This document shows, one piece after another, positions 1 through 64,000 of a stretch of 64,000 bases of DNA. Source of the DNA: Bacillota bacterium (GTDB lineage Bacteria; Bacillota; Limnochordia; Limnochordales; DUMU01); the NCBI GenBank assembly GCA_012839805.1, contig DUMU01000005.1, positions 31,807 through 95,806 on the forward strand, given 5' to 3'. The notes beneath the pieces were generated by a model, which saw nothing but the letters and a program-made list of their open reading frames with translations, was not told where the DNA came from and searched no databases. The translations under genes were made by a program, and so were the position numbers. Numbering within the stretch: position 1 is the first letter of the stretch; each line of letters opens with the position of its first letter.

Positions 1-15
1 AGCGGAGGTGATCAA

Positions 16-201
16 GTGGCTAAGAAGTCTATGGTGGTCAAAAGCCAGCGGCCGCCCAAGTACGAGGTCCGGCGGCACAATCGCTGCAAGATCTGCGGGA
101 GGCCCCGGGCGTACATGCGGCGCTTCGGGATGTGCCGTATCTGCTTCCGGGTCCTCGCCAGCCGCGGGGAGATTCCCGGAGTAACCAAGGCCAGCTGGTG
201 A
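16..201 (+). CDS. rpsN: 30S ribosomal protein S14, zinc-binding type Z (61 aa)
   Basis: GTG start. Short 61-aa form with CKICGRP...CRIC cysteine pairs. Sits directly before S8 as in the spc operon. Confidence 0.93.
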
Positions 202-222
202 GAGGGAGGTCGGGTAAGAGCG

Positions 223-615
223 ATGACTGATCCTGTAGGGGATATGCTTACCAGAATCCGCAACGCTTACGCGGCCCGGCACGAGCGGGTCGACGTGCCG
301 CACTCCCGCTTCAAGGCGGAGCTGGCCCGGATCATGAAGGAAGAGGGGTACATCCGGGGATACGAGGTAGTCTCTACCGATGGGAAGCCGGCACTGCGCA
401 TCCACCTGAAATATGGTGAGGGGCGCCGTTCGGCCGTAAGTGGGATCCGCCGGATCAGCAAGCCGGGGTTGAGGATCTATGTCGGTAAAGACAGGATACC
501 GAAGGTACTGGGTGGTCTAGGGGTAGCGATACTGTCCACGCCGCAAGGTGTGATGTCCGATCGTGAGGCCCGCCGCAAGGGGATCGGCGGCGAGGTGGTC
601 TGCTACGTCTGGTGA
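223..615 (+). CDS. rpsH: 30S ribosomal protein S8
   Basis: N-terminus [15 protein letters not shown] is typical of S8. GAGGGAGG RBS upstream. Operon position between S14 and L6. Confidence 0.95.
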
Positions 616-629
616 AAGGGGGTCAAGGT

Positions 630-1184
630 GTGTCACGGATCGGTAAGATGCCGGTAGTGATTCCGTCCGGAGTCGAGGTAACCGTAGACGGGAACACGAA
701 TACCGTTCGGGTCAAAGGCCCGAAGGGAGAGTTGACTCGACGGTTCCACCCCGACATGCGTATCGTCGTCGAAGACGGGCGGGTGCGGGTGGAACGTCCC
801 TCGGATGAAAAGGAACACCGGGCACTACACGGCCTGACCCGTGCGCTCATCGCCAATATGATGCACGGTGTGACCGCGGGTTATGAACGCACCCTGGAGA
901 TTGCAGGGGTTGGTTACCGGGCGGCCCGGCAGGGTAACAAGCTGGTACTCACGGTGGGATTCAGCCACCCGGTAGAGATCGAGCCGCCGGCAGGCATCGA
1001 AATCGAAGTGCCCAGCCCGAACCGTTTGACGGTGAAGGGGGCGGACAAGGAGCTGGTAGGGCAGGTGGCAGCCCTCATCCGGGCAGTCCGCCCCGCGGAA
1101 CCTTACCTGGGCAAAGGAATCAGCTACGAAGGTGAACACATACGGCGCAAGGCGGGTAAGGCCGGAAAGGTTGCCAAGAAATAG
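630..1184 (+). CDS. rplF: 50S ribosomal protein L6
   Basis: The SRIGKMPV N-terminus matches L6. I prefer the GTG at 630 (AAAGGGGG RBS at 615-622) over the track start at 612, which overlaps the rpsH stop. Confidence 0.92.
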
Positions 1185-1209
1185 TGAACAGGGGAGGTAA
1201 CAACGGAGG

Positions 1210-1575
1210 ATGGCCCAGAGATCGACAATAGAGGCCAGACGCCAGCGCCACCTGCGAGTCCGCCGGCGCGTGGCAGGCACGGCCGAGCGGCCGCGACTTG
1301 CGGTCTTCCGTAGCCACCGGCACGTCTATGCCCAGCTGATCGACGATACCGCGGGAAGGACGATCGCGACCGCCTCGACCGTCGAGGCCGGGCTGCGGGG
1401 CAAATTGGAGTCTACGGGCACGATCGAGGCGGCCCGGGCGGTCGGCAGACTCATAGCCGAGCGGGCCCGCGAGAAAGGCATAGAACAGGTGGTATTCGAC
1501 CGCGGCGGCTACCTCTACCACGGGCGGGTCGCGGCGGTGGCGGAAGGCGCGCGGGAAGCCGGGCTCAAATTCTAG
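1210..1575 (+). CDS. rplR: 50S ribosomal protein L18
   Basis: ATG with [28 protein letters not shown] motif. Operon position. Confidence 0.94.
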
Positions 1576-1587
1576 GGGGGAAGGCGT

Positions 1588-2088
1588 TTGGCGAGGCGAA
1601 ACGACGAACAAGGGATGGATCTCGAGGAGCGGGTAGTAAGCATCAACGCGGTCTCCAAGACCGTAAAAGGTGGCAAGCGCCGGAGTTTCACCGCGCTGGT
1701 GGTAGTCGGAGACCGCCGCGGTCATGTTGGCGTAGGCCTGGGGAAGGCGAACGAGGTGGCAGACGCCATCCGCAAGGGCGTGGAGGAAGCCAAGAAGAAC
1801 CTCATTGCGGTGCCCTTGCGAGGCACGACTATTCCCCATCCCATCCTTACTCGCTACTCCGGGGCGGTCATCCTGCTTAAACCGGCTTCGGAGGGAACGG
1901 GGTTGATCGCGGGGGGATCGGCCCGGGCGGTACTGGAACTTGCCGGGGTGCGTGACATCCTGACCAAGAACCTCGGGTCGACCAATCCCATCAACGTGGT
2001 AAGGGCAACATTCACTGCCCTTCGTCAACTGCGGACTCCTGAAGAAGTGGCTCGCTTGCGCGGCCTGGAGGTGCAGGAGATCGGCTAG
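1588..2088 (+). CDS. rpsE: 30S ribosomal protein S5
   Basis: TTG start. [27 protein letters not shown] motif. Operon position. Confidence 0.94.
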
Positions 2089-2138
2089 TTGTTTTACTGG
2101 TGGTCGGTGGGAACCACACTCGTAGGAGGGATTGGAAA

Positions 2139-2585
2139 GTGCAAGTTCACGAGCTACATCCCGCACCCGGCGCACGGCCGCAGCGTCATCGTGTCGGCCG
2201 GGGAGTCGGTTCGGGCTGGGGGAAGCGGGCCGGCCGCGGCCAGAAAGGTCAGAAATCCCGCAGCGGAAGGGGGAAGGGGCCGGCTTTCGAAGGAGGACAG
2301 ACTCCGCTCCACCGGCGACTCCCCAAGCGAGGCTTCATTCCCATCGCGAAGCGGGTGTTCGAGGTGGTACCGCTTGCGGTGTTGAACGGCTTTCCCGCCG
2401 GTAGCGTGGTAACGCCGCAGGACCTCCGGGAGGCGGGGTTGGTTAAGGAGGGTACTGCGGTCAAGATTCTCGGGGGTGGTGAACTCAAAATAGCCCTGAC
2501 CGTGCAGGCCCACGCGTTCAGTAAGAGCGCACGAACCGGCATTGAAGCCGCCGGCGGGAAGGCCGAGGTGATCGCGAGTGCTTGA
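2139..2585 (+). CDS. rplO: 50S ribosomal protein L15
   Basis: VHELHPAPGA...GRGxGSGxGKxxGRGxKGQ is L15-like. The GTG at 2139 is preceded by GTAGGAGGG (2122-2130). The track start at 2100 is less likely. Confidence 0.9.
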   Translation: MQVHELHPAPGARPQRHRVGRGVGSGWGKRAGRGQKGQKSRSGRGKGPAFEGGQTPLHRRLPKRGFIPIAKRVFEVVPLAVLNGFPAGSVVTPQDLREAGLVKEGTAVKILGGGELKIALTVQAHAFSKSARTGIEAAGGKAEVIASA

Positions 2586-3843
2586 CACGCTGCGTAACGC
2601 GGTCCGGGTTTCCGACCTGCGTCGCCGGGTGCTCTATACCCTGGGGATGCTGGCTCTTTTTCGCCTGGGATCGTATATCCCGGTCCCGGGGGTAGACCCG
2701 CGTGCTTTCGCCGACCTGCTACACGGGGAGACCGGTAATGTCTTCGGCCTGCTCGACCTCTTCGCCGGGGGTGCTCTGTCTAACTTTTCCATTTTCGCCC
2801 TGGGAGTCAACCCGTATATTACCTCGTCCATTATCTTACAGCTCCTCACCGTAGTCATTCCGTCCCTGGAGGAGCTGGCCAAAGAGGGGGTAGAGGGTAG
2901 AAAGGTTCTGGCGCAGTACACCCGGTGGGGAACGGTGGTGCTGGGATTCGTGCAGGCGATGGCCACCGTGCTGCTGGCGACCCGGGGCGGGCTCGTAGAG
3001 CGCGACTTTCTGTCGATCAGCGTCATTCTGGTGAGCCTCACCGCAGGATCCATGCTCCTTATGTGGATGGGCGAGTTGATGACCGAAAACGGGATCGGAA
3101 ACGGGATTTCCTTGATCATTTTCGCCGGAATCGTGGCCCGCTTCCCGCAGTACGCCGTCCGGGTGGTGACGGCGCTCGGACCGGGCGGCGTCTCTTACCT
3201 GGGCGTCGTTCTCTACATCATCCTGGGGCTGGCCGTGGTCGTCGCCGTGGTGATGATGCAGGAGGGGGTTCGCCGGATTCCGGTTCAGTATGCGCGGCGG
3301 GTAGTGGGCCGGCGGATGTATGGCGGCCAGAGCACCCATATTCCCCTCCGAGTCAACTCGGCCGGTGTGATGCCGGTCATCTTTGCTTCGTCCCTCCTGA
3401 CTTTCCCGGCTACGATCGGTTCGTGGTTTCCCGCTCTGTCGGGCATCGAACGCTGGATGGGTTATGGTACGTGGGGGTACAACTTGATCTATGCAATCCT
3501 CGTCATTTTCTTCACGTACTTTTACACGGCGGTGACCTTCAACCCGAACGACGTGGCCGACAACCTGAAGAAGTGGGGCGGGTTCATTCCGGGACTGCGG
3601 CCCGGCCGGCCCACCGCGGAGTTCCTGGACCGGATCCTGACCCGGATAACCTTGGTGGGAGCGATATTCCTGGCCTTCATAGCCATCCTGCCCACCTTGA
3701 TGGCGCGGGTAACGGGGATACCGACGAGCCTCGTCTACTTCGGAGGTACATCGCTCCTCATCGTGGTGGGCGTGGCCCTGGATACGATGAAACAGATCGA
3801 GTCGCAGCTCTTGATGCGGCATTATGAAGGGTTCCTGAGATAA
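2578..3843 (+). CDS. secY: Preprotein translocase subunit SecY
   Basis: 421 aa, multi-TM protein. N-terminal DLRRRVLYTLGMLALFRLGSYIPVPGV motif. Position after rplO. Confidence 0.95.
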   Translation: MLDTLRNAVRVSDLRRRVLYTLGMLALFRLGSYIPVPGVDPRAFADLLHGETGNVFGLLDLFAGGALSNFSIFALGVNPYITSSIILQLLTVVIPSLEELAKEGVEGRKVLAQYTRWGTVVLGFVQAMATVLLATRGGLVERDFLSISVILVSLTAGSMLLMWMGELMTENGIGNGISLIIFAGIVARFPQYAVRVVTALGPGGVSYLGVVLYIILGLAVVVAVVMMQEGVRRIPVQYARRVVGRRMYGGQSTHIPLRVNSAGVMPVIFASSLLTFPATIGSWFPALSGIERWMGYGTWGYNLIYAILVIFFTYFYTAVTFNPNDVADNLKKWGGFIPGLRPGRPTAEFLDRILTRITLVGAIFLAFIAILPTLMARVTGIPTSLVYFGGTSLLIVVGVALDTMKQIESQLLMRHYEGFLR

Positions 3844-3854
3844 GGGGGAGGCAA

Positions 3855-4565
3855 GTGCGGCTGGTCCTTTTGGGAATACCCGGAGCCGGGAAGGGCACTC
3901 AGGCCGCCTTGTTGGCGGAGCGCTACGGGATTCCCGCCATTTCCACCGGAGCGATACTCCGGGAGGCCATCCGGGCGGGCCTGCCGGTGGGGGAACGGGC
4001 CAGGCGCTACATCAACTTAGGACAGCTCGTCCCCGACGAAGTGATGACGGAGATCGTCCGGGTACGGCTGTCGGAGGCCGATTGCCGCCAGGGCTTCCTG
4101 CTCGATGGATTCCCGCGGACCTTACCGCAGGCGCGCATGTTGAGCCGGCTCCTGGAACGGCTGGGGCAGGCCCTCGATGCGGCCATCGACATACGGGTTT
4201 CGCCGGGAGTGGCAGTGGAGCGCATTGCCGGGCGGCTGGTCTGCCAGAAGTGCGGGCTTAGCGTTCAGCGTCGCGAGCTTGGTATTCCCAACGAGCCGGG
4301 GGCGGGGGAAGGCGGTGTCCTTTCCTGCCCGCGCTGCGGAGGCGAGCTCGGGCGCCGGACGGACGATACCGTGGCGACGGCAAGGGAGCGGATCGCCGTC
4401 TATCTGGTTCAAACCCGTCCCGTATCGGAGTACTATCGCCGTCTGGGGCTGCTGGAGGAGGTCGACGGCGAGCTGGAGATTCCCCAAACGTTCGCCGCCA
4501 TCGTGGGCAGGTTGGAAGAAAGGAAGCGACGGGCGGGGTGGCTGGGGGCCACCGCCCAGGGCTAA
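3855..4565 (+). CDS. adk: Adenylate kinase with a zinc-type LID (CxxC...CxxC)
   Basis: P-loop GIPGAGKGTQA. LID cysteines CQKCG...CPRCG. Position after secY. Confidence 0.94.
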   Translation: MRLVLLGIPGAGKGTQAALLAERYGIPAISTGAILREAIRAGLPVGERARRYINLGQLVPDEVMTEIVRVRLSEADCRQGFLLDGFPRTLPQARMLSRLLERLGQALDAAIDIRVSPGVAVERIAGRLVCQKCGLSVQRRELGIPNEPGAGEGGVLSCPRCGGELGRRTDDTVATARERIAVYLVQTRPVSEYYRRLGLLEEVDGELEIPQTFAAIVGRLEERKRRAGWLGATAQG

Positions 4566-4567
4566 TA

Positions 4568-5320
4568 ATGATCGTATTGAAAACGGCATCGGAACTGGCG
4601 GCCATGCGCCGGGCGGGGCAGGCGACCGCCCGGGCGCTCGCTCGGGTAGCCGAGGCCATCCGGCCCGGGGTCACGACCCGGGAGTTGGATGCGATCGCCG
4701 AGGAGGCGATCCGCAAGGAGGGAGGCGTGCCGGCGTTCAAGGGGTACCGGGGTTTTCCGGCCTCGGTCTGCTTGTCGGTCAACGAGGTGGTAGTTCACGG
4801 GATTCCCAGTGACCGCCGCCTTGAACCGGGAGACATCATCAGTATCGACATAGGGGTAATCCTGGAGGGCTTCTATGGCGACATGGCTCGCACCTTTCCG
4901 GTGGGAGCCATCAGTCCCCGGGCGGAACGGCTCCTCGCGGTGACGTGGGAAGCGCTGGAGCGGGGTATCGCGGCGGCGCGGGCGGGGTCGAGGGTGTCCG
5001 ACATCTCCTGGGCGATCCAGTCGTACGTGGAGGCACAAGGGTACTCGGTGGTGAAGGAGTTCGTGGGCCACGGTATCGGGCGGGAAATGCACGAAGATCC
5101 GCCGGTGCCCAACTACGGGCGCCCGGGGCGGGGGCCGCGACTTGAGCCAGGAATGGTTCTGGCCATCGAGCCCATGGTGAATGAGGGGCGGGACAAAATC
5201 AAGGTGCTTTCCGACCGGTGGACGGCCGTGACCGTAGACGGCAAGCTTTCCGCCCATTTTGAGGATACCGTGGCGATTTGGCCGGACCGGACCGAGATCC
5301 TCACCCGGCTTCCGGGATGA
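4568..5320 (+). CDS. map: Type I methionine aminopeptidase
   Basis: The ATG at 4568 lies just after the adk stop. MIVLKTASELAAMRRAG start and a VVHGIP metal-site motif. Confidence 0.93.
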   Translation: MIVLKTASELAAMRRAGQATARALARVAEAIRPGVTTRELDAIAEEAIRKEGGVPAFKGYRGFPASVCLSVNEVVVHGIPSDRRLEPGDIISIDIGVILEGFYGDMARTFPVGAISPRAERLLAVTWEALERGIAAARAGSRVSDISWAIQSYVEAQGYSVVKEFVGHGIGREMHEDPPVPNYGRPGRGPRLEPGMVLAIEPMVNEGRDKIKVLSDRWTAVTVDGKLSAHFEDTVAIWPDRTEILTRLPG

Positions 5321-5417
5321 TCGACCCCAGGACGGTGGGATGCTGGAACGTGCGGGAAGGCGCGATGACCGGGGAGGCGGGGCGAGCGGGTGGAACCGGA
5401 GAGGATAGGGATGAGGG

Positions 5418-5840
5418 ATGCCGGACGAGGCAGGGATGCCGGGGAGAGTGAACCCAACGAGGGATAAACAGATCGAGAGAGCCCGGGTTAGGGTCGGTCA
5501 GGTGGTCACCTCCCGGGCCGGCCGGGATGCCGGGCGTTCGTATCTGGTGGTGGGTTGGCGGGAAGACGGGCGGGTCCTGGTCGCGGATGGGGAAAGCCGG
5601 AGCGTGAAGAGGCCCAAGCCCAAGAACGTACGTCACCTCTGGGTGCACTCGATGTGGTATACTGACCCGGTATGGGTCGCCGACGATCGCCATGTGCGAG
5701 AGGCACTGGCGCGTTTCCGGAGGGATCAGGAGGCGGAGGATAAGGCGGGCGACGCGAGGGAGGGCAGGGCGACGGAGAACGGTACACCAAGGGCGAGAAA
5801 GGGGGGAGAGCGCGATGGCCGAGAAAGCGGAGACGATTGA
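5418..5840 (+). CDS. KOW-domain RNA-binding protein (YbzG-like) with a long charged C-terminal tail
   Basis: Core [20 protein letters not shown]...[20 protein letters not shown] resembles the small KOW protein found between map and infA in Bacillota. The start is uncertain (5418 or 5436). The 3' end overlaps infA by 26 nt. Confidence 0.65.
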
Positions 5841-6036
5841 GGTGCAGGGAGTCGTCCTGGAACCCTTACCAAATGCGATGTTTCGTGTAGAATTGGACAA
5901 CGGTCACCGGGTGCTCGCCCACATCTCGGGGAAGATGAGGATGAACTTCATCCGCATCCTGCCGGGGGACCGGGTGACCGTGGAGTTGTCGCCATACGAT
6001 CTGAGCCGGGGCAGGATCATCTACCGGTTCAAGTGA
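5815..6036 (+). CDS. infA: Translation initiation factor IF-1
   Basis: Internal ATG at 5815 with a GAAAGGGGGGAGAG RBS. The sequence [29 protein letters not shown]...GRIIYRFK is canonical IF-1. Confidence 0.95.
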
Positions 6037-6050
6037 CGGGGGGGCGAGGA

Positions 6051-6164
6051 ATGAAAGTGCGCGCTTCGGTGAGGCGAATCTGCGAGAAGTGCAAGGTGAT
6101 CCGGCGCAAAGGCCGGGTGATGATCATCTGCGAAAATCCCAAGCACAAGCAGCGTCAGGGGTAG
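6051..6164 (+). CDS. rpmJ: 50S ribosomal protein L36 (37 aa; below the ORF-track length cutoff)
   Basis: Hand translation gives [37 protein letters not shown]. Position between infA and rpsM. Confidence 0.93.
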
Positions 6165-6215
6165 ACTGGGGGAAGAGCTGGGGAAGAGAAGTCGGAAGAG
6201 AGAAGGAGGTATACG

Positions 6216-6602
6216 ATGGCACGCATCGCTGGGGTGGATCTGCCGCGGGATAAGCGGATCGAGATCGCCCTCACGTACATCTACGGCATAGGGCTTAGCA
6301 CTTCGCGGCAGATCCTTCAGAAGACCAACGTGAATCCGGATACCAGGGTCAAGGATCTGACGGAGGACGAGATCTCCCGTCTTCGTGACACCATCGACAA
6401 AGAGTACAAGGTGGAAGGCGACCTGCGCCGTGAGGTGGCGGCCAACATCAAGCGGTTGATCGACATCGGGTCGTACCGGGGCTTGCGCCACCGTCGGGGG
6501 CTTCCGGTCCGGGGTCAGCGTACCCGGACGAACGCTCGCACCCGCAAGGGCCCGCGCAAGACCGTGGGAGTACGCCGGGCCAAGACGGTTGGGAAGCCTT
6601 AA
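6216..6602 (+). CDS. rpsM: 30S ribosomal protein S13
   Basis: [27 protein letters not shown]-terminus. GAAGGAGG RBS. Confidence 0.95.
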
Positions 6603-6639
6603 CCGGTAACGCAGGAGCGAAAAAGGGGGTTGGTTTCGG

Positions 6640-7038
6640 ATGCCTAGGGCACGCACCGCAACGGCAAGGCCGCGCCGGCGGGAAAGAAAGAACGTTCCCA
6701 GTGGGATTGCCCACATCAAGTCGACTTTCAACAACACCATCGTGACCATCACCGACGAGCGGGGGAACGTGATCTCCTGGGCGAGTGCCGGGCACGTGGG
6801 ATTCAAGGGTTCGCGCAAAGGTACGCCGTATGCCGCCGGATTGGCAGCAGAGAAAGCGGCCCGGGCCGCCATGGACCATGGCATGCGTGAGGTCCAGGTC
6901 CTGGTGAAAGGGCCGGGGGCGGGGCGGGAAACTGCCATCCGTTCTTTACAGGCCGCGGGGCTCGACGTGACCGTGATCAAGGACGTCACGCCGATCCCGC
7001 ACAATGGCTGCCGCCCGCCCAAGCGCCGGCGTGTCTAA
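6640..7038 (+). CDS. rpsK: 30S ribosomal protein S11
   Basis: [18 protein letters not shown]...[13 protein letters not shown] motif. Operon position. Confidence 0.95.
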
Positions 7039-7073
7039 ATTGATTGTTCACGAAGGAGTTTGGAGGTGCATTG

Positions 7074-7703
7074 ATGGCGCGCTATACAGAGTCGGTCTGC
7101 GTTCTCTGCCGCCGTGAGGGGCTCAAGCTCTATCTAAAGGGAGAGAGATGCTATACTCCCAAGTGTCCCATCGAACGGCGCAATTACCCGCCGGGCCAGC
7201 ACGGGCAAGGGAGGAAGCGTGTCACCGATTACGGCCAGCACCTGCGAGAGAAGCAGAAGCTGCGCCGGATCTACGGGGTAATGGAAAGGCAGTTCCGCCG
7301 CTACTACGAGAAAGCGGCCCGCCACCGCGGGATTACGGGCGTGGCGCTCCTGCAGATGCTGGAGATGCGCCTTGACAACATTGTCTACCGGCTGGGGTTC
7401 GGGAGTTCTCGGGCTCAGGCTCGCCAGCTGGTAAGCCACGGCCATATCGCGGTGAACGGCCGGAAGGTGGATATCCCGTCTTACCAGGTGAAGCCGGGGG
7501 ACGTAATTTCGGTGCGGGAAGGAAGCCGGGACCTGGATATCATCAAGCAGAATCTCGAGGCGGCAGCCAGCCGGGGCACGCCCGCATGGCTCGAGCTCAA
7601 CGCGGAGCAGTATCAGGGACGTGTCCTGGCGGTGCCCGCTCGTGAGCAGATCACCGACGTTCCCGTCCAGGAGAGCCTGATCGTTGAGTTCTACTCGCGC
7701 TGA
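7074..7703 (+). CDS. rpsD: 30S ribosomal protein S4 (zinc-ribbon N-terminus)
   Basis: ATG at 7074 with GGAGGTG RBS (7062-7068). [16 protein letters not shown]... matches S4. Confidence 0.94.
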
Positions 7704-7754
7704 TAGCCCGGCTTGGGACGGGCGCAAGCGGTAGAACAGGGAGGGGTCGGGATC

Positions 7755-8696
7755 GTGATCGAAAGACCTCGGATCGAGCAAGTGGAGCTCACCCCGGAAT
7801 ACGGGAAGTTCGTGGTGGAGCCGCTGGAGCGCGGCTACGGGATTACCTTAGGCAATGCGCTGCGGCGAGTCCTCCTTTCATCGCTTCCCGGGGCCGCGCC
7901 CACCTGGGTTCGCATCGACGGCGTCCTGCACGAGTTCTCCACCATTCCGGGGGTGGTGGAGGATACGACGGAGATCGTCCTCAACTTGAAAGATCTGCTG
8001 GTTCGGGTTTACAGCGACGAACCGGTACTGGCTCGCCTGGACGTGGAGGCCGGGGACACCGAACGGGAGGTGACCGCCGCCGACATCATCTGCCCGGCGG
8101 AGGCGGAAATCCTGAACCCGGATCTGCACATCGCAACGCTCAGTCCCGGTGGACGCCTGGGGATGGAGCTCCAACTCGCCACCGGGCGAGGATACGTACC
8201 GGCGGAGCGGAACAAACCGGCGCAGAAAACCATCGGGTTGATCCCGATCGATTCGATTTATACGCCCATCCGCCGGGTGAATTACCGGGTTACGGCCACC
8301 CGCGTCGGTCAGGTCACGGATTATGATCGCCTGGAATTGGAGGTCTGGACGAACCGGACGATCTCGCCGGACGATGCGGTGGCTCAGGCAGCCAGAATCC
8401 TATCGGAGTACCTCGATCTCTTCCGAACCCTGGGCCAAGGAGGAGATGGAGAATATGCCGCCGAACCCCGGCAGGAGGAAGAGCTGCGCCTCCTGGCCCA
8501 GCCCATCGAGGAACTGGATCTTTCGGTCCGTTCCTACAACTGTTTGAAGCGGGCGGGGATCAACACCATCGGTGAGTTAACCCGTAAGACCGAGGACGAC
8601 ATGATGAAGGTACGGAACATGGGGAAGAAGTCGCTCCAGGAGGTCAAGGAAAAGCTGGCCAAACTGGGGCTGGCGTTGCGGCCCTCCGACGAATGA
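7755..8696 (+). CDS. rpoA: DNA-directed RNA polymerase subunit alpha
   Basis: GTG at 7755 after [35 protein letters not shown]-terminus and a C-terminal alpha-CTD ([13 protein letters not shown]). Confidence 0.94.
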
Positions 8697-8757
8697 AAGC
8701 TCCGTTGCCCATGCCGGGTAGGAGCCAGAGAAGAGCCGGGAAAGGGTGGATATAGCG

Positions 8758-9096
8758 GTGAGAGAACGCAAGCTCGGTCGCCCGAGCGGAGAGCGGAAGA
8801 TGCTTTTGCGCAATCTCGTCACTTCCCTTATCTTGAACGGGCGGATCCGGACTACCGAGGCCAAGGCTAAGGCGATCAAGCCGCTCGCGGATCGCATGGT
8901 CACCTTAGGGAAACGGGGTGATCTCCACGCCCGGCGGCAAGCAGCGGCGTGGCTGCTCGACCCGAAAGCAGTTCAAAAGTTATTTGGGGAGATTGCCCCC
9001 CGTTACCAGGAACGCCGGGGTGGCTATACCCGGGTGGTACGGGTAGGAGTGCGCACCGGCGACGGTGCACCGGAGGCTTTGATCGAGTGGATGTAA
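8758..9096 (+). CDS. rplQ: 50S ribosomal protein L17
   Basis: [17 protein letters not shown]...[13 protein letters not shown] motif. The GTG at 8758 has better RBS spacing than the track start at 8746; either is possible. Confidence 0.9.
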
Positions 9097-9106
9097 GGGG
9101 TCGGGT

Positions 9107-10975
9107 TTGAGCCGCGGCATCATCCTCGAGGAGGTCGAGTTTGCTTATGCGTCCGGCCCGGCGATCCCGCCGGGGGGCGAGGACGAGGGGCGGATGGCCG
9201 TACGGGGGATCAGCGGCGAGATTCCGCCCGGGCAGTTCCTCGTCCTGATCGGGCCGAACGGCTCGGGGAAGTCCACGCTGGCACGGTTGCTCAACGGTTT
9301 GCTCACACCCACGCGCGGTTCGGTCCGCGTGGATGGGCTCGATACCCGCGATCCCCGCGACCTGCGGGAGATAAGGCGCCGGGTAGGTATGGTCTTCCAG
9401 AATCCGGACAACCAGCTGGTAGCATCCACCGTCGAGGAGGACGTGGCCTTTGGCCCCGAGAACCTGGGTATTCCCCAGCCGGAACTGGGCCGGCGAGTCC
9501 GATCTGCCCTGGCCAGGGTAGGCATGGCGGGTTACGAAAAGGCGCAGACTCATACCCTCTCAGGCGGGCAGAAGCAGCGGGTGGCCATAGCGGGCGTGCT
9601 GGCCATGGAGCCGGAAGTCCTGGTACTGGACGAGCCGACCTCCCTCCTTGATCCGGTGGGACGCCACGAAATCGTGAATACGGTGACGGAACTCCACCGG
9701 TCCCTCGGCATCACGGTGATCTGGATCACGCACTCGATGGAGGAAGCCTGCCGGGCCGAACGGGTCTGGCTTCTGGGTGGGGGCAGGCTTTGGGCCGACG
9801 GGCCGCCGGCAGAGGTTCTCTCCCGCACCGACTTGCTGGAGCGCTGGGGACTCCGGTCCCCGGCCGCGGTGGCGGTGACCCGGGGATTGCGGGCCGCGGG
9901 GGTAAGTCTTCCCACCGGCATTATCACCGGCGACGAACTGGTCGCTGAACTTGCTGCCCGGTTCCCGGCCGGCCTAGCCATCAGGGCCGGTGAGGGGACG
10001 GCCGGCGCACCTTGCGAATCGGGGGTGGCGACAGGTAGGGTGGCAGCGGGAGAAGGCAAAGCCGGGGGGAGCGGTCCCATCATCCGGGCCGAGCATCTGG
10101 GCCACGTCTATGCCGAACCCGGCGGGCGACGGGTGGTGGCTCTGGAAGATGTAAGCTTCACTGTTCAACCGGGTGAACGTATTGCAGTAGTAGGTGCCAC
10201 CGGATCCGGGAAGTCCACCCTGGTTCAGCATTTGAACGGGTTGCTTTTTCCCACCAGTGGCGGCCTGGTAGTCTTCGATTACGCCTTTGGTGAGCTGGCG
10301 AAAGGTGTTCGCCGGCCTCCCAAGGATCAGGGGCTGCGCAAGCTCCGGGGAAGGGTAGGGCTGGTTTTCCAGTTTCCCGAGGATCAGTTGTTCGCGGAGA
10401 CGGTGGCCGAGGATGTGGCCTTTGGTCCCCGCAACCTGGGTCTCGACGAGGATGAGGTAGCCCGCCGGGTCAGGCAAGCGCTGGCGCAGGTGGGGATGGA
10501 GGCAGAGCTGATTGCCGGCCGTTCGCCGCTCTCTTTGAGCGGGGGAGAACGGCGGCGGGTGGCGCTCGCCGGGGTGCTGGCCATGGAACCGGAGGTGTTG
10601 GTCCTCGACGAGCCGACGGTGGGCCTCGACCCCCAAGGACGGGAGGCGCTCATCGGGTTGCTGGACAACCTGGCCTCGGACGGCCGGCACACCCTGGTGG
10701 CGGTCACCCACGACATGGATCTGGTAGCCCGGCTGACCTCTAGGGTTTTGGTCCTATCGGCCGGACGGCTCGTCTTTGACGGTACGCCCCGTGCGCTTTT
10801 CGCCACCGTGGATCAGGAAAAGATGAGCGAATGGGGACTGGTTCCGCCGGAGCCGGTGGCTTTGATGGCGGAATTGCGAAGGCGGGGCTTTCCCGTGCGT
10901 AGCGACTGCCTTACCGTTGCCGAGGCCACCGCCGAGATCGTGCGGGCCCTGGAGGCGGGCCGTGAGCTCGTCTAA
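9107..10975 (+). CDS. ecfA: Fused tandem ECF-transporter ATPase (EcfA1-EcfA2 in one 622-aa polypeptide)
   Basis: Two complete ABC ATPase modules: Walker A GPNGSGKST and GATGSGKST, signatures LSGGQKQR and LSGGERRR. They are joined by a Gly/Ala-rich linker. Position between rplQ and ecfT. Confidence 0.88.
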   Translation: MSRGIILEEVEFAYASGPAIPPGGEDEGRMAVRGISGEIPPGQFLVLIGPNGSGKSTLARLLNGLLTPTRGSVRVDGLDTRDPRDLREIRRRVGMVFQNPDNQLVASTVEEDVAFGPENLGIPQPELGRRVRSALARVGMAGYEKAQTHTLSGGQKQRVAIAGVLAMEPEVLVLDEPTSLLDPVGRHEIVNTVTELHRSLGITVIWITHSMEEACRAERVWLLGGGRLWADGPPAEVLSRTDLLERWGLRSPAAVAVTRGLRAAGVSLPTGIITGDELVAELAARFPAGLAIRAGEGTAGAPCESGVATGRVAAGEGKAGGSGPIIRAEHLGHVYAEPGGRRVVALEDVSFTVQPGERIAVVGATGSGKSTLVQHLNGLLFPTSGGLVVFDYAFGELAKGVRRPPKDQGLRKLRGRVGLVFQFPEDQLFAETVAEDVAFGPRNLGLDEDEVARRVRQALAQVGMEAELIAGRSPLSLSGGERRRVALAGVLAMEPEVLVLDEPTVGLDPQGREALIGLLDNLASDGRHTLVAVTHDMDLVARLTSRVLVLSAGRLVFDGTPRALFATVDQEKMSEWGLVPPEPVALMAELRRRGFPVRSDCLTVAEATAEIVRALEAGRELV

Positions 10976-10996
10976 TTCAGGGGGGAGAAGCGAGAG

Positions 10997-11794
10997 GTGG
11001 CATACTACGGTCCCCTCGCCGTCGGCCAGTATCTGCCCGGCGAGTCCTTCCTGCATCGACTCGATCCCAGGACCAAGATCCTGTGGACCTTGCTCTGGAT
11101 GGGCGCGCTTTTTGCCGTCGACCGTGCCGCAGGGTATGGGCTCTTCTTGCTTTTCCTGCTGATAGCACTCGTCTTGGGGCGAATCCCGCTGGATGCACTT
11201 GGGCGGGGCATTCGCCCGCTACTTTACCTGATTCTCTTCACCGTGCTTTTCAACCTGTTTGCCACTCCCGGCGAGCCCTTGCTCCGCCTCGGTCCCCTTG
11301 CACTGACCCGGGCGGGTCTGGTGGCGGCCGGCCTGGTCAGTGCCCGACTCCTTCTTCTGATTGCGGGGGCGAGTGTTCTGACCCTGACCACTGCTCCTCT
11401 GGCTCTAGCCGACGGGATCGAGTCACTCTTGCGGCCGTGGTCCCGGCTGGGGTTGCCGGCGCACGAACTCGCGATGATGATGAGTATCGCCCTGCGCTTC
11501 ATCCCTACCCTGCTCGAGGAGACCGAGCGGATAATGAAGGCTCAAAAGGCGCGCGGGGTGGACTTTGAAAGCGGAAACCTGCTGCAGCGGGCCCGGAGTC
11601 TAGTTCCCATTCTGGTGCCCCTTTTCGTTAGCGCCTTCCGGAGGGCGGACGAGCTGGCCATCGCCATGGAGGCGAGAGGGTACGAGGGGGGCAAGGGGCG
11701 TACCCACCTGCGGGAGCTTAGTTTCGGGCGGGCGGACCTCCTCTGGGTGGTGGTGAGCCTGGTCTGGCTGGTGGGGACGGCGATCTGGCAGTGA
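10997..11794 (+). CDS. ecfT: ECF transporter transmembrane component EcfT
   Basis: Polytopic membrane protein with a CbiQ-like pattern (RLDPRTKIL...ARG..). Follows ecfA. Confidence 0.88.
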   Translation: MAYYGPLAVGQYLPGESFLHRLDPRTKILWTLLWMGALFAVDRAAGYGLFLLFLLIALVLGRIPLDALGRGIRPLLYLILFTVLFNLFATPGEPLLRLGPLALTRAGLVAAGLVSARLLLLIAGASVLTLTTAPLALADGIESLLRPWSRLGLPAHELAMMMSIALRFIPTLLEETERIMKAQKARGVDFESGNLLQRARSLVPILVPLFVSAFRRADELAIAMEARGYEGGKGRTHLRELSFGRADLLWVVVSLVWLVGTAIWQ

Positions 11795-12738
11795 ACGGCC
11801 GGCGAGGAAGCAAAGGCCCGGGGTCGACGGTAAAGAACGTGGTCATCGTTCTCGAGTACGACGGTTCGGCCTTCCACGGCTTCCAAGCCCAGCGACGGGG
11901 TGGGGAATTGCCGACCGTTCAGGAAACCGTGGAGGCGGCTATCGGCGAGCTTACCGGGGAAAAGGTGCGGGTGGTGGCCGCCGGCCGCACGGATGCGGGG
12001 GTCCATGCGGTCGGCCAGGTCATCCAGTTTGCGACCTGCTCGTCGATCCCCGTCGAGCGCTGGCCGGCCGCGCTCAATTCCCGCTTGCCCCCGGCGATCC
12101 GGGCCTGGCGGGCGCTCCAGGCCCCCGCTTCTTTCCATGTTCGTTATGACGCGGCCCGCAAGCTATACCGGTACCGGTTCTACTACTCCCCGATCGAGGC
12201 TGCCCTCAGCCGTCACTATGCGGTGGCGGTCTGGCCTCCGCTCGACACCGAACGGATGGCGCAGGCCGCCCTCCGTTTCGAAGGCGAGCACGACCTGCGG
12301 GCGTTCTGCGGCGCGGGGAGGAGACCCCGGAGCTGGCGACGTCGTATTTTCCGCTGCCGTCTCCTGCCCGACCCGCCCCTCGCGGCTCATACCGGCGACT
12401 TCTTTGGCGACCGGACGGACCTGGTGGTGCTGGGGGCAACGGGCAGGGAGGACACCTGGTCCGGGCCGGGTTGGTCATTTTGGGTCGAGGCCGAAGGGTT
12501 TCTGTATCATCAGGTGCGCACCATGGTGGGTACCCTATGGGAGATCGGCCGGGGGGAACGTTCTCCGGTCTCGCTGGATCACCTGTTGACCGGGGTTCCA
12601 CGAGCGGAAGCAGGGCCGACCGCGCCGGCCCGCGGGCTTTATCTCATGGCGGTTGCTTACCCGCGAGAGGCGTTGTGGCCGCAGCCTGGAGTGAGCTCGG
12701 GGCCGCCGAATTCACACCTCGAAACGGTTGACAGGTAG
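11791..12738 (+). CDS. truA: tRNA pseudouridine(38-40) synthase TruA
   Basis: VLEYDGSAFHGFQAQ and AGRTDAGVHA catalytic Asp motif. The GTGA overlaps the ecfT stop. An alternative GTG start lies at 11839. Confidence 0.9.
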   Translation: MNGRRGSKGPGSTVKNVVIVLEYDGSAFHGFQAQRRGGELPTVQETVEAAIGELTGEKVRVVAAGRTDAGVHAVGQVIQFATCSSIPVERWPAALNSRLPPAIRAWRALQAPASFHVRYDAARKLYRYRFYYSPIEAALSRHYAVAVWPPLDTERMAQAALRFEGEHDLRAFCGAGRRPRSWRRRIFRCRLLPDPPLAAHTGDFFGDRTDLVVLGATGREDTWSGPGWSFWVEAEGFLYHQVRTMVGTLWEIGRGERSPVSLDHLLTGVPRAEAGPTAPARGLYLMAVAYPREALWPQPGVSSGPPNSHLETVDR

Positions 12739-12789
12739 ATATGGATACCGTAGACTGGTTGGGTGTGTGAACACAAGGGGGACGCGCGC

Positions 12790-13221
12790 GTGCAAAAGAC
12801 GTATCAGGCCAAACCGGGTTCGGTGGAGCGAAAGTGGTACGTGGTGGACGCGAGTGGACAGGTGCTCGGACGGCTGGCCACCCGGATTGCTACCGTGCTG
12901 CGGGGAAAGCATAAGGCGGTCTACACCCCTTACACCGATACCGGTGATTTCGTCATCGTGGTCAACGCGAGCAAAGTGCGTTTGACCGGGAAGAAACTCG
13001 ACCAGAAAGTGTATTACCGGCATACGGGATACCCGGGAGGCATCAAGAGCGAGACGGCCCGCAGTCTCCTTAGCCGTCATCCCGACCGGGTCATCCGCCT
13101 CGCAGTCAAGCGGATGCTACCCAACACTACCCTGGGACGGGCCCAACTGCGCAAGCTGAAGATCTATCCGGGTCCGGATCATCCGCACGCGGCTCAGAAG
13201 CCGGAAGTATTGCCGGGTTGA
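12790..13221 (+). CDS. rplM: 50S ribosomal protein L13
   Basis: The GTG at 12790 after ACAAGGGGGA gives [21 protein letters not shown], typical of L13. Confidence 0.93.
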
Positions 13222-13257
13222 GCCGGGTAGCCACGCGACGGGGGGAAGGAAAACCGA

Positions 13258-13650
13258 ATGGCACAAACGATGACGATGGCAACAGGACGCAGAAAGACGG
13301 CGGTGGCGCGGGTGCGTATCGTTCCCGGGAGTGGAAGGATCACCGTCAACGGCAAGGACGCCAAGGAGTACTTCGGCCAGGACTTGCTGGTACAGGCCAT
13401 CCAGGACGTGCTCCGGGTGGCTCAGAGCGAGGGACGGTGGGATGTGATCGCCAAGGTTGAGGGCGGGGGAACGGTAGCGCAGGCGTACGCCGTCCGGCAC
13501 GGGCTGGCGCGGGCCATTCAAAGCGAAGTACCCGAACTCCGGACTCCGCTCAAGAAAGCGGGCTTCCTCACCAGGGACCCGCGCATGAAGGAGCGGCGCA
13601 AGTACGGTTTGAAGAAAGCCCGCAAGGCGCCACAGTACTCGAAGCGGTAG
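13258..13650 (+). CDS. rpsI: 30S ribosomal protein S9
   Basis: GRRKTAVARV...GGG..GQA and the C-terminal KKARKAPQYSKR are typical of S9. Confidence 0.95.
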   Translation: MAQTMTMATGRRKTAVARVRIVPGSGRITVNGKDAKEYFGQDLLVQAIQDVLRVAQSEGRWDVIAKVEGGGTVAQAYAVRHGLARAIQSEVPELRTPLKKAGFLTRDPRMKERRKYGLKKARKAPQYSKR

Positions 13651-13745
13651 AAAAACACGCTACCTCTGGCAACTCACCATGAGGGAAGCCGGGCTTTCCG
13701 CTGTTACCTGCGGGTCACCGGCGATGAGCACAAATGGCAAAGCTT

Positions 13746-13778
13746 GGCCGCCTGGACCAGGGTCCGGGCGGCCTTTTT
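13746..13778 (+). terminator. Rho-independent terminator after rpsI
   Basis: GGCCGCCTGGACC..GGTCCGGGCGGCC inverted repeat (one T.G wobble) followed by TTTTT at 13774-13778. Confidence 0.75.
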
Positions 13779-13809
13779 CGTCAGAGCGGTCCGCGGGAGG
13801 TGACGGTGC

Positions 13810-14313
13810 CTAAAACTTCTTGAACCGGGAAGCGGGTGCTCCGCAGATCGGGCACTTGTCCGGCAGGTTCCCGATTACGGTATACCCGCATACCGGGCAG
13901 ACGTAGATCGGTTCAGATGACGCATCCTGCCCTTGATCGACCTGTTGCTTGGCTTCGCTATAAAAGCGAGCATGCATCTTTTCGGCTTCTAACGCATAAT
14001 GGATAGAACGTTGGGCAGTCGTCTCGTTTTGAAGTCTGGCTACTTCGTAGTAGGCAGGGTACATCTCGTTCACCTCGAAGTTTTCTCCATCGATGGCAGC
14101 CTGTAGATTGGCCGAGGTGTCTTTAAGTAAACCCAGCGCTTTGAAGTGGTTGGTGGCATGCACTTCTTCGGCATATGCAATGGCTCGGAAGAGTCTTGCT
14201 ACGTTCGGCTTACCTTGCTTTTCCGCTTCATCGGCGAAAATGTAGTACCGCATGTGAGCCTGGCTTTCGCCGGCGAAAGCATTGATGAGGTTGGCTTCGG
14301 TCATCTTGCGCAT
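13810..14313 (-). CDS. rbr: Rubrerythrin (ferritin-like diiron domain plus C-terminal rubredoxin-like CxxC..CxxC)
   Basis: NAFAGESQAHMRYY..., EEVHATNH and EAEKMHARFY diiron motifs. C-terminal CPVCGYTV...CPICGA. Internal ATG at 14313 preceded by GAAAGGGGAAAAGG. The track's N-terminal extension is rejected. Confidence 0.88.
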   Translation of the reverse strand: MRKMTEANLINAFAGESQAHMRYYIFADEAEKQGKPNVARLFRAIAYAEEVHATNHFKALGLLKDTSANLQAAIDGENFEVNEMYPAYYEVARLQNETTAQRSIHYALEAEKMHARFYSEAKQQVDQGQDASSEPIYVCPVCGYTVIGNLPDKCPICGAPASRFKKF

Positions 14314-14472
14314 GGTGCCTTTTCCCCTTTCTTTCTTGCTGGCTAGTGTCCCCTTCTCTTCCCGATGCCAGGGCGGTTTTCCTGCTACGGTCTTTTGTAT
14401 AGTGTCTTTTCTACCGGCCATGGTGGCAGAGGCGGGAGGCGAAACGGGGGCGCCGATGGGAAGGAAGCGGGG

Positions 14473-16641
14473 TCAAGGTGGGGGCGGCACGGGTAGCGCA
14501 AGATCGGGGGGATCGGGGAGGGCAGGGAATTCAGGGTCCGGGAGGGATTCGTCGTAGCCCGGTGGTGGAAGCATGGGTGGCACGTCTGGCGACGGCAGGG
14601 GCAGCGATGCTGGCGGCAAGACCGGCGCGGGCGGCGTTGATGGTGTCGGCCGGGAGGGCGAAGCCGAGGCACCGGGGGCGTGCTGGGGGCCCAGGAGCGG
14701 TCCCGGATGCAACGGGCAGATGGCCGCGGGCACTTCGGTTTCCCGGAAGGCATCCCATTCTACCTGGCTGGAGGGGCAGTTGACGGTGGCGATGCCCCCG
14801 GTGATCCAGTCGATAGGGACGCCGGTCACGATTCCGGACGGAGCAGGGAAACGACTGGCGAGCGGCGCGGGCATCTTTCGAGCGGCGATGACGCGCCGGA
14901 TGAAATCGCCCCAAACGGGAGCCGCGAGCAAGCCCCCGGTTTCACCGAGGGAAGAGTTGTCGTCGTTACCAATATACACCACGGCAGTTAGATCGGGCGT
15001 GAAGCCCCCGAACCAGGCGTTGGTGCGATAGTCGGAGGTGCCGGTCTTGCCGGCGGCGGGATAACCGGGATCAGGCCGGGCGGCTTGCCCGGTTCCGGTG
15101 AGAATCACGTCCTCCATGATGTTGGTCATGAGATAAGCGGTTTCCCGGGAGAGGAGACGCTCGGGAGCCGGGGGCGAGTACTTCTCCAGTACCCTTCCGT
15201 CGCTATCCACCACCCGGGCAATGGCGTAGACCGGCCGATGAATACCTCCGGCGGGGAAGATGCTGTACCCCTCGGCCAGCTGGAGCGGGGTTACACCGCT
15301 GATACCGCCTAAAGCGAGCGCCAGGTGCCGGTCTTCGGGACGCAAGGGGAGTCCTGCTTGCCTGGCAAGGGAGAATACGGGATCGATTCCGATCCGGTTC
15401 AACAGCTGAACGGCGATGCTGTTGAGCGACTCCACCAGGGCATGCTTCAGGGTGACGGTCGTCCACAGATACTCATCACGAAAGTTGGCGGGGGCGTAGC
15501 CGGCAATATTGATAGGCCGGTCGACGAAGATCGCGTCGGCCATGGTATATCCGCGTTCCAGGGCGGTGGCATAGACGAAGGGCTTCATGGCCGATCCCGG
15601 CTGCCGGAAGGCCTTGACCGCCCGGTTGAACTGGCTTTCCAGGTAATCCCGACCGCCGACCAGCGCCAGGATTCCCCCAGTCTTGTGGTCGAGGGCCACG
15701 ATGGCCCCCTGGTGGGGCTGCGCGGCCAGGGCGGCCTCCGCGGCCCGCTGAATGGTGAGGTCGAGTGTAGTGTAGACGCGCAGGCCGCCCCGGAAGACCA
15801 GATCCGGCGTGTAACGATCCAGCAGCTGGTCTCTTATCCAGTCGACAAAGTAAGGAGCCTGGGCGGGACTTTGCCGCTTGATCACCAAAGGCGTCCCGGC
15901 GGCTGCCGCGGCCTCTTCTGGGGTCAGGTAGCCCTCGGCCACCATGCGATCGAGGACTACTTGCCTGCGGCCCAGCGCCGCCTCCGGGTTCCTGTAAGGG
16001 TCATAGAAGGCGGGAGCCCGGGGAATCCCGGCCAAGAGCGCGCTCTCCGCCAGGTCCAGCCGGGAGACGGGTTTGCCGAAATAGGTGAGGGCGGCTGCTT
16101 GTACGCCCGTCGCCCCCTCGCCGAAATAGATGGAATTCAGATAAAGCTCGAGGATATCGTCCTTCGAGTAGCGAGCCTCCAGCACCAGGGCGAGGACGAG
16201 TTCCTGGAGTTTGCGGCCCAGGGTGCGGCTGGGGGTGAGGAAGACGTTTTTGGCCAGCTGCTGGGTGATGGTACTTGCTCCCTGCACCGTCCGGCCCGCC
16301 CGGAGGTTGGCGACAATGGCCCGGGCGATGGCGACGGGGTCGATGCCGAAGTGGTGGTAGAAGCGAGCATCTTCGGTGGCCACTATCGCTTCTCGCAGTT
16401 CAACGGGGATCTGCGGGAGGGGTACGTAGGTGCGGTGGCGGCTGCCGAGTACGGCTACCACCTCCCCGTTCCGGTCCAATATCGTTGCTCCGGTCAAGGG
16501 CTGGCGGAGTTCGTATGCCCGCACCAGTTGGACCCCGCGTACGAAAAGCACGAAAAAGGGGACCAGGGTGGACGAGGCGAGGAGCAAGAGCCCCACCTGG
16601 TAGGGACGGAGGCGGAGGCGAAGAGGACGACGTTGGGCCAA
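14473..16641 (-). CDS. Class A penicillin-binding protein (PBP1A-type transglycosylase/transpeptidase) with a proline-rich C-terminal tail
   Basis: GT51 motifs (EDARFYHHFGIDP, RKLQE) and TP motifs (SAMKP, KTGTS). I prefer the TTG at 16641 after GGAGGAAGAAGGTG, because the track start at 16875 overlaps divergent trxA. Confidence 0.85.
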   Translation of the reverse strand: MAQRRPLRLRLRPYQVGLLLLASSTLVPFFVLFVRGVQLVRAYELRQPLTGATILDRNGEVVAVLGSRHRTYVPLPQIPVELREAIVATEDARFYHHFGIDPVAIARAIVANLRAGRTVQGASTITQQLAKNVFLTPSRTLGRKLQELVLALVLEARYSKDDILELYLNSIYFGEGATGVQAAALTYFGKPVSRLDLAESALLAGIPRAPAFYDPYRNPEAALGRRQVVLDRMVAEGYLTPEEAAAAAGTPLVIKRQSPAQAPYFVDWIRDQLLDRYTPDLVFRGGLRVYTTLDLTIQRAAEAALAAQPHQGAIVALDHKTGGILALVGGRDYLESQFNRAVKAFRQPGSAMKPFVYATALERGYTMADAIFVDRPINIAGYAPANFRDEYLWTTVTLKHALVESLNSIAVQLLNRIGIDPVFSLARQAGLPLRPEDRHLALALGGISGVTPLQLAEGYSIFPAGGIHRPVYAIARVVDSDGRVLEKYSPPAPERLLSRETAYLMTNIMEDVILTGTGQAARPDPGYPAAGKTGTSDYRTNAWFGGFTPDLTAVVYIGNDDNSSLGETGGLLAAPVWGDFIRRVIAARKMPAPLASRFPAPSGIVTGVPIDWITGGIATVNCPSSQVEWDAFRETEVPAAICPLHPGPLLGPQHAPGASASPSRPTPSTPPAPVLPPASLPLPSPDVPPMLPPPGYDESLPDPEFPALPDPPDLALPVPPPP

Positions 16642-16793
16642 CGGTTCACCTTCTTCCTCCGTATTGTGCAGGGGAGATGCGCCCGGTATGCCGGGCGGCG
16701 TTCCGAGAGTCGCCCGGGGCGGGTATCGTTTGGAATGAACGAAGCATCCTCCATTCGGATGGCTGAGGTTCCTTCCCGGAGTCTCATTGCCGT

Positions 16794-16823
16794 TTGACAC
16801 CGGGCAAGGGCCGTCCCTAAAAT
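16794..16823 (+). promoter_or_regulatory. Putative sigma-A promoter for trxA (TTGACA-N18-TAAAAT)
   Basis: TTGACA at 16794-16799 and TAAAAT at 16818-16823, about 45 nt upstream of the trxA ATG. Confidence 0.55.
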
Positions 16824-16868
16824 GGGAGCGTCCGGCATCGCCGGAACGGAATGACGGGAGGATGACCA

Positions 16869-17213
16869 ATGTCAACGGATCGGACGGGGGAAGTCGTAAC
16901 GGAGGTGACCGAGTCCAACTTCCGGGAGAGCGTGCTCGAAAGTGACCTCCCGGTGGTGGTGGATTTCTGGGCTGCCTGGTGTGGGCCGTGCCTGCGGATG
17001 AGTCCGGTGGTGGAGGAGGTGGCCCGAAAGAAGGCGGGCCAGGTAAAGGTGGCCAAGCTCAACGTGGACGAGAACCCGGACCTTGCGGGTCAATACGGCG
17101 TGATGAGCATTCCTACCCTCATTCTCTTCAAAGGCGGCCAGCCCGTGGACCGGCTGGTAGGTTACCGCCCGGCCCGCGAGTTGGAAGCCTGGCTGGCGCA
17201 AGGGCTGGCGTGA
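16869..17213 (+). CDS. trxA: Thioredoxin
   Basis: WCGPC active site. 114 aa. GGGAGGA RBS. Confidence 0.93.
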
Positions 17214-18406
17214 ACTCCCGGCTGGTCTTGCGCCCCCGGCGTGACCGGCGGCTCCTCGCCGGTCACCCGTGGGTATTCCGGGGCGACGTGGCGGGGGTGG
17301 AAGGGGAGCCGCAGCCGGGGGAGCTCGTGACGGTGGTGAACGCGCGCGGCCGCCGGGTCGGCCAGGGTTTTTTTAGCCCGAGCAGCCAGATCTGGGTGCG
17401 GCTCCTCACCTGGCGAGACGAAGAGGTTACTCCGGAACTCTGGCGGCAGCGCCTCGCGGCGGCAGTCGAGCGGCGCCGCCGGTTCTATCCCGAAGAGGAG
17501 GCAGTTCGCCTGGTCTTCAGCGAGGGGGACCTACTCCCGGGGCTGATCGTGGATCGTTACGGCGACTACCTGGTCTGCCAGTTCCTTACGCTGGGCGTCG
17601 ATCTTCGCCGGGAGATCTGGATCGACCTGCTCCAGGAGATGGTGTCGCCTCGCGGCATCCTGGGGAGAAATGATGTCTCCTCCCGGGAGCTCGAAGGGCT
17701 CCCGCGGCAGGTGGAGCTGTTGCAGGGGGAGGTCCCGAGGCGGATACGAATCCGGGAAAACGGGCTTCCCTGGTGGGTGGATCCGTGGGGAGGCCAGAAG
17801 ACGGGCTACTTTTTGGACCAGAAAGAAAACCGCCGCCTCCTGCGGTGGTTGATCACCCCGGGGGCCAGGGTTCTCGACGCGTTTTGCCACACCGGTACTT
17901 TCGCGTTGCACGCGCTGGCCGGCGGGGCGGGTGAGGTTCTGGGGGTCGACATCTCTCCGGAAGCTCTCGCCTTGGCCCGAGAGAACGAAGCGTCCTTACG
18001 GGAGGAGGGGCTCATTGCCCCGGCGGCGCGGGCGGAGTGGGTGACCGCAAATGCCTTTGATTTGCTCCGCGAGCTGGCGCAGGAAGGCGAGAAGTTCGAC
18101 GTGTGCATTCTGGATCCCCCGGCTTTCACCAAGGGGCGAGAGTCGATTCAGGGCGCGTGGCGCGGCTACAAGGAGATCAATTTACGGGCCATCAAACTGT
18201 GCCGGCCCGGGGGATTCCTGGTCACTTGTTCCTGCTCGTATCACATGGATTTTGCCATGTTTTGGCGGGTGGTAGCGGAGGCCGCCGCCGATGCCGGGCG
18301 GATCGTTCAGGTAGTCGAGTACCGGGGGCAGGCGAAAGACCATCCCTATCTTCTTTCCGTTCCCGAGACGGCCTACCTCAAATGTCTGGTGGCACGAGTG
18401 TGGTAA
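17210..18406 (+). CDS. Class I SAM-dependent rRNA methyltransferase, RlmI-like (PUA plus MTase)
   Basis: The GTG at 17210 overlaps the trxA stop (GTGA). RLLAGHPWVFRGDV N-terminus, GQKTGYFLDQ and ILDPPAF motifs. The track's N-terminal extension is rejected. Confidence 0.8.
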   Translation: MNSRLVLRPRRDRRLLAGHPWVFRGDVAGVEGEPQPGELVTVVNARGRRVGQGFFSPSSQIWVRLLTWRDEEVTPELWRQRLAAAVERRRRFYPEEEAVRLVFSEGDLLPGLIVDRYGDYLVCQFLTLGVDLRREIWIDLLQEMVSPRGILGRNDVSSRELEGLPRQVELLQGEVPRRIRIRENGLPWWVDPWGGQKTGYFLDQKENRRLLRWLITPGARVLDAFCHTGTFALHALAGGAGEVLGVDISPEALALARENEASLREEGLIAPAARAEWVTANAFDLLRELAQEGEKFDVCILDPPAFTKGRESIQGAWRGYKEINLRAIKLCRPGGFLVTCSCSYHMDFAMFWRVVAEAAADAGRIVQVVEYRGQAKDHPYLLSVPETAYLKCLVARVW

Positions 18407-18565
18407 ACGAGGACGGAGGCGTTGGCAGGCGCAGTGCGAACGGCCGGGGAGCAGATGATTCGGTAGGAGGTAAGTTCCCTTGGCTGGCGAATAGAAGAAG
18501 GCATGTGCCAGAACCGGCTTCGGATTCGACTCCAATAGCACCAGGTGTAGAGGGAAGGATCGAGA

Positions 18566-19309
18566 ATGGATTTGTCGTCGTGGGAGGGGGGCCTCATCGT
18601 CTCCTGCCAGGCTCCGGCGGGTGATCCACTCCATGATCCGGCCATCATGGCGGCCATGGCCCGGGCCGCCGAGCTGGGGGGGGCGGTAGGGATCAGGGCC
18701 AATGGGCCGGAGGACATCGCGGCCATCCGTAAGGCGGTGGGGTTGCCAATCATCGGTATCTTCAAACAGAAGCTGGAGGGCTTTCCGGTGTACATCACCC
18801 CGACACTGGCGGCGGCCCGGGCAGTAGTGGAGGCGGGGGCGGACATCGTGGCGATCGACGCCACGCCCCGGCGTCGCCCGGGGGGATGGACGGCGCCGGA
18901 ACTCATCGACGCGATTCACCGGGAGCTCAAAGTACCGGTGATGGCTGACATCTCCACTTTCGCCGAGGGACTGGCGGCCGCACGCGCCGGGGCTGACCTG
19001 GTGGCAACCACTCTGTCGGGTTATACCGAAGAAAGTTTGACCGGGGCGGCTCCTCTTCAGGGGCCTGACCTGGATCTCGTCAGGCAGCTTGCGAGTTCGG
19101 TTTCGGTGCCCGTGATTTGCGAAGGACGGGTTCATTCGCCGGCCGACCTGGTAGCAGCGCTGGAGGCAGGCGCGTTCGCAGTGGTGGTGGGGACCGCGAT
19201 CACCCGTCCGCAATGGATCACGGAGCAGTTCGTGCTCGCCTCCCGCCAGCGAAAAGGGGGAATGGGATCCGAAGTGAGGGAGAAGGAGCCGGTCGCCCGA
19301 AACCGGTAG
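18566..19309 (+). CDS. nanE: N-acetylmannosamine-6-phosphate 2-epimerase
   Basis: GLIVSCQA...GIRANG...DAT motifs typical of NanE. GAGGGAAGGA RBS. Confidence 0.8.
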   Translation: MDLSSWEGGLIVSCQAPAGDPLHDPAIMAAMARAAELGGAVGIRANGPEDIAAIRKAVGLPIIGIFKQKLEGFPVYITPTLAAARAVVEAGADIVAIDATPRRRPGGWTAPELIDAIHRELKVPVMADISTFAEGLAAARAGADLVATTLSGYTEESLTGAAPLQGPDLDLVRQLASSVSVPVICEGRVHSPADLVAALEAGAFAVVVGTAITRPQWITEQFVLASRQRKGGMGSEVREKEPVARNR

Positions 19310-19390
19310 CAAGCACGCCGCCCAACACCCTTACGCAGGTTCGGAACGGAAACGAAGGAAGCAGCGAAGGAGCGAAGGAGGCAACCGAAC

Positions 19391-20233
19391 GTGGAACTAG
19401 CCGTGAGCATGTGGAGCCTGCATCGGTACTGGTATGCCAAGGAGATGGACGTACTTGGTTTCCTTGCCTTTGCGAAAGAGGCGGGGGTCAGCCGCGTGGA
19501 ATTACTCAACGTCTTCTGGCGGGACTTGACGGCCGAACTACCGGCGGTCATAGAGTTCCTTTCCGATCACGGCTTACGGGTCTCCGCCTACGATGCTACC
19601 AACAATTTCGTGCAAGAAAGCGACGAGGCGCGTCAAGCCGAATTACGCCGCCTCCTGTGGGATATCGAGATTGCTCGGGCCCTTGGGGCTCCGATCGTGC
19701 GTGTCTTTTCGGGCGACGCCCGGCCCGGGATTGAGTTCGAAAAGGCCAAGGGGTGGATCGTCGAAGGCCTGCGGGCCGCTTCCCGGTATGCTGCCCGGCG
19801 TGGTATCGTGCTGGCGCTGGAAAATCATGGGCTGTTTGCGGGCCGTTCGGAGCAAGTAGAGGAGATATTGGACCAGGTGGGGTCGCCGGCATTGATGGCC
19901 AATCTGGACACTGCCAACTTCCTCCTGGTAGACGATGACCCTCTCGCGGCTACCCGGCGCCTGGCTTCTCGTACCGGTAATGTCCACTTGAAGGATTTTC
20001 GGGAAGTTGCCCCGGACGACCAGGGGCCGGCGTACAGCTCCCGTTCGGGCAAGCGGTTCAAAGGAACCATAGCCGGACAGGGTCAGGTTCCCATCCGGGA
20101 GATCGTTGCCGAACTGAAGAAGGCAGGATATCGGGGGGCACTTTCCATAGAATTCGAAGGAAGGGAAGAGCCGAAAGCCGGGACGATGGAGAGCCTGCGG
20201 GCGCTTGAGCGCTTGGTGGCCGAAATGGCTTGA
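19391..20233 (+). CDS. Sugar phosphate isomerase/epimerase (xylose-isomerase-like TIM barrel)
   Basis: AP-endonuclease-2/TIM-barrel pattern (LALENH...DTANF...HLKD...SIEFEG). Confidence 0.7.
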   Translation: MELAVSMWSLHRYWYAKEMDVLGFLAFAKEAGVSRVELLNVFWRDLTAELPAVIEFLSDHGLRVSAYDATNNFVQESDEARQAELRRLLWDIEIARALGAPIVRVFSGDARPGIEFEKAKGWIVEGLRAASRYAARRGIVLALENHGLFAGRSEQVEEILDQVGSPALMANLDTANFLLVDDDPLAATRRLASRTGNVHLKDFREVAPDDQGPAYSSRSGKRFKGTIAGQGQVPIREIVAELKKAGYRGALSIEFEGREEPKAGTMESLRALERLVAEMA

Positions 20234-20278
20234 CGGGCGTCTTGGCGACTGAGTACTGAACGGTAGGGGGGAATCCGG

Positions 20279-21160
20279 GTGGCGGTCGCGGGTGGATCGT
20301 CGACGGATGAGGAGGCAAGAAGGACGGGGCTGGCGGGGATTCGCTCCGTTTATCCGTCCTTGGCGCCGGCCGAGCAAAAGGTGGCCTATTATGTTCTCGA
20401 GCACCCGGAGGAGGTGATCTACGCGTCCGTTACGCAGCTGGCGGAGGCCTGTGGGGTTGGGGAGTCCACCATCATCCGGTTTTGCCAATCGGTGGGCTTC
20501 CGGGGCTACCAGGACTTGAAACTGGCCTTGGCCATGCAGCAGCGGGAGGCACCGGGGACGATTCAGGAAGACATCCAGCCCGATGACCCCCTGCCGCTGG
20601 TCATCGAGAAGGTTAGTTATGCGAACGTTCAGATCATTCGTGACACGGCTCGCATGGTGGATGCCGGCGCTCTGGAGCGGGCCATCGATACGCTGGTTCG
20701 AGCCCGCCGGGTAGAGTTCTACGGGGTGGGGGCTTCCGGGGTGACGGCGCTGGATGCCAAATACAAATTCCTCCGGATTGGCTTTGTCTGCGATGCGTAC
20801 GTCGATTCCCACCTGCAGGCCATGTCGGCGGCCACTTTGCAGCCCGGTGATGTGGCGGTGGGCATCTCTCACTCCGGCAGCACCAAGGATGTGGTGGACT
20901 CCTGCCGGGTGGCGGCCCGGGCCGGCGCCACCGTGATTGCCATTACCGATTACAAACGCGCGCCTATCACCGAGGTGGCCCACATCACCCTGCTCACCGC
21001 CTGTCGTGAGAAGCCTCTGGGCAGCGGGACCCTCCGGTCGAAGATAGCTCAGATTCACGTGCTGGATCTACTCTGGACGGGGGTCGCGCTACGGCTGGGA
21101 GAACGCGCGCTGGAGTATACACGCAAGACCGCGGAGGCGGTGGTAGACAAGCTGTATTGA
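20279..21160 (+). CDS. MurR/RpiR-family transcriptional regulator (HTH plus SIS)
   Basis: N-terminal HTH_6-like region (AEQKVAYYVLEHPEEV...SVTQLAEACGVGESTIIRFC) and a C-terminal SIS domain (FYGVGASG...SHSGSTKD). Confidence 0.85.
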   Translation: MAVAGGSSTDEEARRTGLAGIRSVYPSLAPAEQKVAYYVLEHPEEVIYASVTQLAEACGVGESTIIRFCQSVGFRGYQDLKLALAMQQREAPGTIQEDIQPDDPLPLVIEKVSYANVQIIRDTARMVDAGALERAIDTLVRARRVEFYGVGASGVTALDAKYKFLRIGFVCDAYVDSHLQAMSAATLQPGDVAVGISHSGSTKDVVDSCRVAARAGATVIAITDYKRAPITEVAHITLLTACREKPLGSGTLRSKIAQIHVLDLLWTGVALRLGERALEYTRKTAEAVVDKLY

Positions 21161-21169
21161 GGCCTTAGG

Positions 21170-21559
21170 TCACACCTGGCCGCCATGGGACTTGAGCAGC
21201 TCGACGGCCTGCCTCACCCGGGCCTCATCGCCATCCGCCACTACGGCGACCAGGTATGCGTGCCCACCCGGAAGATCTTTACCTCCGCCGTAGCCGCTCG
21301 CGTCGGCGGAGGCAGAGAGGAGAATCCCAGTCTCGACGTCCACGTCTTTGGCCCCGAGCGTCAGTTCGGCTAAAGATGCCAGCTGGCCGGTGGCGGGATG
21401 GCGAAGGCGGGGGGAGGGAGTCGCGAGATCCGCATAACGGCTGAACTGGTCTACCTGGATCTCCGAGAAGCCGGCCTGCCGCAGCGCTGACGCGGCGGCC
21501 TCCGCTTTCTCGGGCGAGCCGAAGTAAGCCAGGATCGAACGACCGTTCAGTTGCATCAT
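21170..21559 (-). CDS. Hypothetical protein (129 aa)
   Basis: ORF with coding-like composition. I do not recognise a family. Confidence 0.45.
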   Translation of the reverse strand: MMQLNGRSILAYFGSPEKAEAAASALRQAGFSEIQVDQFSRYADLATPSPRLRHPATGQLASLAELTLGAKDVDVETGILLSASADASGYGGGKDLPGGHAYLVAVVADGDEARVRQAVELLKSHGGQV

Positions 21560-21619
21560 GACACCCCTTGGCGATTCTACCCGCGCGGGGGTGGCAACAT
21601 GCAGGCTACGGGTCGTCCG

Positions 21620-22225
21620 TCACTTACCGGATCGTACCAGCTGGAAGCGTGCCGGTTGGGTAGCGGCCCAGGGACTGGTGGTCAGGGCGGCCTGTACCCA
21701 GTATTCCCCGGGCGGTGCGGGCTCTCCGTCGTTACGCCGCCCGTCCCAGACGGCCGTATAAACCAGGAGCTGGCCCGGTCCGGCCGTCATCTCGCCGATC
21801 ATCTGGATGAAGGCCCGGGAATGGCTCCAGCGCCAGATCTCGTTACCCTTCCGGTCAAAGACGATGAAGTCGTATCGCTGGCCGGTGGAGAAAGTCAGCT
21901 TTACCGGGTCGGAGGCCGTGTTGAGCACCGCGAGCGTAAAAACGGGCCAGCGGGCACCGTCGGGGAGCCGGATTTCCGCCGTGGCCACGGCGCGACTCAG
22001 TTGCGGCCAGCTGGGGATAGCAGCGGCAAGCGGGCTCACCGGCATCTCCTCCTCGGGAACCCCGGGTGACTCCTCTACCGCCGCCGGCAACTCCGTCCCG
22101 GTCAGGGCGCGTGCCAGGTGAAGGCCGAAAGGCAGGATGGCCACGATGGCGGCCACGCTCGCGAGGAACAGCAGGGCCCCCTTTAAGAAATATCCACGGC
22201 CGCGGGAAGCAAGCACCAGGAACAC
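21620..22225 (-). CDS. Membrane-anchored BsuPI-like intracellular proteinase inhibitor domain protein
   Basis: N-terminal TM segment. C-terminal FSTGQRYDFIVFD..G.EIWRWS....F......L.PG....Y...W resembles the BsuPI fold family (from memory). Confidence 0.55.
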   Translation of the reverse strand: MFLVLASRGRGYFLKGALLFLASVAAIVAILPFGLHLARALTGTELPAAVEESPGVPEEEMPVSPLAAAIPSWPQLSRAVATAEIRLPDGARWPVFTLAVLNTASDPVKLTFSTGQRYDFIVFDRKGNEIWRWSHSRAFIQMIGEMTAGPGQLLVYTAVWDGRRNDGEPAPPGEYWVQAALTTSPWAATQPARFQLVRSGK

Positions 22226-22230
22226 CCCTC

Positions 22231-23007
22231 TCAGAGTATAGCCTCCGGCGGATCAGGCGGGAAGGGGTGCCAGGAGGGGTCATCCAGGTCGAGTCCGCTC
22301 TCAGCCAGGAGGCCGGGGAGCGCTGATAGGTTCGGCACGCGGCGACCGGGCCAGCCCTCCGCCTCGGCCAGCCCCTCCCCGTCCAGCTGCAGAGCGGCCA
22401 CTTGCGCCCGGTTGGCGCCGAGGACGTCGATGTGGTAGAAGTCGCCCACGTAAAGGGCCTGGGTGGGTGCAAGCCCCAGACGGGAAAGGGCGCGGCGGAA
22501 AAGGCGGGGATCCGGTTTGGCGAAGCCTTCGACCGCCGAATCGATCACCAGGTCGAAAAAGTCCCGCAGTCCTGCGTTCTTCAACACCGCTTCCACGCGG
22601 CCGTCGGAATTGGAGACTACCGACATCCGGTAGCCGGCCGCCGCCAGCTCCTTAAGTGCCGGCACCACCCAGTTCCCGGTGAAAGTCCAGATATTCCGGG
22701 TGAGGTTGATCTCCTCCACTTCCCGGAGGATTTGCTCTATTGCTTCGGGCGGAACGGTGATTCGCCGGAGCATCTCCCGGTAAATGAAGTAGTCGGCATC
22801 GTATGGTACCGGCTCACCGGCGAGTGCCCGCCCGAGCAGCACGTCCAGGGAATGGGTAGCGTGGAGGAACGCACGGTGAAGCTCGGCCACCGATGGTATG
22901 CGGCCGGTTATCTCGTTTACCAAATGGGCAAAGAAGGGAAAGTCGGGGAAGACGAGAGTTCCGCCGGCATCCAAAAGGAGATAGACTTTCTCGTCAACTT
23001 TCGGCAT
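22231..23007 (-). CDS. HAD-superfamily hydrolase
   Basis: LLDAGGTL (DxG/DxD motif I), VVSNSD (motif II) and YVGDFYHIDVLGA (motif IV). ATG at 23007. Last gene of the gal operon. Confidence 0.75.
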   Translation of the reverse strand: MPKVDEKVYLLLDAGGTLVFPDFPFFAHLVNEITGRIPSVAELHRAFLHATHSLDVLLGRALAGEPVPYDADYFIYREMLRRITVPPEAIEQILREVEEINLTRNIWTFTGNWVVPALKELAAAGYRMSVVSNSDGRVEAVLKNAGLRDFFDLVIDSAVEGFAKPDPRLFRRALSRLGLAPTQALYVGDFYHIDVLGANRAQVAALQLDGEGLAEAEGWPGRRVPNLSALPGLLAESGLDLDDPSWHPFPPDPPEAIL

Positions 23008-24016
23008 CTCTCGTCCTCCTCGCCGCCCCCGGGCGGCGCTTTTCCCAAGCCCAGGCGGTGGCCAGGATGGCATCGAGGCCCAAGCGTGGCTGCCACCCCA
23101 GTTCCTGGCGGATGCGGGCAGAACTCGCCACCAGCATGGCCGGGTCTCCCGGGCGGCGCGGGAGCTCCCGGATGGTGAGGGGCTTACCGACTACCTTCTC
23201 GGCGGCCGCTACGATTTCCCGCACGGAGTAGCCTTTCTCCGAGCCCAGGTTGTAGACCCGTGTGAAGGCTTCGGTGGAAGTGAGCAAAGCTCGTAAAGCA
23301 AGGAGATGGGCGTCGATGAGGTCGGTCACGTGGATATAGTCCCGGATGCAAGTGCCATCCGGGGTCGGATAGTCGGTGCCGAAGATTTCTACGGGCTGGT
23401 CGCCCGCGGCCGCGCGCAGTACACGGGGGATCAGGTGAGTTTCCGGGTCGTGCCGCTCGCCGGCCCGGCCCTGGGGGTCGGCGCCGGCGACGTTGAAATA
23501 ACGCAGGGAAACGTAGCGCAAGCCCCGCGCCCGGGCCAGGCTTTCCAGAACAAACTCGAAGCTCAGCTTGGACATGCCATAAGGGTTGGTGGGACGGGTG
23601 GGGTGGTCTTCGGGAATGGGGACGACGGCCGGTTCGCCGTAGACCGCGGCGGTGCTGGAGAAGATGAAAAGGTTGACCCCGCTGTCCAGCAACGCTTCTA
23701 CCAGTTCCAGCCCTTGCACGGTGTTATTGCGAAAATAGAGCGCGGGCTGCGCTACCGATTCCGCCACCTGCGCCAGGGCCGCGAAGTGCATGACGGCCTG
23801 CACTCCATACCGCCGCACCGTTTCCTGAACCGTCTTCCTATCGCCCACGTCCGCCTGCACCAGCGGCACCCCGCGGAACGCTTCTCCCGTGAGGGCGTCC
23901 GCGAACCCCCGGCTGAGGTTGTCGTAAACCACCACGTCAAACCCGGCCGCCCGTAAGGCAAGCACCGCATGGCTTCCAATGTAGCCGGCGCCACCGGTGA
24001 CCATCACCGTCGTCAT
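22994..24016 (-). CDS. galE: UDP-glucose 4-epimerase
   Basis: VMVTGGAGYIGSH Rossmann motif and YGMSK catalytic motif. Internal ATG at 24016 with a GAAGAGGTGA RBS. Confidence 0.92.
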   Translation of the reverse strand: MTTVMVTGGAGYIGSHAVLALRAAGFDVVVYDNLSRGFADALTGEAFRGVPLVQADVGDRKTVQETVRRYGVQAVMHFAALAQVAESVAQPALYFRNNTVQGLELVEALLDSGVNLFIFSSTAAVYGEPAVVPIPEDHPTRPTNPYGMSKLSFEFVLESLARARGLRYVSLRYFNVAGADPQGRAGERHDPETHLIPRVLRAAAGDQPVEIFGTDYPTPDGTCIRDYIHVTDLIDAHLLALRALLTSTEAFTRVYNLGSEKGYSVREIVAAAEKVVGKPLTIRELPRRPGDPAMLVASSARIRQELGWQPRLGLDAILATAWAWEKRRPGAARRTRDAES

Positions 24017-24029
24017 CTCGTTCACCTCT

Positions 24030-25226
24030 TCACTCCAGAATCCGGGCGCCGTCGGCAGCCTGGCAGACGTAAACTTCCGGCTCTCCTGAAAGGGCCCAGG
24101 TTGCCTGCTCCCGGTAGGCGGGGAGCACTTGCGCGAGGAACTGGGGAACGGCTTCCGCATGCACCAGACTCACCGTGCAGCCGCCGAAACCCGCTCCGGT
24201 CATCCGGGAGCCGAGAACTCCGGGCACGCGGCGGGCGAGCTCGACCATGAGGTCGAGGCCGGGGGCGGAGACCTCGAAGAGGTCCCGGAGACTTGCATGC
24301 GAAGCATTCAGAAGATGCCCGAACCTTTCCCAGTCTGCCTGCTCCAGGGCGGCTACCGCTTGCAGTACCCGTTCGTTCTCCTTCACCACGTGCTCTACCC
24401 GCCGCCGCACCGGCTCGGGCAGGCGGTCGCGGAATCGTTCGAAGAGGGAGGGGGTGACATCCCGCAGTTCCCTGACACCCGGCTCGAACTGCTGGAGGAT
24501 CCGAACTCCTTCTTCGCATTGGGCTCGGCGTTCATTGTAAGCAGAGTCTACGAGCTCGCGAGCCACGGCGGTATTGGCGATCACGATGCGGAATTTATCA
24601 CCCGGTAAAGGTACCCAGCGATGTTCGAGGGAACGGCAGTCCAGGAGCAGCGCCGTACCCTGCTTGCCCAGGCGGGAGATGAACTGGTCCATGATGCCGC
24701 AGTTCACGCCCACGAACCGGTTCTCCGCCCGCTGGCAAAGGAGCGCCATTTCCGGCCCCTCCATGGAGAAACTGAAAAGAGCCTGTAGCAGCAGTGCGGT
24801 AGCTACCTCCAGCGCGGCCGAGGAGGAAAGGCCTGCCCCTTGCGGTACGTTGCCGGTAAGGGCGGCCTCGAAACCTCCCACCTCAATTCCCCGTTCTTGC
24901 AACGCCCAAACCACGCCGTAAACGTAACGGCTCCAGGTGGGCCGGGCCCGGCGGTCCAAGGCATCGACGGGCGAGGACGCTTCTTCCTGGTAGTCGAGGG
25001 AATAGAGGCGGATCTGCCCGTCGCTCCGGCGACGGCCGATCATCAGGACGTCCCGGTCGATGGCCACCGGCAGGACGAACCCGCCGTTATAGTCCGTATG
25101 TTCACCGATCAGGTTGACCCGGCCGGGGGCGCGTACCACCCGTGTCCGGCCGGCGGCTCCTGAACCGAAATGGCGTTCAAACTCCTCACGAAGATGGGAG
25201 AGGCGAGAGTTGTCCACGGTTGTCAC
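24030..25226 (-). CDS. galK: Galactokinase
   Basis: GRVNLIGEHTDYNGG signature and GHMP motif GAGLSSSAA. Confidence 0.93.
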   Translation of the reverse strand: MTTVDNSRLSHLREEFERHFGSGAAGRTRVVRAPGRVNLIGEHTDYNGGFVLPVAIDRDVLMIGRRRSDGQIRLYSLDYQEEASSPVDALDRRARPTWSRYVYGVVWALQERGIEVGGFEAALTGNVPQGAGLSSSAALEVATALLLQALFSFSMEGPEMALLCQRAENRFVGVNCGIMDQFISRLGKQGTALLLDCRSLEHRWVPLPGDKFRIVIANTAVARELVDSAYNERRAQCEEGVRILQQFEPGVRELRDVTPSLFERFRDRLPEPVRRRVEHVVKENERVLQAVAALEQADWERFGHLLNASHASLRDLFEVSAPGLDLMVELARRVPGVLGSRMTGAGFGGCTVSLVHAEAVPQFLAQVLPAYREQATWALSGEPEVYVCQAADGARILE

Positions 25227-25247
25227 GGGCCGACCCCTTTCTGGTTC

Positions 25248-26246
25248 TCACTCATCCGGCAGTTCGGCGACGGAATGCGGGAAGAGTTCACGCAATTCGG
25301 CCGCCTTCTCTTCGGGAAGCGTATCGTTGATGAAGGTTCCCGCCCCCGATTCGCAGCCGGCGAGATACTTTAGCTTGGTGGCCGTCCGGTGGGGCGGGTA
25401 GAACTCGACGTGGAAGTGATAACCCGGATGCGGCTCTCCGTCGGTAGGTGTTTGGTGCATGATCATCATGTAAGGCAGGGAGAAACCGAAAAGGTTGTCA
25501 TACTTCTGGGTGACCACCTTCAGCATCGCGGCGAGATCATCACTCTCCTGCTCTTGGATCTCGGCCAGGCTCCCGAAATGGCGGCGGGGCAGGATGTGTA
25601 CCTCGTACGGGTAGCGGGCGGCAAAAGGTATAAGAGCTACGAAATGGTCGCTGGTGGCGACGATGCGCCGGCCGTCGGCCAGGTCACGACGCAGGAGGTC
25701 GCAGAGGAGGCAGCGGCCGTGCTGATGCCAGTAATCGGCCGAGGCGGCCAGTTCGGTTGCCGGGCGCGGCGGAATGAAAGGGAAAGCGTAAATCTGCCCG
25801 TGGGGATGCTCCAGAGTGACACCGATTACGTCGCCTTTGTTCTCGAAAATGAGGACGTAGCGGACGAAAGAACGGCTCCCCAGCTCCCGGTAGCGGTCCG
25901 TCCAGACCTTGACCAGGCGGCGAAGCCGGGAGAGGGGGGATTGGGCAAGGCTCCCTTTGTGTTCGGGGGAGTACAATACTACCTCGCAGATCCCGTCCGA
26001 AGGGGCGACGGGCGTAAGCTCGTCGCCGGCCACGGCGGGCTCGGGGGGTTGCCGAAGGAACGAAGGGAACTTGTTTTCAAAGACGACGATGTCGTAAGTG
26101 GGCTCCGGGACTTCGGTGGGAAATGCCCCGGGCCGGGTCGGGCAAAGGGGGCAGAAATCGGCCGGGGGCTTGTAGGTACGTTCCTGGCGATGGGTGGCAG
26201 TAACCACCCACTCGCGAGAGAGGGGGTTCCAGCGTAGTTCAGACAC
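25248..26246 (-). CDS. galT: Galactose-1-phosphate uridylyltransferase (HIT-type, HPH active site)
   Basis: CPLCP zinc motif and HPHGQIYAFP active site. GTG start at 26246. Confidence 0.9.
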   Translation of the reverse strand: MSELRWNPLSREWVVTATHRQERTYKPPADFCPLCPTRPGAFPTEVPEPTYDIVVFENKFPSFLRQPPEPAVAGDELTPVAPSDGICEVVLYSPEHKGSLAQSPLSRLRRLVKVWTDRYRELGSRSFVRYVLIFENKGDVIGVTLEHPHGQIYAFPFIPPRPATELAASADYWHQHGRCLLCDLLRRDLADGRRIVATSDHFVALIPFAARYPYEVHILPRRHFGSLAEIQEQESDDLAAMLKVVTQKYDNLFGFSLPYMMIMHQTPTDGEPHPGYHFHVEFYPPHRTATKLKYLAGCESGAGTFINDTLPEEKAAELRELFPHSVAELPDE

Positions 26247-26541
26247 GGTGAGGTCCCTTCTCGTCGGTAGGTTTAGGTATATTAACCGCGGGCGACGTGA
26301 CCACTTCAGCGGCTTGGGCCCCTTGGTTCATCCGGACCGGCTCGACCCCGGACGTGGGTCGGGTTGTCGATTCGGTCTGCTCGTCTTCGGCAGAGTAGAA
26401 AACAATGTAGCGGCCGTCGGGTTTGATCCGCCGTTCCTTGCGTAGTCCGGGCGGTGGGGAGATGGTGACGGCCGGTTCAGCGCCCCGGTCGGCAGTGCCG
26501 GCGCGGGCGTTACCGCTGGTGTTCGCGTTTTCGACTCGCAT
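26239..26541 (-). CDS. Small upstream ORF resembling the N-terminal extension of actinobacterial-type GalT (possibly a frameshifted or split 5' part of galT)
   Basis: Contains RRIKPDGRYIVFYS (compare the ADGRELIYYD-type N-terminus of long GalT, from memory). It ends in an 8-nt overlap with the galT start in a different frame. ATG at 26541 after GGAAGAGGG. Confidence 0.4.
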   Translation of the reverse strand: MRVENANTSGNARAGTADRGAEPAVTISPPPGLRKERRIKPDGRYIVFYSAEDEQTESTTRPTSGVEPVRMNQGAQAAEVVTSPAVNIPKPTDEKGPHRV

Positions 26542-26585
26542 CCGAACCCTCTTCCTGTGTGGTACTGGTGTGGTGCTGGTTGCGC

Positions 26586-26655
26586 TTTGAACTCTGGGAC
26601 TCAACATTTCGCCGGGCCAGCCCTGTTACCCTGCTCAGAGTCGGGTTTGAACTCT
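26586..26655. repeat. Two exact copies of TTTGAACTCT, 60 nt apart, in the gal/pgi divergent region
   Basis: Copies at 26586-26595 and 26646-26655, read directly from the sequence. Confidence 0.9.
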
Positions 26656-26866
26656 AATCTTGCGAGAGGCGAGGTATTATCGGCCCGGGGAAGGAGTCGG
26701 TCGCCTGCCGGCGAAACGAAGGGAAGCATGTGCGCATCAAGAAGGCGAGGCTATGGTCGGAGATCGCGGGGTGTCCCCGGCCCGTCCTGCTGCCCGGACC
26801 CCGGGCTTTCGCCGCGGGGCAGTTGATCACTGGCGAAAGGGAGTCTACCAGGAGGTTGACGGGGAG

Positions 26867-28189
26867 ATGCCGATCACGAAAGGAATCCGTTTAGACCCGG
26901 CGGGGCTTGCACCTTTCCTTGATTCCGGGGAACTGGAGAAGTTAGAGCCTGCCGTACTTACTGCCCATGATCTCCTGCACGGTGGAAGGGGAGCAGGCGC
27001 GGAATTTCGAGGCTGGCTCGACCTCCCCCGGCGGATACAGGGCGAAGAACTGGCGCGGATTCAGGCCGTCGCGGAAAGGGTTCGTGAGGAGAGCACGGCT
27101 TTCGTGGTAGTGGGAATTGGAGGCTCCTACCTAGGAGCGAGGGCGGCCATCGAGATGTTGCTACCGCTTTACCGGAATGAACAGGCGTCTGGCCGGCGCG
27201 GTGGCCCCAAGGTGTATTTCCTGGGTAACCATCTCAGCCCGGCGGTGACCGCCGAGATCCTCGAGCTGCTGGAAGGGGAAGAGGTGGTAATCAACGTCAT
27301 CTCCAAGTCGGGGACGACCACGGAACCGGCCCTGGCGTTCCGGCTCTTGCGGCAGGCTTTGGGCCGCCGCTATGGCCGACTAGGGTTACGCCGGCGGATC
27401 CTGGTCACCACCGACCGGGAAAAAGGCGGCTTGCGGCGGCTCGCCCGGGAAGAGGGCTATGAGACCTTCGTGGTGCCGGATGACGTCGGCGGCCGCTACT
27501 CCGTGCTCAGCGCGGTAGGCCTCCTGCCCATGGCGGTGGCAGGTATCGATGTGGGTGCGGTGCTGGAGGGAGCGGCGGCAGCGCACGACTGGTGGACGGG
27601 ACCTTCCCTGGCCGAAAACGAGGCCTACCAGTATGCGGCCTACCGGAATCTGCTGGCCCGCAAGGGGCGCCAGGTCGAGCTATTGGTGAATTTCGACCCG
27701 CACCTTCACACTTTCGGCGAATGGTGGAAACAGCTCTTCGGTGAAAGCGAAGGGAAAGACGGGAAGGGGCTCTATCCCGCCGCGGCGGATTTTACCACCG
27801 ACCTGCACTCCCTCGGGCAGTATATCCAACAAGGGTCACGGATCCTTTTTGAGACCGTACTGCACCTGGAAAACCAGGGCCCCGACCTCGAGATCCCGCA
27901 CGAGGCGAGCGACATCGACGGCCTGGAGTATCTGGCCGGGCGCTCCCTGGGTTATGTGAACGAGATGGCTTTTCGCGGCACGGTAGAAGCCCATGTGGCC
28001 GGCGGTGTACCGGTGATCCAACTCCACCTGGCCGAGCGGAGTGCCGTACTCCTGGGACAGCTCTTCTTCTTCTTCGAGGTTGCCTGCGCCATCAGCGGGT
28101 ATCTCCTGGGCGTCAACCCCTTCGATCAGCCCGGGGTCGAAGCCTATAAGCAGAACATGTTCCGGCTGCTGGGGCGACCGGGCATGTAG
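26867..28189 (+). CDS. pgi: Glucose-6-phosphate isomerase (Bacillus-type, about 440 aa)
   Basis: GIGGSYLGARA, VISKSGTTTEP and GGRYSVLSAVG motifs. ATG at 26867. The track's N-terminal extension is rejected. Confidence 0.92.
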   Translation: MPITKGIRLDPAGLAPFLDSGELEKLEPAVLTAHDLLHGGRGAGAEFRGWLDLPRRIQGEELARIQAVAERVREESTAFVVVGIGGSYLGARAAIEMLLPLYRNEQASGRRGGPKVYFLGNHLSPAVTAEILELLEGEEVVINVISKSGTTTEPALAFRLLRQALGRRYGRLGLRRRILVTTDREKGGLRRLAREEGYETFVVPDDVGGRYSVLSAVGLLPMAVAGIDVGAVLEGAAAAHDWWTGPSLAENEAYQYAAYRNLLARKGRQVELLVNFDPHLHTFGEWWKQLFGESEGKDGKGLYPAAADFTTDLHSLGQYIQQGSRILFETVLHLENQGPDLEIPHEASDIDGLEYLAGRSLGYVNEMAFRGTVEAHVAGGVPVIQLHLAERSAVLLGQLFFFFEVACAISGYLLGVNPFDQPGVEAYKQNMFRLLGRPGM

Positions 28190-28194
28190 TTGGT

Positions 28195-29286
28195 TCAGAA
28201 GTGGTAGGTGAGAGAGAGGGCCTTCGTACCGTCGAGCTGGTATTGCAGAGCGAACTCGGTATTGAACGGCAGCACCGAGGCGGTCAGGGTGGTCCCGAGA
28301 GTGGCGGAGCGATCACCTGGCCGCTGCACCGCGGTCAGACTGGCCGTGCCTCGGAAACCAGGCAGGTCGAGATCGAAACCAACCCCGCCGGTCCAGTCGA
28401 GCTGGCCCGAGGTATCGGCGGTGGCGTCCAGCCGCAGGAGAAAGGCAGGGGCGGGCGAGAAGCGCGTTGAGAGGGCCAGCACCCCGCGAGCCTCTTTGCC
28501 CACGGAGCGCAGACCGATTTTACCGGTCACGCGGCCGCTTTCTCCCAGCCGGAACTCGGGGCCGAAAGCGAGTCCTACCTGGGGGGAGTCCGATTCCGGC
28601 CAGCGCCAGCTGATGTTGCCCACCCAGGTGGTCCGGTTATCCAGCCGTGAGCGAAACTCGGTCTCGGCCACGGTGCCGGCGTAGCTCGAGCTTACCGGCC
28701 AGGCCGGAAAGAGATCGGGGGCAGGTTGGCTGAGAAGATCGATGAACGACTTTGATCTATACCCCAAACGGAAGAAGGCACCGAGGTTTCCGACGACGGC
28801 TTCCCCGCTCAACTGGAGCTGCGCTCCTGCCTGGCCGGCGTGGTAGGGGGCGAGCTGGAGTGCCAGGGCACTGTCGAAGCGGACATAGCCGAAGAGGAGG
28901 AGCATCTGCCGATAGGTGTACCGCAGCGAGAGGGTCTCCCTTGCCTCACCCGTGGTAAGGGCAGATATATGGTCGTAGCCCAGGGTCAGTTGCTCGGTGC
29001 TCCCCAGCTGACGAGCCGTGAGACCCAAACGGTAGGTGGGGCCATGCCAGGGCAAGGACGAGCCGTCTCCGGTAGCTACCAGAGAATTCTCCAGGGAGAG
29101 ACTCCAGGGCGCCGACGAAGCGAGAAGGGGTTGAGGCTCGGCAAGGAGCCAGAGGGCGACCATGGCGAGAATAACGAAGAAAAACCTGGTCCTCGGCAAA
29201 CGCGAGAGACGAGGTGCGGTGGGTAAAATACGAAGCAGGCGCGACTGGCCGCCCATCCTTGTCCCCCCGTACGCAATACTAAGCAC
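28195..29286 (-). CDS. Predicted outer-membrane beta-barrel protein (signal peptide; C-terminal ...LSLTYHF)
   Basis: N-terminal hydrophobic signal (FFFVILAMVALWLLA...LLASSAP). Amphipathic alternating strands throughout. Terminal aromatic Phe as in the OMP beta-signal. The start (29286 or 29256) overlaps or abuts the RND stop. Confidence 0.6.
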   Translation of the reverse strand: MLSIAYGGTRMGGQSRLLRILPTAPRLSRLPRTRFFFVILAMVALWLLAEPQPLLASSAPWSLSLENSLVATGDGSSLPWHGPTYRLGLTARQLGSTEQLTLGYDHISALTTGEARETLSLRYTYRQMLLLFGYVRFDSALALQLAPYHAGQAGAQLQLSGEAVVGNLGAFFRLGYRSKSFIDLLSQPAPDLFPAWPVSSSYAGTVAETEFRSRLDNRTTWVGNISWRWPESDSPQVGLAFGPEFRLGESGRVTGKIGLRSVGKEARGVLALSTRFSPAPAFLLRLDATADTSGQLDWTGGVGFDLDLPGFRGTASLTAVQRPGDRSATLGTTLTASVLPFNTEFALQYQLDGTKALSLTYHF

Positions 29287-32200
29287 GAGATTCTTCTTTC
29301 ACCGTGATTTTCCTGCTGGTGAACGAGATCTTTTCTCGACCGAGCCGCCAACTTTCTGCCAAGTCGTAGACGACGGGTACCACAACCAGGGTAAGCAACG
29401 TTCCGGACGTCATTCCTCCGATGAGGGCAACGGCCAGGGGAGTTTGCATCGCGTCATGGGCATACGGCCCGACCACCAGGGGGAGCAATCCCAGGATGGT
29501 GGTGATCGCGGTCATCAGGACGGGGCGGAGACGGGTAGGAGCCGCCTCCATCACGGCGGCTCGCACCGCCCAACCCTGGCGGCGCAGCTGGTTCATGCGA
29601 TCAACCAAAACGATCCCGTTGTTGACGATGATTCCGCCGAGGATAACCATACCCATGAGCGAGGAAAGCCCGAGGGGTGTCCGGGTGAGGAAAAGCGAGA
29701 AGAGGCTACCGGTAGCAGCCAGCGGAATCGTCGCCATGATGAGCCACGGGCGAAGTGGTGACTCGAACTGCACGGCCATGACCACGTAAACCAGGAAGAG
29801 AGAAAGAGCCAGGACCAGGTAAAGGTCGTGAATGGATTCGTCGATCAACTCCTGGGTACCGACGATGCCCGCGTGGTAACCTGGCGGCAGCGGTAGTTGC
29901 TGCAGCGTTTGGCGGACCAAGGCCGCCCCCCGGGATTGTGATAGCGACCCCAGTTCCGCCACCACTTGCACTGCCGGCAGCCCATCTACCCGCCGCAAGA
30001 CCGCCGGGCCCGCCTGCTCTTCTTCGGTGGCGACCCGCCCGAGGGTGGTTACGGACCGGCCGCCCGAAGGAGAGTCTACCAGGGGCGGAATCTCCAGTTC
30101 GGACAAGGCAGCGCGGGCGATAGAGCCGTCGCCAGTTGAACCCGGGAGGTTCGGACGCAGGACTACGGGCAGTGAAGCACCGGAGCCGTCGGATAGCGAC
30201 AGAACGGGTTCCCCCGTGAGAGCCTGGCGTACTACCTGGCCCACCTGGCCGGGGACGACGGCGCCCATGGCCGCCCGGGCGGGGCTCACCGTGTACCGCA
30301 GTTCCGGTACGTCTTGTTCTGAGTCACTGTATACGGCGGTGAAGCGACCGGTTCGCCGGAGGCGGGCCTCCAGTTGACCCGCCAGCCTGGTTACCTCGGC
30401 ATACTCCTTTCCGCGCACTTCTGCGATCACCGAGCTGTCGTAAAGCATGCCGAAGGAACCAAACCCGCCCCCCTTCGCCAGCGTTACGGTGGCATCGGGT
30501 GAGAAGTCCCTGGCGGTGGCCAAGAGGGCCGGAAGCAGCCGGCTGACCACGTCGTCGGTGTCCACGGTCCGGGCGGCTGCCGGGCGAAGCCGGACCGTCA
30601 GCTGCGCTCGGTGACTGCCGCGGTTCAAGAACGAGGAAACATCTGCGGTACCCGTACCTCCGATCTGGGAAGCCACCCAAAGTACCTCGGGGTCTTTTCT
30701 CAGGGCGGCCTCGAGGCGGGCTACCAAAGCCAGGGTTCGTTCCGAAGCAGTGCCCGGCGGGAGGGCTGCTTTCACGGTCAGCACGTCTTCGTCGGGCGCG
30801 GGAAGAAGTTGCGTGTCAAGCCGCGGCCAAAGCGATAGGGCAGCCGCCAAGGCGAGCAGCGCCAGCCCCAGCACCACGTAACGGCGGGCGAGTGCGAGTT
30901 GGAGAAAGCGCTCATAGAAGCGCAAATACCACGGCCGGGCGCCGGCGTTTAGCTCGTGGGAAGCTGGCAAAGGGGGCTTACCGTCTTCCCCGGGGGGCGT
31001 AATCATCTCTTCCCCTTTCCCGCGTGACCCCCATCGGGAGGCAGCGGCCGGGATCACGGTAAGAGCCACGGCCAGCGAAGCCATCAGAGCCAGAGTGACG
31101 GTCAAGCCGAGGGAGCCGAACAAAGCACTGGCGAGACCGCGGATGAAAACGACCGGCAGGAAGACGGCAACGGTGGTCAAGGTAGAAGCGCAGATAGCCG
31201 CCGCGACCTCGCTCGCTCCGACCACAGCCGCTTCCTTTCTAGGCATCCCCCGATCAGATAACCGCGAGAAGTTTTCCGTGACGACGATGGCGTTGTCCAC
31301 CACCATCCCCAGGGCAAGAGCGATGCCGCCAAGAGTCATCAGGTTGAGTGACTGTCCTAACCATCCCATTACGATCAGCGTGATGCTTACGGACAGGGGG
31401 ATACTCAGGCTGATGAGCAAGACCTCCCGCCACCGCTTGCCCAGGAATAGGAAGAGGGAGGCCACCGCCAGGAGAGCCCCCCAAAGCCCCGCGTTGCTCA
31501 AGGACTGGATGGAATTACGAACGAGCAGCGACTGGTCGATCAACGGGTATACCTCAACGCCCCGCTGTTCCAGCCGGAGCGCTTGCAACCGGGCATTGAC
31601 TGCGTTTACCACCCGTACCGTGTTCGCCCCCGAGCGTTTCTGTAGATGCAAGAGGATAGCCGGCTCGCCGTTCACCCGCGTTATGGAATCATCCGATGTT
31701 GTATAGACCTTGGTGATGGTGGCGATATCTTTCAAGCGTACCAGTTGGGGCACGCCCGCAAGGAGTGGGAAGAGGGGGTCGGTTGCCGGTGGCCGGACAC
31801 CCACCACCACGTTGGCGAGGTCGTCCACCGTCTTCAGGCTGTATCCGGTGCGGACCTGCCAGACCCGGCCGCCCTCGGTGATGGTGCCTGCAGGCACGTA
31901 GGTATTGGCGGCCACCAGGAGCTGGGCGAGCAGGTCCCGGTTGAGACCGAGCTCCCGCAGGCGTTCCTGGTCGTAGCGGACCTCCAGGCGGGCCCGTTTA
32001 CCGCCCTCGACCGTCACTTGCACGACGTCGGGAACCTGGCGCAAGGCGGGGGCAATCTCGTTATCCACCATCTCGGTGAGTTGCGCCAGGTCTTGCCGGC
32101 CGTCACCTCGTACTGCCAGCACCAAGACCGGGAACTGGCGCGGGTCGGTCGCGAGTACCATAGGCGGCCGGATCTCCTTGGGGAGAGTAAGAGCCAGGCG

Positions 32201-32539
32201 GCTGACCTGGGCCTGTATCTCACCAAGAGCCTGGGTGACGTCGGTGCCCCACTCGAATTCGAGGATGACTACCCCCAGATTCTCGAGGCTGTAAGAGGAC
32301 ACCTGCTTCACGCCGGGAAGCCCTGCCAGGGCGGCTTCTACCGGTATCGTAACTTTATCTTGAACTGTCTGCGCAGTAGCGCCCGGATAGATGACGGCCA
32401 CGGAAGCTACGGGGTAGCTGATCTGAGGGAAGAGATCCAGGGGGAGACGGGGTAGAGTTACCGCTCCGAAGACCAGGAGCGTCAAAGTGCACATGAAAAC
32501 CGCTACCGGCCGGCGGACGGCCCAGCCTGCCACAGGCAT
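29279..32539 (-). CDS. RND efflux transporter permease (AcrB/AcrD/AcrF family, 1086 aa)
   Basis: N-terminus RRPVAVFMCTLTLLVFGAVTLPRLPLDLFPQISYPV and 12-TM architecture with two large loops, typical of the ACR_tran family. Confidence 0.9.
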   Translation of the reverse strand: MPVAGWAVRRPVAVFMCTLTLLVFGAVTLPRLPLDLFPQISYPVASVAVIYPGATAQTVQDKVTIPVEAALAGLPGVKQVSSYSLENLGVVILEFEWGTDVTQALGEIQAQVSRLALTLPKEIRPPMVLATDPRQFPVLVLAVRGDGRQDLAQLTEMVDNEIAPALRQVPDVVQVTVEGGKRARLEVRYDQERLRELGLNRDLLAQLLVAANTYVPAGTITEGGRVWQVRTGYSLKTVDDLANVVVGVRPPATDPLFPLLAGVPQLVRLKDIATITKVYTTSDDSITRVNGEPAILLHLQKRSGANTVRVVNAVNARLQALRLEQRGVEVYPLIDQSLLVRNSIQSLSNAGLWGALLAVASLFLFLGKRWREVLLISLSIPLSVSITLIVMGWLGQSLNLMTLGGIALALGMVVDNAIVVTENFSRLSDRGMPRKEAAVVGASEVAAAICASTLTTVAVFLPVVFIRGLASALFGSLGLTVTLALMASLAVALTVIPAAASRWGSRGKGEEMITPPGEDGKPPLPASHELNAGARPWYLRFYERFLQLALARRYVVLGLALLALAAALSLWPRLDTQLLPAPDEDVLTVKAALPPGTASERTLALVARLEAALRKDPEVLWVASQIGGTGTADVSSFLNRGSHRAQLTVRLRPAAARTVDTDDVVSRLLPALLATARDFSPDATVTLAKGGGFGSFGMLYDSSVIAEVRGKEYAEVTRLAGQLEARLRRTGRFTAVYSDSEQDVPELRYTVSPARAAMGAVVPGQVGQVVRQALTGEPVLSLSDGSGASLPVVLRPNLPGSTGDGSIARAALSELEIPPLVDSPSGGRSVTTLGRVATEEEQAGPAVLRRVDGLPAVQVVAELGSLSQSRGAALVRQTLQQLPLPPGYHAGIVGTQELIDESIHDLYLVLALSLFLVYVVMAVQFESPLRPWLIMATIPLAATGSLFSLFLTRTPLGLSSLMGMVILGGIIVNNGIVLVDRMNQLRRQGWAVRAAVMEAAPTRLRPVLMTAITTILGLLPLVVGPYAHDAMQTPLAVALIGGMTSGTLLTLVVVPVVYDLAESWRLGREKISFTSRKITVKEESRA

Positions 32540-32544
32540 CCAGT

Positions 32545-32605
32545 CTTGTCCCCTTCCTTTTCCCTTCCCCCGTCCCGTTTTCCTTTGCCTTTCCCTGTCT
32601 CCTCC
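32545..32605 (-). repeat. 61-nt polypurine tract on the coding strand, immediately upstream of the RND start codon
   Basis: The plus strand is 56/61 pyrimidine with no A. The coding strand reads GGAGGAGACAGGGAAAGGCAAAGGAAAACGGGACGGGGGAAGGGAAAAGGAAGGGGACAAG. Confidence 0.9.
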
Positions 32606-32646
32606 AGCGGTGTGTCCCCGGGGCGCCGGGCAGGCGACTTGGGGGG

Positions 32647-33429
32647 TTAGCGGGTGGCTTGGCCTGCGACCACTATGGTGGCGTCCCGGGGCAGGCTGAG
32701 GACCGTGGCCGCGGTCAAGCCCGAGTTAACCTTGGTCTCCTTCACCGTCAGGACGTAGCTGAGCTGGCCCTTCGCGTTGTACACCTCCAGCCGGTGGGTG
32801 AGCCAGTCACTCGTGCTGACCCAGATTTTCTGCCAGCCAATGGTCGGGCTGGAATCCCGGCTCCGGGGAGCTGCCCGCACCACCCGGTAGGTTTGCCCGT
32901 CCCGCTTCTCCTCGCCGAGGTAGGTGAGCTCGAAGACGGTCGCGGGGGGCAGCCCCACCAGGCTATCCAGGCCGAGGGCCACATCCAGTCCTTGCTGGCG
33001 CAAGAGTGCGTTGAGGTCCTGCACCACGATCTCGTGGGTTACCGGTAAATAAACGCGCAGCTCGCCAGCGCTGCGGTCAATGACCATCACCTGACCAGCG
33101 ACGAAGTCGGGCGTGAGATAGTTCAATCGGAGGGCGTTGGGTAGCTTTATTTGCACCCGTCCGGTCAGGGTGGCCTTCTCTCCCGTGTTGGGGTTGATTT
33201 GTTCAATCTCGATAGACATGCTCAAATCCTGAAGTGTCTTTAGATTCTTCTCCACACGTGCCGTCAAATCGGCCAAAGCCCTCTCGGCGTCGGTGCCGGA
33301 GCCGGCGGCTGCCGCTACCCGCGGGCCATTTACCCCGAGAAAGAAGGCGACGGCCATGGCCAGGACCATCACGAGCGGGTTGGCTCCGGTGGTGGGTGCA
33401 GCCGGGGTGGCGAAGATCAGCGAGCGCAT
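32647..33429 (-). CDS. LolA-like / outer-membrane-lipoprotein-sorting-like periplasmic protein (signal-anchored)
   Basis: N-terminal hydrophobic segment followed by an all-beta-looking sequence of about 200 aa, with the LolA/DUF4367-like pattern (LxGxVxIKxPNxLRLxY...VxDG....Y) recalled from the family. Confidence 0.55.
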   Translation of the reverse strand: MRSLIFATPAAPTTGANPLVMVLAMAVAFFLGVNGPRVAAAAGSGTDAERALADLTARVEKNLKTLQDLSMSIEIEQINPNTGEKATLTGRVQIKLPNALRLNYLTPDFVAGQVMVIDRSAGELRVYLPVTHEIVVQDLNALLRQQGLDVALGLDSLVGLPPATVFELTYLGEEKRDGQTYRVVRAAPRSRDSSPTIGWQKIWVSTSDWLTHRLEVYNAKGQLSYVLTVKETKVNSGLTAATVLSLPRDATIVVAGQATR

Positions 33430-33596
33430 AGCGGGCCACTCCTTTCACGGGGCGGATGGTTGTCCTCCCGAATCCTACAGCTGTATGAACTTCGAGACAA
33501 GCCTGGCCATTCCTCCTCGAAATGCCAGCGAGCGGCTCCCGGCGTTCATGGTACACTGGACCCGGGCCCATGGGCCAGGACAAGGAGAGGAACATC

Positions 33597-34499
33597 ATGA
33601 CTCCAAAGCCCCGCTGGTTACTACGACCGCTTCCCGATGCCCGGGCCACGGCGCAGGTGCGGCGGTTGGTGGCTGATTTGCATCTGAATACCGTCTGCGT
33701 GGATGCGGGGTGTCCGAACCTGGGTGAATGCTGGGCGAAGGGCACCGCCACCTTCATGATCCTGGGTGAACGTTGTACCCGTAATTGCGGCTTCTGTAAG
33801 GTGCAAACCGGCCGGGGAGAAGCTCTCGATCCTCTCGAACCGTGGCGGGTGGCGCAGGCGATCCGCCGGCTGGGAGTGCGGCATGCGGTGATTACTTCTG
33901 TGACCCGCGATGACCTTCCCGATGGAGGGGCAGGCCATTTTGCGGCCACCATCCGGGCCGTTCACCAGCTGAACCCGGGGGTGAGTGTGGAAGTACTGAC
34001 CCCGGACTTCAAAGGAGACCCGGCGGCTTTGCGCACCGTTCTCGAGGCGGAGCCCGAAGTATTCGCCCACAATGTGGAAACCGTCGCTCGTCTTCAGCGC
34101 CGGGTACGACCCCAGGGAGGATTCGAACGTTCCCTGCAGGTACTAAGGAAAGCGAAAGAGCTGCGACCGCAGGTGCTTACCAAATCCAGCCTCATGCTGG
34201 GACTGGGGGAGAGTCCCGAAGAGGTGCGAGAAACCATGGTGGTGGTACGGGCGCAGGGAGTCGACTTCTTCACCCTCGGCCAGTACCTGCGCCCCTCCCC
34301 GGAACACCTGCCGGTCGAGCGATTCGTCCCGCCCGAGGAATTCGAGGAATACCGGCGGTTCGGTTTGGAGATCGGGTTCCGGTACGTGGCCGCCGGTCCC
34401 CTCGTGCGCAGCAGCTACGATGCGGCGGCAGCACTGGAGGCGGTGCGGGCGGCGGCCGGAGCGCAAAAAGCGGCCGGCGACCGGAGCGGCCACCTGTAA
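33597..34499 (+). CDS. lipA: Lipoyl synthase
   Basis: CPNLGECW auxiliary cluster and CTRNCGFC radical-SAM cluster. ATG at 33597 after AAGGAGAGG. Confidence 0.93.
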
Positions 34500-34522
34500 C
34501 GGCTGGCAGGGGCTGTATCCCT

Positions 34523-37500
34523 TCAACCGGATGGTTGGCCGGATAGCCGGAGAGGGGCGACCGCTTCGGCCAGCAGAGCGGTCCTGAGCCCCCGGCGCTG
34601 GACCCGGCCCGCTACCACCAGGGCCGGGGCGCCGAACAATATGGTCCCATAGCGCTGGTATACCGGCTCGAAAGCAGTAACGTCCAACAAGCCCTCTTCA
34701 TCCTCCAAGGTGAAGAAGACCACGGTGCGGCCGCTGCGGGTGGGGGGCCGGTGGGGGCGGATCAGTAAACCCGCGACCTTAACGCGTGCTCCTTCCGGGG
34801 CGCCGGCCACTTCCCGGCTGGAGAGGATACCTTGCTTACGCAGATGGGAACGGAAAAACGAAAGGATATGACCGCTCGGACTGAACCCCAGGACGGCGAA
34901 CTCCCGGGAACTTTTTTCGAAAGGGGTAAAATCTCGCTCCTCCCCTTCTGGGGGCATTTCCAGAGGTAGGTGGAGCTGTACCTGCGAGCCCGGCAGCAAG
35001 CCTCCCCCCGGCGGGCCTGCGGGCGGCCGGTCGTTCAGGAAGGTGGGCAACTGGAAAAGCAGGGAACGCCGGTTCCTCGTGAGGGAATCAAAAGCCCCGG
35101 CCAGGATCAGGTTGGCCAGCACGTCCCGGTCGAGATCCACCCGGCGTACGAAGTCGGCGAAGCTCCCAAACGGCCCGCCGCCTTCCCGGGCCGCCAGGAT
35201 CTTGCGTACTCCCGCTTCCTTCAACCCGTCGACCTGCAGGAGGCTTGGGCGAATCGCCTGGATCTTGCGCCCGTCGTCACCTTCTACGGTTTCCACGGTA
35301 AACCTCCAGCCGTCGCTCCGGTTGACATCAGGATTGAGGGTCCTGATCCCGCGCCGGGCCGCCTCCACGACCAGCGCGTGAGGCGGGTAGAAGCCCATAG
35401 GTTGATAACTCAACAGCGCCGCGAAAAACGGGGCGGGGTAATGTTCGAGAAGGTAGGCCGTCTTGTACGCAGTGTTGGCAAAAGCGGCCGCATGGGCTTC
35501 GCAAAAGCCGTAGCCAGCATAACCTACGATGTAAGAGAAGATGGTCCGGGCGATCGCCGGCTCGATACCCCGGGATATGGCCCGGGCGATGAACTCTCCT
35601 CCAATCGCGTCCATCTCCTTTTGTGACCGGTAGTGCGTCATCACTCGCCGGAGCCGGTCGGCCTCTCCGGGCGTGAAGCCGGCCACCTGGGTGGCGATGG
35701 CGATCACCTGCTCCTGATAAAGTACGACCCCATAAGTCTTCGCCAAGATGGGTTCGAGTTCGGGAAGGAGGTAGGTCACCGGTTCCCGTCCCCGCCGGCG
35801 GGCCAGGAAAGGCTCGACCATGTCGCCCTTGATCGGCCCGGGCCGGATCAGGGCCACGCTGGCGACCAGGTCCTCGAAGCGATCCGCCCCCAGCCGGGCC
35901 TGCAGAGCCCGCTGGGCCGGACTTTCCAGCTGAAACATGCCCACCGTCTCTCCTTGGCGTATCCGTTCATACGTAGCCTCATCGTCGTCCGGGATGCTTT
36001 CCTCGGCAAAGTGGGGATCTACCGCCCGGGTGACGGCCACCGCCTGGTCAAGGGCCGAGAGCGCCCGCAAACTCAGCAGGTCCAGTTTAATCAGGCCGAG
36101 GTCTTCCACCGCGTCCTTGTCGAACTGGATGATGTCCACGCCCTTGGCAGCTACCTGAACGGGCGAAATCTCGGTGATGGGATCACGGCTAATGACCAGG
36201 CCTCCCAAGTGAGTGCCGATAAAGCGGGGAAAACCGGCGACCCGGGCGGCCAGTTGGAAGAGGAGCTGGTATCTTTCGAGGGGCAGGCCGCTGTCACGGA
36301 TCTCCGGGAGCTTGGTTACCGCCTCCGGGATGGCATCAGAGGGAAGGTACGGGAACTTCTTGGCCAGCCGATCTATCTCTTCGGCGGGGAAGCCCAGCAC
36401 TTTACCGATCTCCCGCAGGGCCGAACGGGCATGATAGGTCGAAAAGGTACAGACGGAGGCAACGTGTTCGCGGCCGTACTTGCCGTAAACGTATGCGGCC
36501 ACCCGGTCTCGATGTTCGGCGGCGAAATCGATGTCGATGTCGGGCTTTTGCGCCCGCTCCAAGCTCAGGAACCTTTCGAAGAGCAGTCTCCGCTTCCAGG
36601 CATCCACCTCCGTCAAGCCGAGGCAATAGGCCACTACCGAATCGGCGGCCGAACCGCGCCCGGCCAGCCGGATGCCTTGCCTTCTGGCAAACTGAACCAG
36701 GTCCCATACCACCAGGAAATAATCCTCCACCTGCAGGCGGGTGATCACGTCGAGTTCGTGGCGAAGGCGAGCGGCCAGGGGGGGCGGGATCGTCCCGTAG
36801 CGGTGCCTTGCGCCTGCCTCTACCAGGCGGCTGAGAAAAGATGCGGCCGACTCCTCACCTGGGGGCAGGGGATAGGTGGGAAAACGAGGCCGGGTGAGGT
36901 CGAGGGCCGGTTCACAAAGCTCGGCGATGGCCAGCGTCGCCCTCAATGCCCGGGGATAGGCCGCCCAGAGGGTGGCCATCTCTTCGCTCGTTTTTAGATA
37001 ACTTTCACCGTTGAGCGGCCGCTCCGGGTGAACTTCCTCCAGCGTGGTGCCGGTACGAATCGCAGTAAGCACATCATAAAGTGGAAAATCCTCCCGTCTC
37101 AGCTGGTGAACGGGGTTCGTCGCCACCACGGGTATGCCCAGCTTCTCCCCGAGAGCTGCCAGGGTACGGTTAAGCGTAATGCTGCGGGGAAGGCGGCGAT
37201 CCTCCAGCTCGAGGTAGAAAACGGTCAAACTGTCCCGGAAAAACCGGGCGACGGCCTCGGCCTCCCCCGGGCGGCCGGCTAAAATCAGCCGGCCGATCTC
37301 CCCTTCCCGGCCACCGGAGAGAACGATTAGATCCTGCCAGAGCTCCGGCGAGCGATCGGGGAAGGCTTCCCGGGGTAGACACGGGCTTTCCCGGGGGCTA
37401 CGGGTATGGGCCAGAGTCAACAAGCGGCACAAGTTGGCAAACCCACGCGGGTTACGAGCCAACAGGATCAGGATCGCAGTCGAGCCTCCGGGTACGAAAG

Positions 37501-37729
37501 CCGGATACCGGCGGGGGACGACCAGTTCCACCCCCTGGATGGGCCGTACTCCCGCGGCCAAGGCTTGTTTCTGAAAAGCCAGCGCTCCGCTGACATTCAT
37601 CCGGTCGGTCAATGCCAAAGCCGGCATCTCCAGCTCGGCGGCCCGGCGTACGAGCGCCTCGACGGTAGCAGTCGAACTGAGAAAAGAGAAGGTTGAGTGC
37701 ACATGCAGGTGAACGAATCCCTGCTTCAT
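34523..37729 (-). CDS. dnaE2: Error-prone DNA polymerase III alpha-type subunit (DnaE2/ImuC-like)
   Basis: PHP domain start FVHLHVHSTFSFL. About 1068 aa. C-terminal OB-fold region (VVFFTLEDEEGLLDVTAF). Lies downstream of an imuB-like gene. ATG at 37729 after GGAGAGAGAGG. Confidence 0.8.
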   Translation of the reverse strand: MKQGFVHLHVHSTFSFLSSTATVEALVRRAAELEMPALALTDRMNVSGALAFQKQALAAGVRPIQGVELVVPRRYPAFVPGGSTAILILLARNPRGFANLCRLLTLAHTRSPRESPCLPREAFPDRSPELWQDLIVLSGGREGEIGRLILAGRPGEAEAVARFFRDSLTVFYLELEDRRLPRSITLNRTLAALGEKLGIPVVATNPVHQLRREDFPLYDVLTAIRTGTTLEEVHPERPLNGESYLKTSEEMATLWAAYPRALRATLAIAELCEPALDLTRPRFPTYPLPPGEESAASFLSRLVEAGARHRYGTIPPPLAARLRHELDVITRLQVEDYFLVVWDLVQFARRQGIRLAGRGSAADSVVAYCLGLTEVDAWKRRLLFERFLSLERAQKPDIDIDFAAEHRDRVAAYVYGKYGREHVASVCTFSTYHARSALREIGKVLGFPAEEIDRLAKKFPYLPSDAIPEAVTKLPEIRDSGLPLERYQLLFQLAARVAGFPRFIGTHLGGLVISRDPITEISPVQVAAKGVDIIQFDKDAVEDLGLIKLDLLSLRALSALDQAVAVTRAVDPHFAEESIPDDDEATYERIRQGETVGMFQLESPAQRALQARLGADRFEDLVASVALIRPGPIKGDMVEPFLARRRGREPVTYLLPELEPILAKTYGVVLYQEQVIAIATQVAGFTPGEADRLRRVMTHYRSQKEMDAIGGEFIARAISRGIEPAIARTIFSYIVGYAGYGFCEAHAAAFANTAYKTAYLLEHYPAPFFAALLSYQPMGFYPPHALVVEAARRGIRTLNPDVNRSDGWRFTVETVEGDDGRKIQAIRPSLLQVDGLKEAGVRKILAAREGGGPFGSFADFVRRVDLDRDVLANLILAGAFDSLTRNRRSLLFQLPTFLNDRPPAGPPGGGLLPGSQVQLHLPLEMPPEGEERDFTPFEKSSREFAVLGFSPSGHILSFFRSHLRKQGILSSREVAGAPEGARVKVAGLLIRPHRPPTRSGRTVVFFTLEDEEGLLDVTAFEPVYQRYGTILFGAPALVVAGRVQRRGLRTALLAEAVAPLRLSGQPSG

Positions 37730-37829
37730 GACCTCTCTCTCCGTCGTATCTACGGAATCGGCCTGTCCCCGGAGGTCCACCACCAGGCCCCTTCCCCGGA
37801 GAAGGGGGGTTCAAGCCGGTCTTCAGCCC

Positions 37830-38078
37830 TCAGTCTTCGATCCGATAGAGGTACCACTCTCCGTTGGGTAGCTCCTGGTAGAGCGTGTAGCAGCCACCGG
37901 CCCCGGTACGAACCTGAAAGAAGGCTTTTGGCTTCTCTCCCTGCCACCAGCTTCCCACCTCCAGCCATGAGTCCAGGATCTCTTGAATCTCCCGGGATGA
38001 TCTGCGCCAGCGGAAGGAGAGTGGCAGGCCATGGCGGTCACAACGGACCGCCACCGGTTGGTGAAGCAAACGGCTCAC
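37830..38078 (-). CDS. 82-aa protein resembling the C-terminal module of ImuB (F.W...........I......WW...)
   Basis: The GTG start overlaps the imuB-like stop (GTGA). The sequence LPLSFRWRRSSREIQEILDSWLEVGSWWQG...GEWYLYRIED recalls the conserved ImuB C-terminus (from memory). Confidence 0.55.
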   Translation of the reverse strand: MSRLLHQPVAVRCDRHGLPLSFRWRRSSREIQEILDSWLEVGSWWQGEKPKAFFQVRTGAGGCYTLYQELPNGEWYLYRIED

Positions 38079-39154
38079 TTGGCCAGGTACACCTCCTGCA
38101 CCATTCGGTGAACTGCCTCCCTCCTATCCATCCGGATATCGCTCGCCCGCCGGACGGCGTACGGGCCGAACCGCTGGCGCAACCAGACCAGGAGTTGCTC
38201 CAAACGAGGATCCCGGCCATTTGTGCCGCCGGCCCGGCGGCGGGCGGGGAGCGGAATCAAGGACGCCTGCTCGCAGGGAACGGGGGAAAGCTCTTCGGCC
38301 CGTAAAGTGAGTTGCCCGCACCCCTGCAATCGGACCGGGGGATGGGAGCGCAATTGGGCGAGGAGACGGCGGGCCAACTCATCACCGTGGATCGAGAGCC
38401 GGCGCTGGTCCCCAGGTACGGGAGCGGGTGGCCGGACGACCACCGTGACCATGGGAATGAGTTCGAGGGTTAGCGAGGCGGCAGCCCAACCCCCGGCGGC
38501 CAACTTATGGGCGATTTGCCGGACGAGAACGGAAGTAGTGGAGGAAATCTCTTCGATCCGGGCGATGGGACGCTGAACCTCCAACCAGAGAGGCTGCTTT
38601 CCCGATCGGATCGGTAGCTCTTCTTCCCCGCGGATTCTCCTCAACAGCTGGGCGCCAGTCTCGAGGCCGGCCTGGGCCAGGAGCTGGGCCGGGGAAAGAT
38701 CGGCCAGTTGTCCCCAAGTGCGGATCCCTAATTGCTCGAACCTTTGACAGGTATCGACGGGGAGATCCTTTGTCCAGCGCAAGGGTATGAAGCGGAGGTA
38801 TTCCCACTCCCTGCCAGGCAGAACAATCTCGAAGCTCGTCTTCCCGCGCCCCCTGGCCTTGGCCCGGCGGGCCGCCATCTCGGCTACGAAACGACGGGTA
38901 GCCCAACCCAGCGCCGGGAAATCTCCTGCCCCATCTGCCGCTGCCTCAGTTATATCCTCAGCCAGGCCGGGTACGAGGAGGTGACTCCCCGGGACATTGG
39001 AAAGATCGAGGAAAACTAGATCCGGCTGGACGATCTCGATGTTTTCGGTATAATTGAGACAAACTCTCAGTAATGGTTGGGCTGCTCGTACGTCGACTTT
39101 CCCACCGGCCGATACATAGTAATGAGAAAGGAGAATGCAGGCTATTTGGGTCAT
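38075..39154 (-). CDS. imuB: ImuB-like catalytically degenerate Y-family polymerase (N-terminal 359 aa)
   Basis: Y-family-like layout (IACILLSHY..., LVFLDLSNV). The first catalytic Asp and the Asp-Glu pair are not conserved. ATG at 39154 after GAGGGGA. Located upstream of dnaE2. Confidence 0.7.
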   Translation of the reverse strand: MTQIACILLSHYYVSAGGKVDVRAAQPLLRVCLNYTENIEIVQPDLVFLDLSNVPGSHLLVPGLAEDITEAAADGAGDFPALGWATRRFVAEMAARRAKARGRGKTSFEIVLPGREWEYLRFIPLRWTKDLPVDTCQRFEQLGIRTWGQLADLSPAQLLAQAGLETGAQLLRRIRGEEELPIRSGKQPLWLEVQRPIARIEEISSTTSVLVRQIAHKLAAGGWAAASLTLELIPMVTVVVRPPAPVPGDQRRLSIHGDELARRLLAQLRSHPPVRLQGCGQLTLRAEELSPVPCEQASLIPLPARRRAGGTNGRDPRLEQLLVWLRQRFGPYAVRRASDIRMDRREAVHRMVQEVYLAK

Positions 39155-39222
39155 GACGATCCCCTCGCCGTTGTTCCTGCAATACCTTGGGGGGAAAAGA
39201 GCGTGACCAAACCGGCGTTCGG

Positions 39223-39236
39223 GAAACAGATGTTCG
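39223..39236 (-). promoter_or_regulatory. Cheo-type LexA (SOS) box CGAACATCTGTTTC
   Basis: On the minus strand it matches the Bacillus consensus CGAACRNRYGTTYC at 13/14 positions. It lies 5 nt downstream of the -10 hexamer and about 70 nt upstream of imuB. Confidence 0.65.
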
Positions 39237-39241
39237 CTTAT

Positions 39242-39269
39242 ATTATAGCCAGCCGGGCCAAGGTGGCAA
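39242..39269 (-). promoter_or_regulatory. Sigma-A-type promoter TTGCCA-N16-TATAAT for imuB-dnaE2
   Basis: Minus-strand TTGCCA (39269-39264) and TATAAT (39247-39242). Confidence 0.6.
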
Positions 39270-39605
39270 GGGGAGGTGGCACTTTCCCGGCCGGAACTTT
39301 TTCCCGCCACGCGTAAACCGGACCACCCTGGGAAATCCTCATTAACGAGCCCCACTCTGACTTGGCAGGAAAAAGAGAGCCGGCGACGAAGTCTTCACCA
39401 AACCCGATACTGTTCACGGCCTGTTTCCCGCATCGTTCCCAGTAGATTGCCGTTTCGTTCCGGTTTGACCGGCGCTCCAAGGTCCGGCAGCCTTACCGCC
39501 CAAGGAAGAGGAAAGCGACGGCTTACGGCAGGAATGGCCTCATCAGCGGCTGACGAGGTAGCAGATCACAACCCGGGAGCGAACACTCGGAAAGAGGTGA
39601 GGGCT

Positions 39606-40208
39606 GTGAATGCGAAAAGGGAGGTCCTCATTCGGTTCAGCAGCCTGCCGTTGAAAGACCCGCGCAGCCGAGCGGTGCTCCGCCTGCTCCAGGACGACCG
39701 TTTCCTGCCTCGCATCTCGTTCGTCACCAATCGCGACCTTCTGCCCAACACCCTGCTGATCGCCGAGGCGGGGAGCGATGCCATTCCCTTCGAGCTGGAA
39801 TTGGGTGCGGTTCAGCAGGAGGAAGTCTCCCTGGTCAACGGCCACCTGGTTCGCCACGTACACCGGACCCGCACGCTCTGTATACACGACCCGCTCCGAG
39901 CCATACGTCCATTGCAACTTTTCCAGGGGAGGCTTTATGTGCTGCTGGCATTCGCCCAGGAAACCCCGGCTTGGTATCGGGTGGTCACCGAACCCAACCC
40001 GGCGCTGCCGGTGCCGAGCGAGGCTCGCCAGAGCATCGACAGCGTGTTGCGCCAGATCGTCCGTGACCAGGTGGATCTAGCTCTGCACGCCATTCTCAGC
40101 CGCCACGAAGTGGAGGAGGCTTTGCGGGAGCGGGACAAGGAGCGCTTCCTCCGGGCGGCCGGGCTCTATAACCAGCTTCGTGACCGTTGTCTGATCGATT
40201 TCGAGTAG
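39606..40208 (+). CDS. YpiB-like protein with a C-terminal IDEAL domain
   Basis: GTG at 39606 after AAGAGGTGAGGG. The C-terminal EVEEALRERDKERFLRAAGLYNQL fits the IDEAL motif. The track's N-terminal 110 aa are rejected. Confidence 0.55.
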   Translation: MNAKREVLIRFSSLPLKDPRSRAVLRLLQDDRFLPRISFVTNRDLLPNTLLIAEAGSDAIPFELELGAVQQEEVSLVNGHLVRHVHRTRTLCIHDPLRAIRPLQLFQGRLYVLLAFAQETPAWYRVVTEPNPALPVPSEARQSIDSVLRQIVRDQVDLALHAILSRHEVEEALRERDKERFLRAAGLYNQLRDRCLIDFE

Positions 40209-40354
40209 TTCGAGTAGCATGTAGCCAGCACGCCTAGTCGAGCCGCTCCGGTTGGGCCGGGTGGTGCTCCCCGGCCGCCCGGCCGCACGCGAGTTCGGCG
40301 GCGAAATCGTCCGGCCGCCCCAACCCAGCAGGATTCGGCACGGCAGGGGCGAAC

Positions 40355-40999
40355 ATGGGCGGACGGAGGCGATCCCGGTTGTATAGCCACGAGGACGAAG
40401 CCATCCCAAACTCCGCCGATGCGCCCGCCCCCCGGCGGGAGGTGGGGTGGCGTACTGCTTCCCTGTGGACCGAACTGGTCCGGGTGCTCGGGGCTTCGTT
40501 ACTCCTTACTTTCTTCATCGTCACCTTTGTCGGGCGGGCTTTCACCGTGGAGGGGCCTTCCATGTACCCCACCCTCCGCAGCGGTGAACGTTTGATCGTG
40601 GACGAACTGAGCTACCGCTTCACCTCCCCGCAGCGAGGGGATATAATCGTGTTCCGCTATCCCTCCGATCCCCGGGAATTCTTTGTCAAGCGACTGGTGG
40701 CATTACCCGGCGAAGAGGTCGCCATCCGTGATCACCGGGTGTGGGTAAACGGTCAGCCGCTGGACGAAGAGTACCTGCAGACCGAAACCCTCGGTGAATT
40801 CGGTCCGGTGATCGTACCGGCCGACCACTATTTCGTTCTCGGCGACAACCGGACTAACAGCGCCGACAGCCGCGACCCTCGCGTTGGCTTCATACCCCAT
40901 CGGTACATAGTGGGGCGGGTTTTGTGGCGGTACTGGCCCCTGGATCGGATCGGTACGTTGCGGCCACCACCCCAGTGGCAGGCTTTGGCGCGACCGTGA
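40355..40999 (+). CDS. lepB: Signal peptidase I
   Basis: EGPSMYPTL (catalytic Ser), FVKRLVALPGE (catalytic Lys) and VLGDNRTNSADSR boxes. Confidence 0.9.
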   Translation: MGGRRRSRLYSHEDEAIPNSADAPAPRREVGWRTASLWTELVRVLGASLLLTFFIVTFVGRAFTVEGPSMYPTLRSGERLIVDELSYRFTSPQRGDIIVFRYPSDPREFFVKRLVALPGEEVAIRDHRVWVNGQPLDEEYLQTETLGEFGPVIVPADHYFVLGDNRTNSADSRDPRVGFIPHRYIVGRVLWRYWPLDRIGTLRPPPQWQALARP

Positions 41000-41092
41000 C
41001 AGCGCGGCGAGCGAGTGGCCGGGAAAAGAACCGTGACCGGAAGAGAGACGACCGCGAGCGGGAGCGCCAACGAGAGATCGGGAGGTATTGTC

Positions 41093-41836
41093 ATGTGGAC
41101 CGAGTTCATTGACGAAGTCATTCGCCAGCTCGAACGAATCCGGGCGAGCCAGGCCGAACGCATCCGGGAGGCCGGCCGGCGTATCGCCGGGGCGATCAGG
41201 GAAGGGCATGATCTTTACGTGTTCGGAGCCGGTCATGCCGGCATTCTGGCGGAAGAGTCGTTCTACCGGGCCGGTGGCCTGATGCTGGCCAATCCCATCC
41301 TCGCTCCGGGGCTGACCACCACCGTGCGCCCGATCACCATGACTACGGAAGTGGAGAGGCTTCCCGGCTATGCCCGGCTCATCCTCAACGCCACCTCGCT
41401 GGGGTCGGGAGACGTTTTGATCATCCACTCGGTCTCCGGCCGCAACCCGGTTCCGGTCGAAATGGCGGTAGAGGGCCGCCGCCGGGGAGCGATCGTGGTG
41501 GCCATCACTTCCTTGGCCTATAGCAGCTCCGTGCCTTCGCGTGTCCCGGGAGGGATGCGTCTCTTCGAAGTGGCAGACATAGTGATCGACAACTGCGGAG
41601 TGGTGGGGGACGCAGTGCTGCCCCTCCCGGACGGCCAAACCCGTTTTGGCCCCACTTCCACCATCACCGGAGTCGCGATCCTGCACTCGATTTTTGCCGA
41701 AGTGGTGTCAGAGCTGATCTCCCAGGGGGAGGAGCCGCCGGTTTTTATCAGCGCCAACCTCGATGGGGGCGACGAGATCAACCGGCGGCGTCTCGAGAGG
41801 TACCGAGCTCACATACACTACCTCAACCCCATCTGA
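41093..41836 (+). CDS. SIS-domain protein (UPF0309-like sugar isomerase domain)
   Basis: YVFGAGHAGILAEE and IHSVSGRN motifs. ATG at 41093. Confidence 0.65.
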   Translation: MWTEFIDEVIRQLERIRASQAERIREAGRRIAGAIREGHDLYVFGAGHAGILAEESFYRAGGLMLANPILAPGLTTTVRPITMTTEVERLPGYARLILNATSLGSGDVLIIHSVSGRNPVPVEMAVEGRRRGAIVVAITSLAYSSSVPSRVPGGMRLFEVADIVIDNCGVVGDAVLPLPDGQTRFGPTSTITGVAILHSIFAEVVSELISQGEEPPVFISANLDGGDEINRRRLERYRAHIHYLNPI

Positions 41837-41894
41837 CATCCCCACGACTGAAGCCGCGGGCTTTCCCGCCCGGCCGTTGTAGCCGGGCGCCTGG

Positions 41895-43214
41895 TCATTT
41901 GCGCCCTCCGGACTTAGTAGCACGCTCCCGCTCTGCCGCCAAAGCCCGGTTGAGCGCGGGTATGACCTCCTTCAACACCTTCTCCGCCGGCTCCCCTTGC
42001 TGGAAGATCCGGTAGAACGCCGCGTTCAGCTTCTCCCTGGCCAGGGTGGGGTTGTAGTAGATCGGCCCGGGCTCGGCATAGGCGCCGGCCAGGGCAAAGA
42101 TCAGGAGTTGTGACCCGGCGGTCCGGGCATTGGGGTACTGTTTCAGGAGCAGCTCAACCCATTCGCGGGCCACCGAGCCCCGTGCCGGCTGCAGGCCCTG
42201 GTAACGAGCCCGCAGGCGGTTGGCCTCGGGGCTCACGAGAAACTTCAAGAACCGCAGAGCCGCCTCGCGATGGGCGGTTCCGGAGTAGATGGCGTAACCG
42301 TCCATATTGGCCAGGGTTGAACGGGCTACCGGGCCGCGGGGAAGAGGCGCGATTCCCAGCTCGAAGCGGGTGTTCGGCAACATGAACGCAAGACTCCACG
42401 ATCCGTCGGCGGCCGTGGCGGCCTGCTCTTTGGCGAAAGCGTCCCGGAGGGAGGCTCCGGCGATTTCCGCGGAGGTGGGGGAGACCCGGTAACGATGGAT
42501 GAAATCGGCCCAGTACTGGATGGCGTGGATTGCTGCCGGCTGGTCCAGGAGTGAGGTGGTGTTGTCACCCTCGGGATGGAGCTTGCCGCCGTTCTGGCGC
42601 ACCCAGTAGGCGATCCGGTCGAGTTCGTAGTAGAGGTAGAACCCCCATTGTTTAACCTTGTTCCCTTCTCGCACGGTGAGCTTCTGGGCGAGAGAACGGA
42701 AGCCGTCCCAGTCGAGATCGCTGGAAGGCTCGGGTACTCCTGCTCTTTGAATCGCGTCCCGGTTGTAGTAGAGCGCAACCGTTCCCAGGTACTGGGGCAG
42801 GGCGTATTGCAGGCCGTTCACCCTGAAACCGCGTAGCTGCCCGGGGGCAAAGTCCGCCAGTTCCTTATCGCTGAGGAGCCCCTTTTCCAGCCAGGGCGCG
42901 AGGTCGAGCAACATCCCTTGCTGGGCCCAGAAGAAGAGGTCCTCCCCCCACCAGCAGACCACGTCGGGCGCCGAGCCGGCCACCATGGCGGTGGTCATTT
43001 TGACCGGATCGGTGACCGGTTCATAGACCACCTGGATGTCCGGGTTGTCCTTTTCGAAAAGCGGCAGCATCTCCTGGAGCATTTCCTTCTCGTAGGGGCG
43101 AGGGTATTCGGAAAAGCGCAACGTGACCTTGCCTGCCGCCAGGGCTCCCGCCGGCCCACGTGCCAACCCGATGAGTAACCATGCGGCAACGAGCGCTACG
43201 ATCCCCCGTCTCAT
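41895..43214 (-). CDS. ABC transporter extracellular solute-binding protein (family 1, sugar-type)
   Basis: ATG at 43214 after AGGAGGGA. Signal peptide MRRGIVALVAAWLLIGLA. SBP_bac_1-like pattern. No permease genes are adjacent. Confidence 0.8.
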   Translation of the reverse strand: MRRGIVALVAAWLLIGLARGPAGALAAGKVTLRFSEYPRPYEKEMLQEMLPLFEKDNPDIQVVYEPVTDPVKMTTAMVAGSAPDVVCWWGEDLFFWAQQGMLLDLAPWLEKGLLSDKELADFAPGQLRGFRVNGLQYALPQYLGTVALYYNRDAIQRAGVPEPSSDLDWDGFRSLAQKLTVREGNKVKQWGFYLYYELDRIAYWVRQNGGKLHPEGDNTTSLLDQPAAIHAIQYWADFIHRYRVSPTSAEIAGASLRDAFAKEQAATAADGSWSLAFMLPNTRFELGIAPLPRGPVARSTLANMDGYAIYSGTAHREAALRFLKFLVSPEANRLRARYQGLQPARGSVAREWVELLLKQYPNARTAGSQLLIFALAGAYAEPGPIYYNPTLAREKLNAAFYRIFQQGEPAEKVLKEVIPALNRALAAERERATKSGGRK

Positions 43215-43352
43215 GCTAAGTCCCTCCTGTCCGGCTTCGGCCTGGCTTCTTCGTGGCCATCCCTGCGGCCTTCTCCGGTATACTGATGAGCGAGTGCCGT
43301 TCATGCTTTCGGCGTTGGAAAGAATCCTCCTGCAAGGCGTGGTGAGTCGGGA

Positions 43353-44015
43353 TTGGTCTCCCAAGACGGCGCGGCCGGCGACGGCACCCGCTGGCGGGAA
43401 CGCATCCTGCCGCGCTCCTTCTACGAACTGGACGCGGTTACCGTAGCACGCAATCTGATCGGGCAGGTGCTGGTACGAGAAGCGCCTGAAGGTACGGTAG
43501 CGGGGCGAATAGTGGAGGCGGAAGCCTACTGCGGGCCGGAGGACCTGGCCTCCCACGCCCGGCGGGGCCTGCGTACTCCCCGGAACGAGGTGATGTACGG
43601 GCCGGCAGGCCACGCGTACGTATACTTCATTTACGGCATGTACTACTGCCTGAACGTGGTTGCCGCCCGCCCGGGAGTCCCCCATGCCGTGCTGGTTCGA
43701 GCGGTAGAACCCCTGGACGGGATCGAACTGATGGCCCGCCGCCGGGGCGTGAGCCTTCCCCCGGCCGGGAGAGAGCTACGCCGGCTTGCCTCCGGTCCGG
43801 GTCGATTGACCGTGGCTTTTGGCATAGATCTCCGGGACAATGGGCACGACCTTTGCCGGCCGCCGCTCTACCTGGCCGCCGGCGAGCGGCTACCTGCGCC
43901 GGAGGAGGTCGTGGCCGGCCGGCGGGTGAACGTGGAGTACGCGGGCGAATGGGCCGCGCGGCCCTGGCGATTCATGTGGAAAGCCAATCCGTACGTCTCG
44001 AAAGGCCCATCGTGA
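43353..44015 (+). CDS. mpg: DNA-3-methyladenine glycosylase (Mpg/AAG family)
   Basis: VARNLIG..L......G.IVE.EAY.G..D.ASHA...RT.RN..M.G..GH.YVYF.YGM..C.NVV pattern. Confidence 0.88.
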   Translation: MVSQDGAAGDGTRWRERILPRSFYELDAVTVARNLIGQVLVREAPEGTVAGRIVEAEAYCGPEDLASHARRGLRTPRNEVMYGPAGHAYVYFIYGMYYCLNVVAARPGVPHAVLVRAVEPLDGIELMARRRGVSLPPAGRELRRLASGPGRLTVAFGIDLRDNGHDLCRPPLYLAAGERLPAPEEVVAGRRVNVEYAGEWAARPWRFMWKANPYVSKGPS

Positions 44016-44043
44016 CGGCTCCCCGCCAGGCCAAGGCGGAGCG

Positions 44044-44847
44044 CTACCGGCCGGCGTTGGAGGGGACCGGGGTGAGGATGCCCAGGGCTTCTTCCACCAG
44101 CTCGACTACGAGCGCAGCCTGATCGGCGGTGAAGCTGGCGAGGGACTGTTGGAGCCTCCCGATTTCGTCCACGAGCCCCGGCAGAGCCGGAAGTCCCGGC
44201 CGGTTGAAAGCGCCCGGACGTACGTTGGGATGCGGTAGGCGGTGAAGGGCAGCCGCCAGCGCTCCGGCGATTCCGGCCAAGCTCAGGTCGGGCCGCAGTG
44301 ACCGCCGGCTCCAGCCCTGAACGGCTTGCGCCAGCTCCCGCCAGCGCTGCGGCCCCAGGCGGGCCAACCAAAGACCCAGGGTGTAAGCGGCCACCGAAAG
44401 CGGTTCGCTGCTCTGCCCCAGGTGTCGTTGTAGTTCGGTGAGCTCCTGCGGGATTCCTTCGACGGGCGGGCTGCCTTCTGAGCCATCCCCCGGTGTACCC
44501 GCCGGCCGTACCTTCTGGAGCAAGCGCAGCACCGTCTTGCGTACGGAGGCCCAATTTTCCGGTGCTGCCCCAAGGGTCTCGCCCGCCGGCCGAGCGCTTA
44601 CCTCAAAGGCTCGTGAGGTAGGGGAAAAGAGAATGCGGGACCGTCCCGGGCGGCCGTCACCGGGGACTTCGTAGTGCTCGACCAGGTAGCCTTCGCTCGT
44701 CAGTTCCCGAAGGATGTCATAGGCGGTGAAGCGGCTCACTTGCAGCCGTCTCGCTACTTCACCATAGTGAACCGGTTGCCCGCCCTCCTCGCGGTAGAGG
44801 TCCAGCAGGGCTACCAGGAATTGGCGCCGTCGATCCGTAAGACTCAT
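44044..44847 (-). CDS. Putative winged-helix transcriptional regulator
   Basis: The N-terminal 60 aa (HYGEVARRLQVSRFTAYDILRELTSEGYL) look like a wHTH. The rest is unrecognised. ATG at 44847 after GGGAGG. Confidence 0.5.
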   Translation of the reverse strand: MSLTDRRRQFLVALLDLYREEGGQPVHYGEVARRLQVSRFTAYDILRELTSEGYLVEHYEVPGDGRPGRSRILFSPTSRAFEVSARPAGETLGAAPENWASVRKTVLRLLQKVRPAGTPGDGSEGSPPVEGIPQELTELQRHLGQSSEPLSVAAYTLGLWLARLGPQRWRELAQAVQGWSRRSLRPDLSLAGIAGALAAALHRLPHPNVRPGAFNRPGLPALPGLVDEIGRLQQSLASFTADQAALVVELVEEALGILTPVPSNAGR

Positions 44848-44946
44848 CGTCATCCTCCCCGGACTCATTCTACCTCTTACCGGTGGCAGCCGGCCACGGG
44901 GGCACAGGGTAGTCGCGCGACCGGTGGGGGTTACTCCTGGTGAACC

Positions 44947-44990
44947 AAAAGACGGGCGGGACGAACGTCTACCGGCGTGCCCCACCCGTC
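44947..44990 (-). terminator. Rho-independent terminator downstream of the Gfo/Idh/MocA gene
   Basis: Minus strand: GACGGGTGGG-(20 nt)-CCCGCCCGTC followed by TTTT. Confidence 0.55.
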
Positions 44991-45036
44991 ACCGTCATCC
45001 AGCGCCGGTTTAACGGAGTGAGCCAGGCCGGCGCCG

Positions 45037-46092
45037 TTACAGAGTCACCTCTTTGCCCAACCGGGCCGAGTCGTAGATCCCGTTCAGGATCTTTTGGACC
45101 GCTACGCCGTCGTCGGCGCTGGAGATGGGCTGCTGCCCTGTCTTCACGCAGTTCAGGAAATGGCGGATCTGCCCGTCCCAAATGTTTTCCCGCTCGATGA
45201 CCGGGGTTTCGTCCACCAGGTAACCTTCATCTTCGGTATAGATCGTGAAAGGTTCCAGGTTAGCTCCTGCCTTGGTCCCGAAGATCTGGCTGAGAAGAGG
45301 AACTTCCTTAATGTTGGCTGCCCAGCTAACGTCGAATATCATCGAGGCCCCGTTGGCGAAATGGATGACCCCGCCTGCCAGATCTTCGACGCCGAAGACG
45401 AGGTCTTCGGTATCGAACGCCTTCCAGCGGCCGACCGCTTTGGTCTTGTAATCACCGAACTTGGCAAAGACGCCGGCACTCACCCGGACGGGCTCGGGGT
45501 TCCCCATCAGGTAACGGGTAAGGTCGATTATGTGCACACCGATGTCGATGACAGGACCCCCGCCGGCCTTCTTAGGATCTGTGAACCAGCCGAGCGGAGT
45601 GCCGCGGCGGCGCAGGATGGTAGCCTTGCCGAAATAGATCTCGCCGAATTTGCCGGCCGCGGCCATTTCCTTGATCACCCGCACTTCGGTGCGGAAGCGG
45701 TTCACGAAGCCGATCATGAGGATGTTGCCGGTGCGGCGCGCCGCCTCCCGCATGGCCTCCGCTTCGGCCACGTTCATGGCCATGGGTTTCTCGCAGAGCA
45801 CGTGCTTGCCTGCCTCCAGGGCGGCGATAGTGGCGGGAGCATGAGCATTGTTCCAGGTACAAACGCTTACCGCATCCAGGTCGGGCAGCTTCACCATCTC
45901 ATTGAAATCGGTGAAGACATGCTTCACGTTGAACCGGCGGGCGACCTCCTCTGCCCTTTCCGCCTTGATGTCACAGACCGCCACCAGCTCGACGTCGGGC
46001 TGGCGCAGGTAGGCAGGAATGTGAGCGTTCTGGGCAATGTTTCCAACTCCGATGATTCCGATCCGGACCTTACCGTCACTGCGGATGGCCAC
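45037..46092 (-). CDS. Gfo/Idh/MocA-family NAD(P)-dependent oxidoreductase
   Basis: VRIGIIGVGNIAQ Rossmann start and an EKP motif (VLCEKPMA). I prefer the GTG at 46092 after GGAGGGA; the track start is at 46110. Confidence 0.85.
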   Translation of the reverse strand: MAIRSDGKVRIGIIGVGNIAQNAHIPAYLRQPDVELVAVCDIKAERAEEVARRFNVKHVFTDFNEMVKLPDLDAVSVCTWNNAHAPATIAALEAGKHVLCEKPMAMNVAEAEAMREAARRTGNILMIGFVNRFRTEVRVIKEMAAAGKFGEIYFGKATILRRRGTPLGWFTDPKKAGGGPVIDIGVHIIDLTRYLMGNPEPVRVSAGVFAKFGDYKTKAVGRWKAFDTEDLVFGVEDLAGGVIHFANGASMIFDVSWAANIKEVPLLSQIFGTKAGANLEPFTIYTEDEGYLVDETPVIERENIWDGQIRHFLNCVKTGQQPISSADDGVAVQKILNGIYDSARLGKEVTL

Positions 46093-46345
46093 ACGAGATC
46101 CCTCCACCAAGGAGTATTCAGCCGGGATAATACGACCCCTCCGGCTGTTTCGGCAAGCATTATTCCGGGGTCGTCTCTGCTTTTCCTGCCGGCTTCTCGC
46201 GAAGGCCTCCGGTATGCGAAGATCTTGAAAACTCGCGGGAAGGGTTGGACTCCCCGAACGGCGAACGAGAGAAGGTGGCAGAAGGCGAGTCTAAACAACG
46301 CAGGCCAGAGGAGCAAGGCTGGCGAGAGAGGTAGGGGATCACGGG

Positions 46346-47557
46346 ATGATGGCGGGGAAGCACCAATTGATCCGGCATGGGACATGGGTTATCCTGGTCG
46401 CCCTTTCCGGGGTAGGAGCCTGCCTTGCTTTCGAGCCAGAACCAGGCGCGCCGGTGGAGGCGGCAACCCCTTTACCGCCTCTTCCCGGGGCTGTGGACGG
46501 AGGACCAACTCAGACTTATCGCGACCCGGAGCTGGGGTTTGAGATCAGCCTTCCTGCCGATTGGGTTTCTCCGGCACCCAAGACGCCCGGCGCGGGGCAG
46601 AAAGCAGCAGGGGCCGGATGGAGGGAGTTCCGTTCACCCGACGGGATACTGTGGGTGCGTGTCATACGAAGTGACTTCGTGACCGGCGCGGGCGACGCCG
46701 GGATGGCACCGGCAGATCGGGAGGCGCTCGCCGGCTGGCTGGCCGGGTCTTACTACGGCTGGCGCTGGCAGGAGAGCCCGGACCCCCCGCCGGACGCTTC
46801 GCCGGCTACTGCCGCCGGCGCCAAGCTCCTCTTTCGCTGGGCCGGGGAGGGATGGGATCGGGAGGGCACGGCGGTACGCGTCTACCTCTGGGCGGCCGCA
46901 GCTACGGGCGGCGGGCAGATATACCTGCTGGTGGCCGGCGGCCCGGTCTCGGCGATGGACAAGAGCAAAGGTCTTCTCACCATGTTGGCGCACAGCTTGC
47001 GTTTGGTCGGCCCGCCCGCCCCGGCGGGCCTTGTACCCTGGTCACGGCCGGACCTGGGGGTGGAACTGGCCCAACCGCCGGGTTGGTCGGTTACGGCCGG
47101 TCAATCCGAGGGGGAACGGGTGGTCAAGCTCGCGGCCAGCGATGGCAAAGCCCTGTTGATCGTGCACCTTGTTCCTGGGGATCGCTTAGAACCCGCTCGC
47201 AGCTCCCAGGTTACCACCGGTGAGCCGGTACCTTCGTTCATTGAACTGCTGGGGCAAGTCTACCTGGCCGGTCTGACCCAACCGGAAGAGAAGGGCGGGG
47301 AGGGACTCACTTCGGTAGAGGTCAAGGCGGCCGGGCTTACCCGGCAAAGGCCCGACCGGTTCGAAGCCCTCTTTACTTACACCGATCCCCAGGCCGGACC
47401 GGCTGCGGGGTGGCTCTCCATCGAGGTGAACGAGCCTTCGAACACGATCATCCTCCTGGAGGCGAGGGCGGTGGCGGATCGTTTCGAGCTGCTCTATCCC
47501 ACTTTCCGGGCGATAGGGGAGAGTATCCGGCTGGTGGCGCCGGTGGCGCTCCCGTAA
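46346..47557 (+). CDS. Hypothetical signal-anchored protein with two PsbP/DcrB-like repeats
   Basis: N-terminal TM segment. An internal repeat is signalled by YRDPELGFEISLPADW and RPDLGVELAQPPGW openings. No family was assigned by search. Confidence 0.5.
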   Translation: MMAGKHQLIRHGTWVILVALSGVGACLAFEPEPGAPVEAATPLPPLPGAVDGGPTQTYRDPELGFEISLPADWVSPAPKTPGAGQKAAGAGWREFRSPDGILWVRVIRSDFVTGAGDAGMAPADREALAGWLAGSYYGWRWQESPDPPPDASPATAAGAKLLFRWAGEGWDREGTAVRVYLWAAAATGGGQIYLLVAGGPVSAMDKSKGLLTMLAHSLRLVGPPAPAGLVPWSRPDLGVELAQPPGWSVTAGQSEGERVVKLAASDGKALLIVHLVPGDRLEPARSSQVTTGEPVPSFIELLGQVYLAGLTQPEEKGGEGLTSVEVKAAGLTRQRPDRFEALFTYTDPQAGPAAGWLSIEVNEPSNTIILLEARAVADRFELLYPTFRAIGESIRLVAPVALP

Positions 47558-47639
47558 GATTCCGGTAGGTGAAGGCAGGGAAGGCCGGTTGTGGGTACGA
47601 ATCCCTTCTCCACCAACCATGCAGGGGGGAAGGGATACA

Positions 47640-49448
47640 ATGGGGCACAGGTATCGCGGCGGGCGCACAGCAGCGGTTGTTCTGGGCTGGGGGCTGGTAG
47701 GGGCACAGATCGTAGCCCAGCTGGTCGGTATGGGCAGGTTGGCCCGGGCGGAGAGCGGGGATGGGCATGCGGGCGCGCCAACGGTGACCGTTCGAGTGGA
47801 TGCCTCGCAAGTTCTTGCTAAAACCAATCCACTGCTCTTCGGTATCAATACGGCTCACTGGGACCAGACGATCTTTCCGGGAACCGCGCCAGAAGCTCTT
47901 CTTACCGCCAACCGAGAAGTCATCCGGAAGGTGCGGGAATCAGGGGTGACGATCCTGAAGTATCCCGGAGGGACCGCAGCCGACTACTACGTGTGGAACG
48001 ACCCCCGAAATCCGGCCGCCGACATGGATACCGACGAACTGGTCCTTTTGGCGCGGGCTGTGGGTGCGGAGCCATGGATTCAGGTGAATATCCCGGCCGG
48101 GCCGGAGGTGGCGGCAGCCTGGGTCGAGTACACTAATAACATCCATCATTATAATGTCAAGTACTGGGAGCTAGGCGACGAGGAGTACGGGTCGTGGGCC
48201 CGGGGGCACTCGTCCCCCGAGGTGTATGCCGCCCGGGTCCGCCAGTTCGTGCAAGCGATGAAGGCAAAGGATCCGACCATCAAGATAGGGATGTCGGTAG
48301 TGGGCTTCTCCGGCTATCAGGACTGGACCCGCCGGGTGGTGAGGCTGGCCGGGGACGTCATCGATATGGTGGTCTTCTCGTTCTACCCCCTCGAGCCCGG
48401 ACAGGAGTCGCCGCAAGCCTTCGTACAGGCGGCGGACAAGTTGCAGCCCCAGCTAGACTACATTCACCGGATCCTGCGCGAGGAACAACCTTCGCGGGCG
48501 GATGACATCCTGGTCATGATCGGTGGCTGGAATACGGTCTCGGCCAATCCGTCTCCGCTGGTGGAGGCGATGCCGAACGCCCTTTTCGTCGCCCGGATGC
48601 TGGCCGAAATGCAGACGCTGGACGTAGACGGTGCAAACTACTGGGCGGTCCACAACCCGCCGGGCCCGCGGGGAGGCGAGTACGGGTACCTGAAAGCCGG
48701 CACTCACGAACCGACCTATCCCTGGTACGTATTTAAGCTTTTCGCGGACCACTGGGGCGATACCGTGGTGGCGGCGGAAAGCGACCGAAGCTGGATCAAG
48801 GCGTACGCCAGCCTGAAAAAGGATGCCCTCGGAACCACGCTTACAACCATACTCTTAAACATCAGCTCCGGGAGGACGGAGACCGTTCAGCTGGTGACCA
48901 AGGGATTTGAGGCCGGCCGCTATTCCACCTGGATCCTGGCGGAAGGCAAAAAGGGAGAAGAATGGCCGGTTTCCGAGGACGGGCGGGTGGTGTTGCCACC
49001 CTTCAGCATGGTGGTGGTGAAGGCGGCCCAAAAGCCCCGGGCCGGAGATTACGTACGGGTCTTCCCTATCGGACAGCAAGCTTCTTCGGAGCTGGCCGGG
49101 TTCGAGGCTGCCCAAGTGACCGACCGTGATCCCAATACCCGCTGGAGTTCGGTGATGGGAGCGGGGATCGACCCGCAGTGGTTGAGCCTGGACTTTGGCT
49201 TCCCGGTCCGGATCGCTAAAGTGGTGATTCGATGGGAGGCGGCCTATGCTACCCGCTACGAGGTCCAGTTATCGGGCGATGGCCAAACCTGGCATACGGT
49301 GGCCAAAGTAGAGGCGGGGGACGGGGGAACGGATGAGCTCGTCTTCCCGGCCGACGAGGCCCGCCAGCTTCGGCTGTTACTCGAGGAACGAGCCGATCGC
49401 CGCTTTGGCTATTCGATCTGGGAAACGGAAGTCTACTCGCAGTGGTGA
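47640..49448 (+). CDS. Secreted clan GH-A-like glycoside hydrolase with a C-terminal F5/8 type C (CBM32/discoidin) domain
   Basis: ILKYPGGTAADYYVWND and WELGDEEYG resemble (beta/alpha)8 GH51/GH79-type motifs. The C-terminal DPNTRWSS...WLSLDFG...YEVQLSGDGQTW is the F5/8-C pattern. ATG at 47640. Confidence 0.7.
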   Translation: MGHRYRGGRTAAVVLGWGLVGAQIVAQLVGMGRLARAESGDGHAGAPTVTVRVDASQVLAKTNPLLFGINTAHWDQTIFPGTAPEALLTANREVIRKVRESGVTILKYPGGTAADYYVWNDPRNPAADMDTDELVLLARAVGAEPWIQVNIPAGPEVAAAWVEYTNNIHHYNVKYWELGDEEYGSWARGHSSPEVYAARVRQFVQAMKAKDPTIKIGMSVVGFSGYQDWTRRVVRLAGDVIDMVVFSFYPLEPGQESPQAFVQAADKLQPQLDYIHRILREEQPSRADDILVMIGGWNTVSANPSPLVEAMPNALFVARMLAEMQTLDVDGANYWAVHNPPGPRGGEYGYLKAGTHEPTYPWYVFKLFADHWGDTVVAAESDRSWIKAYASLKKDALGTTLTTILLNISSGRTETVQLVTKGFEAGRYSTWILAEGKKGEEWPVSEDGRVVLPPFSMVVVKAAQKPRAGDYVRVFPIGQQASSELAGFEAAQVTDRDPNTRWSSVMGAGIDPQWLSLDFGFPVRIAKVVIRWEAAYATRYEVQLSGDGQTWHTVAKVEAGDGGTDELVFPADEARQLRLLLEERADRRFGYSIWETEVYSQW

Positions 49449-49488
49449 CGGCACCGGTCCGCGAAGCCGGCCGAAGCAACGGAACCAG

Positions 49489-49560
49489 GTAGGCCGGGAG
49501 GTGCTCCGGTTACGAGGACGACCCAGGATACCGGAGGGAGACGACGAAGTAGGCCGGGAG
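49489..49560. repeat. Two exact copies of GTAGGCCGGGAG, 60 nt apart, upstream of the 49589 ORF
   Basis: Copies at 49489-49500 and 49549-49560, read directly from the sequence. The flanks upstream of each copy are weakly similar. Confidence 0.9.
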
Positions 49561-49588
49561 AACGACGTCGTGACGACTGTCGGAGGGG

Positions 49589-50935
49589 GTGTCGACGATG
49601 GGAGCGAGGCGCGTTTTCCCGGCTGTTCTTCGCTGGCTGGTTTGGCTGGCCGCTTGGGGGCTGCTCGCGGGCCGCGGCGAACCGGTACGGGCTTTCGGGC
49701 TTTGGACCCTTCCCCCGGAATCGCCTCCAGCTCCGGCTGCGACCGGGCAAGAAGGGTACCCCGATACCGCCGCGGGGCGGCTCCAACGGTTGCAGGATGA
49801 GATCGTGCGGGGAACCGGATACGACGTGCGGGACCCCGCTGAGGTTTGGGAGAAGATGAAGCAGGCAGCACGCATGCCCCCCGTCCCGCCGGGAACAAGG
49901 TCCGGGCCCGAGCGATCCGGCCTGAGCGTTCCGTTTCCCCGGTATGTAGAAGCGCTCTTCCCGTTTTTCATGTGGCGGGCGTTTCCGGTCACTCCGGATT
50001 GGATTCGCCTGCGGGCCGAACTCGCGGCGGAGACGGCCCGCAAGAACGGGGAGATCACCGAAGACGGAGTAGCCCGTTACGTGGAAGAGTGGACCGGCAA
50101 ATTCATCAAAGAGCATGAGCTTGACAAATATCTTGCCTTTGGAGTTCAGCTGCGCTGTTCGTTCCTTCCCCCCCAGAGCCTTTATCTCGTCGATGACGCG
50201 GGAATCTACCATCCCGCCCACCATGTCAAGCTGGTCGAAAACGACCTGATCAACTGGAACTGGACCGGCGGCCCCAGCCCGACCGACCGGGTCTTTGATC
50301 TTCCCATAACCACCGAACGCTTCGACCGGCTCCCGACCTTCCGGCACATCGGCTACGAGGGGGGCACGTGGCTGGTGTTCTTTTCCCCGGAGGATGAATT
50401 GCCGGTGCTCGTGCCCGGATCTTTCCGGGCCTGGGCTCCCGACGGAACCCGTATCGATGGAGCAGTTAGCCCGACCCAGCCCAACTGGGTGTGCGCGGCC
50501 GCGGACCTAACGACCGCCGTTGGCCCCCAATGGGATATCGAGAGACTATCGTGGCTATTCTCCAGTGCCAGCCTTTCCTTGCCTCCCGGGCTTGTGCCCA
50601 CGCCATTTGCTCGTTACGACAGGATTGAGGTCGAATATGTTTACCGCTTCCAGACGACCGGTGAGGAGAAGCGGGAGAAGACGACAGTGGAGGTGAAGCA
50701 TCGCGCTCTCGTTCCCATTGAGTTGCCTTATTCCCCTGCCAGGACCGGAGGCGCCGGGGCCGGCCGACCTCGGGGAGAAGAGGGCGATGCCGGGAACATG
50801 CTGGCGTGGGCTTCCGGCAAGATGATGCTCAGGCTTCGGGGAGTATCGAACAGCTTGTTCGCGGTCCTGATGCCCGGCGAGCCCCTGGACCGCCTCGAAG
50901 AAGGGCTGGTATGGCTGCCCGCAGGCGGCGGGTGA
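49589..50935 (+). CDS. Hypothetical secreted protein (448 aa)
   Basis: N-terminal hydrophobic signal. No recognisable motifs. Confidence 0.45.
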   Translation: MSTMGARRVFPAVLRWLVWLAAWGLLAGRGEPVRAFGLWTLPPESPPAPAATGQEGYPDTAAGRLQRLQDEIVRGTGYDVRDPAEVWEKMKQAARMPPVPPGTRSGPERSGLSVPFPRYVEALFPFFMWRAFPVTPDWIRLRAELAAETARKNGEITEDGVARYVEEWTGKFIKEHELDKYLAFGVQLRCSFLPPQSLYLVDDAGIYHPAHHVKLVENDLINWNWTGGPSPTDRVFDLPITTERFDRLPTFRHIGYEGGTWLVFFSPEDELPVLVPGSFRAWAPDGTRIDGAVSPTQPNWVCAAADLTTAVGPQWDIERLSWLFSSASLSLPPGLVPTPFARYDRIEVEYVYRFQTTGEEKREKTTVEVKHRALVPIELPYSPARTGGAGAGRPRGEEGDAGNMLAWASGKMMLRLRGVSNSLFAVLMPGEPLDRLEEGLVWLPAGGG

Positions 50936-50979
50936 TTTCATGAGTAGAAAGAACGCTTGAAGGAGGGTTTGACACGGTG

Positions 50980-51016
50980 AAAAGGCGGAGGGGTCTGCGA
51001 AGCGGATCCCTCCGCC
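50980..51016 (-). terminator. Rho-independent terminator after the second SBP gene
   Basis: Minus strand: GGCGGAGGG-(15 nt)-CCCTCCGCC followed by TTTT (plus-strand A-run at 50980-50983). Confidence 0.65.
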
Positions 51017-51054
51017 TGCCGTATCGTTGATTGCGCTCCCGATGGTCCTGCGGA

Positions 51055-52329
51055 TCACCGGCTAACGGGCTTGGCCGCGATCGCCCGGAGGCTATCGGCA
51101 GTCTTGGTGATGAACTGAGCCGGGCTGGTCTGGCCGTTCAGCAGGCCCGGCAGGCCCTGGTTGATGGCGGCCAACATGTCTCGCCAGCGCGGGTGCTGGG
51201 GTGCCCAGCGGGCTACCCGGAGCATCTGGATAACTGTAAGCAGGTGGGGCGGGTTGGGCTTGGGACCTACGTATCGCTCGATCGCGATCCGTTCCCGTAC
51301 CGGGACGCCCACGTTGAGGTCTACCACGATATTCTGTACCGCCTCCGAGGTGAAGAACTTTACGAACTCCCAAGCTTGATCCTTCTTGCGGGAGGCCGCG
51401 TTGATCCCCATGGCGCCGCCTCCGATGAAGGCTACCTGTCCTTTCGGTCCGGCCGGGATGGTAGCTATGTCCCAGCGGAAGGCCTGGATGTTGCGATAGA
51501 TCTGGCGTACCCAGTCACACATCATGATCATGCCAAAGTATCCGTCCTGGAAGGTTCCGGCCAGTTCGCCGGGACGGGGCGCGATGTGGGCGGATTGCCG
51601 GAAGCTTTGATAGAGACTGAAGGCGGCCAGGCTCGCCGGCGAATCGAAAACCACCCGGCCTTCCTGATCCAGGACGTCACCACCATGGGAGTACAAAAGC
51701 GGTAGCCACTCCACGTAATCGCTGGTTAGGTAGAGACCGAACTGGTCAATACGGTTGTCGCCGTTGCGATCTTTGGTGAGACGCTTCGCCACCGTGACCA
51801 TGTCGCTCCAGGTCCACTGGTCTGACGGTCTGACCACTCCGCCGGCTTCGAAGAGGTCTACGTTGTAATAGGTAGAGCTCACCGTCACGGATTGCGGTAT
51901 GCCGTAGAGGCGGCCCCGGTAGACGAACCCCCTGACGGCAGCCGGGAAAACCCCTTCCAGCGGGTCGCTGGTTTCCCTCTTGAGGTAGGGATTCAGATCC
52001 TCGAGCATTCCCATCTCGACGTACTCGGGCAAGTTCTCGACGTCGATGCGGATCACGTCCGGGCCTTCGCCGGCGGCGATCAGAGTGAGCAGCTTTTCCT
52101 GGAACGGCCAATCGATACCGACCCACTTGACCTTGATGTCAGGATGGGCCTTCTCGAAAGCGGCGATGATGCGGTTGTACCTCTCCTCCCACTGCGGCCC
52201 GGACATCACTCCCCAGGTGATCGTCGTCTCCGCCGCCGCCCGTGGGCAGGGCAAGAACAAAAGCAGACCCAACACGAGTGCGAGCATCATCCAGCTGGAA
52301 GTGGCGCGAAGGAACAGCCCGTACCTCAT
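51055..52329 (-). CDS. ABC transporter extracellular solute-binding protein (family 1, sugar-type)
   Basis: ATG at 52329 after CCAAGGAGGTG. Signal peptide MRYGLFLRATSSWMMLALVLGLLLFL. No permease genes are adjacent. Confidence 0.8.
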   Translation of the reverse strand: MRYGLFLRATSSWMMLALVLGLLLFLPCPRAAAETTITWGVMSGPQWEERYNRIIAAFEKAHPDIKVKWVGIDWPFQEKLLTLIAAGEGPDVIRIDVENLPEYVEMGMLEDLNPYLKRETSDPLEGVFPAAVRGFVYRGRLYGIPQSVTVSSTYYNVDLFEAGGVVRPSDQWTWSDMVTVAKRLTKDRNGDNRIDQFGLYLTSDYVEWLPLLYSHGGDVLDQEGRVVFDSPASLAAFSLYQSFRQSAHIAPRPGELAGTFQDGYFGMIMMCDWVRQIYRNIQAFRWDIATIPAGPKGQVAFIGGGAMGINAASRKKDQAWEFVKFFTSEAVQNIVVDLNVGVPVRERIAIERYVGPKPNPPHLLTVIQMLRVARWAPQHPRWRDMLAAINQGLPGLLNGQTSPAQFITKTADSLRAIAAKPVSR

Positions 52330-52507
52330 GGAGACACCTCCTTGGTTAGTCATAGGAAATAAGCCCTTGATAGAAGTGGCGCCGGGCCCGGCAACGTGAG
52401 TACCGCTTGTGAACACACCTCCGAACATTCTCCGTCGAGTTGGCATCTTCCTCCTAACACCCCGGTCTGGTACGTGACAGGGCTGCCGGGCGCCAGCCCC
52501 TTGCGAT

Positions 52508-52531
52508 TGACAGCTGTGCCCGCTGACAGCT
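52508..52531. repeat. Two exact copies of TGACAGCT with a 16-nt period in the SBP leader
   Basis: Copies at 52508-52515 and 52524-52531. The first copy overlaps the palindrome ACAGCTGT. Confidence 0.9.
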
Positions 52532-52696
52532 ATCCCTGGCCCTGGGGCGCTGCCGAAGGTCCGGATGGCGCACTTTGCACTATCGAGGCGGGGGAAGCCC
52601 CCGGAGCCGGCGTCCACCGCCGGGGAACGGGCGCAGGTAAGGCTCAACACGCCCTGGCTAAGCAGCAGCGTGCCGCTCAACACCGCGGGCGGCTGG

Positions 52697-53914
52697 CTAC
52701 GCGGGGGGAAGACTGGTAGGCGGCAGGCGAACGGGATCCACCGGCAGTTCAGGAGGGACGGGAGCGACCACTTGAACGCTCTTTCCCGTCATCGGGTGGG
52801 GGAAAGTGAGCCGCCACGCATGCAATCCCATGAGCCCCCCGAAAGGGGCGCGAGCAGGCGCCGGGCAGGCGGTGCCGGCGGTTTCCGGGAGACAGAGTCG
52901 CCGGTACAGGAGATCAACCATCTCCGGGGCGGGGCCGTAGAGGGGATCGCCCACCAGCGGCCAGCCGGCGGCGGCCAGGTGAACCCGGATCTGATGGGTT
53001 CGGCCCGTGTGAGGAATGACGTGCAGGAGGGCAAAGGAGGGCAGGGCTCCGGCGGCGTTGGGTCGCAAGAACCGCAGGACCCGGTACTCGGTCAGAGCCT
53101 TGCGCCCGGCGGCCGGGCCCTGCTGCGGCCGGCCACCTACGGGCAGGAACTGCCCGGAGGGGATCTGCTGCCGGCTCCCGTGGCCGGGCACGGGGGCAAG
53201 AGGGCGGTCGATGACGCCGCCGGCGGGCAACGGCCACGTTGAAAAAGTCCCTTCGTGGCAAAGAACTTGGGGAAACGCGACCAGGGCGAGATACTCTTTC
53301 ACGGCCTTTCCCGCGTCGATGGCCGCCTGCAAGCGGCGGTGTACATAGGGGTCGCGGGCGAAGACTACCACGCCCGAGGTCTCCCGGTCTAGCCGGTGAA
53401 CGGGATGGACGACCCCGGTTTGCCAGTACCGCGCCACGCCGTTGGCGAGAGTCCCGGAGCGTTCCCGCTTGACGGGGTGGGTCAACCGGCCGGGTGGCTT
53501 GGCCACGGCGAGAAGGTGTTCATCTTCGTAGAGGATGTCGAGGGGAACATCCTCCGGGACGACGGGTGGACCCCAATCCAGGGAGCCGGGGCTACCGCTA
53601 CCCGGGGTGGACCAGGGGCATAAAGCGGGAGGCGAAGGCCACCCTCGATATGAGTCCTCGTTTCCCACCAGTTGTATCCGGTCTCCCGCCTGCAGACGGT
53701 AATCGGCGTGAACCGGCACCCCGTTCACCCGCAGTCCTCCGGTCCGCTTGAGCCGTCGTAAGAGTCGCAGCGAAACCCCGAGCCGCCGCAGGGCCTGCCC
53801 GAGAGGCCGTCCGACCAGTGATTCGCCGGCTTCGACCCGGCGCTCGAACCATACCCTATCGGCCACGCATTCTGCCCCCCGTGTACTTTGTACCACGGGA
53901 GGCAGGAGGGGCAT
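52697..53914 (-). CDS. RluA/RluD-family pseudouridine synthase with an S4-like N-terminus and internal insertions
   Basis: HRLDRETSGVVVFA catalytic motif and a C-terminal HTGRTHQIRVHLA motif. Confidence 0.8.
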   Translation of the reverse strand: MPLLPPVVQSTRGAECVADRVWFERRVEAGESLVGRPLGQALRRLGVSLRLLRRLKRTGGLRVNGVPVHADYRLQAGDRIQLVGNEDSYRGWPSPPALCPWSTPGSGSPGSLDWGPPVVPEDVPLDILYEDEHLLAVAKPPGRLTHPVKRERSGTLANGVARYWQTGVVHPVHRLDRETSGVVVFARDPYVHRRLQAAIDAGKAVKEYLALVAFPQVLCHEGTFSTWPLPAGGVIDRPLAPVPGHGSRQQIPSGQFLPVGGRPQQGPAAGRKALTEYRVLRFLRPNAAGALPSFALLHVIPHTGRTHQIRVHLAAAGWPLVGDPLYGPAPEMVDLLYRRLCLPETAGTACPAPARAPFGGLMGLHAWRLTFPHPMTGKSVQVVAPVPPELPVDPVRLPPTSLPPA

Positions 53915-53990
53915 CCGGCGGAAAGAAAAAAGAAGCCGAACGTGGTAGCCCGGGCGACGGCCGCGGGTCTGGATCAGGAGGGATCAGGCA

Positions 53991-56900
53991 GTGGTCTGCA
54001 GGTGGCCCAGGAATCAGGCACTACGGTTGACGGCCGTCAGCGGCCTCGTGATGGCCCTGACCCTGATGGCGGGGAGCGTAGGGCGAGACCCGGCCGCGGA
54101 GAGAGTGGTCAGGGCCTCGGCTTTGTCCGGGCCACCGGCTGAGCCAGTGCCAGGAGCGAGTGATGCTGCTCCCGTTTTAGTCCCGTCGCCGCAAGAGATG
54201 GAATGGGTGGGGAGCCTGCGGCCGGTGCCCCGGCGGATCGAGGTGCGGACCGACCCGGCAACGGCGGTCGCCCTGGCCGGAGCGCTCGAGGACTTTTTGC
54301 CCCGGATTTGGGCGCCGGCCGACCAACCTCTCCTCGCGCCGGCTTACGACCAGTCGGGCAGGCCATACCCGGCTGAACCTGTGCCTTCGGGAGCCGTACA
54401 GGTGCGCCCGTGGACGGGCGAGCCCGCCCGGCCGGGAATAGCGGTCAGGACGGCCGGGCCGGGGATGGCGACCGGGCCTGCCGGGCCGGAAAGCGACGAA
54501 CGAGGAACACCGGCCTCCGGCCGGGAAGTGCTGATGGTCCTCGTCAATCTAGCCCGGTTCGACGGGGGGGCTCTCCCTGACAGGTTTGAACCTGATCCCG
54601 TCCTCGGTCCGGTCCTTTCCTCCCTTCCTCGTGAACGGCTGGCCGCGTTGCCGGCGGAAGCCTATCATCTCACCTCCCGTACTCTACCGGATGGCAGAGC
54701 GGTGGTGGTGGCAGCTTCCCGTTCCGACCGGGGGTTGATGTATGCGGCGCTTACCTGGGCGGCCCTGGCTCATCAGGTCCAGGGCTTTCCTCTGGTCACC
54801 GTGACCGACTGGCCAAGCTTCCCGGTGCGGGGCGTCATCGAGGGCTTCTACGGTCCTCCCTGGTCACCGGTGGACCGGCTAAACCAGGTGGCCTTCTATC
54901 CCTGGGTGAAGTTCAACACGTACGTCTACGCTCCCAAGGACGATCCTTACCACCGGGAAAAGTGGCGGGTGTTGTACCCGGCCGAGGAACTCGAGCGGCT
55001 GAAGAGCCTGGTGGACCTCGCCCATCGTTACCAGGTCGATCTGGTCTTTGCCATCAGTCCCGGGCTTTCCGTGGTCTTCTCCTCGGACTCGGACTTGGCG
55101 GCGCTGGTGGCCAAGACCGAGCAGATGCGGGCCATCGGCATCCATCGTTTTGCGCTCCTGCTCGACGACATCCCGAAAGCGCTGAATAGCCCGGCCGATC
55201 GGGAGAAGTTCAAGAACGACGTGGGGGCAGCCCAGGCCTATCTGGTAAACCGCTACGCGGCGTACTTGCGGGAGAAAGAGCCGGGCCATCCCCTGATCGT
55301 TGTGCCCACCGAATATTACGACCTGGCGAACACCGCCTACAAGCGTTCTTTCGCCTCGCGGGTGGCGGCAGACGTCATCATCTACTGGACGGGGGTGGGG
55401 GTGGTCGCGCCGGTGGTAAGCAGTGAGCAGGCCGCGGCGGCCGGCCGGCTCTGGCAACATCCCATTTTGATGTGGGACAACTACCCGGTGAACGACTATG
55501 CCCGCCATCGCCTGTTCTTGGGGCCGCTGGCCGGGAGGGAAGACCGGCTGGCGGAGCTCGGTCCCTCCTTTTTAGGGTTTACCTTCAATCCGATGAACGA
55601 GGCGGAGGCCTCGAAACTTCCCCTGATCACGGCTGCGGGTTACGCCTGGAACGCCGGATCCTACCAGCCCGAGCGGGCCTGGGAGGCGGCTTTAGTGCTG
55701 CTCGTGCCGCCGGCGGCCAGGCACGACCTTGAGCTGTTGGCCCGGCATTACTGGACGAGCGAGCTGAATCGGGAAGATCCGCTGCAGGATGAAGTTCAGC
55801 GGTGGTTGATGGGGAGAGCGCGGGTTACGGGCAGTGAACTGTCCGGTTCCGGGGAAAGTGCCGGCGCGGCGAGGGAGGCGGAAGCCTACTTTGCGGCCCT
55901 GGAAGGCCTGGTCACTCTGCCTGAACGTCTGAAGAACCCCCGGCTGGCGAGCGAACTTGCTCCTTACGTAGAGGCGCTGGCTCTGGCCGGACGCCTCGCA
56001 CGGGATTACTACCGGCTGGTGGACCTGGCACGAGCGGGAGATGAAGGGAAACTGGAAGCCGAGAAAGAATGGCAGGTCCGCGCGGATTGGCTCACCCGGT
56101 TCAGCTACTGGCAAACCCTGGACCATCCCATGGGGGGGCCATTGGACGAGATCCTCTCGCAAGTAAGCGCCCGGGTGGGCGAACCGTTGTGGCTGGTGTC
56201 CGGTCGGGGGATACGGGCCGAGACGTCGCTGGCGGCCTACGAAACTTTCACGGTGGACCGTATGCTGGACGGCCGGGACGATACGTTCTTTTGGAGCAAC
56301 CGGGGGCCTGGTGCCGGCGATTGGATCGGCCTGGACCTCGGCCGGGTGGTGCCGGTTCAGGAGATATACCTGGAAATGGGTTCCACCAGTGGCTCGTTTG
56401 CCCGCCCCAACGACTACCTGGCGCATTTCGAGATACGGATCTCCGCTGATGGCGAGACCTGGCAGAAGGTGGGCCGTTACGACGGGCTACCGCGCGTGCG
56501 AGCCGAGCTGCCACCGGGGACGATGGCCCGTTACGTGCGGGCCGTGGCTGTGGCCCGGCAAACCAACTGGGTGCAGGTGCGGGAGTTCGGAGTCCGGCCG
56601 CGGCCGGCCGCGTTCGACCTGAGTGTCGATGGCCTCGAGGTGGTGGCGCAGGCACCGGAGCCGGCTGCGACCGCCGGCGTTACCTGGGGTCAGGGGCCGG
56701 GTCAGTCGCCGCTTACCGCTTTGCCGCTGCGCTACGAAAGCGAGATCGGCGCGGTGCTCGACGGTAATCCGGCCACCGCGGTGCGCCTTGTCCCGGGGAG
56801 CAGCCGGGGCCATACCGAGGACCTCGCCGCTACCTTGACCGTCCGCATACCGGGCGATCTTGCCTCCACGCGCTGGGAAGGCATCGCCCTTCTCCTGGGC

Positions 56901-57254
56901 CCCGGAGACGAGACGAAAGCTCCGGGGACGGCAGGACAGCCGTTGGCAGAGGAGCTTCGCGATGGCTTCAGCCTATCCCTGGAAATAACCGAAGATGGGG
57001 AGAACTGGACCGGCGTGCGGGAACTGGGGGCCGGTGCGCCTCCGGTCGCGGCGTCCGCGGCTTCCTCCGGCGGCGAGCTCCCGTCCCGGGCGGTGGTGGT
57101 CAGGTTCGAACGGCCCCGAGTTCTGGCCGGTTATCGCTTGGCCTGGCGACGCCGGGCCCCCGAGAACGCCGGGCTGGCCGGCCGGTATGCTCCGGTGCCG
57201 GCTCCTCTCGTTTCGGTACGGGAATTCTACCCGTTCCCTGCGGCGCCGGAATGA
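53991..57254 (+). CDS. Secreted GH84 beta-N-acetylglucosaminidase (O-GlcNAcase/NagJ-like) with an F5/8 type C domain
   Basis: RGVIEGFYGPPWS, YVYAPKDDPYHR, LLLDDIP (catalytic DD) and WDNYPVND motifs. A later F5/8-C-like segment (DDTFFWSN...WIGLDLG...ISADGETW). Confidence 0.85.
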   Translation: MVCRWPRNQALRLTAVSGLVMALTLMAGSVGRDPAAERVVRASALSGPPAEPVPGASDAAPVLVPSPQEMEWVGSLRPVPRRIEVRTDPATAVALAGALEDFLPRIWAPADQPLLAPAYDQSGRPYPAEPVPSGAVQVRPWTGEPARPGIAVRTAGPGMATGPAGPESDERGTPASGREVLMVLVNLARFDGGALPDRFEPDPVLGPVLSSLPRERLAALPAEAYHLTSRTLPDGRAVVVAASRSDRGLMYAALTWAALAHQVQGFPLVTVTDWPSFPVRGVIEGFYGPPWSPVDRLNQVAFYPWVKFNTYVYAPKDDPYHREKWRVLYPAEELERLKSLVDLAHRYQVDLVFAISPGLSVVFSSDSDLAALVAKTEQMRAIGIHRFALLLDDIPKALNSPADREKFKNDVGAAQAYLVNRYAAYLREKEPGHPLIVVPTEYYDLANTAYKRSFASRVAADVIIYWTGVGVVAPVVSSEQAAAAGRLWQHPILMWDNYPVNDYARHRLFLGPLAGREDRLAELGPSFLGFTFNPMNEAEASKLPLITAAGYAWNAGSYQPERAWEAALVLLVPPAARHDLELLARHYWTSELNREDPLQDEVQRWLMGRARVTGSELSGSGESAGAAREAEAYFAALEGLVTLPERLKNPRLASELAPYVEALALAGRLARDYYRLVDLARAGDEGKLEAEKEWQVRADWLTRFSYWQTLDHPMGGPLDEILSQVSARVGEPLWLVSGRGIRAETSLAAYETFTVDRMLDGRDDTFFWSNRGPGAGDWIGLDLGRVVPVQEIYLEMGSTSGSFARPNDYLAHFEIRISADGETWQKVGRYDGLPRVRAELPPGTMARYVRAVAVARQTNWVQVREFGVRPRPAAFDLSVDGLEVVAQAPEPAATAGVTWGQGPGQSPLTALPLRYESEIGAVLDGNPATAVRLVPGSSRGHTEDLAATLTVRIPGDLASTRWEGIALLLGPGDETKAPGTAGQPLAEELRDGFSLSLEITEDGENWTGVRELGAGAPPVAASAASSGGELPSRAVVVRFERPRVLAGYRLAWRRRAPENAGLAGRYAPVPAPLVSVREFYPFPAAPE

Positions 57255-57326
57255 GCTTCCCGTCCGGTTGCTCCCTTCCGTACGCGGCCGGCGGGAGGCG
57301 GGCTTGAACCGCAGACCTCAGGTCCT

Positions 57327-59342
57327 TCATTCCCGTTCTTGGGCCGCGATGCCGGGGACTACGTCGATGGTCTGGAAGTTCCTGTAGGTGACGTAGCCGG
57401 GGGGTGTCCCCGGGGGCTTGCGAACAAAACGCCGCTCCGTGTAATCGACCGGCACGCGGGGAGCACCGGCGCCACGGCTGAAGAAACCGGCCAGGCGGGC
57501 CGCGGCGAGGAGACTACCCTCCGGGATGGCAGCAGGGTCGCTCAGGTGGGCAGTGCGCAGCACCACGTGCGCCCCGGGCAGCTTCTGGGCGTGGAACCAG
57601 AGGTCGCGGGGGCGAGCGACATGAAAGGTGAGCCGCTCATTCTGGCGATTGTTCCGGCCGACCAGGATCTCCAGCCCGTCGGCGGTAACGTACCGGCGGA
57701 AGGCCGTTTTAGGTCCCGGATCTACTGCGGCGTGCGCCCGGGCACCGGCTCGATGGCACCCCTTGCCCCGCGCGGCGCTCGGGAGGAGCCCGGCCTCCCG
57801 GAGCTCCGCCTCGATCTCGTCCAGGTCGGCCTCGCTCTCCGCCCATTCGAGTTCGGCCAAAACCCCATCGAGGTACTCCGCCTCTTGTTCAGTACGGGCC
57901 AGGTGGGCGGCGGCCGCTTTTTGGGTGCGCCGGGCGCGGGCATAGCGATGAAAGTAGCGGGCTGCATTCTCTTGGGCCGAGAGTTGGGGGTCGAGCGGCA
58001 CTTTGATGGTCGCTACCGGTTGAGCGTAGTAATCCTGGAGTTCGACCTCGCCGGCTCCCCGCGGCACGGCGGACAGTTGACTGAGGATCAGCTCGCCGAA
58101 GCGACGCCAGCGCTCCGCTTCCTGGGCGCCGGCCAGTTCCTCGAGCTGGTGTTGGCGGCGCTTTTCGACGCGGGAGCGCTCGGCTTTCACCAGCCGGGTT
58201 AATTCCCGGCGCCGTTCCTCCAGGCGGAGTCGCAAAAGCCGCGGAGCATAGAAAAGGTGCAGTACCCGGCTGGGCGACGGGAGAACGAGGAGCTGCCGGC
58301 CGGGGAAGCTCGTAAGCGGGACGGCGGCGAAGTCTATGGCCTCGATACCGCAGGCCAGCCACTCCGAAAGCGACGGGCCGGCTTTCCAGGGTTCATCCTG
58401 GTCCGGAGGATGGGCGGCGGGCCAAGTAGCCGCAAGCGACGGGAGGCTCGCCGATCCGGCCAGGACCAAGGTGGGCTGGAAATGGCCGGAGGCGAGCTCC
58501 TGCGCCAGTTCTTCGATGGTCTGCACCAGGTGCTGCCGCTCCCCTTCAGACCATTCGCACAGGGACGGTTGCCCGCCGGGGGCCGCGGCGTCGCCGGGAG
58601 CCGGCTCGCCAGCGGCCTTGCCGGCGGTGGGAATCTCCCCGGCAGCGTGGTTAGGGGCGGCTTCCCCGCCGTGGGTCTCCCGGGAGGTGACCCTTCGGGC
58701 CCGGGCGACGATCTCGGCCGCCGTGAGCGGGCCTACGCCGTCAAGGATCTCGACCAGAGCCCGATCCGGGGAGAGTTGCCCTCCCCGGGGGCTGAGCAAA
58801 AGCCAGCGCAGCCGTCTTTCCACTTCTCCGGCACATCCCGGCACCAGCGTTACCTTTTCTTGGGGGCGCGGGAGCTCGTAGAGCGCTCCGGATCTTCCGG
58901 GGCGCAGCGAATCGATCACCAGACCGGAAACACCATCTACCAGCAGCAGGTTGGCCTTGGTTCCCAGCAGCTCGAAGTTCACCTGGAAAGGATGGCTTTG
59001 CCCGCCTTCGCCGCGGGTGTCGAACTCCAGGCGGACCACCCGTTCCCTCCCGTTTCCCGGCTGAACTACCTGCTGGATCCTGGCTCCTTCCAGATGCTTG
59101 CGCAACAGCTGAACGAAACGGTCCGCGGGCAGCCGGTCCGGGGGGATCTCCGAGGCGGGAACCAGACACAGGCGGGGGGCGCGCGGGTCTACCGATGTGA
59201 GCAGGTATAAGCGGTGAGTACCCCGGCGCACCTCCCATATCAGGGTGAGGGAATCCGTGGCCCAAAGAGCCGCCACTCGGCCGGTGCGCAGGAAAGCATT
59301 CAACTCACGGGCCAGCGCCTCGACGAATATCCCATCCAGCAT
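57327..59342 (-). CDS. rqcH: Ribosome quality control protein RqcH (NFACT / fibronectin-binding protein A family; YloA homologue)
   Basis: NFACT-N start MLDGIFVEALARELN, a coiled-coil middle, and C-terminal NFACT-R (GLEILVGRNNRQNERLTF...DLWFHAQKLPGAHVV). Confidence 0.85.
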   Translation of the reverse strand: MLDGIFVEALARELNAFLRTGRVAALWATDSLTLIWEVRRGTHRLYLLTSVDPRAPRLCLVPASEIPPDRLPADRFVQLLRKHLEGARIQQVVQPGNGRERVVRLEFDTRGEGGQSHPFQVNFELLGTKANLLLVDGVSGLVIDSLRPGRSGALYELPRPQEKVTLVPGCAGEVERRLRWLLLSPRGGQLSPDRALVEILDGVGPLTAAEIVARARRVTSRETHGGEAAPNHAAGEIPTAGKAAGEPAPGDAAAPGGQPSLCEWSEGERQHLVQTIEELAQELASGHFQPTLVLAGSASLPSLAATWPAAHPPDQDEPWKAGPSLSEWLACGIEAIDFAAVPLTSFPGRQLLVLPSPSRVLHLFYAPRLLRLRLEERRRELTRLVKAERSRVEKRRQHQLEELAGAQEAERWRRFGELILSQLSAVPRGAGEVELQDYYAQPVATIKVPLDPQLSAQENAARYFHRYARARRTQKAAAAHLARTEQEAEYLDGVLAELEWAESEADLDEIEAELREAGLLPSAARGKGCHRAGARAHAAVDPGPKTAFRRYVTADGLEILVGRNNRQNERLTFHVARPRDLWFHAQKLPGAHVVLRTAHLSDPAAIPEGSLLAAARLAGFFSRGAGAPRVPVDYTERRFVRKPPGTPPGYVTYRNFQTIDVVPGIAAQERE

Positions 59343-59472
59343 GGCAAGGGGTTCACCTCCGAAACAGTATAGCATCACCCCATGGGCTCATAAGGTTAAG
59401 CGAGCCAGTCCCGGGACGGGCCGGCTGAAGGTGCATGGCGGAGGAAAGAACGGGCCACGAGAGGTGAAGCGG

Positions 59473-62250
<2,778 letters not shown>

Positions 62251-62262
62251 GAGAGTGATTCC

Positions 62263-63150
62263 TTGCTTTTCAGCATGACCGGGTACGGAGAGGCTACGAT
62301 TCGACGGGCGACGTTCTCGGTCAGGGCCGAAATCCGGTCTTACAATCATCGAGGGTTCGACTGGTCGGCGCGGTTACCGGCCGTTCTTGCTCCCCTGGAG
62401 GACCGTTTGCGGGAAGTCGTCCGGCAGTTCGTCCGCCGGGGACGGGTGGAAATTTCGCTCACGCTGGAGGAATTCGGTGGTCGAGAACGAAAACTCTATA
62501 TAGATTGGCCGCTGGTGGAGGCGCTGCTCCGGGTGGTGCGCGAGCTACCGGGCAAGGCTCTTCCCGTGCCGGGGAACGACTGGGTTTGGTCCTGGATCCT
62601 CGGGTTTCCCGGAGTGGTAAACCTTGGGGCGGACGAGCTCGTTCCTGAGTTGGCGCAAGCGGCTGAGGAAGCGACGGGGAAAGCGGCCGAGGCTTTGCAC
62701 TCCCGTCGCCGGCAAGAGGGGGGGCATCTGGAGGAGGAGGTACGACTCCACCTGCAACGTCTGCGCAAGCTGCACCAAGCCCTGGCGGATCGGGAGCCGG
62801 AGCTGACGAAAGCTTATCGTGAGCGGCTGGAGAAGCGTTGGGAAGAATTACGTCCGCAGGCCGTCACGCCCGAGTTCTTGTCGGCCGCGGCACGGGAACT
62901 CGTCATGCTCGGCGAACGGCTGGACATAAGAGAAGAGATCGTTCGGCTGGGAGTTCACCTGGCGGCGATGGAGGAGGCGCTCAACCTGGAGGAACCCGTG
63001 GGAAGGCGGCTCGATTTCCTCGCCCAGGAGGTCAACCGGGAGCTCTCCACCGTGGCCAGCAAGGCCCAGGACTCGGAGGTCGCGCTGCTGGTGGTGGAGG
63101 CGAAGGCCACGCTCGAGAAAATCCGGGAGCAGGTGGCAAACGTAGAGTAG
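62263..63150 (+). CDS. yicC: YicC/YloC-family protein (endoribonuclease YicC-like)
   Basis: MTGYGEA start and the C-terminal REEIVRL..H......E....GRRLDFL.QE.NRE..T..SKA motif. Confidence 0.88.
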   Translation: MLFSMTGYGEATIRRATFSVRAEIRSYNHRGFDWSARLPAVLAPLEDRLREVVRQFVRRGRVEISLTLEEFGGRERKLYIDWPLVEALLRVVRELPGKALPVPGNDWVWSWILGFPGVVNLGADELVPELAQAAEEATGKAAEALHSRRRQEGGHLEEEVRLHLQRLRKLHQALADREPELTKAYRERLEKRWEELRPQAVTPEFLSAAARELVMLGERLDIREEIVRLGVHLAAMEEALNLEEPVGRRLDFLAQEVNRELSTVASKAQDSEVALLVVEAKATLEKIREQVANVE

Positions 63151-63160
63151 CATCAAGGAG

Positions 63161-63478
63161 GTGCACAGAATGCCGTTGCCCAAGTTGACCATGCAGCAGA
63201 AACGGCAGGCACTGGCCAAGGCCCAAGAGATGAGGGCACAGCGCGCGTCCCTTCGCCGTCGTCTCAAAAAGGGTGAACTACGCTTGAAAGATATCTTGTC
63301 CGATGACTCTAACGAAGTGGTAGCCAGAATGAAAGTCGCCTATCTCATCCAGTCGTTGCCGCAGGTGGGGAAGGTAAGGGCGCAGCAGATCATGGATGAG
63401 ATCGGGATACACACGAGCCGGCGAGTAAAGGGGCTGGGGAAGCGGCAACGGTCCCTTTTGCTAGAGAAATTGGGATAA
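63161..63478 (+). CDS. mihF: Actinobacterial-type integration host factor homologue (mIHF/sIHF family)
   Basis: MPLPKLT..Q...AL.KA...R......R..LK.G...L.........VV.RMKV..L..SLP.VGKV.AQ.IM.E.GI...RR..GLG..Q...L.E..G aligns along its full length with my recollection of Mtb mIHF / Streptomyces sIHF. Confidence 0.75.
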   Translation: MHRMPLPKLTMQQKRQALAKAQEMRAQRASLRRRLKKGELRLKDILSDDSNEVVARMKVAYLIQSLPQVGKVRAQQIMDEIGIHTSRRVKGLGKRQRSLLLEKLG

Positions 63479-63601
63479 CTCATACTTAGGGGAGAAGGCC
63501 GTAAGAAGGCCGGCCTGCGGTAGCCTATCCGGAGCCTGTGGTTCGCCGGTTCCGGATGGGCTGTTTCGTGTCAAGGGCAGCTTTGGGGGGATGGCGGGGG
63601 C

Positions 63602-63880
63602 ATGGAGATCCGTCTGGTCAACATCGGGTTCGGTAACATAGTATCGGCAAACCGGGTGATTGCCGTGGTAAGCCCGGAGTCCGCACCCATCAAGCGGATC
63701 GTCCAGGATGCCCGCGACCGGGGCCGGTTGATCGACGCCACCTACGGCCGGCGCACGCGCGCGGTGATCATCATGGATAGTGACCACGTGATACTTTCTG
63801 CCGTTCAGCCGGAGACGGTCTCCAGTCGCTTGGCCCAAAAGGAACGGGTGGAGAACATGCCGCCGGACAAGGTAGAATGA
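63602..63880 (+). CDS. remA: Extracellular matrix/biofilm regulator RemA (DUF370)
   Basis: [63 protein letters not shown] is canonical RemA. Located upstream of gmk. Confidence 0.92.
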
Positions 63881-64000
63881 ACCAGGGGGCAAGAAGGGTG
63901 GGGCGCGGTTTCCTGCTGGTCGTTTCGGGACCTTCGGGGGTGGGGAAGAACCGGCTCATCGAGGAGCTTCGCCGCCGTCTTCCCGACGTTCGCTACTCGG
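63877..64000 (+). CDS. gmk: Guanylate kinase (5' partial; runs off the window)
   Basis: The ATG overlaps the remA stop (ATGA). Hand translation gives [41 protein letters not shown] with the P-loop GPSGVGK. Confidence 0.85.

Follow-up and report, generated by a model that had tools for sequence, protein, structure and literature searches.

Described systems related to the locus

Two publications describe the architecture closest to that of the locus studied here, under the names Kyrpidia tusciae-type operon and "DnaE2X-iPolY-ImuBC-RecA" system (Timinskas & Venclovas 2019; NAR 2026; PMC6511836, PMC12926913). It comprises an inactive Y-family polymerase homologue (iPolY) with C-terminal clamp-binding and RecA-NT-like motifs, a standalone ImuB-C protein of ~80 aa and a DnaE2 without a C-terminal domain. 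ImuB is thus split, with iPolY as its N-terminal 'half'. These operons are found in Bacillota and lack imuA, and housekeeping RecA has been proposed as a fourth subunit that substitutes for ImuA (PMC6511836, PMC12926913). The published support for this type is computational (AlphaFold models).

The canonical ImuABC mutasome is known from Proteobacteria and Actinobacteria, for example M. tuberculosis, C. crescentus, P. aeruginosa and Agrobacterium (pAt). It shares with our locus the predicted SOS control, a dead Y-family scaffold carrying a clamp motif, an ImuB-C module and an error-prone DnaE2. Its scaffold also has a RecA-NT motif (a motif class described in PMC6511836), to which a putative RecA-NT-like motif of our locus would correspond. 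The operons of Thermomicrobium roseum and Thermalbibacter longus encode a RecA-like protein, a short ImuB and a DnaE2. Among the annotated 'error-prone DNA polymerases' of a plasmid collection, theirs are the most similar to ours (40-43% identity). A short inactive Y-family protein is likewise encoded directly 5' of the polymerase, but these operons carry a RecA-like gene of the ImuA3 type, and their Y-family protein and ImuB-C form a single fusion. E. coli Pol V (UmuD'2C-RecA) and B. subtilis YqjW-YqjX-RecA follow the same logic: their Y-family subunit is SOS-induced, carries a RecA-NT motif and acts with a small beta-rich accessory protein and RecA. In these two systems, however, the Y-family subunit is an active polymerase, a C-family polymerase takes no part, and the accessory protein UmuD'/YolD (SH3-like) is unrelated to ImuB-C.

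Organization of the cassette

The window, i.e. the whole 64-kb stretch of DNA that we analysed, derives from an uncultured Limnochordia-like MAG, whereas the K. tusciae type was described from Alicyclobacillaceae. On its minus strand, a near-consensus promoter is followed by two tandem LexA (Cheo) boxes, iPolY (359 aa), an 82-aa protein and a DnaE polymerase (1068 aa), which is the gene order of the K. tusciae type. A preliminary description had proposed a LexA-box-controlled imuB-like/dnaE2 cassette lacking imuA, and we found every element of it in place:

39242..39269, minus strand: sigma-70-type promoter with -35 TTGCCA (39269-39264), 16-nt spacer and -10 TATAAT (39247-39242)
39223..39236, minus strand: LexA (Cheo-type) box 1, CGAACATCTGTTTC, starting 5 nt past the -10 element
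39208..39221, minus strand: LexA (Cheo-type) box 2, CGAACGCCGGTTTG, 1 nt past box 1
38075..39154, minus strand: iPolY, 359 aa, inactive Y-family polymerase homologue (ATG at 39154, stop at 38075)
38255..38269, minus strand: QASLI at iPolY residues 296-300, a putative beta-clamp-binding motif within a linker predicted to be disordered
38147..38218, minus strand: RecA-NT-like motif GRDPRLEQLLVWLRQRFGPYAVRR (iPolY residues 313-336; begins LEQLLVWLRQRFG), with a conserved RRE motif (R344, R345) after it in the tail
37830..38078, minus strand: standalone ImuB-C (Pfam DUF6504) of 82 aa, with a GTG start that overlaps the TGA stop of iPolY (GTGA)
34523..37729, minus strand: DnaE2 (X group), 1068 aa (ATG at 37729; ribosome-binding site GAGAGAGG)
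34471..34483, minus strand: terminator-like hairpin and T-run ~40 nt past the DnaE2 stop, located in the 3' end of lipA, a convergent gene (consensus match only)

All three proteins tie directly to published, labelled sequences (ImuB-C, DnaE2X, iPolY), which assigns the cassette to a known type. We therefore regard it as very probably an SOS-controlled split-ImuB DnaE2 mutagenesis cassette of the DnaE2X-iPolY-ImuBC-RecA type. It is a real but ordinary further case of a system already described in Kyrpidia and Alicyclobacillus. The initial view that an imuA-less version in a Bacillota-like genome was new did not hold, since the same architecture is known from K. tusciae and A. acidocaldarius (PMC6511836, PMC12926913) and was also found in ~72 further species-level genomes, mostly Bacillota MAGs.

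The promoter matches the consensus at 11 of 12 positions and is the best promoter-like site within 34200-39700. A maximal ORF of 426 aa, which contains iPolY, was rejected as a gene because it reads through this promoter. The terminator-like sites in the cassette region are no more numerous than in shuffled sequence.

Both LexA boxes deviate by one base (GTTT) from the GAAC-N4-GTTC core. We searched related loci for this core, allowing at most one core mismatch and a distance of up to 200 nt upstream of the orthologous gene. Such boxes are present in 62 of 67 loci, compared to a background of 0.076 sites per 210 nt, and are therefore not chance matches. Tandem boxes, spaced 13-16 nt start to start, also occur at loci L005, L007 and L009-L013. 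The SOS box expected ahead of the operon is thus indeed there, but as a tandem pair instead of a single site. In contrast to the K. tusciae type, the window operon contains no lexA gene, and control would be exerted through the two tandem boxes. In silico, the cassette is predicted to be under the DNA-damage (LexA) control that characterizes the DnaE2X-iPolY-ImuBC-RecA system.

The divergently oriented neighbour, initially taken for an IDEAL-domain protein, is UPF0302/ReoY-like. An IDEAL-like stretch (VEEAL...DKERF) can be made out by eye at its C-terminus, but Pfam does not report an IDEAL domain.

The Y-family protein iPolY

The first gene encodes a protein made up of a palm remnant, thumb, little finger and C-terminal tail. 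NCBIfam gave weak matches to DNA polymerase IV. The family profile detected DNA polymerase IV in the PDB (7yll, E 5e-64), and an AF2 model (pLDDT 81) matched Rev1, Dpo4, DinB and Dbh in Foldseek with a probability of 1.0 and E values of about 1e-13. The family HMM also recognizes the published iPolYs of K. tusciae (E 5.8e-44) and A. acidocaldarius (E 4.1e-34), and the protein agrees with the iPolY component of the DnaE2X-iPolY-ImuBC-RecA system. Our alignment bears out the suspected loss of the catalytic acidic residues of Y-family polymerases: the D-x-D pair is changed to L8 and S10 and the D-E pair to D45-L46, with L46 standing where the catalytic Glu would be. An Asp at either D-x-D position is found in none of the 32 aligned family members. 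Judged from these residues, the window protein is predicted to be catalytically dead.

Two putative interaction motifs are located in the C-terminal region. Q296 of the clamp motif is conserved in at least 90% of the family, whose consensus at this site is QxxLF, and residues 296-312 have a pLDDT <50. This motif would mediate clamp binding. For the RecA-NT-like motif, the family profile of the C-terminal tail gave RecA residues 6-29 as its top local hhalign match against full-length RecA, with a modest P of 0.02, and the resemblance reached E 0.18 in hmmsearch. A helix is predicted at residues 316-329, where the family consensus reads L..L..L..KFG.

The window protein differs from the published iPolYs in its length (359 aa vs 402-429 aa) and in the absence of the fingers segment, ~45-55 residues which are present in all family members outside a group of four diverged genomes (window, L001, L005 and L006). 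Both the window iPolY and those of its three Limnochordales relatives are fingers-less. The sequence identity between the window and these three closest relatives is only 42-46% for iPolY, as compared to 71-72% for ImuB-C and 77-81% for DnaE2. Since the fingers are absent and iPolY identity is this low, the function of the window iPolY may be reduced or altered. The same two features could be read as signs of decay, with the cassette being a remnant in the Limnochordales lineage whose scaffold, and hence the whole system, no longer works. We consider this very unlikely: all three ORFs are intact, the iPolY model is well folded, and the four diverged genomes that share the deletion have kept the LexA boxes, the start/stop overlap and, in iPolY itself, the clamp motif, RecA-NT-like helix and RRE tail. 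Moreover, published canonical ImuBs include drastically reduced forms that retain the thumb, little finger and ImuB-C (PMC12926913).

A standalone ImuB-C protein

The 82-aa ORF had been listed as an anonymous small gene of the operon. It turned out to encode a standalone ImuB-C, so that ImuB is not merely accompanied by a further protein but is itself split into two genes. Pfam assigned PF20114 (E 1.9e-11), and hhalign aligned the protein to the C-termini of canonical ImuBs with 95.5% probability (E 1.6e-8), which is also the homology that links it to the ImuB-C domain of canonical ImuABC. Its HMM matches the C-termini of the Gluconobacter, Agrobacterium and Thermalbibacter ImuBs. Among labelled proteins, K. 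tusciae ADG05749 shares 48.8% identity with the window ImuB-C and A. acidocaldarius ACV58046 shares 39%, and the window protein thus corresponds to the standalone ImuB-C of the DnaE2X-iPolY-ImuBC-RecA system. The AF2 model is all-beta (pLDDT 89), and no neighbour of this model was found in the PDB. The GTGA overlap suggests that iPolY and ImuB-C are translationally coupled.

The DnaE2 polymerase

The third gene encodes a C-family polymerase, in which Pfam recognizes a PHP domain, the Pol3 core, an HhH domain and an OB domain. OB is the last of these (residues 1001-1065 of the 1086-aa ORF) and the protein ends soon thereafter, whereas E. coli and Taq DnaE1 run ~100 residues further. Neither the Pfam domains nor the comparison with these two DnaE1 proteins revealed a tau-binding C-terminal domain, a domain that is present in no DnaE2 (PMC3919608). 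The metal ligands of the PHP domain are replaced as well: S, R and P stand in place of D, H and D of the metal-restored E. coli PHP structure 4jom. The polymerase catalytic motif PDIDIDF and the Asp of KLDLLSL are retained.

It has to be considered whether this protein is instead a replicative or primer-extending DnaE1 or DnaE3, SOS-regulated like B. subtilis dnaE, next to a decayed dinB. NCBIfam scores do not separate the two possibilities, with the error-prone polymerase model NF004225 on top at 854 bits vs 840 bits for Pol III alpha, nearly equal and both below cutoff. The protein is 34% identical to E. coli DnaE1, which is similar to the 33-36% for proteobacterial DnaE2A, the C-terminal domain is also missing from some SOS-inducible DnaE3 proteins (PMC3919608), and our view is that of a 64-kb window of the genome. 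A clear distinction is provided by labelled DnaE2X proteins. Over its N-terminal 400 aa, the window DnaE is 47.6% identical to that of K. tusciae (332 bits) and 45.1% to that of A. acidocaldarius (288 bits), vs 34.6% (209 bits) for E. coli DnaE1 and 31-35% (150-193 bits) for four DnaE2A proteins. In an NJ tree, which is rough and includes very few DnaE1 references, it falls on the DnaE2 side in one cluster with 23 operon-linked orthologues; DnaE2A, L077/T. roseum and DnaE1 lie outside this cluster. Orthologues in 73 loci always directly follow ImuB-C, nearly always together with iPolY and LexA boxes, and Thermaerobacter marianensis has one DnaE1 besides one DnaE2X in the published survey. Given the missing C-terminal domain, the substituted PHP ligands and the position of the gene, which in the window and at 72 other loci is the third cistron, after iPolY and ImuB-C, of an operon headed by LexA boxes, we rejected a replicative DnaE1/DnaE3, an assignment that we regard as extremely unlikely. 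The earlier assignment to the DnaE2 type is thereby upheld and can be narrowed down to the X group: the protein has both the DnaE2X affinity and the DnaE2 architecture (degenerate PHP, no tau-binding domain).

Absence of imuA from the window

We searched the 64-kb window, as ORFs in all six frames, by phmmer with RecA of E. coli, the RecA-like protein of T. roseum and ImuA of Agrobacterium, and found no RecA or ImuA homologue; these ORFs do not include a LexA homologue either. Hence imuA is absent from the operon and from the window, in agreement with the original observation that no RecA-like or ImuA-like gene lies in or beside the cassette. A canonical ImuA-ImuB-DnaE2 mutasome was rejected on this basis, and also because the Y-family part and ImuB-C are encoded by separate ORFs. 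The window cassette further departs from canonical ImuABC in that its DnaE2 belongs to the X and not the A group.

An ImuA-like partner could still be encoded elsewhere in the genome, which would make the locus part of a dispersed canonical mutasome that does not depend on RecA. The search covers 64 kb of the genome, and ImuA proteins are very divergent and thus easily missed; Agrobacterium ImuA does not even obtain a Pfam match. But the flanks of 80 DnaE-related loci (up to 8 kb on each side) contain a RecA/ImuA homologue only at L077, where ImuB is fused, and genomes with DnaE2X or DnaE2B are reported to lack imuA and imuB altogether (PMC6511836, PMC12926913). A dispersed ImuA therefore appears most improbable to us, and the split-ImuB DnaE2X cassette is the reading that we develop below.

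Distribution and proposed function of the cassette

Some 72 other species-level genomes, most of them Bacillota MAGs, have the same order iPolY, ImuB-C, DnaE. The two genes of the split ImuB, a split conserved in 72 loci, overlap or are separated by at most 30 nt in 60 of 72, and ImuB-C is located directly 5' of the DnaE orthologue in 73 loci.

By analogy with the described systems, the role of the cassette would be DNA-damage-inducible error-prone DNA synthesis. In undamaged cells, LexA bound to the two tandem Cheo boxes just past the -10 element would block transcription. DNA damage would activate RecA and trigger LexA self-cleavage, so that iPolY, imuB-C and dnaE2 are transcribed together, with iPolY and ImuB-C coupled in translation via the GTGA overlap. 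iPolY would act as a dead, fingers-less scaffold that tethers the complex to the beta clamp through its QxxL[FI] motif and binds housekeeping RecA through the RecA-NT-like helix; we propose that RecA thereby fills the place of ImuA. The small beta-barrel ImuB-C might bridge to the PHP domain of DnaE2. DnaE2, with its polymerase site intact, its PHP site degenerate and the tau-binding domain missing, would then carry out error-prone synthesis. The model takes from the literature that LexA binds the boxes, that the genes are co-transcribed, that the proteins form a complex in which RecA takes part, and that the cassette is mutagenic. Direct observations are the order of the genes and its conservation, the homologies, the catalytic-residue loss, the conserved LexA boxes and the lack of imuA in the operon and the window. 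For the genome beyond the window, the model assumes that recA, lexA and a separate replicative polymerase are present and that imuA is absent.

The locus adds two minor novelties to the known type, the loss of the fingers from iPolY in the Limnochordales lineage and the commonness of the cassette among uncultured Bacillota. Taken together, we tentatively suggest, at slightly less than even chances, that the split-ImuB DnaE2X cassette is a common SOS mutagenesis module of uncultured Bacillota, among them Limnochordia, Syntrophomonadaceae, Peptococcaceae and Symbiobacterium-like lineages, and that Limnochordales have minimised its iPolY to a fingers-less form. If true, so wide an occurrence would contrast with the labelling of this group as 'small' and with an earlier rule, according to which DnaE2 avoids Firmicutes/PolC genomes. 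The fingers-less iPolY would then represent the smallest scaffold compatible with the system, reduced to the palm remnant, thumb and little finger plus the clamp motif and the RecA-NT-like helix.

Organization of the cassette and its surroundings

The cassette comprises three genes on the minus strand that encode an inactive homologue of Y-family DNA polymerases (iPolY), an 82-aa protein (ImuB-C), and a DnaE-type polymerase. The preliminary description had given the coordinates and the gene list correctly, and all elements are read on the minus strand.

Elements of the cassette in the window
39269-39242, minus strand: σ70-like promoter, TTGCCA-16 nt-TATAAT, the best such site of the region
39236-39223, minus strand: Cheo-type LexA box 1, CGAACATCTGTTTC, directly after the promoter and in tandem with box 2
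39221-39208, minus strand: Cheo-type LexA box 2, CGAACGCCGGTTTG, in tandem with box 1
39154 (ATG) to 38075 (stop), minus strand: iPolY gene, 359 aa, with a GAGGGG ribosome-binding site before the ATG
38078-37830, minus strand: ImuB-C gene, 82 aa, its GTG start overlapping the TGA stop of the iPolY gene
37729-34523, minus strand: DnaE gene, 1068 aa, after a 100-nt gap and an GAGAGAGG ribosome-binding site

A maximal open reading frame of 426 aa was rejected as the Y-family gene because it reads through the promoter. The G+C content is ~63% across the whole window, Rfam and tRNA scans of which gave zero matches. Its remaining large open reading frames, coding for an RND pump, PBP1, an NAGidase, a P-type ATPase, an NFACT protein, ABC components, and others, have no link to replication. 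No RecA, ImuA, or LexA homologue was found among the six-frame open reading frames of the 64 kb. The divergent neighbor (39276-40208, plus strand) is a 310-aa UPF0302/ReoY-like open reading frame, the conserved part of which begins only at about residue 120, so that ∼400 nt separate it from the cassette promoter. This neighbor is not kept at related loci; at L001, the locus of a close relative, a multicopper oxidase takes its place. A terminator-like hairpin lies on the minus strand at 39401-39380, just upstream of the cassette promoter.

iPolY is a Y-family protein without the catalytic residues

The window iPolY is identical to the NCBI "hypothetical protein" GXX55_00850 from a "Firmicutes bacterium" metagenome-assembled genome (MAG). 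A word-indexed homologue search found only the protein itself; such searches were nearly blind to this protein and to ImuB-C. NCBIfam models for DNA polymerase IV matched weakly (E = 8e-10) and far below their cutoff. A profile built from 32 family members matched DNA polymerase IV among solved structures (E = 5e-64), as well as Rev1, Dpo4, Dbh, pol iota, and pol eta. With the window protein modelled by AlphaFold2 at a mean pLDDT of 80.9, Foldseek likewise retrieved Rev1, Dpo4, DinB, and Dbh (probability 1.0, E values of about 1e-13).

We then aligned the family with active Pol IV (7yll) and with Dpo4. The two aspartates of the β1 D-x-D motif correspond to L8 and S10, and the S-I-D-E motif reads Q-P-D-L, with L46 in place of the glutamate. 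All 32 family members are without aspartate at both D-x-D positions. Since both the D-x-D motif and the glutamate are replaced, iPolY is catalytically dead, in line with the loss of catalytic residues that had been suspected at the outset.

The tail of the protein carries a QxxL[FI] motif with a nearly invariant glutamine (QASLI in the window, residues 296-300), located within a predicted disordered linker. It is followed by a helix whose pattern, L..L..L..[KR]FG, is that of the RecA N-terminal motif; a conserved RRE motif comes after the helix. The best local hhalign match of the tail profile to full-length RecA covered RecA residues 6-29 (P = 0.02), and an hmmsearch test of the RecA N-terminal motif was not significant. 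In form the RecA motif thus appears to be present in the iPolY tail, with weak statistical support.

A naturally fingers-less iPolY

In the family alignment, a fingers segment of 45-55 residues is absent from the window iPolY and from its three closest relatives, and is kept by every other member.

Fingers-less iPolY genes
window: 38075-39154
L001: 8910-10004
L005: 6628-7740
L006: 1529-2623

These proteins retain β1, a palm remnant, the thumb, the little finger, the putative clamp motif, and the RecA-NT-like helix. The Limnochordales iPolY may be the most reduced scaffold of this type of system. Identity between the window and these three loci amounts to 42-46% for iPolY, 71-72% for ImuB-C, and 77-81% for DnaE2. 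As judged from these values, the fingers-less iPolY seems to be evolving much faster than its partners, which is a modestly new observation.

The 82-aa protein represents a standalone C-terminal part of ImuB

The small protein encoded between iPolY and DnaE matches Pfam DUF6504 (E = 1.9e-11). A word-indexed search returned two close relatives only. An exhaustive HMMER search against 1.84 billion cluster representatives yielded 407 relatives at E ≤ 0.001; the 150 matches listed are nearly all standalone proteins of ∼80 aa, and no canonical ImuB is among them. Therefore, profile-profile comparison was needed to address homology to the ImuB C-terminus. Forty standalone ImuB-C proteins compared in this way with six ImuB C-termini gave a probability of 95.5% (E = 1.6e-8). 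Moreover, when an HMM derived from standalone ImuB-C proteins was applied to canonical ImuB of Gluconobacter, Agrobacterium, and Thermalbibacter, the matches fell at the very C-terminal ends of these proteins, whose genes each lie immediately 5′ of one annotated as error-prone polymerase; the Agrobacterium C-terminus matched Pfam DUF6504 weakly (E = 0.0087). Based on the DUF6504, HMM, and profile-profile matches, we conclude that the 82-aa protein is a standalone ImuB-C and that "ImuB" is split over two genes. Its AlphaFold2 model is all-β with seven strands (pLDDT 89), and Foldseek found no structural neighbor in the PDB (best E = 0.6), in agreement with the published description of ImuB-C as a β-barrel of a new fold (PMC12926913).

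Two plasmid loci carry further small proteins at this position. On the Sphingobium plasmid pTomTYG64b (L090, 3202-3492), a 96-aa "hypothetical protein" directly 5′ of dnaE2-2 is a standalone ImuB-C according to the HMM (E = 7e-8); the annotation shows no Y-family gene next to it. On a Gluconobacter plasmid (L088, 3264-3497), a 77-aa open reading frame lies between full-length ImuB and DnaE2; the ImuB-C HMM did not match it.

The polymerase groups with DnaE2X

The window DnaE contains the Pfam domains PHP, Pol III alpha core, finger, HhH, and OB. NCBIfam scored it slightly higher as "error-prone DNA polymerase" (854 bits) than as DnaE (840 bits), but both scores are below the cutoffs and nearly equal and therefore do not separate DnaE2 from DnaE1. 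In the PHP domain, S, R, and P occupy three ligand positions when the E. coli domain whose metal binding was restored by engineering (4jom) is taken as the reference. The polymerase aspartates are kept in the motifs PDIDIDF and KLDLLSL and presumably correspond to D401, D403, and D555 of E. coli. No DnaE2 structure was found in the PDB. The solved chains of DnaE1 from E. coli and Taq run ∼100 residues past the end of the alignment; the window DnaE therefore lacks the τ-binding C-terminal domain, which is present in no DnaE2 (PMC3919608).

The closest relatives are encoded in Limnochordales and Limnochordaceae MAGs (77-79% identity), and the best annotated plasmid match is a Thermomicrobium roseum "error-prone DNA polymerase" (40%). 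In a rough neighbor-joining tree containing very few DnaE1 references, the window protein and 23 operon-linked orthologues formed a clade of their own beside DnaE2A and away from E. coli DnaE1. Using labelled sequences from the supplementary data of PMC12926913, we found that the N-terminal 400 aa share 47.6% identity with DnaE2X of Kyrpidia tusciae and 45.1% with that of Alicyclobacillus acidocaldarius; the values are 34.6% for E. coli DnaE1 and 31-35% for four DnaE2A proteins. A role as replicative enzyme was rejected or down-weighted, the protein being closest to labelled DnaE2X. Thermaerobacter marianensis encodes one DnaE1 and one DnaE2X and no PolC (PMC12926913, table); hence, at least one cultured species of Bacillota has DnaE2X in addition to a separate replicative enzyme.

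LexA boxes are conserved upstream of the cassette

An exact search of the window for GAAC-N4-GTTC gave two matches, which is not above chance, and found neither of the two LexA boxes, because each of them ends in GTTT. We relied on phylogenetic footprinting. Eighty loci encoding DnaE relatives were taken, one genome per species, and the upstream orthologues were located by iterated local HMMs. A LexA box with at most one core mismatch was present no more than 200 nt from the iPolY start at 62 of the 67 loci with enough upstream sequence, mostly 25-70 nt upstream and often duplicated; the background at the same loci was 0.076 such sites per 210 nt. Chance matches were accordingly rejected or down-weighted as an explanation for the boxes, and the predicted SOS control of the cassette is well supported by this conservation. 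The five loci without a box are Thermalbibacter and the four whose DnaE diverges most (41-47% identity); two of these four are from Armatimonadota MAGs, and the other two carry no label at phylum level.

Distribution and relation to known mutasomes

ImuB-C is encoded directly 5′ of the DnaE orthologue at 73 loci and iPolY 5′ of that at 74, with both at 72; at 60 of these 72, the iPolY and ImuB-C genes overlap or lie at most 30 nt apart. The cassette is frequent among uncultured Bacillota, which is modestly new. In the flanks of the related loci, which extend to at most 8 kb per side, a RecA-like gene was found only at L077 (Thermalbibacter), where ImuB is fused, and a lexA gene only at L038. 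An imuA gene elsewhere in the genome was also considered and, with the 64-kb window and these flanks searched, rejected or down-weighted, as was decay of the cassette.

Some loci deviate at the iPolY/ImuB-C junction. At L028 (4978-7743), an opposite-strand gene of 864 aa breaks this otherwise tight junction. L015 (3368-4183) and L050 (6931-7748) carry similar inserts of ∼0.8 kb without a convincing open reading frame; these may represent a mobile element or an RNA. Bacillota-type cassette contigs also occur in MAGs labelled Chitinophagales, Ignavibacteriales, Bacteroidota, Acidobacteriota, and Betaproteobacteria (L014, L032, L054, L066, and L076; PRJNA950955 and PRJNA951521). DnaE2 of L054 is 79% identical to that of the window. 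Mis-binning seems a likelier source of these cases than horizontal transfer.

The window differs from the canonical ImuABC cassette in two features that define the latter: ImuA is absent, and ImuB is not fused. The nearest annotated outgroup, with 41-43% DnaE identity, consists of the operons on the Thermomicrobium roseum megaplasmid (L086, 2715-8180) and in Thermalbibacter longus (L077, 5710-11159), which combine a RecA-like protein, a short fused ImuB, and DnaE2. Their ImuB proteins (∼405-416 aa) lack the N-terminal palm, and Pfam shows IMS_C only.

A 2026 survey named a DnaE2X-iPolY-ImuBC-RecA system, supported it by AlphaFold models, reported its occurrence with all three types of replication systems, and suggested it as a possible ancestor of ImuA-ImuB-DnaE2 (PMC12926913). 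In addition to the DnaE2X identities, the window ImuB-C is 48.8% identical to ADG05749 of K. tusciae, and the iPolY family HMM matches ADG05750 (E = 5.8e-44) and ACV58045 (E = 4.1e-34). All three proteins are linked directly to published examples, which assigns the cassette to this known type. By extension from the literature, LexA would repress the operon and damage-activated RecA would lift this repression; iPolY would act as a scaffold binding the clamp and RecA, ImuB-C would bridge to DnaE2's PHP domain, and DnaE2 would carry out error-prone bypass. The LexA-controlled imuB-dnaE2 cassette without imuA that had been proposed beforehand is real, and the proposal had recognized it correctly; the function suggested there is plausible, but this kind of system had already been described.

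Taken together, these findings do not overturn current understanding. Two "hypothetical proteins", iPolY and the DUF6504 protein, can now be annotated as components of an SOS mutasome, and the label "replicative Pol III alpha" becomes unsuitable for the window DnaE. The known hosts of the ImuA-less system with a split ImuB now include a Limnochordia-like lineage as well as dozens of MAG species, and the naturally fingers-less scaffold could help to delimit the required parts of the dead Y-family subunit.
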